From positions 1 through 31,562 of the IMG/VR virus record IMGVR_UViG_3300020042_001096: DNA of 31,562 nt, one strand, 5' to 3'. Every line of letters begins with the position of its first letter. Position 1 is the first letter of the stretch. The position numbers and the translations under genes were made by a program. The DNA is from a virus. Taxonomy: Duplodnaviria; Caudoviricetes. Below are positions 1 to 31,562 of this stretch, in pieces. The notes under the pieces are model-generated. The model was not told the DNA's origin, did not search any database, and was given only the letters and a program-made list of their open reading frames with translations.

Positions 1-160
1 TTGCAAATGAGCTGACCATCGCTAGTATGGTTCTGTTCCTGTCTGTGATGGTCTTGTCTGTTAGCGACCTGGTTGGGATTACAGCAAATGGAGTCTTTCG
101 CGGTGGTGTTTGCTTCTTTCTAATGCTCTTTGGTTTTGTCGGCAGTACAAACTTACTCAT
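1..160 (-). CDS. Putative HTH replication initiator / replisome organiser, N-terminus only (runs off the window)
   Basis: Manual translation from ATG 160: MSKFVLPTKPKSIRKKQTPPRKTPFAVIPTRSLTDKTITDRNRTILAMVSSFA. The FAVIP...D..IT......LA...SFA pattern is typical of the start of phage wHTH (HTH_36-like) initiators. Not in the ORF track. Confidence 0.6.
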   Translation of the reverse strand, partial: MSKFVLPTKPKSIRKKQTPPRKTPFAVIPTRSLTDKTITDRNRTILAMVSSFA

Positions 161-263
161 GCCCACACCAATCCATTGATAGCAGCATGCCTATCATTAT
201 TCCCAGAATTGCACCTATGATTACACCAGCCAAAAAGATACTTATAGACAATACTTGCACCAT
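153..263 (-). CDS. 36-aa single-pass membrane protein
   Basis: MVQVLSISIFLAGVIIGAILGIMIGMLLSMDWCGHE. Its start is coupled to the upstream stop (TGATG at 261-265) and its end overlaps the next start. Confidence 0.6.
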   Translation of the reverse strand: MVQVLSISIFLAGVIIGAILGIMIGMLLSMDWCGHE

Positions 264-523
264 CATCTGCTCCTGTTATACCTAGCTACCATCGCTGATC
301 TGAGCTGTTTCCTGGCCGGCTCTCCGCGCTCTTTCTCAACCATCACCAAGTAATCCAGCTTAGTTACCTTTGGCTTCCTAGCCTTGTCCGGCAATCGCAT
401 TGCATGCTGGATCTCACACTCATGCCGCCAGGCTTCTGAGTATGTACAGACTTCCTTGCCATCCACAGTCACCACCTTTGCAGGTAGATGATGGCCACTG
501 CACAGCTCGCAATCGATCTTCAC
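263..523 (-). CDS. Hypothetical phage protein (86 aa)
   Basis: Fits the operon with coupled junctions; N-terminal CxxC and a TYSEAWRHECE motif. Confidence 0.7.
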   Translation of the reverse strand: MKIDCELCSGHHLPAKVVTVDGKEVCTYSEAWRHECEIQHAMRLPDKARKPKVTKLDYLVMVEKERGEPARKQLRSAMVARYNRSR

Positions 524-735
524 TTAACTCTACCCAGCACAGCTTTTGTTTCCTCTTCAGCTGTCTCTTTCTGCATATCCCTGCGGATCTTCTCAAACTT
601 CCTGGCCAGATCCATCGCAGTTCCACCAGGCTTATACTTAAAGTCTGGATTCCAAACACTGGCCAGCTGGTTCTTTGCCCTGCGCTTCCTGGGCTCCTCT
701 TCCACCATCTGTGGCACTAGTTTGATATTACTCAT
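520..735 (-). CDS. Hypothetical protein (71 aa)
   Basis: GGAG SD upstream; overlaps both neighbours in the operon. Confidence 0.65.
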   Translation of the reverse strand: MSNIKLVPQMVEEEPRKRRAKNQLASVWNPDFKYKPGGTAMDLARKFEKIRRDMQKETAEEETKAVLGRVK

Positions 736-910
736 TGCTCTCTCCTTTGATAGTCAACGCATCAGACAGCTCTGCTTCTGCCTGGTGATACGCATCACAC
801 AAACCTTTAGTCTCTCTATCCCAATACTTGCACCACAATCCCTCAGAGTGAGCTACTGAATGCACGCAAGCCTGGCAGCTCTTCTGTCTTTGCAAGAAAC
901 GCAGATCCAT
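728..910 (-). CDS. Small Cys-rich hypothetical protein (start 910, or GTG 865)
   Basis: CQAC...WC...LCDAY motif; fills the gap between 735 and 853. Confidence 0.5.
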   Translation of the reverse strand: MDLRFLQRQKSCQACVHSVAHSEGLWCKYWDRETKGLCDAYHQAEAELSDALTIKGESNE

Positions 911-1050
911 CTCTGATTCCTCCCAGCATTAAACGTACAGAACTCACCACCCTTAATATCCTGCTTAGTTTGGCAGCTGGTGCAAAACCTATCACCTGTC
1001 GTATTACCACCAATCAGGAACTCTACCTTGTGCCGCTTTTTATGTACCAT
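853..1050 (-). CDS. Zinc-finger-like protein (65 aa)
   Basis: Two CxxC pairs (CTSC, CVSC). Confidence 0.65.
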   Translation of the reverse strand: MVHKKRHKVEFLIGGNTTGDRFCTSCQTKQDIKGGEFCTFNAGRNQRWICVSCKDRRAARLACIQ

Positions 1051-1376
1051 ATACTCAACTTCTGTCCAGTGTGTGGCCGCTTGCTGATCACCATCTCAAC
1101 AGCACCTGCAGCCTGTAGTCTCTTGCAGATCTTAAATATCTGCTCTGTTCCAATAGGATTGCCCTGCCGCAACATCACCTCAAAGATATCAGGCGTAGAC
1201 AGGTTCCCATGTTCCTCCAATATGGCCATGATCCTCTCATCATGACGCTTCTTCTTGCCTTGCTGCTTAATGCTGGTATCCATGCCAAACTTAATCACCT
1301 GCCTGGTTGGTAGGTTGTCCACCAGGCTTGTGCGCTTGCCTGAGATCTGCTCAACAGTCCACAGCCAGGAAATCAT
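1023..1376 (-). CDS. Putative winged-helix DNA-binding protein
   Basis: C-terminal IMAILEEHGNLSTPDIFEVM...IFKICKRLQAAGAVE...W pattern resembles a wHTH; ATGA overlap with the resolvase. Confidence 0.55.
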   Translation of the reverse strand: MISWLWTVEQISGKRTSLVDNLPTRQVIKFGMDTSIKQQGKKKRHDERIMAILEEHGNLSTPDIFEVMLRQGNPIGTEQIFKICKRLQAAGAVEMVISKRPHTGQKLSIWYIKSGTR

Positions 1377-1690
1377 AACTGATCACGCACCATTGGTATG
1401 AAATCGTCTAGCAGCAATACAACACGCCATGGCTGGCCATTGCGCCGATAAACCACCACAGGAACTTCACCAGGCTCAATGCAAGCCTCCACCTGCTTGC
1501 ACCAATCATCGATGCTGACTCGCTCCCTGCGCTTGACCTCGATCCTGAACTTGCCTACCTGAATATCGTCCTCGCCATCTCTGGCCTGGCCAAGTTTCCT
1601 CTTAACCACAAAGCCTAGCTTATCGCTAAGTATCCCGGCCAGCTCACGTTCACCAGTAGCGCCCTTGTTCCTAGCTCCGCGGCCATTCAT
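1373..1690 (-). CDS. Holliday junction resolvase, PD-(D/E)xK (Hjc-like)
   Basis: KGATGERE motif, DDI...IEVKR catalytic motif, PVVVYRRNGQPW. Confidence 0.85.
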   Translation of the reverse strand: MNGRGARNKGATGERELAGILSDKLGFVVKRKLGQARDGEDDIQVGKFRIEVKRRERVSIDDWCKQVEACIEPGEVPVVVYRRNGQPWRVVLLLDDFIPMVRDQL

Positions 1691-1872
1691 TGATGTGCCG
1701 CAATCATCTTATCCAACAGCTCCGCAGTGCTGCTGTAGCGCCTAGATAGCAGCTCCTTGATCGCCTCGTCAATCAATGAAGCCCGGCTCCTGCACTGATC
1801 TGCTGCTGCCCGGTCCAATAAACGCCTGGTATCAGGCCGCAATCTTACAAAGAACTTATTAAATTCCTGCAT
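1687..1872 (-). CDS. Ribbon-helix-helix (CopG/Arc-like) transcriptional regulator
   Basis: FFVRL beta strand followed by LLDRAA...SRASLIDEAIKELL helices; first gene of the leftward operon; GGAGG SD. Confidence 0.8.
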   Translation of the reverse strand: MQEFNKFFVRLRPDTRRLLDRAAADQCRSRASLIDEAIKELLSRRYSSTAELLDKMIAAHQ

Positions 1873-1884
1873 ATACCCTCCATA

Positions 1885-1901
1885 GATATCGCAACGATAT
1901 C
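1885..1901. promoter_or_regulatory. Inverted repeat GATATCG-caa-CGATATC, candidate RHH operator
   Basis: Perfect 7-bp arms immediately upstream of the RHH gene SD. Confidence 0.6.
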
Positions 1902-1930
1902 ATTATTTTTAAAATATTTGCTTATTTTTG

Positions 1931-1958
1931 TTGACGCAGCCATTTATCTCTGTAGAAT
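1931..1958 (+). promoter_or_regulatory. Sigma70-like promoter for the rightward recombination operon
   Basis: TTGACG (1931-1936), 16 bp spacer, TAGAAT (1953-1958); AT-rich UP-like region upstream. Confidence 0.7.
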
Positions 1959-1965
1959 CGGGGTT

Positions 1966-1981
1966 GTTGAGATATCTCAAC
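1966..1981. promoter_or_regulatory. 16-bp perfect palindrome GTTGAGATATCTCAAC (operator or recombination site candidate)
   Basis: Self-complementary; lies just downstream of the predicted transcription start and upstream of the AGGAG SD at 1998-2002. Confidence 0.6.
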
Positions 1982-2007
1982 CAATCTACCGACCAACAGG
2001 AGATCAC

Positions 2008-2652
2008 ATGAAATACGTTGCTTACTTCCGAGTTTCTACCGAACAGCAAGGCCGTTCAGGTCTTGGTCTTGAATCCCAAAAGCAGTTAGTTTCGTCCTAC
2101 AACGACAGCATCATTGCTGAGTTCACCGAAGTCGAATCAGGCAAGGTGGATAACCGTCCACAGCTGGAAGCAGCTCTTGAGCTCTGCCGCAAAACCAATG
2201 CATCTATTCTTATCGCCAAGATCGACCGTCTCTCGCGTGATGCAGCTTTCCTGCTGACACTGCGTAAGTCTGGCGTTGATATTGTTGCAGCCGATATGCC
2301 ATCTGCTGGCACCCTGGAATTTGGTGTGCGTGCAGTGGTTGCACAGTTCGAGCGCGAGCAGATCTCCAGCCGTACCAAATCAGCCCTGGCAGCCGCTAAA
2401 GCTCGCGGTGTAGTGTTGGGCTCACCAACTCCAGAGATCGGCTCAGCAGCCGGCGTAGCAGCTCTGAAAGCCTCCGCAGATACCTTTGCACAGTCTCTAG
2501 CACCAATCCTGCGTGATCTCAAAGCAGCTGGTTACAGCAGCTTGCGTGCCATTGCAGCTGCATTGACTGAGCGCAAGATCGAAACTCCTCGCGGCAACTA
2601 CGCCTGGTCTGCCAGCCAGGTATCTAACTTGATGAAAAGGATCCCAGCATGA
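2008..2652 (+). CDS. Small serine recombinase (resolvase/invertase catalytic domain plus short recombinase-type HTH)
   Basis: YVAYFRVS (catalytic Ser10), ESG...RPQL, KIDRLSR, EREQISSRTK; C-terminal SLRAIAAAL...TPRG..W....V. True start is ATG 2008 after AGGAG. Confidence 0.92.
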   Translation: MKYVAYFRVSTEQQGRSGLGLESQKQLVSSYNDSIIAEFTEVESGKVDNRPQLEAALELCRKTNASILIAKIDRLSRDAAFLLTLRKSGVDIVAADMPSAGTLEFGVRAVVAQFEREQISSRTKSALAAAKARGVVLGSPTPEIGSAAGVAALKASADTFAQSLAPILRDLKAAGYSSLRAIAAALTERKIETPRGNYAWSASQVSNLMKRIPA

Positions 2653-2729
2653 GCGATGACTTCTTTACCGGTTGCATGGTGGGCATTTCCATCATGCTTG
2701 CAATAATGTTACTGAAAGGATGGATCTAA
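2649..2729 (+). CDS. 26-aa hydrophobic micro-protein
   Basis: MSDDFFTGCMVGISIMLAIMLLKGWI; ATGA overlap with the recombinase stop and TAATG overlap with the next gene. Confidence 0.6.
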   Translation: MSDDFFTGCMVGISIMLAIMLLKGWI

Positions 2730-3031
2730 TGAGAACAGGACAGCAATTAAAACTAGAGATCCTGGATGATATCGAAGCCAGGCGTTCACAGTTCATCAGC
2801 ATGGCACGCAACCTGGCTAGATCGATTAGCCGGGAACGTGGCCAGGTATCAATCAACGACATTCGGGAGAAGTACCCGCTCCCAGATGATGTACATCCCA
2901 GCGCTTACGGAGCTGTCTTTCGTGGCCAACTGTGGAAGGTAATTGGGTACACAGCAGCAAAGCACCCTGATGCGCATGCTAGGCTCATCAGAATATATAA
3001 ATGGAATGAAGGAGATGAAAATGGTTGGTAA
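2729..3031 (+). CDS. Hypothetical phage protein (100 aa, possibly wHTH-like)
   Basis: Start re-called at the TAATG junction (MRTGQQLKLEIL...); VSINDIR...HPSAYGAVF...HARLIRIY pattern seen in small phage proteins. Confidence 0.7.
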   Translation: MRTGQQLKLEILDDIEARRSQFISMARNLARSISRERGQVSINDIREKYPLPDDVHPSAYGAVFRGQLWKVIGYTAAKHPDAHARLIRIYKWNEGDENGW

Positions 3032-3980
3032 AGTTACCCCCGACAGCATGCTGTCAGCTAGCCGCTTGCCGGCAGTCCTTGGTCTATCCAAGTATCGCAC
3101 CCCTAATGATGAGCTCTTAATAAGTATTGACGCATTGAACGGCAAGCAGCCCAAGGATATATCTAATGAGGCCATGAGCTGGGGCAATACACTAGAGCCT
3201 GTAATCCTGCGCGAGACAGCTGAACGTCTGTTGCTTGTAGATCTTAAACTGGACCACCCTAAAGCATTCTTTCACCCGACACTGCCGCTGTGCTGCAGCC
3301 TGGATGGATTAGCCGATGGTCGTGGCCAGATCATGCGTACAGATCCTGATGCTGGCATCTTTGTAGTTGGCCAGGAATCTATCGAGCTCGATGGGTACGG
3401 AGTGCTGGAGGCTAAGTTAACAAGCGGCACACCTGAAAACATACCAGCCTTGCATCGAGGTCCGATCCAGCTGCAAGCGCAAATGGATATCATGGGATAT
3501 AAGTGGGGAGCTCTGGCCATACTTTATCGCGGCACCCAGCTCAGAATATTTCTATTTGCTCCGCACCAGAATACCTTGGATACCATTAAGAAGATCACCC
3601 TGGACTTCCAAAACAGGCTAGAGATCTGGAGATTTGAAAACAGAATCGATCACTTTCCGGTGGCCAACAGCAAGGACGCAGATACCTTGTGGCCAAACAT
3701 TACCTCAGAACAAGACGTGCTTGAGCTGGATGATGCAGCCGCAGAGTATCTGCGTGCAATTGTTAGCCACAAAAAGAAAATAGAAACTTACCAGGAGGAA
3801 ATTGACAGTTATGAAACAGCCATTAAAGAGTTGCTCAAGGATAGGACTGTAGGTAGAGCCGGTGGTTTTGAAGTGCGGTGGCCTATGCGTAACTACCAGG
3901 CACAACCTGAGAAGGTAACTCCCGCCAAGGATGCGTACAGCAAGCGCATGAGCACAATACAAATTAAGGAATTAACATGA
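3021..3980 (+). CDS. YqaJ-like (lambda-exonuclease family) exonuclease
   Basis: LSASRLPAVLGLSKY, WGNTLEP, CSLDG, LEAK, QLQAQM motifs; AAGGAG SD 6 nt before ATG 3021. Confidence 0.88.
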   Translation: MVGKVTPDSMLSASRLPAVLGLSKYRTPNDELLISIDALNGKQPKDISNEAMSWGNTLEPVILRETAERLLLVDLKLDHPKAFFHPTLPLCCSLDGLADGRGQIMRTDPDAGIFVVGQESIELDGYGVLEAKLTSGTPENIPALHRGPIQLQAQMDIMGYKWGALAILYRGTQLRIFLFAPHQNTLDTIKKITLDFQNRLEIWRFENRIDHFPVANSKDADTLWPNITSEQDVLELDDAAAEYLRAIVSHKKKIETYQEEIDSYETAIKELLKDRTVGRAGGFEVRWPMRNYQAQPEKVTPAKDAYSKRMSTIQIKELT

Positions 3981-4702
3981 GCAAATATGCAGAGCTCCGC
4001 ACCATCGACGTTAGCAAGCTAGTCGAGAAAAAGAATAACCTGACCTATCTATCATGGGCATGGGCAGTAGATCAGTTGCTGCTTAACGATCCTGCAGCTG
4101 TCTGGGAATACCCAGAGCCTAAACTGTGGGGTGAAACAGTGATGATCTTCTGCACTGTTAGCGCTTTTGGTATATCACGCACAGCACAGCTGCCGGTGAT
4201 GGACTACCGCAATCAGCCAATACCCAACCCGAATGCCTTCCAGGTTAACACTGCTATGCAGCGCTGCCTGGCTAAAGCAATCGCACTGCATGGAATTGGC
4301 TTGTACATCTATAACGGTGAGGATCTACCACCATCAGATCCACAGGCAGTCAGCAACCCGCTAGATGCACTGCCGGCAGCACCAGTAGAAACAGTGGAGC
4401 CGGTGGTATTGGTGGAGCACACAGATGAGTCCTGGCACCTAATGGTGCCTACCAAAAAGGATCCGTACAGCACCTGGCCAACACCGCTTGAATGGATCGT
4501 AGCTTTTGATGACCTGCAAAACGTAACAGTTAAGGCCACCAAGCGCAAAGCATCTGAGCGCATGAAGATACTGCGTGAGCTCAAAGAAAGTAATGCAGCC
4601 ACACTTGATCGCATGGGTGAGTTTTTGCGATTGCCACTGCTAGCCAGGTATCAGCAGAGATTAACTGATCTGGCACCGGAAGCTATTAAGCATGGCCAGT
4701 AG
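3977..4702 (+). CDS. Sak3/DUF1071-like single-strand annealing protein
   Basis: EKKNNLTYLSWAWA, LPVMDYRN, VNTAMQRCLAKAIALHGIGLYIY.GEDLP. Confidence 0.88.
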   Translation: MSKYAELRTIDVSKLVEKKNNLTYLSWAWAVDQLLLNDPAAVWEYPEPKLWGETVMIFCTVSAFGISRTAQLPVMDYRNQPIPNPNAFQVNTAMQRCLAKAIALHGIGLYIYNGEDLPPSDPQAVSNPLDALPAAPVETVEPVVLVEHTDESWHLMVPTKKDPYSTWPTPLEWIVAFDDLQNVTVKATKRKASERMKILRELKESNAATLDRMGEFLRLPLLARYQQRLTDLAPEAIKHGQ

Positions 4703-4703
4703 T

Positions 4704-4730
4704 AAAAAAGCCCAGGCATTACGCCTGGGC
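4704..4730 (-). terminator. Intrinsic terminator of the late (minus-strand) transcript
   Basis: 8-bp stem GCCCAGGC/GCCTGGGC with a 5-nt loop, followed by U6 on the minus strand; lies between convergent operons. Confidence 0.85.
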
Positions 4731-4757
4731 AAAGCCACGAAGGATAGTGGCGCGAGA

Positions 4758-5228
4758 TCAGTTGACTAACGATTGGTATTGGGCGAGACACTGCCGGAGG
4801 CTGGCTCGGAGCTCTTCTGCTCTGGCAGCTTCCCGGATAAGAAATTCTGCATTTGATCTATAAAGCTCGGATCCATCACAGCCTTTGCCGGTGGATCCAG
4901 AGCTGGAGGTTTCGGACACTCCACCTTGGTTGGTGGTGGGGCGATCCGGCCTGTCGCGCAGCCCGTTAGTAATACCAAGCAGCTTAGCATTAAGATTGCG
5001 TACCTCATGATCCTTCTCCCGCCTTAAATTGTCTGCTCCTGATTGTAGCTGTTGCTCCTTCTGCCTGGCCAGCTCCTGGTCCTTGGCATGCTGAGCCATC
5101 TGCGCAGCACGCTCCTTATCCCAGGCTTGATGCACCTTGGCCTGGCCGGCAGAGTCACCCTGCCAGTGGCCAGTAGCATACGCACCGACCACCGCAATGA
5201 CTGTACCTAGTATGAAGTATGGATTCAT
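4758..5228 (-). CDS. Rz: Inner-membrane spanin (Rz-like)
   Basis: N-terminal TM, long coiled-coil periplasmic domain, C-terminal Cys; contains an embedded lipoprotein gene. Confidence 0.85.
   Translation of the reverse strand: MNPYFILGTVIAVVGAYATGHWQGDSAGQAKVHQAWDKERAAQMAQHAKDQELARQKEQQLQSGADNLRREKDHEVRNLNAKLLGITNGLRDRPDRPTTNQGGVSETSSSGSTGKGCDGSELYRSNAEFLIREAARAEELRASLRQCLAQYQSLVN
4766..5008 (-). CDS. Rz1: Outer-membrane spanin lipoprotein (Rz1-like), fully embedded in Rz
   Basis: MRYAILMLSCLVLLTGC lipobox, Pro-rich mature region, alternate frame inside the i-spanin. Confidence 0.8.
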   Translation of the reverse strand: MRYAILMLSCLVLLTGCATGRIAPPPTKVECPKPPALDPPAKAVMDPSFIDQMQNFLSGKLPEQKSSEPASGSVSPNTNR

Positions 5229-5389
5229 TTAGGTGGCACTTTAGTGCCTTCTAATTTTTTATGCACCTTGATTACCTTACATACTTCCTTACCTTTTTCC
5301 TGGTGGCATACCTTCTTTAGCTCCCCACCTGCATAGCTATTGGCACTAAACGCAGCTAATAGTACAAGTACACTGGCATTAAATCGCAT
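5225..5389 (-). CDS. 54-aa secreted basic protein with two Cys
   Basis: Manual translation MRFNASVLVLLAAFSANSYA-GGELKKVCHQEKGKEVCKVIKVHKKLEGTKVPPK; Sec-type signal peptide; ATGA overlap with Rz. Confidence 0.7.
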   Translation of the reverse strand: MRFNASVLVLLAAFSANSYAGGELKKVCHQEKGKEVCKVIKVHKKLEGTKVPPK

Positions 5390-5390
5390 A

Positions 5391-5816
5391 TCAGATCTCC
5401 GGTTGTGGTGCTGGTGGTGGCGCTAACTTCCCGCCGAATCCCTGAATAACAGGCGCTGATGATACTGGATCAATCTTTGGTTCTACGCGCTGAGCCGGTG
5501 CCATTGGTGCCGGCGGTGGTGTTGTCGGCGGTGTAGGTTTCATTGCTTCTTCACGTTCTTTAGGCGTAGATAATCCTGGTGGTACGAATTGATCTTTACC
5601 TTTGACAGCAATCAACGTGGCCAATGCACCAAGAATATATTTGCTCATATCAGACAACAGCAGAAAAAATTGTTTATCAGCTGGTGCAATATTTTGGAGC
5701 GGCTGCGTTACGAATACAACGCTATACATTGACAAGCCGGCCATCATGATTAGGATGATACAAAAACAAATGCCGATGATAAATTTTAACCAGGCATTTA
5801 GCTGTTCTTCATTCAT
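5391..5816 (-). CDS. Two-TM membrane protein with Pro-rich tail (holin candidate)
   Basis: Two hydrophobic segments and a Pro-rich C-terminus; located in the lysis cassette. Confidence 0.6.
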   Translation of the reverse strand: MNEEQLNAWLKFIIGICFCIILIMMAGLSMYSVVFVTQPLQNIAPADKQFFLLLSDMSKYILGALATLIAVKGKDQFVPPGLSTPKEREEAMKPTPPTTPPPAPMAPAQRVEPKIDPVSSAPVIQGFGGKLAPPPAPQPEI

Positions 5817-5989
5817 TGTTTCACCTTTTCTGGTGGAGTCACATCATCAGGACAGGTCTGCGTGGCAGTGCATACCGGTGGTTTACACTGCGGTGTTTCC
5901 CAATTAGCTGGATCCTGGCATGGGTATCTAAACCCATCAGTGCAACCAGCCAGCGCCAGGCTAAGTAAGAATATGAAGCGCGTGCTCAT
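5813..5989 (-). CDS. Small Cys-rich lipoprotein
   Basis: MSTRFIFLLSLALAGC lipobox followed by RYPCQDPANW...CKPPVC....CP. Confidence 0.75.
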   Translation of the reverse strand: MSTRFIFLLSLALAGCTDGFRYPCQDPANWETPQCKPPVCTATQTCPDDVTPPEKVKQ

Positions 5990-6578
5990 AGTGTTTTTTC
6001 CTGTCATCTAGGCCAATGGTGCCACCATTAATTTTCTTGGTCAGCGTAACAATATCACCGGCATCTGCCCACTGATTGAGTTTCCTGCTTTCCCAAAAGA
6101 AACAAGCAGATTGGCATGCACCCTCGAAAGTCTGCATGTATTCGTCCAGGTCAGTCAATGATGTTTCTATGCTGTCGGCAAACTCTTGCCATGTAGCACG
6201 ACCAGTTAGCTGGATAAGACCTCTGCCAGAAAAACGATACCCATCACCACTAGACTCGTCACCATTACCCATCCTATTAGCGTAAATGCGATTAGCAATC
6301 GCTGCTTGTTTGTTTGGCTTAGAGCAATACTGCTGCGCAAGTTCATCTGTGTCGAAATATTTGGGAAAAAGTTTTCTGAGAGACATTGGTTTATAGTTCA
6401 AGTTCTCCTTGAGTACCATAAACTGTGCTGATTCATGAGAGCACTGAGCTATAAATGCAGCCATCCTGCGTGGAGTATTGATTTCGTAGTCAGGCAGCAG
6501 CTGCTCTAGCGCATGGTGCCAGTAACTAACGTGCTGGTTCCTGGGAAGGAGCTGCTTCAGCTGGTTCAGTGTTAGCAT
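5961..6578 (-). CDS. Endolysin, glycoside hydrolase family 19
   Basis: FIAQCSHES, ENLNY, YANRMGNG, GRGLIQLTGR, KINGG motifs. Confidence 0.93.
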   Translation of the reverse strand: MLTLNQLKQLLPRNQHVSYWHHALEQLLPDYEINTPRRMAAFIAQCSHESAQFMVLKENLNYKPMSLRKLFPKYFDTDELAQQYCSKPNKQAAIANRIYANRMGNGDESSGDGYRFSGRGLIQLTGRATWQEFADSIETSLTDLDEYMQTFEGACQSACFFWESRKLNQWADAGDIVTLTKKINGGTIGLDDRKKHYEHALHILT

Positions 6579-6798
6579 TTTTTTCCTCTAGTTCACGCAT
6601 CATTAACTTGCGTATCCTGCGCATTCTATCTACCTCAACTATGGCTGCGTTTGTTGCGTTGTTTGCGTCCATGATTGCCAGCCCGACCAGTGGCAAGGCA
6701 ATAGCAAGCGTTAAGACCATCGCAAGTAAGCATATTAGTAGTACCCAAGGGATGCTGTCTTGCTCGTCTTTATCAATATCAGGACGCTGATTAGCCAC
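6526..6798 (-). CDS. Single-TM protein in the lysis cassette (start uncertain: GTG 6798 or 6828)
   Basis: Long hydrophobic segment IPWVLLICLLAMVLTLAIALPLVGLAIM followed by a charged helix; overlaps both neighbours. Confidence 0.55.
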   Translation of the reverse strand: MANQRPDIDKDEQDSIPWVLLICLLAMVLTLAIALPLVGLAIMDANNATNAAIVEVDRMRRIRKLMMRELEEKNANTEPAEAAPSQEPAR

Positions 6799-7418
6799 AG
6801 CGTCACGAACAGAACCGCGCCAAACCATATAACATTTTCCCGGAACCTTCTAATCATATGTCTACGTTTGTTTGCTGCAATCTGTAGAAGTTTTAACTCT
6901 GTGATTCTTGCTGCTTCTTGTTGCTTGTTAATGCGCTCAACTGTCTTCTCGTACTTTGACCAAAGTGACCCAAGCTCTTTTGGTGCTTGGTACACCATTG
7001 TTTCACGTAGTTCTGCCATCATTGAATCCAACCGTGACTCAATAATAATCTTGCGTAATGCTCTGCGACCTAATGACTCTTGCCCTTTGTATACAGTTGT
7101 GTTTGCTATTTCTTCTGCTAGTAATGCTTTACTTAGCTGGTCCTGCGCGTCTAGCAATGCACCTAACTGATTACCAATGTCTGTGAACACATCGTTAGGA
7201 TCAGCCTTTGCTATTTCCTGAACTCTAACTACTTCCTCGTTGTATTGAATCTTCTGCGCTGGAGTAGGGTTCGGTATTTTATGAAACTGAGTTTTTAAAT
7301 CGTCTAATACTTCTTTTACGTCACCGGCTGCCCCTTTAATATCTTTATAAAGCTGACAGCCTTTCTTAACTGCAGCTACAGCAGCGTTTGCAAGCGCAAG
7401 TAAAGTGAGCGGATCAAT
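6735..7418 (-). CDS. Coiled-coil protein with C-terminal TM; probable ATT start (227 aa)
   Basis: The frame is open 76 codons upstream of the listed 7190 start (IDPLTLLALANAAVAAVKKGCQLYKDIKG...) up to an in-frame TAA at 7422-7424; AAGGGG SD lies 6 nt before ATT. Confidence 0.65.
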   Translation of the reverse strand: MDPLTLLALANAAVAAVKKGCQLYKDIKGAAGDVKEVLDDLKTQFHKIPNPTPAQKIQYNEEVVRVQEIAKADPNDVFTDIGNQLGALLDAQDQLSKALLAEEIANTTVYKGQESLGRRALRKIIIESRLDSMMAELRETMVYQAPKELGSLWSKYEKTVERINKQQEAARITELKLLQIAANKRRHMIRRFRENVIWFGAVLFVTLWLISVLILIKTSKTASLGYY

Positions 7419-7421
7419 CTC

Positions 7422-7577
7422 TTACCCCTTTAGGACCAGCGATAAAAGAAGCATGATGATCGCACCAGCGCTGCCTATCAGAATAGCCTCTATCTTCTTT
7501 AGACGCGCCCAAATACCGTTGTATCGTTCAGCGCATACCATTTCATGTGCGTTCAATCTCGCCTCCAAATCGTCCAC
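7422..7577 (-). CDS. 51-aa XhlA/holin-like membrane protein
   Basis: GTG start after AAGGA; MDDLEARLNAHEMVCAERYNGIWARLKKIEAILIGSAGAIIMLLLSLVLKG is a coiled coil plus C-terminal TM. Confidence 0.7.
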   Translation of the reverse strand: MDDLEARLNAHEMVCAERYNGIWARLKKIEAILIGSAGAIIMLLLSLVLKG

Positions 7578-7590
7578 GACTTATCCTTTC

Positions 7591-7959
7591 TCATTCTGTA
7601 GTAACTTCTACCCAAGAAGTTGTAATTTCATCCCAAAAATACCTTCCATTTATAGGTTTTTGAATGGGCGGTTGCCAAACAAAATTTGCATCTAATGACC
7701 AACTAGAAAATGGTTTAGGTGGAATAAAAGCATCAATGTCTGAACGATATGTAAACCCTATACCAGCATAATTTCCTCGATAAGGAGTGCCGCCATTATT
7801 ATGAACATTACCTATAGTGTTATAACTTGTGCGTTTACAAACTTGTCCGCGAAAATCACCGTACCATTGTTCCCAATCTATACCATCTTCACCCTCGTTT
7901 TTCCCAACGATGACTTCAGTAACAATATTGTTTTCATCGAGAAATGCGTAGTGCGCCAT
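7591..7959 (-). CDS. Conserved tail-fibre-associated hypothetical protein (possible chaperone)
   Basis: MAHYAFLDENNIV...KRTSYNT...RGNYAGIG.TY...DAFIPPKPF.SW pattern, a family I recall sitting next to Gly-rich fibre genes. Confidence 0.7.
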   Translation of the reverse strand: MAHYAFLDENNIVTEVIVGKNEGEDGIDWEQWYGDFRGQVCKRTSYNTIGNVHNNGGTPYRGNYAGIGFTYRSDIDAFIPPKPFSSWSLDANFVWQPPIQKPINGRYFWDEITTSWVEVTTE

Positions 7960-8567
7960 TATTCTTCCCCTAAATTTAATCCAGTAAGGCTTTCATCCGA
8001 ACCTATGTATCCTTTAACAAACGTATTAAATGCAATGCTAATACGTGTTGCGTCATCTTCTTTTGTCTGAACCATGTGCATTAAATGCGAAGGAAACAAT
8101 ATCAAATCCCCAGCACCAACTTCAAACCACCATGAATCAGAGTTATAAAAATTGTATTCAGAGGCAGGAAATTTAATGCGTTCGTAACCATCTTTATAAA
8201 AATAAATTTTATCTACAGAACTATCAGCTTGTGGATAAAAAACACCAGACACTATGCTATTTGGATGTGCATGTTTATGATGGTATTGTCCTTTTTCTGT
8301 GTAATTAGCCCAACTTTGAGTTATGTACAAACTTACATCATATTTTGGTGCATGAATATTTTTAAAATATTCAATCATAGAATCTTCAATAAATCCACGT
8401 AGCTCTGTTAGTTCTTTGTTTTTTAAAATTTTTCTGTCTTTGCTAGTAATATTTCCTTCATTTGGATAGCGTTCTTGATATTTAATAAATTCCATTTCAA
8501 GTTCAGTCAAATCACGACCAAATTTAAAAAACGCTACAGGAGTTGGAAATAAATTATTTATTTTCAC
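7959..8567 (-). CDS. 2OG-Fe(II) oxygenase-like protein (TIGR02466-type)
   Basis: SWAN, HxHPNS.VSGVFY, GDLILFPSHLMH.V, RISIAFN motifs; GTG start. Confidence 0.85.
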   Translation of the reverse strand: MKINNLFPTPVAFFKFGRDLTELEMEFIKYQERYPNEGNITSKDRKILKNKELTELRGFIEDSMIEYFKNIHAPKYDVSLYITQSWANYTEKGQYHHKHAHPNSIVSGVFYPQADSSVDKIYFYKDGYERIKFPASEYNFYNSDSWWFEVGAGDLILFPSHLMHMVQTKEDDATRISIAFNTFVKGYIGSDESLTGLNLGEE

Positions 8568-8570
8568 AAA

Positions 8571-9485
8571 TCACCATTGAATATTTCCTGTGCCACTTGT
8601 AAATGTATAAATAGTATTTCCTCCAGATGTAGTTTTTGTATAACTTAAACCACCACCTATTGAAGTTAAATCTGAATTTGTTGATGGATAAGAAATAATT
8701 ACAACACCCGAACCACCGCCTCCGCCATTTGATCCACCACTACCTGTTGGGCCACCACCGCCTCCGCCACCACCAGTATTAGCAGTTCCGCTATTGCCAT
8801 TTCCACTATTTACACCATTAGCACCACCACCTTTATCGGCTGTAGTTGATGTATTCCCACCTAAACCTCCGCCTCCATTGGTGGTTGAGCTACCTGCACC
8901 ACCACCAGCGTAACTTTTTGAGCTTCCAGAAATTGAAGAAAATGCAGCAGTTCCACCATTACCTCCCGCACCAGAGGTGCCACTAGAACCTCCTCCACCA
9001 GCACCACCGCCACCACCTCCGCCATATCCTGGAGCAACCCATACACCTGTGCCACCGTTGTTTCCTTGTCCTGGAGTACCAGAACCACCTGGACCATCAT
9101 ATCTATTTCCTGGATAACCAGGATAATAAATTCCGCAACCGCCACCGCCAGAACCACCAGAAACACCATTCATGTATAATCTTGAAGATTCATCAGCAGA
9201 ACCGCCGCCACCACCGCCAGTTGAAGTTACACTAGAAAAAACAGAATTACTACCAGCCCCACCTTGTGCGCCATAGCCAGTTGATCCACCACCACCACCA
9301 CCAATTGTTACAGTAATACCTACTCCAGAACTTACAGACAAAGTTCCAGATAAATAACCTCCAGCGCCGCCACCACCGCCACGATCATATCCACCACCAG
9401 CACCAGCAGCAACAACTAAATAAGAAACGCTAGTTGGATTAGTTTTTCCAGCGCCAGCTAATAATAAATTAAGAACGCCTGACAT
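8571..9485 (-). CDS. Glycine-rich adhesin / tail-fibre tip protein
   Basis: YLVVAAGAGGG...GGGGAGG, ITVTIGGGG, ANTGGGGGG, GGSGVVIISY, YTFTSG; start re-called at TAATG (MSGVLNLLL). Confidence 0.8.
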   Translation of the reverse strand: MSGVLNLLLAGAGKTNPTSVSYLVVAAGAGGGYDRGGGGGAGGYLSGTLSVSSGVGITVTIGGGGGGSTGYGAQGGAGSNSVFSSVTSTGGGGGGSADESSRLYMNGVSGGSGGGGCGIYYPGYPGNRYDGPGGSGTPGQGNNGGTGVWVAPGYGGGGGGGAGGGGSSGTSGAGGNGGTAAFSSISGSSKSYAGGGAGSSTTNGGGGLGGNTSTTADKGGGANGVNSGNGNSGTANTGGGGGGGGPTGSGGSNGGGGGSGVVIISYPSTNSDLTSIGGGLSYTKTTSGGNTIYTFTSGTGNIQW

Positions 9486-10540
9486 TAGGTCAACCCCGAT
9501 CCTGAAATAATCCAAGTAGTAGAAGTCATTTTAATTGCTGATGCCATACCGTATTGCGCAAGCGATCTGCTGCCAGTAGTACCAGTGCCGGCTAAATACA
9601 GAGTGTCACTTGTGATTGCAATGGTTACTACTTGGCTAGTCATATTAATAAACGTCAGCACAGTACCCAATGGATAAGCCACGTTTGCATTTGAATCAAT
9701 CGTGAATGTTCGTGCGTTTGCATCTGTTGATGGGTGGAATATAACTTTGCCAGCATCAGCTAACACTGTTGTGTATGCAGCAGACTTGCTGCTTATAGGT
9801 ACATTCTTAAATCCAACTGCATCAGTGCCATCAGCAGTACAGTTGGTTAGTGTGCCTGAACTTGGAGTACCCAATGCACCACCGGGTGCAACATAGTCTG
9901 TACCAGCAGTAGCAGCCGACAACACGCCAGACGTACCTTTTAAAATACCTGTTGTGCTTGCGCGTTTAATCAACTTACCTGTAGTGCTATTAAACAATGC
10001 AATCTCAGAATCAACCGATAATGATGGTCCAGTAACATCACCAGTACCTGTATCACCTTTAGAAGCTAACACTAACCAATAAGCAGTTTGAGTTGCTGGG
10101 TTTTGATTGGTGCTAGCTTGAATAGCTAAATAACTTGAGCCACTTAAACTAACAACATCATTGACTGCATAAGTTGAGCCTGAACCCCACGCACCTCGCG
10201 GAGTAAATCCAACAGCAGCCGCAGCAGCCGATCCTTCGTACACAGAATAGAAGCAGACAAGCGCTGATCCAGTAGATGCAGCAGCCTGAATGTAATCACC
10301 TGCATTTACATTAATTGGTTTTGGCCAAGTGTATGTAGCGTTTGCAGCCACAGATATTCCAGTGGCCACAGTAGTAGTTGTTCCTAAACTCTGTATATAA
10401 ATTTTCAGAGTAATAGTTACAGCACTGCCAGTATTGTTTGCAAACACTAGGCCATGTACACTCGCTTCAAGTGTAGATGGGCAGGTATAGATTGTGGTAT
10501 CGCTTGTGCCAATCGCAATTGGCTTGCCTTTTAATGCCAT
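9485..10540 (-). CDS. Tail fibre protein with a CBM5/12-like module
   Basis: Thr/Ser/Gly-rich; RGAWGSGSTYAVNDVVSLSGSSY...YW motif; located downstream of the primary fibre. Confidence 0.75.
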   Translation of the reverse strand: MALKGKPIAIGTSDTTIYTCPSTLEASVHGLVFANNTGSAVTITLKIYIQSLGTTTTVATGISVAANATYTWPKPINVNAGDYIQAAASTGSALVCFYSVYEGSAAAAAVGFTPRGAWGSGSTYAVNDVVSLSGSSYLAIQASTNQNPATQTAYWLVLASKGDTGTGDVTGPSLSVDSEIALFNSTTGKLIKRASTTGILKGTSGVLSAATAGTDYVAPGGALGTPSSGTLTNCTADGTDAVGFKNVPISSKSAAYTTVLADAGKVIFHPSTDANARTFTIDSNANVAYPLGTVLTFINMTSQVVTIAITSDTLYLAGTGTTGSRSLAQYGMASAIKMTSTTWIISGSGLT

Positions 10541-10542
10541 GA

Positions 10543-11985
10543 TTAACTCCCGAAAACTAAGGCCATCGCCACTGGATCGGGGATAGCAGAAACAGAGGCG
10601 GCGGTTGCCGGTGTAAAGGTGAGTGCATTTGTAACGTCAGTGCTGCTTAATGTAATTGCTCCGGTCCTGGTATTAAAACTAGAAACACCTGTGCCTGTAA
10701 TATCAAATGCAGCCTGATCCCACGCAGATCCTGTCCAGATAAAAAGAAGGCTAGAAGTAGAGTTCCAATACAGCGCACCTGTTATCAACGCATTGCCATC
10801 ATTGTCTACCGATGGTGCGCTAGATTTAGCTCCAAGATATCGATCATCAAAACTATCGTAGCTTGCAGCAGCAGCAGTAGCAGATGCACTTGCAGACGTT
10901 GCGCTATTGGTTGCAGACAGTGCGCTGATGCTTGCTGATGTAGCCGCAGACTGAGCAGTTAATGCGTTTGTACTTGCACTTTGTACTGCACCTATGTTTG
11001 TGGCTACGGTGGTAATGTTAGCGCTGATAGGACCAAGTGCAGCTAGGTCAGCAGTCTGTAATGCCAGCAATCCAATCTGAGTAGACTGACCTGCCACTGT
11101 ACTAACCTGTGCCGACTGACCTGCTACCGTAGTAATCTGTGGGCTGATAGGGCCAAGAGCTGCGATGTTTGCAGTCTGTGCTGCAACAGCATTTAAGTTT
11201 GTCGAACTAAGCGCAGCGACTTGTACTACTTGAGTGCTGATACTTGATACGTTTGTAATCTGTGTAGCAATTGGAGCCAGCACTGCCATGTTGGCAGTAG
11301 CACCTGCAATTGCAGTAAGCTGTGCTGAGTTCAACGCAGCCACAGTTACTACGCTAGACGATATGCCAGCAACAGTTGTGATGCTTGCTGATATTGGCGC
11401 TAGTGTAGCTATGCTGGCCGATTGACCTGCAACAGTAACAACCTGGTTATCAATGGCTGCTACTACTTGTATTTCATCTGCAATGGCCGCAACGTCATCC
11501 ACGTTGGTAGATGTTGGGCCAGGCTCTGGATTACCATCATCATCAAATGCAAGATACTTGCCGGCACGCGCTGCCTTGCCAGGTAATGTCATGTTGATAG
11601 ATGTTGGATCTGTCTGTGGTGCCTGGAGCGCACGCTGCAAACCTTCAGCATTTTGCTGAGCAAAGATTGTTTGCTGGTCTAGCTCATCATTAACTGTGTT
11701 GGCAAAGAAGTCACCGCCAGTAACAAAGTCAGTGGTGCGCTGGATGCTCCGGTTGCCAACGATAGCAATCTGCGTTGCACCAGTAGGTGTAGCAGTCAGC
11801 GTAACAAAACCAGTACCATTACTATTGATAGTAACGGTGTAGTTTGTAGTTAGGGTGAGCAACGTGTTATCGCGGTAAACAGCGATATCCGTAGCAGTCA
11901 GGATCTCAAACGTAAAGTTATATGGGCCAGTTCCACTAGCCGCATAAACTACACGCCTGGTCACATTGGATATGGGAACGCCCAT
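10543..11985 (-). CDS. Primary tail fibre (T7 gp17-like N-terminal anchor)
   Basis: YNFTFEIL...DIAVY...LTTNYTV...ELDQQTIFAQQ anchor domain, ITTVA repeats, FDDRYLG, GALYWN motifs. Confidence 0.85.
   Translation of the reverse strand: MGVPISNVTRRVVYAASGTGPYNFTFEILTATDIAVYRDNTLLTLTTNYTVTINSNGTGFVTLTATPTGATQIAIVGNRSIQRTTDFVTGGDFFANTVNDELDQQTIFAQQNAEGLQRALQAPQTDPTSINMTLPGKAARAGKYLAFDDDGNPEPGPTSTNVDDVAAIADEIQVVAAIDNQVVTVAGQSASIATLAPISASITTVAGISSSVVTVAALNSAQLTAIAGATANMAVLAPIATQITNVSSISTQVVQVAALSSTNLNAVAAQTANIAALGPISPQITTVAGQSAQVSTVAGQSTQIGLLALQTADLAALGPISANITTVATNIGAVQSASTNALTAQSAATSASISALSATNSATSASASATAAAASYDSFDDRYLGAKSSAPSVDNDGNALITGALYWNSTSSLLFIWTGSAWDQAAFDITGTGVSSFNTRTGAITLSSTDVTNALTFTPATAASVSAIPDPVAMALVFGS
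11000..11500 (-). repeat. Protein-level repeats of about 10 residues, with a 40-41-residue super-repeat, in the tail fibre stalk
   Basis: LAPISASITTVA / LAPIATQITNVS / LGPISPQITTVA / LGPISANITTVA recur at spacings of 41, 41 and 40 aa. Confidence 0.8.
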
Positions 11986-12018
11986 AATTTAATCCTTTAT
12001 TTGCAATATATTACTAGA

Positions 12019-14934
12019 TTAATCTGGTTTATAGTAAATGCCATAAGACTGCCTTGCCTCGCCAATACTCATAATTTTATCTTCAATTTCAGGATATTCA
12101 ACAAGCAATTTCTTTTTTGAAAAGCTCATGAATTGGCTGTGGATCTTCTGCACTAACTTCTGCTTTTGATCCAATGGCAGCCGGTCAAAACCAGGCATAT
12201 TCATAGTGTCAAGAATGGCCTGTTTGGCTGGTGTTTCCTTGCCATAGATTGACAGCAATCTATTGTATTGCTCAGTTGATAACTCAATGGGAGACGAAAT
12301 AGAGTTGTCCCCTGATCCAATAGTGAATGACGTTTTCCTATCCGGCACCCCAATTGGTGATCCAATCCCAACCAATAAATCATCCACCTCAGAAAACTGA
12401 TCAGGTGATACCTTGGTGGGTAGCACCAGCTCAAGCGGATTACCCTGGCTGCGCTTCATCGTATCGCCCCACAGGTTTAATGATTCCGGCACCGACTCGC
12501 TAAAGTATGGCAGCCGGCTGCGGTACTGGTTAAACGCCTCAACAAAGCCACGCACGCCCATAGGCAAATCAGGATTAGCCTTGGTATCCTTCTTATTAGG
12601 ATCCAGCAAACGATCTATTGCAGCTACTGATGAGCTGTACGCACCAGCTGGAGATCCACCAATTAAGAAGCTACCAAACTGTTTGGTTAATCCGTTAACA
12701 ATCTTTTCACCATCTACTCGGCCAGACTCATTAAATCCGATTAGCTTGCCAACATCAGCAATGCCCTGCAAATAAGGCTGCTCTTTTAGGTACTCATACA
12801 GGCCATAGGTTGCACCAAGGAACACCTCTTCAACCTTGGTAGCATCTGGCTCATGTTTGGCATACTCAGCATAGTCAGCAGCAATGGCCATCAGAGCGCC
12901 AATCGGCTCCATACCCTGGAAGCTATACCATTTATCACCCAGCTTCATACTGTAAGGCTGCCAGCCTGTACGCATCAATGCTTCACGCTCTTCTTTGCGC
13001 TCTGGGCCTCGGCCACTAAGATTACCTTCTGCTGCCCAAAAAGCAAAGCCGGTTAATACAGTAGATCCTAACGATACCTTGGCAATTGCCATATCTCGCT
13101 GTGGTCCACCGGCTGCAATATCCTGCCGCCATCTAGATGACAGTGGTGCAAACGGTGTGCGCTCAATAACATTCAGACCAATGTTTGCCGGTGTTTTAAA
13201 AAATGGCACAATAATCTTGCCAACCGGGTGATTAAATACTCGCTGCAATTGAGCCAGGGCTGGCGGCAGATCTGCTTGGAAGGTGCCTTGCTTGGCAAAC
13301 TCCATGGCCGCCTCATCCAAATCTCGCGGTGGATTGGCCAGCAAATCCTCTGCTTCTTTTGTTGCGCGATCAATTGCATCTTGCTCACTTAAACCACCAT
13401 CAAGAGATTCTCGATAAACCTTCTTTGATCTGCGCGTTACCTGCGTATTCAGCTCCATGCGGTAAAGCACGCCCTTAAAGAATTCATCTTCCGTCATTAG
13501 CGCACGACCAGGCAAAGTGATTGCGGTGCCGTAGTAATCCATGCCTTTGCCAATCCAACTATCTGGATTAGCGCCTGTCATACGCTGCAATGATTCACCC
13601 ATGCTTTCCATAGGCTGTCGGCTAAGCTCAACCTTGCTGGCAATATCCATCTGTGGAGTATTGGATTTCCACGCCTTGGAAGCCATCTCAAAACCTTCTG
13701 CAATTCCATTGCGCAGAGATAGCGCCATTGTTAGCGCCTCATCTAACTCAACGCGCTCTGCCTCGCTGCCTGGTACTCGATCACCAAACCAGCGCAACCC
13801 AGGCGGGAGCTCACCAGCTCTTAACTTCTGCGGTAGGAAATTGGAATATAAGCCGGCAACCAATCGCTCTGGTATCTGATACAAACCAAACAACGAATTG
13901 GACATAATGTTTTTCGCATGCGTCACAGGAGAAGATAACAGGCCATTGATCCAGGTTGTCATCCAAACATCCTTGATGCCTGACATCATTGATTTCTCAA
14001 CCATGGAGTTTTTGGCTGCGCGTGTCTCAAGCGACAGATAAGATCTGGCCATATCCGTTAGCGCATTCTCTCCACCAAACTCATCTAATACTTGTTTCAG
14101 TGCCTGAGATTTACCATCGCGTGGGATCCGCATCACAGCCAGAGCTCGAGCTGTTTCTGTCTGGATTCCTTTAACGCCTTTTTGCACTAAGCCATGGAAA
14201 GCAATTTGCTGACGCAACGCAAGTTTATCAACGTCAGTGGCCAGGCCAGAATCAACCAACTTGAATAAGCGATCAAGCTCTGTTGCGCTTGACTCCAATA
14301 CCTGCAGAGCTTTGTAGGTATCCACAGCGCTAGGCAGCATGCCGCCATCAGGAGTAACTAAGCGTGCAAGGAATGATTCACTGATACCGCTGGCTTCCGC
14401 TTTCTTCTTAATCTCATCAAATGTCACGCGCTTGGTTTTGATACCAAGAGCATCAGACACGCCACCAATTACGGCAGCTGCATCATCTGTCTGGTAGCGC
14501 GATAGATTGAATGGCTCGACAGGCACACCGGCTGCACGCTCAGCTGTGGTTGGTGCTGGTTTACCCTTAGTTTTACCTGCCGCTGTACGCGCTTCTGTGG
14601 CCTGTTTAACTTTATCAACTAGTTGTTGATCTGCTTCAGGTATTAAAACAGTGCGGCCAACCTTGCCAGGTTCTGGCAATTGACCTGCGGGTGTTTCACC
14701 AGGCACAAGTCTGCGCCCAGCACTTGGCTTTATCTCGGTAACTGCTTTGCGCAGAATTGAACTAAGGCCGGCAACCTGCATGCCATCCATATTGGGAGAG
14801 CCAGGCTCACCAGATAAAGTATCTACTGATTCGGCAGGAGCTTCAATTGGTAATGGCTCAAGCTGCACTTCTTCGGCAGCTGGTGCAGCTTGCTCTGGCA
14901 GAATAGATGTTAGACGCTGCTCAAGTGTGGCCAT
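12019..14934 (-). CDS. Large internal virion (ejection) protein, gp16-like position
   Basis: 971 aa, helical; NGLLSSP.TH, PFFKTP.NI, GWQPYS motifs; last core gene before the tail fibre. Confidence 0.75.
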   Translation of the reverse strand: MATLEQRLTSILPEQAAPAAEEVQLEPLPIEAPAESVDTLSGEPGSPNMDGMQVAGLSSILRKAVTEIKPSAGRRLVPGETPAGQLPEPGKVGRTVLIPEADQQLVDKVKQATEARTAAGKTKGKPAPTTAERAAGVPVEPFNLSRYQTDDAAAVIGGVSDALGIKTKRVTFDEIKKKAEASGISESFLARLVTPDGGMLPSAVDTYKALQVLESSATELDRLFKLVDSGLATDVDKLALRQQIAFHGLVQKGVKGIQTETARALAVMRIPRDGKSQALKQVLDEFGGENALTDMARSYLSLETRAAKNSMVEKSMMSGIKDVWMTTWINGLLSSPVTHAKNIMSNSLFGLYQIPERLVAGLYSNFLPQKLRAGELPPGLRWFGDRVPGSEAERVELDEALTMALSLRNGIAEGFEMASKAWKSNTPQMDIASKVELSRQPMESMGESLQRMTGANPDSWIGKGMDYYGTAITLPGRALMTEDEFFKGVLYRMELNTQVTRRSKKVYRESLDGGLSEQDAIDRATKEAEDLLANPPRDLDEAAMEFAKQGTFQADLPPALAQLQRVFNHPVGKIIVPFFKTPANIGLNVIERTPFAPLSSRWRQDIAAGGPQRDMAIAKVSLGSTVLTGFAFWAAEGNLSGRGPERKEEREALMRTGWQPYSMKLGDKWYSFQGMEPIGALMAIAADYAEYAKHEPDATKVEEVFLGATYGLYEYLKEQPYLQGIADVGKLIGFNESGRVDGEKIVNGLTKQFGSFLIGGSPAGAYSSSVAAIDRLLDPNKKDTKANPDLPMGVRGFVEAFNQYRSRLPYFSESVPESLNLWGDTMKRSQGNPLELVLPTKVSPDQFSEVDDLLVGIGSPIGVPDRKTSFTIGSGDNSISSPIELSTEQYNRLLSIYGKETPAKQAILDTMNMPGFDRLPLDQKQKLVQKIHSQFMSFSKKKLLVEYPEIEDKIMSIGEARQSYGIYYKPD

Positions 14935-16958
14935 TATTTAGCTCCTGATGTGGGAGCCTGACCGCCCCCAATTACATTTGTTGTTGGGTTATTTGGCGTA
15001 GTTTGTCCGATGCCGACTGTATTCCCTGCTCCTGCAGTGCCTGTCTGTTCTGTTGTAACTTGACGCGCATTGCGGAGGTTTCTAGCTCCAGCAAGTTCGG
15101 AATCTGTGAAGGGGATTCCTCTGGCATTGAGTAAGTTTTTTGCTCCATCTGAAAAGCTCTCCGATCTAGCTGATTTAACACCCAAAGTATAATATAGGCT
15201 CTGTTCGTAATACCATAAAACAGCCTGGTTTGCTTGCTCATCTAACTTAACATTAGACGCAATAGCTCTATTCCATTGCTTCATTATATTACGCTCAGAC
15301 TCATTGCGTGGAGCGTCAACCAATCCTTGCTCACTTACTGGCCCTTCAGTTAGTGTTCCAGCGTGACGGTTGTAAGTTCTGGTAAACCACTTGTCTGCAG
15401 TTGTTTCTTTGATACCATTTAGATTTAAAAAGAAAGGGCCTCCTTTTTCGCCCATAATAAATGCGCCCATCTTCATATCATTTGCTTTGCCTGATATGCC
15501 GGGAGTTTTATAAAGACCAGATGCAGCACGCATATTTGTAATTTCTTTTACTGTGTGAGGAGTTAATAACCATTCAGCATAATTATCCATTCCACCCATT
15601 GCTTTAATCATGTACTCATGCAATTTTAATTGCTGCTCCATGATTGGACCAGTAGTGCCACCCCACAATTTTCCATTGTCAGGATTGCGTGATGCAACCT
15701 TTCCTGTTTTCATTAAGTGTTCAGTAATACGCAGAGCCACTGGCCAATTTTCACCGGCTCGTTTGTTGTAACTTGTTGACGCAGAAAATGCTGTAGTTAT
15801 TACCCTTAATGGTTCATCAGTTGCAAGCTCTGGGATAATCTTTGATCCAAGCATAAATGCCTGATGTACGTCATCTTCATACCAAGTCGCACCGCTAATC
15901 GGCTGAGACATTTGATATTGAGATTCTGCTGTTGCAGAGTCAACCATTTTCACTAAATCTTTTGGCTTAGTTGGATCAAGTGGTTTGTTTTTATTTAATA
16001 CAAGTTGCGATTTTTCTAATACAGTGCCAACATCATTTACAGTAATGGTTCCTTTTTCACCAGTGCCTTGAATCTTAACTTTAGCCAAACGTAACGCAAC
16101 AGATGGAGCTCGTTCAGCTTGAGGTAAATAAATATTTACATCTGGATTAGAAGAAACAGAATCAATTGCTTTTGTAAACTCAGTCTTTGGATTAAATTTA
16201 CTTGGAAGAATAAGCGGCTCTTCTGTGGTTTTTGATTTACCTGGTGGGGCAATATCCATCAAGCCACCTGTTTTACGCATATAACCTTCAATCATCTCGC
16301 CAGCAATTGGCGCTAATGCCTCGCCTACAGCTTTACCACCTTTTGCTGCAAGCGCCACACCAGGAACAGCATCTAACGATTGCAATACGCCTTCACCATA
16401 CTTCAGCGCAGCAGTTCCGTATTCACCGCTTGCTGCAGCCTCCATGGCCTCACCACCTGATATACCAGCTTCCTGTGTTGCCAGTGGAATTACAAAAGGA
16501 GTCATGTCTATTAAGCCAATGCCAAACGGTATGCCAGAGCTTTCGCCACCAAACATTGTTTCAGATAATTTGCGTGCGCGTGCATTGTCCATGCCTGTAT
16601 TATCAATAAGCATTTGCTGCATGCCGCTAACCATATTTTGACGCATCGTCCTATCTTTTGGAATAACGGCACCACTAATACCAGCTTTTTGATCTTCCGC
16701 AATTCTGCGTATGATCATTTGCGATTGCGTTTCCAATGGCATGCTACGCATTAGATCGGCTGCTTGCTCTGGAGTTGTCGGTGCTTTTGCCCTACCAACA
16801 TTAGCAGGAGCATCAGTTCTAGTACCAGGACCCGCAGCAAGTTGCACGCCTTCCAGGCTGAACTCATCCTCCATAGGAGCTGGCTCAACAGGCATAGCAG
16901 GGAAATAGCCCTCTACTATTGTGTCAATGTACCGCTGTTCAATCGGGCTGTATGCCAT
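14934..16958 (-). CDS. Putative internal virion protein with a C-terminal HhH-GPD glycosylase-like domain
   Basis: Position within the ejection-protein block; WY...STS...N...GEK...F.LNL...T.D.W..R...QAVLW motif series. Confidence 0.65.
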   Translation of the reverse strand: MAYSPIEQRYIDTIVEGYFPAMPVEPAPMEDEFSLEGVQLAAGPGTRTDAPANVGRAKAPTTPEQAADLMRSMPLETQSQMIIRRIAEDQKAGISGAVIPKDRTMRQNMVSGMQQMLIDNTGMDNARARKLSETMFGGESSGIPFGIGLIDMTPFVIPLATQEAGISGGEAMEAAASGEYGTAALKYGEGVLQSLDAVPGVALAAKGGKAVGEALAPIAGEMIEGYMRKTGGLMDIAPPGKSKTTEEPLILPSKFNPKTEFTKAIDSVSSNPDVNIYLPQAERAPSVALRLAKVKIQGTGEKGTITVNDVGTVLEKSQLVLNKNKPLDPTKPKDLVKMVDSATAESQYQMSQPISGATWYEDDVHQAFMLGSKIIPELATDEPLRVITTAFSASTSYNKRAGENWPVALRITEHLMKTGKVASRNPDNGKLWGGTTGPIMEQQLKLHEYMIKAMGGMDNYAEWLLTPHTVKEITNMRAASGLYKTPGISGKANDMKMGAFIMGEKGGPFFLNLNGIKETTADKWFTRTYNRHAGTLTEGPVSEQGLVDAPRNESERNIMKQWNRAIASNVKLDEQANQAVLWYYEQSLYYTLGVKSARSESFSDGAKNLLNARGIPFTDSELAGARNLRNARQVTTEQTGTAGAGNTVGIGQTTPNNPTTNVIGGGQAPTSGAK

Positions 16959-16959
16959 G

Positions 16960-18750
16960 CTAGATTCCCTCTGATACTTTTAACAAGCGCTCAATCTCTT
17001 GGATTTGGCGTAGTTTCTTTGGATCGCCTTTGGCCTTTTCTCTTAGCGCTGGCAGTGTTTGCTTGTTAACTGGTCCAGTAATCCAATCACGATCTGGCTT
17101 TACTTTGCCAGCTCTATCTACCGTAAAATTATCCAGTGATTCTTTTGCTTGCTTTGCTTCTGTTGAATTTCTTTTATCAAGAATTTCTTTTTCCATCTTG
17201 TCAATGATTTGTCTTTCGGTCAATACCTTACCTTCGTTGGCTGCTTCAGACTCAATCTCAGCAACCCTAACTTTTAATTGTTGCTTGCGTTTCCACTCTT
17301 CGCTTTTCTGATCGATCACAACTATAGCGCCAGGCTCCGATGCAATACCTGCCAATTTATTTAGGCCGGCATCCAATGCTCGTAATCCATCTTTGTTTTC
17401 TGTACGCAGTGATTTTAATAACCCAAGTCTTTGCCTTGGATTCAATCCAGGTATTTTGTCCAACTGTTCTTTGGTTGTGATCCTGCCATCAAATATCATT
17501 CCTAATGCATTATATTCAGCAACAGGATTACCATCACCTTCTTTCTCTGGCTCAAGAAGATCTTTTATTGTGCCAATTGGAATTGAACCAGGTGGCAAAG
17601 CCATAAGCTCATCAATATATGCAATACGTTTTGAATTCTTTACATCTTTAATTGCATATATTTTTTCAAGCAAATTAATTGCAGCTGCTTCTCCATTGCG
17701 TTTGTCTTGATCTCGTTTGCGATTACTAAGCTCTTCTCTCTGATTAACTGCAAGCATATAGTTTGCGGTAACTTTAGCAACAGAATCATAATCATTAGAA
17801 ATCATGTTCTTTAGCACGCCGCTTAAATTTCCAATATCACCAGTGCGGATTTTTGACAGCGTTGTCATTGGATCTGCCATGTAATCATCAGACATTAAAT
17901 GTCTTGTAACAACATTTATTTTTGCGTTATTAAATTCTTTTTTGTAATCGTTAATATATTTGTTTGCCAACTCAGGTCCAATTCCTTCAGTCAACACAGT
18001 TTGCTGCAATGTTTTTAAACCAGCTTCATAAGTAGAATCTAAAATTTGCGGGTTGTTTGCAATGTTTACTTCCATTAATTTTATTTGCGAATTAAAGTCA
18101 GTAATAAATTTCTGCTCACGCACGCGCTTATTAAACTTAGACTCTGCCTCTAAAGCAGATTTGTAAACTGCATTGCCATGCGTAGCCATAGTCGCATTAA
18201 AGCGGATAGCTGCTTCTGGATCTACTTGCGCAAGAACTTCAGAGCTTGCTTTAGTAAATGTATTTATTTTTTCAAGTACGTTTTTAGATGATGCAGATGA
18301 ATTACCTTGCTCAATGTCGCTTACTATTTTTATAAGTTCTGCGTTACCTTCTTGCTGAAACAGATTTGCCAGTTGCGCACTTCTAGCTTTTTTTACTGCC
18401 TCATTAAATTTGCTAGGCAACATGCTTAATGCGCTTTTTTCTACTTTGCCTTTTTTAATGGATATGCCGCCGCCAAGCTCTACATCTAATAAGCCACCAT
18501 GAGAATCAAATAACTGATCTTGAGTAATCTCATTCTCTGCTGCGTATTTGAGCCCTTCTTCAATGCGCATCTTGCCGGCATACTCAAATAACCCAGCACT
18601 CATGCGGTCAAGCATTTGACCCATTACCTGATTAGATTCTGCTTGAGCTCTGCCAGCAACATACTGCACAGGCCGAGGCTCGATCTGACGCATAGGCACG
18701 CTGCCTGGTTGACGTAGTTGTATATTTCCTGTGTCTAATCTAGTAGCCAT
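16960..18750 (-). CDS. Internal virion protein (gp15-like position)
   Basis: 596 aa, charged and helical; assigned by synteny after the gp14-like gene. Confidence 0.65.
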   Translation of the reverse strand: MATRLDTGNIQLRQPGSVPMRQIEPRPVQYVAGRAQAESNQVMGQMLDRMSAGLFEYAGKMRIEEGLKYAAENEITQDQLFDSHGGLLDVELGGGISIKKGKVEKSALSMLPSKFNEAVKKARSAQLANLFQQEGNAELIKIVSDIEQGNSSASSKNVLEKINTFTKASSEVLAQVDPEAAIRFNATMATHGNAVYKSALEAESKFNKRVREQKFITDFNSQIKLMEVNIANNPQILDSTYEAGLKTLQQTVLTEGIGPELANKYINDYKKEFNNAKINVVTRHLMSDDYMADPMTTLSKIRTGDIGNLSGVLKNMISNDYDSVAKVTANYMLAVNQREELSNRKRDQDKRNGEAAAINLLEKIYAIKDVKNSKRIAYIDELMALPPGSIPIGTIKDLLEPEKEGDGNPVAEYNALGMIFDGRITTKEQLDKIPGLNPRQRLGLLKSLRTENKDGLRALDAGLNKLAGIASEPGAIVVIDQKSEEWKRKQQLKVRVAEIESEAANEGKVLTERQIIDKMEKEILDKRNSTEAKQAKESLDNFTVDRAGKVKPDRDWITGPVNKQTLPALREKAKGDPKKLRQIQEIERLLKVSEGI

Positions 18751-18761
18751 TTTTAATTACC

Positions 18762-19391
18762 TTATTTTGGTGGAACAGTCTTAGGAGCTGTTTCGCCATA
18801 AATAGTAGTGCCAAAATTAACAGCAGCTGAACCAAGTGTAAATGCACTCATCAAACCACCTGTACGCCTAGTAGCTGCGGCTGCTTGCTGGTATTGGCCA
18901 GCTTGAGCACTAGCAGCATATTTGTTTAATATGTTCTGGATTTCTGTAGACTCAAGCATTGCACTGGCATCTTCAAATCCTAGTACCCTTGCAGCCAATG
19001 CATTTAAATCAGCAACACCAACATCCATTAATGTTGCTTGCGTATTTTGTTGCTGAATAGCAAGCGCACTGCCGCCACCATAATCAATACCATTAGCAGC
19101 TGCTCTAGCACGAACAGCAGCATTTGACTCGCGCTCTCTGCGCAGCAATGTATTGCCGGCAACCTTCCAATTCATTTCTTCTGTTTTTGCTTTTTGCAGA
19201 ATGCGGCCAGTTTGGATGGCACCATACTCAGCATCAAGATCTGCGCGTACATTAGCAATTTCAAGCGCGTTTCTGGCTTGCAAAAGATAACCAGTCTGCT
19301 GGTTAATAGACTCTGCTAATTTAGCTTGTGAAGCGCCATAGGCAGTTATTAATCCTGCCCCTGCTGTCAACATTGCTGGAGTAATCGCCAT
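18762..19391 (-). CDS. Internal virion protein (gp14-like)
   Basis: Ala/Gln-rich, hydrophobic N-terminus, RARAAANGID.GGGS motif; follows the nozzle gene. Confidence 0.7.
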   Translation of the reverse strand: MAITPAMLTAGAGLITAYGASQAKLAESINQQTGYLLQARNALEIANVRADLDAEYGAIQTGRILQKAKTEEMNWKVAGNTLLRRERESNAAVRARAAANGIDYGGGSALAIQQQNTQATLMDVGVADLNALAARVLGFEDASAMLESTEIQNILNKYAASAQAGQYQQAAAATRRTGGLMSAFTLGSAAVNFGTTIYGETAPKTVPPK

Positions 19392-19392
19392 A

Positions 19393-21378
19393 TCAAGTTC
19401 CTGAATTTACTGCGACTCGGTAATCAAGACCAAGCAATGTCATCTTTAGCGGCAGGTTTTGCTCCACTTCGATTGCCTGTTCTCGGCTATACCCAAGCAC
19501 GCCATTAACTATTTTGATGCCTGTATATGTAGGCTCGGCAGCATCAAGCATAGGATTATCAAATAACCTAAACGCTACTGGCTGAGAATTAATAATCATG
19601 TGTTGCGTATCTTTTAAAACAGCACTGATTTCTACAATGCGCTTTTTAAAAGATAACCTAGTGCCAGTTTGCAGCTTAATGTCCACCGGCATTGTTTTAA
19701 CGTAGACAGTTATTGGCAAACCAACTTCATAGCTGGTTGTGCTTGACCTGTCAAAAGTAACTACACCAGCTCCGCTTACGGTTTCATTTGATTGAGGTAT
19801 GCCATCAGTAATTACATTAAGAGCCTTACCAATATGCGGTAAGCCTGTAGCAGTAGCAGCAGCAGCACCAGTAAAAGAGCAATCTGTAAAGACATCGTAA
19901 CTAAATAACTCAATGAAATATCTATCAACGGAATTAAATCTTCTTTTTGTTACTGTGTATATGGCGGTAACATCCACGCCAACATCGATAAAACTACCAT
20001 CAGTAGTAAACTCAGACGGTGCGGTAATCTGCTGAGATCTCATGATTGAAAACGCAGCCATACTTCCATCAGTATCATTTGTCATTAACAGCAAATCTGC
20101 TTCCTCTGTGCTGGACGCTCTACGCAGTGCAATCCGCTGCGGAGACTTTAGCAGGTGGCCTGACATTAGCGATATGCGCTGGGTGATGTATGTCAGCTGA
20201 GAGTCAGAGAACACAAACTCGTTTAACGATTTACCTTGGCGCTGAATGTATACGGTGCCAGTATCAACAGATTGCACCCTGGTGCCAGGCTTCATGCCGT
20301 TTCTTGATACGTTCTTAAAAATAAATGTTAGCGGCGTAACTGGATCTGTTGCATTTTGCGGCACATAGAATTCACCACCAGTAGTAAATACCTGGAAATC
20401 TCTAGCGCTTAAAATGTCAGTAATTACGTTAAGATCATTAGTATCTAGCGTGGCCTCAACAGCATCATCATCAAGAGATTCTGTCGGCACAAAATCAAAA
20501 AACAAACCGATCTTGCTGCCCCATATTGTTGATGGCCTAGATTTTGAACCGCCAAAATATAACCTGCCCTCGTGAAAACTTACAGTTCTCTGCCAGCCTT
20601 TGGTGCTCGACCACACATCCTCATAACCACTTTCTTTTTCCCACGATCCATTGGCAATAGCTGTGGTGTTAAAGAATGGGTATTCTGTAATTACGTTCAC
20701 AACAGTTGTGCTTACATACTGAATAATCTTTGCTCTACCTTGTGGCGTTGCATTGATGTACTGGTTAACATCACCTGCGCTAAATACTGCAGATGATGCT
20801 GTCAACGTAATGTTGCCAGATACCGCACTTGGAGTAAGCGTGCCAGCTGGGTTGCTATAAGCAATAGTAAATGCATACTTAGGTATGCTGTCAAACGTGA
20901 TGGTGGTTGCAGTCCAGGTAGCATCAGTGCCACCGCGCACAATCTTTACCGGCTGCAGATCTGGGTGGACAACAATCAAAGTATCAGCTGATTGCGTCCA
21001 GCACATATCATCAACCATATCTGATGTAATGCTGGTGGTCAGATAATTATTTGCCCCACCATTAATGGCAGCAATTACAGCGCCATTTTTAATAACGTAC
21101 ATTCGCTGGTGCGTAAAGCACAGCATGTAGGAATCGCTAACAGAGAATTGAAACGGCACCAGGCGCACGCCATTGCCGGCACTAGGTGTGCTGCTATTGG
21201 GGAGCTCCAAGATATGCTTGGTGCCTGGTCTACGCCTTAAACCACCCTGCGGCTGGATTAGCACGTTAGTGGCTTTAGCTAGTGCGTTATTGTATTGATC
21301 GAGCTCTATCCTAGATCGCAGCAATGGATCCAATTCACCTGTACTAAAGTTAGACTGAATGTCAACAAAGCGCGGCAT
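19393..21378 (-). CDS. Tail tubular protein B / nozzle (T7 gp12-like)
   Basis: QSNFSTGELDP.L..R.....Y, N.LI.PQGGL.RRPGT, TQSAD, FHEGRL.FGG motifs. Confidence 0.88.
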   Translation of the reverse strand: MPRFVDIQSNFSTGELDPLLRSRIELDQYNNALAKATNVLIQPQGGLRRRPGTKHILELPNSSTPSAGNGVRLVPFQFSVSDSYMLCFTHQRMYVIKNGAVIAAINGGANNYLTTSITSDMVDDMCWTQSADTLIVVHPDLQPVKIVRGGTDATWTATTITFDSIPKYAFTIAYSNPAGTLTPSAVSGNITLTASSAVFSAGDVNQYINATPQGRAKIIQYVSTTVVNVITEYPFFNTTAIANGSWEKESGYEDVWSSTKGWQRTVSFHEGRLYFGGSKSRPSTIWGSKIGLFFDFVPTESLDDDAVEATLDTNDLNVITDILSARDFQVFTTGGEFYVPQNATDPVTPLTFIFKNVSRNGMKPGTRVQSVDTGTVYIQRQGKSLNEFVFSDSQLTYITQRISLMSGHLLKSPQRIALRRASSTEEADLLLMTNDTDGSMAAFSIMRSQQITAPSEFTTDGSFIDVGVDVTAIYTVTKRRFNSVDRYFIELFSYDVFTDCSFTGAAAATATGLPHIGKALNVITDGIPQSNETVSGAGVVTFDRSSTTSYEVGLPITVYVKTMPVDIKLQTGTRLSFKKRIVEISAVLKDTQHMIINSQPVAFRLFDNPMLDAAEPTYTGIKIVNGVLGYSREQAIEVEQNLPLKMTLLGLDYRVAVNSGT

Positions 21379-21992
21379 TAGTTCCTCACTGCAATTAGGC
21401 TGAAATCCTCGATAATTCTAATCGGGTTACTCTGGCCATCCACCTGCATACACTGCCTAAAATAACCACCCCGGCCATTCTCGGATGGATCGCCAACAGC
21501 AACGCTACGCCACTTGGTAGACTTTTCTTGCTGCTCGGTAATCGATTCTGCTATGTGCCAGGCAACCATGTATTTCAACAGCTGCACAAAGTATGCTGGC
21601 ATCGCAAATTCTGCAACGCTATATTGGTAGTCAATATAAACGCTGGTTAGATTTGTCAGCATTTGATCGCCCTGGATCTCCCAATCTTTTTGCACTGGAG
21701 CGCCAACGGATGCCGAGTTATATACAGCTCTTGGACTAGCAATGCGGTCACCAGGCAACTGGTATGCATACTTCCAAACGCTACCAGGCGCAGTCACCAG
21801 CTGAGCCAGCTGGATCTTTTTCATATTAAATGACCATGGATACATGACCAATGTACTGTCCCTAATATTTGGGTACAGTCGGTCACAGATCGAGCTCTCG
21901 TCAGTGCCATCATTAAATGATGTAATTGCTTTAGCACCAATCATCAGGAGCGCGTCAGCGCAAATACGAATACCAGTATCGCCAGCTGCCAT
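21378..21992 (-). CDS. Tail tubular protein A / adaptor (T7 gp11-like)
   Basis: ICADALLMIGAKAITSF, YPWSF, WKYAYQLPGD motifs. Confidence 0.88.
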   Translation of the reverse strand: MAAGDTGIRICADALLMIGAKAITSFNDGTDESSICDRLYPNIRDSTLVMYPWSFNMKKIQLAQLVTAPGSVWKYAYQLPGDRIASPRAVYNSASVGAPVQKDWEIQGDQMLTNLTSVYIDYQYSVAEFAMPAYFVQLLKYMVAWHIAESITEQQEKSTKWRSVAVGDPSENGRGGYFRQCMQVDGQSNPIRIIEDFSLIAVRN

Positions 21993-22003
21993 ATCAAACC
22001 TTT

Positions 22004-22043
22004 AAGTAATAAAGGGCCACCCTTGTTTTACAAGAGCAGCCCT
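22004..22043 (-). terminator. Probable leaky terminator/stem-loop after the capsid genes (T-phi-like position)
   Basis: AGGGCUGCUCUUGU-AAA-ACAAGGGUGGCCCU forms a 14-bp stem with three G-U pairs that form only on the minus strand, followed by UUAUUACUU. Confidence 0.65.
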
Positions 22044-22062
22044 GTGCTTGATACAGATTAGA

Positions 22063-22338
22063 TTAGTCTGTATCTGTTGCGCTTACGGTTGTACCATCAG
22101 CGATATCAACAACACCAGCTGCCGAGACTGCATTGACGTAAGTCAATACAAGGCTAGGAGTTGTGCTGTCGTAAACAAAGATAATATCGCCAACTTTTAA
22201 CAGCGATGCAATGCTGTCAAAATAACTAACGGTATTAACAGTTGCTTGTGTATCTGCTGTTTTGTACAAGTACATTGATGGTGCGTTGCCAGATTTGGCA
22301 GCGCAGACAGTGACCAGACCAGTTGAAGAAAATGCCAT
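22063..22338 (-). CDS. Putative capsid decoration / minor head protein
   Basis: 91 aa, beta-rich, directly after the major capsid gene; YKTAD...V....YF...LKVGDII motif. Confidence 0.65.
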   Translation of the reverse strand: MAFSSTGLVTVCAAKSGNAPSMYLYKTADTQATVNTVSYFDSIASLLKVGDIIFVYDSTTPSLVLTYVNAVSAAGVVDIADGTTVSATDTD

Positions 22339-22350
22339 GTCAGCCCCCTA

Positions 22351-23193
22351 TTAAGTTTCGCGGCAGGTAAGTTGAACAATACCTTCCGCATCAATGGTTA
22401 TGGCACCGGCTGAGAATACTTCGTTTACCAGCCAGCTGGTTTTCTCTGCAATGTAGTTGATCTCAGTGCGCATGCCAATACCTTCAGCATAGCCAAGAGC
22501 ATCGCGGTGGAAAGCAAAGCATGTACGATCCAACGAACCGTCGATTGCCAAGCCACCCTCAGAACGGTCACCCAAAACGTGGAATTGGAAACCCATGTAG
22601 GTATTCAATTCACCCTGGACTAGAGCCTTAACTGTGTTGAAGTCAGACGATGTAACGGTTGACTCAGACAACAGGTTAGACAGGCCATTAGCATGGATGA
22701 TGATGTGACGGTTGTCTGGTGGTACATTGTTTTTGTCCATCAGACGCTTAGCTTCACGCAGCTTAGCAATGTTCATGTTGCTGTCAGATGCGCCAATGTC
22801 GTTCGACACTGTAAGCGATGTGCCAGATGCTGCGAGTGCGTCCAGGATCAATTGATCTTGGCGGCGGCCCATAGCAGATGCGACTACTTTAACCAACTCA
22901 GAACGCTCGTCAAAATTGACTTTGGCCTGGCTGAAAATATCTGAATACTCAGCTGCATTCCAATCCTGCAAAGTACAGGTAACGGAACTAAAGCCAACAT
23001 TCAAAGGTGTTATGTCAGTTTGAGCTACACGCAAAGTTGCGGCACCCTTACCAACTTTAGGAAATTTTACTGTACTGCCTTCGACCCCTCTGCGCTGGCG
23101 CACTGCTGGAACCAACATAGCCGATGCTTGATAGGCTTGTTTGACTTCAGCATCAAAGAGGGTAACAAAGGCGTTTGATAGAGAAACGGCCAT
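22351..23193 (-). CDS. Major capsid protein
   Basis: FVTLFDAEVKQAYQ, AMGRRQDQLILDAL, TSSDF..VKALVQGE...MGF.F motifs; strong AGGAG SD; follows the scaffold gene. Confidence 0.9.
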   Translation of the reverse strand: MAVSLSNAFVTLFDAEVKQAYQASAMLVPAVRQRRGVEGSTVKFPKVGKGAATLRVAQTDITPLNVGFSSVTCTLQDWNAAEYSDIFSQAKVNFDERSELVKVVASAMGRRQDQLILDALAASGTSLTVSNDIGASDSNMNIAKLREAKRLMDKNNVPPDNRHIIIHANGLSNLLSESTVTSSDFNTVKALVQGELNTYMGFQFHVLGDRSEGGLAIDGSLDRTCFAFHRDALGYAEGIGMRTEINYIAEKTSWLVNEVFSAGAITIDAEGIVQLTCRET

Positions 23194-23200
23194 TTTGATA

Positions 23201-23335
23201 CTCCTAGTTTATTGACAAAAAGTTATTTGTCGCGCCGGTATGCCAGATATTCTGGGCCGATTGCTTGTTGGTTACGCCAACCAAACGTCTGCTCCACAGC
23301 GGTCAGGGTTCAATAGATATCTATTGAATAAGCCT
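23201..23335 (-). ncRNA. Structured 5' leader of the capsid mRNA (four hairpins)
   Basis: Hairpins at 23305-23335, 23263-23286, 23236-23259 and 23214-23231 precede the SD at 23201-23205. Confidence 0.6.
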
Positions 23336-23341
23336 AATAGC

Positions 23342-23370
23342 GTTTTACTCTTGTTCTTTTTAAAATGCAA
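23342..23370 (-). promoter_or_regulatory. Putative sigma70-like capsid promoter
   Basis: TTGCAT, 17 bp spacer, TAAAAC, immediately after the terminator; the -10 lacks the conserved final T. Confidence 0.5.
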
Positions 23371-23373
23371 GCC

Positions 23374-23398
23374 AAAAAAAACCCCGCCGCAGCGGGAT
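23374..23398 (-). terminator. Intrinsic terminator after the scaffold gene
   Basis: AUCCCGC-UGCG-GCGGGGU stem-loop followed by a U run. Confidence 0.85.
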
Positions 23399-23405
23399 CT
23401 TAATT

Positions 23406-24188
23406 TTATCCAAAAGCCTGGTGAAATAGGCGCTCAACCTTTTGACGGTATGCTGGATCTGATTGGTACCTTGGATCTCCAACCATTGCCTGGAGCTCTT
23501 CTTTGCTAGGCATGCCGGTGGTTGGTGAAGATTGAGTTGGCACGCGACCTTCATAAGTCTCGCGCACTTTCATCAGAGCTCGTAGGCCGGTAGCTGTACC
23601 GCCCATAATCTTGAACTCCTCAAATTCATCTGGTGACCAAATACCCTTCTTGACCAAACCTCGACCCCAATCAACCATATCTTTAACCATTGCCTGGCCA
23701 TTTGGTCCTAGCTTTTGCATCTCCACTTTTGGATCCACCATATCGGCTGACATAACGGATTCTGCTGTGGATCGTAGCTTAGACGCTAGATCATCAAACT
23801 GAGCCTGGCTTATTCCATTATCTGTAGCCCAGCTAACCAGGCTAGCAGTCATTGGATTTTCATCAGCGTTCTGAGCGCCCAACACGCTTACATCATAATT
23901 GCCATCAGCCGGTGCATTGTGCTGACCTTTAGATATCTTGCCTCTTAGGTCTTTCCAGCTTTTGGCCATACCTTCAAGATCTGGCTCGTTGCTGTCTTTT
24001 TTCCAGAAATTCTCTGGCCACCAATCTGGACGCTCAAGCGGATCTTCTGGGCTTGCTGCTACGTCAGTGGGATTAGACCTATGTTCTATTTCTGTGTGCT
24101 GCGGATTTGATTCTGTTTCTTCGTGTGCTGAAACATTGTCTAATAGGCCAGTGTTGCCACTGGGTTCGACGTTGGTTTCTGTGTTCAT
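23406..24188 (-). CDS. Capsid scaffolding / assembly protein
   Basis: Acidic N-terminus, ERPDWWPENFW, C-terminal DPRY.SDPAYRQKV; located between portal and capsid. Confidence 0.85.
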   Translation of the reverse strand: MNTETNVEPSGNTGLLDNVSAHEETESNPQHTEIEHRSNPTDVAASPEDPLERPDWWPENFWKKDSNEPDLEGMAKSWKDLRGKISKGQHNAPADGNYDVSVLGAQNADENPMTASLVSWATDNGISQAQFDDLASKLRSTAESVMSADMVDPKVEMQKLGPNGQAMVKDMVDWGRGLVKKGIWSPDEFEEFKIMGGTATGLRALMKVRETYEGRVPTQSSPTTGMPSKEELQAMVGDPRYQSDPAYRQKVERLFHQAFG

Positions 24189-24448
24189 GGGTTCCTTGCT
24201 CGGTAGATGCGTGCCTCAATTTCCCGAATAATGCTGTTCTGTCCCTCTCGGTAGAAAGCATAATCGGCTGGAGAGCCAGGCACAGCGACAGGCTGCTCCA
24301 AAATTGTATCTCTCATGTACTTTATTAGCTTGATACCATCCTCTGTACCAAACACTCGCAGGTACAAACGGTCAGTATCTTTGCGTTGTTGGTCTACATT
24401 GCGTATATCTTTGGCCTGGCCAATGGCCTCTAGTTCATCCCAACTCAT
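24185..24448 (-). CDS. Bbp19-like small protein
   Basis: YLRVFGTEDG...AFYREGQNSIIREI motif; located between portal and scaffold. Confidence 0.75.
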   Translation of the reverse strand: MSWDELEAIGQAKDIRNVDQQRKDTDRLYLRVFGTEDGIKLIKYMRDTILEQPVAVPGSPADYAFYREGQNSIIREIEARIYRARNP

Positions 24449-26055
24449 GCCATCTCCGGTGGTGGCAATGCTGGCTGTCCTTGTGGCTGCTGTTGCTGCA
24501 TCATTTGCATTTGAGCCATGGCTGCCATTTGTTGCTGGTTGTTAGCCTCTTCCATCATAATTGCACGCTCAGCTCGGTTGTTTCTAACCGACATTGGCAC
24601 ACCCATCTTGTCACCCAAGTAGTCAACCAGCGCATCCATCTTCAATGCGATTTGGCCATCTGGTCCCAAATTTTGCATAAGTTGGGCATAATTTAATATT
24701 GCGCCAATTTCTTCCTGATTTTGGGCTTGTGCAAGCGGAGCCACCGGCACCACCTTAACTTCCAAACCATTGACGCGCAATGGCATATCGATCAGGCCAC
24801 GCTCGTCCATAACCTCCAAGATCTTCGCTGTCAGCGGGATCATTGTTTCGTTAATTAAACGACCAAACGCAGATCCAAGATTCTGAGCCAGCTCTTTCAT
24901 GCGCTCGACAATCTCAGTTGCAGATCGTGCGCTCATGTTCTCAGGCGGCAAAGACTCGTCCAACAGTATCCGCTTGATGTTGCTGCGGAGATCGTTAATA
25001 ACCAGCTGCGATACATTGAAATCACCAGATCTAGGTAATGCCAAGAGAGCTGGACCCTGTGGCCCACCGTTTCGCGCAACCGGGATAATCGCACCAGGCA
25101 CCAACTTAACGGTATTCGGATTTAGTACGCCATCATCGGCTGCTGTATACACGCCACTAACGGCCATGCTGGCATTTTTTAGTAGGAGCTCAATGGTTTT
25201 GTTTAATGTCTTAATGTCTGGCAATGCAGTCATCAGTGGACCGCGACCATAAATCTCGCCGGCCACCTTCATGTAACGGCTAATTACCCATGGGCTAGAC
25301 TTGCGGCGGCGATAAACCAGCTCAGTCTTAGATACCTTGTCGATAACGTGATAGCAGTAGTCACCTCGTCCATGGTCATAAATTGTGGCTTCCAGCAATT
25401 CGATATCATCAGTTGGTTTGTTATCTATCCTGCGCTGCATCTCATCAGATAGTTTTGCATCTGGCCACTGCCGAATAATGCTTTCACCTTTCATGCGGAT
25501 CTTGCGATACACATTGTCTACCTGGCCATTTGCACCCTCTTCATAGCTGACCAGGAATAGTGGAACAGGTATAAAGTTAATTGGGTTAACCGAATCACCT
25601 GGCTGCACCATCATGCATGCAGTGCCAACAGATAGATCTAGCAAAAACTCACCCATAGCAATATCAAAATTAGATTGCTGTAGGACGGTAAACATTTTGT
25701 CGCAGTAGGTTTCAAAGATATTCCTAGCCATCTGCTGCTTTTCAAATGGAATATCTGAGCCCGGCTCAAGTGTTGCCCACTTGCGTTGCGGTGGGAATAC
25801 TACCGATTGCAAACGATTGGCAAAACGCTGCGTGCTATTAATCGCAGTGGAGTCAAATACGCGCTGCATCTTTTTACTGCCAACAGCTCCACCTTCCCAC
25901 ACACCATACAATTGACGTTGTGGAAGAGCAAATTCATACGCATCTTGGTACAGCTGCTGAAACTCATCTTTCTTTGTCTGAGCTGCAGTCTGACGTTTAA
26001 TAATTTGTTCTGGTGTTAAGCGAGTACCACCAGGAGCAGATTTATCGTATTCCAT
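24445..26055 (-). CDS. Portal (head-tail connector; T7 gp8/BPP-1 type)
   Basis: FDSTAI, GEIYGRGP.M.ALPDIK.LN, RSATEI.ER..E....LGSAFGRL motifs. Confidence 0.95.
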   Translation of the reverse strand: MEYDKSAPGGTRLTPEQIIKRQTAAQTKKDEFQQLYQDAYEFALPQRQLYGVWEGGAVGSKKMQRVFDSTAINSTQRFANRLQSVVFPPQRKWATLEPGSDIPFEKQQMARNIFETYCDKMFTVLQQSNFDIAMGEFLLDLSVGTACMMVQPGDSVNPINFIPVPLFLVSYEEGANGQVDNVYRKIRMKGESIIRQWPDAKLSDEMQRRIDNKPTDDIELLEATIYDHGRGDYCYHVIDKVSKTELVYRRRKSSPWVISRYMKVAGEIYGRGPLMTALPDIKTLNKTIELLLKNASMAVSGVYTAADDGVLNPNTVKLVPGAIIPVARNGGPQGPALLALPRSGDFNVSQLVINDLRSNIKRILLDESLPPENMSARSATEIVERMKELAQNLGSAFGRLINETMIPLTAKILEVMDERGLIDMPLRVNGLEVKVVPVAPLAQAQNQEEIGAILNYAQLMQNLGPDGQIALKMDALVDYLGDKMGVPMSVRNNRAERAIMMEEANNQQQMAAMAQMQMMQQQQPQGQPALPPPEMA

Positions 26056-26642
26056 TATTCATACCATTCTAATTGTAAGGATGCTGCGTGAGCTGTTCCA
26101 TTTACATTTGTAAGCCTAAACAAATAGTTTGTTAATGGCTTTAATACATATTCCAATGAACCCGCTGTTCCACCACCAGCTTTTTTACCGGCACCGCCAG
26201 GTAATATTTGTGCGTCTATCTGTGTTCCAAGCGCTGTTATTGTTGGGTTAACAATCATCGCAACTTGGCTGCTAGTCGTATAATTGCGATTCCTATTGAT
26301 AGGAGTAAAAGCCGTACCTCCAGTAGCAGACGTTCCCTCATAAATATACAGCTCCGCATCTCCAAGACATAAAGCATCAACAGTCAAGTGTGGTATTACG
26401 CCTGACGCTGATGCAAGGACAATATCTATACTTGCACCATCAGCTAGCTTTGCGCTGTCTGGAGCTATCTTGTAAGCAAACCAAGCTCTGCCATCATGGT
26501 TTCGTTGATGGTTTACATCAACCATAATTGCAGGTGCATCAGCTCCAGCAACAACATAGTTACCAGAATTGTTTTTTTGAGCAAGCGTTACAAATCGTGA
26601 CTTAACATCACCAGACTCAAGATTGGCAAAAGTCAAAGCCAT
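26055..26642 (-). CDS. Hypothetical beta-rich protein, possibly virion-associated
   Basis: 195 aa; TAATG coupling on both sides; PINRNRN and C-terminal LEWYE. Confidence 0.7.
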   Translation of the reverse strand: MALTFANLESGDVKSRFVTLAQKNNSGNYVVAGADAPAIMVDVNHQRNHDGRAWFAYKIAPDSAKLADGASIDIVLASASGVIPHLTVDALCLGDAELYIYEGTSATGGTAFTPINRNRNYTTSSQVAMIVNPTITALGTQIDAQILPGGAGKKAGGGTAGSLEYVLKPLTNYLFRLTNVNGTAHAASLQLEWYE

Positions 26643-27112
26643 TAATCATCCTCTTCTTCTTCAATGCCACCCATGCCAACCAGCGCTGCAGTTATTGGGC
26701 CACCTGGCTCCCAGGTATCGCACGTTCTGCTACCAGTGCAAGGTATATCCCACTCGTCGCAATAGCCGGAACTGTCATTAGTATCAACCCATGACGGATC
26801 AACTTCTGGAGGAGTTACCTGCTCATATTTCTTCATGCAATCATCAATGAATTTTGTTTTCCAGTAATGGCCACAATTTGAGCACAGCATTTCTCTGGCT
26901 GCACGCTCACTAACATTCCACTTTGTTGACTTGATAATCCAGTAAATTGTTTCTGGTGCCTTTGGATTAGCTGGGCCAAGATTAGCTTTAGTAATGCAGA
27001 TGCGATGATTCTTAATGCTCATCTCTTTGTCCATCAACACTTCAGGACAATTCATATCAGACGATTCGCTAATAGCCTCATCTGAAAGCATTTTTCTTTC
27101 TGATCGCTCCAT
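26642..27112 (-). CDS. Cys-rich hypothetical protein
   Basis: CSNC...GYC.....C.....C..W motif; acidic tail; translationally coupled. Confidence 0.7.
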   Translation of the reverse strand: MERSERKMLSDEAISESSDMNCPEVLMDKEMSIKNHRICITKANLGPANPKAPETIYWIIKSTKWNVSERAAREMLCSNCGHYWKTKFIDDCMKKYEQVTPPEVDPSWVDTNDSSGYCDEWDIPCTGSRTCDTWEPGGPITAALVGMGGIEEEEDD

Positions 27113-27276
27113 TACATTGACTCTTTTTTCTGTTTGATGCCGGCCTCAGACATGGCAATAGCTACCGCCTGGTCACGCGATTTAACTTTGTCACCGCTTG
27201 AGCTTTTAAGTTTGCCAGCCTTGTATTCACGCATTACCTTGGCAACCTTGGCTTTCATCTTATCTGACTGTTCCAT
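27112..27276 (-). CDS. DUF6496-like small basic protein (54 aa)
   Basis: Manual translation MEQSDKMKAKVAKVMREYKAGKLKSSSGDKVKSRDQAVAIAMSEAGIKQKKESM; TAATG at both junctions. Confidence 0.8.
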   Translation of the reverse strand: MEQSDKMKAKVAKVMREYKAGKLKSSSGDKVKSRDQAVAIAMSEAGIKQKKESM

Positions 27277-27941
27277 TATTCCCCCTGCAACATTGGTCTA
27301 GTTGATCCACGCCTTGCAGCGCCAAGCCTCGCTGACTTGCGCTCGGCTAATTCGCGCTGGTATGTTGTTTGCAATTCTTCTCTACGCTTTGCAAATGGCT
27401 CTTCATTAAACGGATCTATCTTTGGTGCTGTTGGAACTGTTGGTGCAGATGGCGCTTTCTCTGTAAATGTTGGTACTGGATTATCTTTGTACAGCTCATA
27501 AAATTTCTCACCTGTAATTTTAGGTGCAACTTCTGCAGAGTATCCAGATGGCAAATTTTTAGTGCTAATTTTTTTACCGTCAATATTCCATATTTGCTCA
27601 AGATCTCCTCTTAATAAATCAAGTTTCAATTGAGTCGGAGCATCTATTTTTGTCTTTGGCTGGAAGTTAGATAACGATTCATTAAACGCATTTAGTCGTT
27701 GTTCATACGCAGACTTTGAACTTTCGTATGCTGGGTTCTCAACCTCTTGATATTGCCTCATTGCCTGTTCAAATGGGGCTAATTGTTCGGCTGCGCTTTT
27801 TTGATATCCAGCAAATGCAGTCTCATACTCACCAGTTAATCCAGTAGATTGCTTTTGATATTGAGCAGCAAGCCTTTGAATATCAGATGTTTTGCGCTTG
27901 GCAAACATTGACCGATTATATTTTGAGGTAGTAGATGCCAT
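27276..27941 (-). CDS. Hypothetical protein (221 aa), possibly virion-associated
   Basis: Long ORF in the operon; coiled-coil ends; C-terminus loosely resembles that of the upstream 149-aa protein. Confidence 0.65.
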   Translation of the reverse strand: MASTTSKYNRSMFAKRKTSDIQRLAAQYQKQSTGLTGEYETAFAGYQKSAAEQLAPFEQAMRQYQEVENPAYESSKSAYEQRLNAFNESLSNFQPKTKIDAPTQLKLDLLRGDLEQIWNIDGKKISTKNLPSGYSAEVAPKITGEKFYELYKDNPVPTFTEKAPSAPTVPTAPKIDPFNEEPFAKRREELQTTYQRELAERKSARLGAARRGSTRPMLQGE

Positions 27942-27943
27942 AG

Positions 27944-28393
27944 TTAGACCATCATCCCTGTGCCGAGTTGACCAGCGCTAATACCAAGTTCAGGATTAAT
28001 ACGCTCTTGCGAAAGCAACGATCTGCGACCTCCGCGAGTTCTAGCCTTTAATGCAGATGCTTCTTGAGCTGCAGATTTGCGGCGCTCTTCATCTGCGGCA
28101 TCTTGCACTTGCTTTGCTTTTGCATCCATGGCCAGTTTGTTCTCGGCATACTGTGTTTGTGATGCGGCAAACTGTTCTTTAGCTGTATTTGCTTGCTGTT
28201 GCAATGATGCAGATTGTTTTGCAAACTCAGCAGTTTGTAGCGCAACTTCACCACGCATAGCGGCTGCTTGAGTTTCTTGAGCAGCCAGTGCTCTACGCTG
28301 TTCTTTTTCAGCAGACGTTCTGGCTTTTCTAGCTTCGCTTGCTGAATAAACACCTGTTCCAACTATAGCTGCTGCTGTCCAGAATCCCGACAT
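27944..28393 (-). CDS. Small Ala/Gln-rich virion protein (T7 gp6.7/7.3-like position)
   Basis: Hydrophobic N-terminus, coiled coil, C-terminal GGRRSLLS...LG; AAGGGG SD. Confidence 0.65.
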   Translation of the reverse strand: MSGFWTAAAIVGTGVYSASEARKARTSAEKEQRRALAAQETQAAAMRGEVALQTAEFAKQSASLQQQANTAKEQFAASQTQYAENKLAMDAKAKQVQDAADEERRKSAAQEASALKARTRGGRRSLLSQERINPELGISAGQLGTGMMV

Positions 28394-28857
28394 AATAATT
28401 CCCCCTTTACTAATTGACGATATTCGCCAAGGCCAATATCTGGAACAACATACAATCTGTTTTCCAGCTCTTCAATATTCCTGCAGTTGTCTGGATTTGC
28501 GTAAATATCAGTCCAAACAACCTCCTCTTCAAATACTCTGCCGGCACGTTGAAACCCGGCTGGTGCATCAAACTCAAATGGACCTGTCAATATCTTGACA
28601 TCAGAATCTGTGCTTACCGCAATAGTTCCACGATCAAGCCTTACCTTGTATGCCGTTCTGTGCTCGGCACCAGTTAGTACAGTCCATGGCGGTATGATAA
28701 TGGTTCTCTCATAGATACCAGGCAAAAACTTATGGAGCGTGACAATCTCTACTTGCTCCATTTCCATCAGACAATCCTGCAACTGAACAACCATTGCATT
28801 CATTTCTATTGTTGAAACTTCTTTATTGGCTTCAAAAATGGCTAACGGATTATCCAT
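28363..28857 (-). CDS. Cupin-like (RmlC fold) protein
   Basis: HKFLPGIYER.I.IP....LTGAEH...G...GP......AG.QR motif. Confidence 0.7.
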   Translation of the reverse strand: MDNPLAIFEANKEVSTIEMNAMVVQLQDCLMEMEQVEIVTLHKFLPGIYERTIIIPPWTVLTGAEHRTAYKVRLDRGTIAVSTDSDVKILTGPFEFDAPAGFQRAGRVFEEEVVWTDIYANPDNCRNIEELENRLYVVPDIGLGEYRQLVKGELLCRDSGQQQL

Positions 28858-28863
28858 GCGTGG

Positions 28864-28891
28864 ATTCTATTGGGTTTTGTGGGAATTGCAA
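28864..28891 (-). promoter_or_regulatory. Putative sigma70-like internal late promoter
   Basis: TTGCAA, 16 bp spacer, TAGAAT, in the 46-bp gap after terL; ATG 6 nt downstream. Confidence 0.6.
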
Positions 28892-28903
28892 TGGTGCGAT
28901 ATC

Positions 28904-30451
28904 TCATGAAAATACATCAAAATCCATCTTGGCCACCACTTGCTGTGATGGTGCTCGGCCTGGCTGGTTGGATTGTCTGGTTAGCCGGTTGTATTCACCG
29001 CCACCCAGCAACAGATATCCGAATGCGTCACCTACGTGAGAGTGCTCGTTCTTGTTTGGTGCATCTCTAAATCGTTCCTGGCCGGCACCAACTGCAACCC
29101 GCTTGAAGTGATAGCCACCAGCCAGTGATTTGCGTAGCAGCTTGCAACGTCTGGCCACAATTAACCCAGGCTTGCCCTCGATTAATCGCTGCATAGGCAT
29201 AGCAGCTGATTCTCGACGCACTTTAAAATCATTGCTGGGTGCTGGCTGGGCTCGTAGACCAAGGGTTCGCAGGTAGTCAAAGCTGGTGACTTCATAGATC
29301 TGATCTCTGGCCATACCGGCGGGATCACCCCAAGGCAAAACCTGGTAGCCAGGATATTTGGAATTGAGATCTGCAAGCAAGTGCTGGCCAAAACGCTCTA
29401 GTCCCATATCCTCGGTGACTATTTCATCTAGGATCTGCCACCGGCCATTGGCTAAACGCTGTCCAATAACGGCTGCAGGAGTTAAACCAAAGTCTAATCC
29501 GACCTGAATTGCCTGGGTTGGATCCGGCTCTGGATCTCCGACCATCATATTATCGTCATACTCAGGCCAAACTGGCCGGCCTTCTTGAACGTAGGTATAG
29601 AGCCCACCTGCGTAGCAGCGGATCCAATCAGCGTTTTTACCGGCAAGCATTTGCTGGTAATAGCCGGCTGGTAAGTTCCCGACATTTTCCGCTTTGTTGT
29701 TGATTTTCCACCATTTACCGCCAGCGAATATATGGTCATTGGCTTCTGGGTGATCTGGTAGTTCGGCACCTGAGACTTCGACCATTCCTCCCGGCTGCTT
29801 GAAAAACTGCCACGCATACTTGCCCGACATTTTCTCCTTCTCTGCCAGCTTAAACCACCAGTGGTCATCGTCCATAGGATTAGTATCCATCCAAATGCCA
29901 TGCCAGCTAGCGCCGCCATCACGCTTAGTGGGATAGCGGCCAACACGATGAGTAAGCCCATCAATAACTGCTTTTGGAAGTTCTCTGGCTTCATTTACCC
30001 AGGCTCCTGTTAGTTCAAGTGAGAGTAATTTACGCACATCTTTGGGTTGATCGAGCGCCAAAAATATGATTTCGCAATCAATGCCGGCTGCATCACCCCT
30101 AGATGGCAAGCGGATATGATGCGTAATAGGTGGAGTCCAGAGCAGTGGTCCAAACGTATTCTCTGGGAATAGATCTGTCCAGGTTTTGATGGTGGTGGTC
30201 TTTAGCATTGGGTAGCTATTACGCACAATGGCAAACCTGGTGTACCTGATGCCATCAATTGGGCTAGGCTTTTGCTGTACCGCACGCATCATAATCTCAG
30301 CAGCGCACGCATAGCTCTTGCCGGATCCTACTGGCCCCATTAATCCACGCACGAAATTATTAGACTGCAGGAATTTCCACACTACTGGACTAGTAGAGAA
30401 GTCTAGATTTAGACCAGTGGATTCCTTGCTGCCAGTTTCCTTAGTTTTCAT
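28904..30451 (-). CDS. terL: Terminase large subunit
   Basis: Walker A GPVGSGKS, Walker B AWVNE, motif III DTNP, nuclease GLDFG and SHVGDA. Confidence 0.95.
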   Translation of the reverse strand: MKTKETGSKESTGLNLDFSTSPVVWKFLQSNNFVRGLMGPVGSGKSYACAAEIMMRAVQQKPSPIDGIRYTRFAIVRNSYPMLKTTTIKTWTDLFPENTFGPLLWTPPITHHIRLPSRGDAAGIDCEIIFLALDQPKDVRKLLSLELTGAWVNEARELPKAVIDGLTHRVGRYPTKRDGGASWHGIWMDTNPMDDDHWWFKLAEKEKMSGKYAWQFFKQPGGMVEVSGAELPDHPEANDHIFAGGKWWKINNKAENVGNLPAGYYQQMLAGKNADWIRCYAGGLYTYVQEGRPVWPEYDDNMMVGDPEPDPTQAIQVGLDFGLTPAAVIGQRLANGRWQILDEIVTEDMGLERFGQHLLADLNSKYPGYQVLPWGDPAGMARDQIYEVTSFDYLRTLGLRAQPAPSNDFKVRRESAAMPMQRLIEGKPGLIVARRCKLLRKSLAGGYHFKRVAVGAGQERFRDAPNKNEHSHVGDAFGYLLLGGGEYNRLTRQSNQPGRAPSQQVVAKMDFDVFS

Positions 30452-30881
30452 CTTTATCTTCTATGTCAATTATCTCTGGTGACTTAATATTGATGCCAAT
30501 CACACTAGGTTTATCGCTACCTTCTGGGTTATCCAGCAGTCCTGATGCTTTGGCCAGCAGCCTTAGTACCTGCACTTTGTCGTAAAGCTCGATCTCTAAG
30601 AATGCATTGCCATCCTTATCTACTCTGGATGTAATCTTTTTAATGGCATGCAGTGCGTGCTCTGGCATCTGGCTTGGAGTCTTTACCGTCACATTGCCCG
30701 CACTATCCCAATCCATAATGTCAGTGATCTTGGTGTTGGCCATTGACAGCAAAGCATAGGCAACAGCTTCTCGGTTGGACTCCAGGGTGGCAGAACGCTC
30801 CATCCGCTTTTGGATCAAGCGAACACCACCCCAGTTTTTCAGGCTAGGTATTTGATTTGGATGTTTTGTTTTAGTGGCCAT
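30441..30881 (-). CDS. terS: Terminase small subunit
   Basis: Directly upstream of terL; AIKKI...EIELYDKVQVLRLLAK motif; ATG 30881 in a TGATG junction. Confidence 0.8.
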   Translation of the reverse strand: MATKTKHPNQIPSLKNWGGVRLIQKRMERSATLESNREAVAYALLSMANTKITDIMDWDSAGNVTVKTPSQMPEHALHAIKKITSRVDKDGNAFLEIELYDKVQVLRLLAKASGLLDNPEGSDKPSVIGINIKSPEIIDIEDKDEN

Positions 30882-31138
30882 CAATAATATCTCGGAGCAC
30901 AGGTAACATCTACCACCACTTCAGCTGAGTACCCATTGATCTTGCGCCTGGAGTTAATAACCACAGCTCTGGTGCCGTTCTTCTCGCACTCATTAATGGC
31001 CATGATTACCTCGTTCCTGGTCATTGGCTGCATCTGCTTATCCATCACCAGCTCGATCTCAGGCGCTCTAACAGCAACCTGCTTCTCAGTAGCACAGGCT
31101 GCTAACAATAGCGGCAGGAATAGTATCATTTTAGTCAT
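30881..31138 (-). CDS. Small lipoprotein
   Basis: MILFLPLLLAAC lipobox; two further Cys. Confidence 0.75.
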   Translation of the reverse strand: MTKMILFLPLLLAACATEKQVAVRAPEIELVMDKQMQPMTRNEVIMAINECEKNGTRAVVINSRRKINGYSAEVVVDVTCAPRYY

Positions 31139-31386
31139 TGTTCATACTCCTCAAAAGCAGATCGCCTAAACAAGCTCAACTTAGTCATCTGAGCACCCAG
31201 GGCTTTCAACTCAATACCTTGGTAGGTATTCCAATGGGTTAGTCCATAGCCAGGAGAGACAAACAATCTGTCCTGGTAGTGCGGCAAATAGACTATACCT
31301 TTCAAGATATAAGCTGGGTACAGGCCAACCTCGGCCATGGCACCCACCCTAGAATCAGCTCCTCTAGTTCTTTTTTTAGTGGCCAT
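31135..31386 (-). CDS. Hypothetical protein (83 aa)
   Basis: Coupled junctions at both ends; YLPHY...FVSPG motif. Confidence 0.65.
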   Translation of the reverse strand: MATKKRTRGADSRVGAMAEVGLYPAYILKGIVYLPHYQDRLFVSPGYGLTHWNTYQGIELKALGAQMTKLSLFRRSAFEEYEQ

Positions 31387-31553
31387 CAGAAAGGTATCCC
31401 ATCACTTTTATCTTTATCCACCTTGATGGAAAACTTAGGAGCACCGTTCTTAGTCTCTCCCTTCCAATCAGGCTTGCTGTCTCCATCCTTTTTAAAGCTA
31501 TTCTTAAACGCACTACCGTTACCTGGCTTATGTTCGTACTTAGGCTTATCCAT
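31386..31553 (-). CDS. Small SSB-like/DUF736-like protein ending in DGIPF (55 aa; possibly internally deleted)
   Basis: Manual translation MDKPKYEHKPGNGSAFKNSFKKDGDSKPDWKGETKNGAPKFSIKVDKDKSDGIPF; GGAG SD at the window edge. Confidence 0.65.
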   Translation of the reverse strand: MDKPKYEHKPGNGSAFKNSFKKDGDSKPDWKGETKNGAPKFSIKVDKDKSDGIPF

Positions 31554-31562
31554 GTTTTCTCC

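What the first reader, a model, noticed from the sequence alone, without database searches (positions are those of the whole stretch)
15181..15890. OGG1/EndoIII-like DNA glycosylase domain inside a putative ejection protein: a co-injected base-excision enzyme
Seen: the 674-aa gene sits among the internal virion genes, of which there are four rather than T7's three. Its C-terminal half has W359-Y, an HhH-like IMGEK505, TTAD522KWFTR, and Q578AVLW582. Known: bifunctional HhH-GPD glycosylases use a HhH Lys and an Asp 18-19 residues later (EndoIII K120/D138; human OGG1 K249/D268). OGG1 reads the base with Q315/F319 in a QAVLF helix. Here Lys-Asp spacing is 17 and the helix reads QAVLW. Podovirus core proteins are ejected into the cell with the DNA. 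Inference: the virion delivers a glycosylase/AP-lyase at infection. It could repair oxidised guanines acquired in sunlit water, remove defence-installed base adducts, or nick host or competitor DNA. I recall similar motif strings in large polyvalent phage proteins, but I know of no functional characterisation.
Basis: partly seen in the sequence, partly recalled or inferred. Interest (0 to 1): 0.82.

Follow-up and report, generated by a model that had tools for sequence, protein, structure and literature searches.

The report
Swappable glycosylase cargo in phage virion
A phage gene lying among the genes for proteins that are likely injected with the viral DNA carries a highly conserved domain predicted to be a base-excision enzyme for damaged or modified guanine; related phages swap this domain for other enzyme-like domains, and a small second gene is hidden in its tail.

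Summary
All motifs are where stated. K505, D522 and W524 are invariant in 150 of 150 relatives of median 34% identity; Q578, W582 and E585 in 149. The family has 2,797 clusters, mostly inside long 'polyvalent' phage proteins. The model is confident (pLDDT 96). Its most probable solved matches are the 8-oxoguanine glycosylases OGG2 and AGOG (probability 0.87-0.89, TM 0.61), but none is significant by E-value. So the HhH-GPD assignment is likely, not proven. New here: the gene is an anchor plus a swappable cargo. Of 36 complete sister genes, 32 carry one of six glycosylase-like sequence groups; four carry PBECR5, GP88 or another domain. One sister group folds clearly like OGG2. One phage, 82-97% identical in flanking proteins, differs exactly over the cargo. 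A conserved 58-codon +1-frame gene (15148-14972) is nested in the tail. Best reading: an injected glycosylase/lyase with a guanine-reading pocket. Oxidised guanine is the likeliest substrate; 7-deazaguanine DNA of rivals is the main alternative. Packaging, activity and substrate are untested.

The parts
14934..16958 (-). 674-aa gene, third of four genes between tail tube B and tail fibre (putative ejection cluster); anchor plus cargo
16254..16958 (-). N-terminal anchor (residues 1 to about 235), shared with sister genes that carry other cargoes; likely the packaging/ejection part (inferred)
   Evidence: 82% to L093, about 26-45% to most other classes; DNA match to L093 ends at 16353
15099..16061 (-). 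Predicted HhH-GPD glycosylase-like domain, residues 300-620, DUF7178-related
15879..15884 (-). W359-Y360, nearly invariant N-terminal helix motif; candidate pocket wall (inferred)
15432..15446 (-). K505 (predicted Schiff-base lysine) to F509 (K+4 aromatic; the position is Cys in hOGG1, His in OGG2, Phe in AGOG)
15387..15395 (-). D522 (predicted catalytic Asp, just before helix 523-533 in the model) and W524 (D+2, as His270 of hOGG1)
15204..15227 (-). Q578-x3-W582-x2-E585 helix, matching hOGG1 Q315/F319/D322 by spacing and OGG2 Asp/Trp by profile alignment
14972..15148 (-). Nested +1-frame gene, 58 aa, starting inside codons D604-G605; candidate cognate inhibitor or chaperone (untested)
15159..15162 (-). 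GGAG ribosome-binding site 10 nt before the nested start, invariant in 25 of 25 close relatives
12019..14934 (-). 971-aa internal virion protein (phrog_6651), downstream neighbour
16960..19391 (-). 209-aa and 596-aa genes, upstream members of the cluster (gp14-like and gp15-like by position and size only; T7 names recalled)

Best explanation
The 674-aa protein is an anchor joined to a swappable cargo, and the cargo is predicted to be an HhH-GPD DNA glycosylase/AP-lyase that is likely packaged and injected with the genome, where it would excise damaged guanine (most likely 8-oxoG or Fapy-type) from the incoming phage DNA. Shown: gene position, modularity, invariant residues, the nested gene. 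Predicted: the fold; a pocket in which Q578 reads the Watson-Crick face of guanine, W582 and F509 sandwich the base, W524/E585 gate it, and K505/D522 cut. Inferred: packaging and ejection through the anchor; action on the phage's own DNA, with host enzymes finishing repair; the nested 58-aa protein keeping the enzyme off during assembly or in the capsid. My odds: HhH-GPD enzyme 0.85; virion-delivered 0.75; guanine-derived substrate, given an enzyme, 0.7; oxidised guanine in own DNA, overall about 0.4.
For: Invariant K505/D522/W524 (150/150) and Q578/W582/E585 (149/150). These match, by spacing, hOGG1 K249/C253/D268/H270/Q315/F319/D322 as described in PMC3397491 and PMC4207560. Model pLDDT 96.1, pTM 0.92. 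The four listed Foldseek rows with probability above 0.4 are all 8-oxoG glycosylases: 3n0u_C 0.89 (TMt 0.61), 7ou3_B 0.87, 7ou3_A 0.72, 1xqo 0.44. The Atlas gives DUF7178 clusters at 0.96 and 3-methyladenine glycosylase models at TM 0.43/0.57. Profile-profile alignment to 18 OGG2 proteins puts Q578 on the Asp and W582 on the Trp of the OGG2 C-helix (score 24.9 against a maximum of 17.0 in 10 column shuffles and 12.2 reversed). The sister cargo of L101 has OGG2 structures as its top 7 rows (probability 1.0, TMt up to 0.71), and its K/F/D align with K505/F509/D522. 28 of 46 distant loci have tube or 971-type neighbours. Homologues sit in 2,268-3,297-aa proteins with ART-PolyVal, LPD22 or LPD38. 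32 of 36 sister genes carry some glycosylase-like group, which suggests one common need.
Against: No solved structure matches at E<=0.001 for either model; for this clade the OGG2 row ranks 28th (E 0.85) and a designed protein ranks first. Profile searches of the PDB gave no glycosylase for A1 or A7. Profile-profile probabilities to OGG2 are only 4.5% and 8.4%, and for the L101 clade the reversed control scored higher (23.3 against 20.7). The model shows one long helix through K505, not a canonical hairpin. No counterpart of the N7-H sensor that defines 8-oxoG specificity could be assigned. The slot also holds a PBECR5 nuclease-like domain and GP88, which fits conflict better than housekeeping repair. 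Hosts normally have MutM (own knowledge), so repair would be redundant. 18 of 46 distant loci showed no neighbour matching the window's structural genes. There are no virion proteomics data.
Confidence: 0.42

Rival explanations
1. Injected weapon against modified guanine: a phage-borne counterpart of the bacterial Dag glycosylases. It would cut DNA that carries 7-deazaguanine derivatives (co-infecting phages, or a host using such marks), with the nested protein as immunity, as in polymorphic toxin cassettes.
For: 7-deaza bases keep the face that Q578 would read. Dag1 and Dag2 are HhH-fold enzymes active against such phages, and some Dags cluster near AGOG (10.1101/2025.10.29.685425). The anchor, variable cargo and small downstream gene mirror MuF toxins (PMC5576092 abstract). 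Three cargo groups each have their own +1 gene. The slot is shared with PBECR5.
Against: No PADLOC hit for 8 of 8 cargo domains (the library dates from 2023 and predates Dag). An unmodified phage would need no immunity protein against a modification-specific enzyme. Near-universal presence in this group seems high for a rare target (inference).
Confidence: 0.22
2. Counter-defence enzyme that removes a host-installed adduct or other non-guanine lesion (ADP-ribosylated base, alkylated base, UV photoproduct, abasic site) from the incoming genome.
For: It co-occurs with ART-PolyVal in long homologues (7 of 12 long proteins scanned). Replication-blocking adducts would give stronger selection than 8-oxoG (inference). 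TAG-like models are among the structural neighbours. An EndoIII-like pyrimidine-dimer glycosylase exists in Micrococcus (recalled).
Against: A Gln that reads N1/N2 leaves no room for an N2-linked ADP-ribose (DarT1 chemistry recalled). The window's protein has no ART domain. The best solved matches are guanine-specific enzymes.
Confidence: 0.16
3. HhH-fold enzyme with other chemistry: a base-modifying transferase like PUGT/AADT that marks the incoming DNA against restriction, or a nucleotide N-glycosidase that destroys a signal molecule.
For: PUGT structures 8z2n and 8z2m appear in the Foldseek list (probability 0.20 and 0.18). Polyvalent proteins carry nucleotide-processing and DNA-protecting enzymes (PMC5512222 passages).
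Against: PUGT scores far below OGG2 and AGOG. No base-modification pathway gene was recognised in this 95%-complete genome (28 proteins scanned, others read by eye), and AADTs need 5-hydroxymethyluracil DNA (recalled).
Confidence: 0.1
4. The protein is not a virion component (a late protein acting on progeny or host DNA), or the domain only binds DNA.
For: No library labels the 674-aa protein as virion. 7 of the 150 top homologues are under 400 aa, some possibly fragments.
Against: Fixed position between ejection genes; fusion into the giant last gene of the cluster in cultured phages BD1 and DC33; invariant Lys and Asp.
Confidence: 0.1

Closest known systems
OGG2 8-oxoguanine glycosylase/lyases (Tm1821 3N0U, MjOgg 3FHF/3KNT; Pfam PF22175)
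   Same: Best solved fold match (probability 0.89, TMt 0.61). The C-helix Asp/Trp align to Q578/W582. The L101 sister cargo matches at probability 1.0.
   Different: About 320 aa against 210; 12% identity; Phe not His at K+4; Gln not Asp; no C-terminal Lys sensor, because the chain continues; PF22175 does not match this genome.
AGOG (Tga-AGOG 7OU3, Pa-AGOG 1XQO)
   Same: Probability 0.87, 0.72 and 0.44; Phe at K+4, Trp stack and a non-canonical hairpin.
   Different: Lys-Asp spacing 17 against 32; TM only 0.39-0.44; the Gln31/Trp69 sensors were not mapped.
Human OGG1
   Same: K, K+4, D, D+2, Q, Q+4 aromatic and Q+7 acidic all have counterparts by spacing.
   Different: No beta-sheet A-domain, hence no Gly42 sensor (all-helical model); OGG1 is not among the listed Foldseek rows.
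Pfam DUF7178 (PF23802) / phrog_3842
   Same: Atlas feature score 0.96, TM 0.53/0.74; homologue P0127 hits at E 1e-4 to 2e-6; a true DUF7178 occupies the same slot in 4 of 36 sisters.
   Different: The window's domain does not hit the Pfam model; it is longer and fused. The family has no assigned function; 0 papers hold the term.
Phage polyvalent proteins (Iyer et al. 2017, PMC5512222) and MuF polymorphic toxins (PMC5576092)
   Same: Virion-module proteins with variable enzymatic cargo, proposed to be injected; a 99%-identical UniProt entry is auto-named LPD-containing.
   Different: The main text of PMC5512222 holds 'glycosylase' 0 times. Here the carrier is a podovirus ejection-cluster protein, not MuF, and the small partner gene is nested out of frame.
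Dag1/Dag2 antiphage glycosylases (10.1101/2025.10.29.685425)
   Same: HhH-fold enzymes acting on modified guanine in conflict; Dag1 behaves as bifunctional.

Membership tests
HhH-GPD glycosylase superfamily | Two-lobed all-helical fold | tested here: inconclusive
   Confident helical model; best-probability rows are OGG2/AGOG (0.89, 0.87; TMt 0.61, 0.42) but E 0.16-0.85. The wider structural search was queued and not collected.
HhH-GPD glycosylase superfamily | Catalytic Asp capping the helix after the HhH and G/P-rich loop | tested here: met
   D522 150/150, immediately before helix 523-533; aligned to the Asp of the L101 clade, which aligns to the OGG2 Asp.
HhH-GPD glycosylase superfamily | Lys at the start of the second HhH helix (bifunctional members) | tested here: met
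   K505 150/150 in G-x-K-x-G-x-F; spacing to Asp 17-18 in this clade.
HhH-GPD glycosylase superfamily | Canonical hairpin (h-x-G-h-G-x-K) | tested here: not met
   Only the second Gly (G503) is present; DSSP shows a continuous helix 498-513. AGOG also deviates, so this does not exclude the superfamily.
HhH-GPD glycosylase superfamily | Lys and Asp side by side in the cleft | not testable with these tools
8-oxoguanine glycosylases (OGG1/OGG2/AGOG) | Gln/Asp reading N1-N2 plus aromatic stack on the C-terminal helix | tested here: met
   Q578 and W582 149/150; aligned to OGG2 Asp/Trp, weak score.
8-oxoguanine glycosylases (OGG1/OGG2/AGOG) | N7-H sensor (Gly42 of the A-domain, C-terminal Lys, or Gln31) | tested here: inconclusive
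   No A-domain and no terminal Lys; an AGOG-type sensor in the WY helix could not be mapped.
8-oxoguanine glycosylases (OGG1/OGG2/AGOG) | Excision of 8-oxoG | not testable with these tools
   Needs an assay.
OGG2 (PF22175) | Match to the family model | tested here: not met
   0 of 1 genome; the control rang in 3 of 14.
DUF7178 (PF23802) | Score above the gathering cut-off | tested here: not met
   No hit for the window's protein; 1 of 10 alignment members hits. A relative, not a member.
Podovirus ejection (internal virion) proteins | Gene between tail tube B and tail fibre, beside labelled internal virion genes | tested here: met
Podovirus ejection (internal virion) proteins | Present in the virion and ejected | not testable with these tools
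   Needs proteomics.
Polyvalent proteins | Two or more disparate enzymatic domains in one chain | tested here: not met
   The window's protein has one recognisable cargo; long homologues do meet it.
Polymorphic toxin-immunity cassettes | Conserved carrier, variable C-terminal domain, small cognate gene downstream | tested here: met
   Architecture only.
Polymorphic toxin-immunity cassettes | Toxicity neutralised by the small protein | not testable with these tools
   Needs expression tests.

The most novel reading that the evidence does not exclude
A very large group of aquatic podoviruses injects a base-excision enzyme from an interchangeable cassette in its ejection machinery. Several distinct glycosylase lineages have displaced one another in the same slot, at least three with their own out-of-frame nested inhibitor. 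The enzymes serve in conflict, cutting chemically modified guanine in rival or host DNA: the phage-side mirror of Dag defence.
Probability: 0.25. Interest if true: 0.88.

Novelty: new variant of a known kind. Interest (0 to 1): 0.7.

Why it matters
If true, thousands of uncultured phage lineages deliver a DNA glycosylase at the first moment of infection. I found no description of this in the library searched. The Dag preprint only speculates about virion-packaged countermeasures. It would give a function to DUF7178 and its unlabelled relatives, and add a domain class to the polyvalent-protein inventory. It also offers a clean test: natural swaps supply matched pairs of cargoes, and cultured carriers of homologues exist (Limnohabitans phage DC33, Octadecabacter virus BD1), as does a Polynucleobacter isolate genome. 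New base specificities could also be useful as reagents.

Tried and rejected
Library scans of the domain gave nothing: Pfam and PHROGs, PADLOC; NCBIfam was not obtained. Sequence and profile searches of the PDB gave no glycosylase for the window clade; for the L101 clade the top row was MjOgg at E 0.33. Profile-profile comparisons between cargo groups were significant only for the L087 group (96-98%); against DUF7178 and the L101 group they were weak (0.2-5%), so the kinship of all groups rests on motifs and folds. The L131 group is glycosylase-like by motif only. A complex prediction of the domain with the nested protein was not available, so there is no result either way. The VIA structural search was queued but unfinished. 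A dN/dS script returned no pairs because of an indel filter; I use codon-position variation instead. The 'terL' labels are a script artefact and were ignored. The 89-aa ORF from 15241 was rejected as the nested gene's start, because many relatives have +1 stops before the D604-G605 ATG. A +1 frameshift at the T-run is less likely than an own start, since 5 of 25 relatives break the run while the GGAG is kept. The 184-aa ORF inside L101-type genes looks like a shadow frame and was not pursued. The anchor tree has long branches and is used only to show that cargo classes are interleaved.

Full report
Setting. The window is a 31,562-base virus record, 95% complete. It has a podovirus virion module on the minus strand: terminase, portal, scaffold, capsid, tube A, tube B, four genes of 209, 596, 674 and 971 aa, and a tail fibre; elsewhere are lysis genes, a serine recombinase, a RecE-like exonuclease and Sak (28 proteins scanned). 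The host is not known. A 28%-identical homologue lies in a Polynucleobacter isolate genome (L246, 1 of 17 genome loci) and another in Limnohabitans phage DC33.

Observation. All motifs are as stated. A profile of 10 sequences found 2,797 clusters at E<=0.001 and 1,318 at 1e-30 among 1.84 billion. In the best 150, K505, D522 and W524 are invariant, and Q578, W582, E585, Y360 and S396 are 149/150. 105 of the 150 are 1,000 aa or longer and 67 are 2,000 or longer. Of 12 long homologues scanned, 7 carry ART-PolyVal, 4 LPD38 and 4 LPD22. In close relatives the domain is 76-91% identical, while the 596-aa neighbour is 28-50% (these loci were selected by the domain, which biases the contrast). Variation in the core falls on third codon positions (0.14, 0.05, 0.40; 25 sequences).

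Fold. AlphaFold2 on 59 sequences gave pLDDT 96.1. Foldseek found no PDB match at E<=0.001. Of the rows listed, the four with probability above 0.4 are TmOGG2, Tga-AGOG (twice) and Pa-AGOG; PUGT follows at 0.20. In the viral library the 15 significant rows are phage proteins, several labelled polyvalent. The Atlas points to DUF7178 and, weakly, to TAG glycosylases. Against 18 OGG2 sequences the family profile aligns only over the last two helices, with Q578 on the OGG2 Asp and W582 on the Trp (probability 4.5%, score above all 10 shuffles). The review PMC3397491 (parts 2 and 3 of 6 read) equates these with hOGG1 Gln315 and Phe319, and notes Cys/His/Phe at K+4; this protein has Phe. PMC4207560 (passages) describes Gln315 bonding N1 and N2 of the base and the His270-Asp322 pair, matched here by W524 and E585 by spacing only. 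Each line is weak alone, but they agree. I put an HhH-GPD enzyme at about 0.85. The guanine face is predicted; the N7/C8 sensor is unknown, so 8-oxoG is not established.

Swappable cargo. I pulled the best 80 of 541 loci by tube A (77-100% identical), which is independent of the domain. 36 had a complete third gene; the other 44 were cut by contig ends or the fetched flank. The cargoes were: window type 3, L087 type 12, DUF7178 4, L101 type 9, L145 type 2, L131 type 2, GP88 2, PBECR5 1, and phrog_3170 type 1. Some are near-duplicates, so these are not independent counts. The first six groups (32 of 36) carry Lys-x3-Phe, Asp and a late Trp helix. Support differs: the L087 type is homologous to the window family (probability 96-98%); DUF7178 hits Pfam at 5e-26; the L101 type models at pLDDT 88 with OGG2 as its top 7 rows, E 0.004-0.03; the L145 type is 37-39% identical to it; the L131 type rests on motifs. 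L093 matches the window's DNA from 19391 to 16353 (86%) and from 14946 to 12281 (92%), with nothing between: the swap covers the cargo and the nested gene. L087 has a 100%-identical tube A and another cargo. The window's domain is therefore replaceable and is unlikely to be a structural part of the ejection channel.

Nested gene. The lead came from earlier scan notes and was tested here. A +1 frame from 15148 to 14972 encodes 58 aa. In 25 distinct close relatives it has no stop (the +2 frame has stops in 22), the GGAG and ATG are invariant, and over codons 626-655 variation shifts to 0.30, 0.11, 0.04, with identity 0.81 in the +1 frame against 0.51 in the host frame. A homologous ORF was found by motif in 53 of 63 distinct loci (window included), reaching clades at 35% identity; four columns are invariant in 27 aligned sequences. 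The L087 and DUF7178 cargoes have different nested ORFs of their own near the gene's end; none convincing was seen for the L101, GP88, PBECR5 or phrog_3170 types. Its role as inhibitor is inference; binding was not tested.

Mechanism. Shown: position, modularity, conservation, nested gene. Predicted: fold and pocket. Inferred: the anchor brings the enzyme into the head and out with the DNA (T7 gp14-16 behaviour recalled); the enzyme flips a guanine-derived base, D522 assists cleavage and K505 forms the Schiff base. I favour oxidised guanine in the phage's own DNA (0.42), because the nearest enzymes do that and most sisters keep some glycosylase-like cargo. Attack on 7-deazaguanine DNA (0.22) fits the cassette architecture and the Dag precedent (preprint 10.1101/2025.10.29.685425; passages and first third of Results read). 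Removal of other adducts (0.16), other chemistry (0.10) and non-virion or non-catalytic roles (0.10) follow.

Prior knowledge. Iyer 2017 (PMC5512222; passages) defines injected polyvalent proteins but has no 'glycosylase' in its main text; its supplements were not read and could list this domain as an unnamed LPD, though no Pfam LPD model hits it. PMC9503650 (passages) also has none. PMC5576092 was seen as abstract and outline. Searches for DUF7178 (0 papers) and for phage, virion or ejection with glycosylase terms (2, 3, 3 and 1 papers; listings only, apart from none being on this subject by title and abstract start) found no description; the library lacks most subscription journals. Within this scan the same domain family has been noted in other genomes, so the idea is a repeat there. 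The matched swap and the several clades in one slot are what this window adds.

Verdict. Real, widespread and apparently undescribed: a new variant of a known kind. Interest 0.7.

Noticed in passing
window 14972-15148 (-): Conserved nested +1-frame gene of 58 aa with its own ribosome-binding site, missed by ordinary annotation.
   Followed up: yes
L111:5408-7339 and L120: The same slot carries a GP88 domain (PF17338, E 1e-15) with a C-x5-C-x3-C cluster; a radical-SAM-like enzyme (label recalled) as possible virion cargo.
   Followed up: partly
L109:9230-11152: The same slot carries PBECR5 (PF18814, E 4e-23).
   Followed up: partly
L093:10769-12913: Closest sister of the window; its cargo is a phrog_3170 domain plus a C-terminal part that looks ART-like by eye.
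   Followed up: partly
L087:7565-10369 and L131:7186-9564: Both have an extra unlabelled domain of about 250 aa after the glycosylase-like part; related by eye to each other, not tested.
   Followed up: no
L092 from codon 598, L087 from codon 866 (+1 frame): Different nested ORFs of 55-62 aa, conserved within the DUF7178 and L087 cargo groups.
   Followed up: partly
L002-L033 and L086-L165, 971-aa gene: The 971-type protein occurs in two types (about 55-85% and about 25-30% identical to the window) independent of cargo class, suggesting a second exchangeable module.
   Followed up: no
window 1918-4702 (+): Serine recombinase, YqaJ/RecE exonuclease and Sak; no DNA polymerase or base-modification gene recognised, so possibly a temperate phage.
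   Followed up: no
window 7959-8567 (-): 2OG-Fe(II) oxygenase (PF13759, phrog_81) after the tail-fibre genes.
   Followed up: no
P0131: A homologue of the domain lies in a 2,412-aa protein fused to a Mu-type portal (PF06074), a second route into the virion.
   Followed up: no
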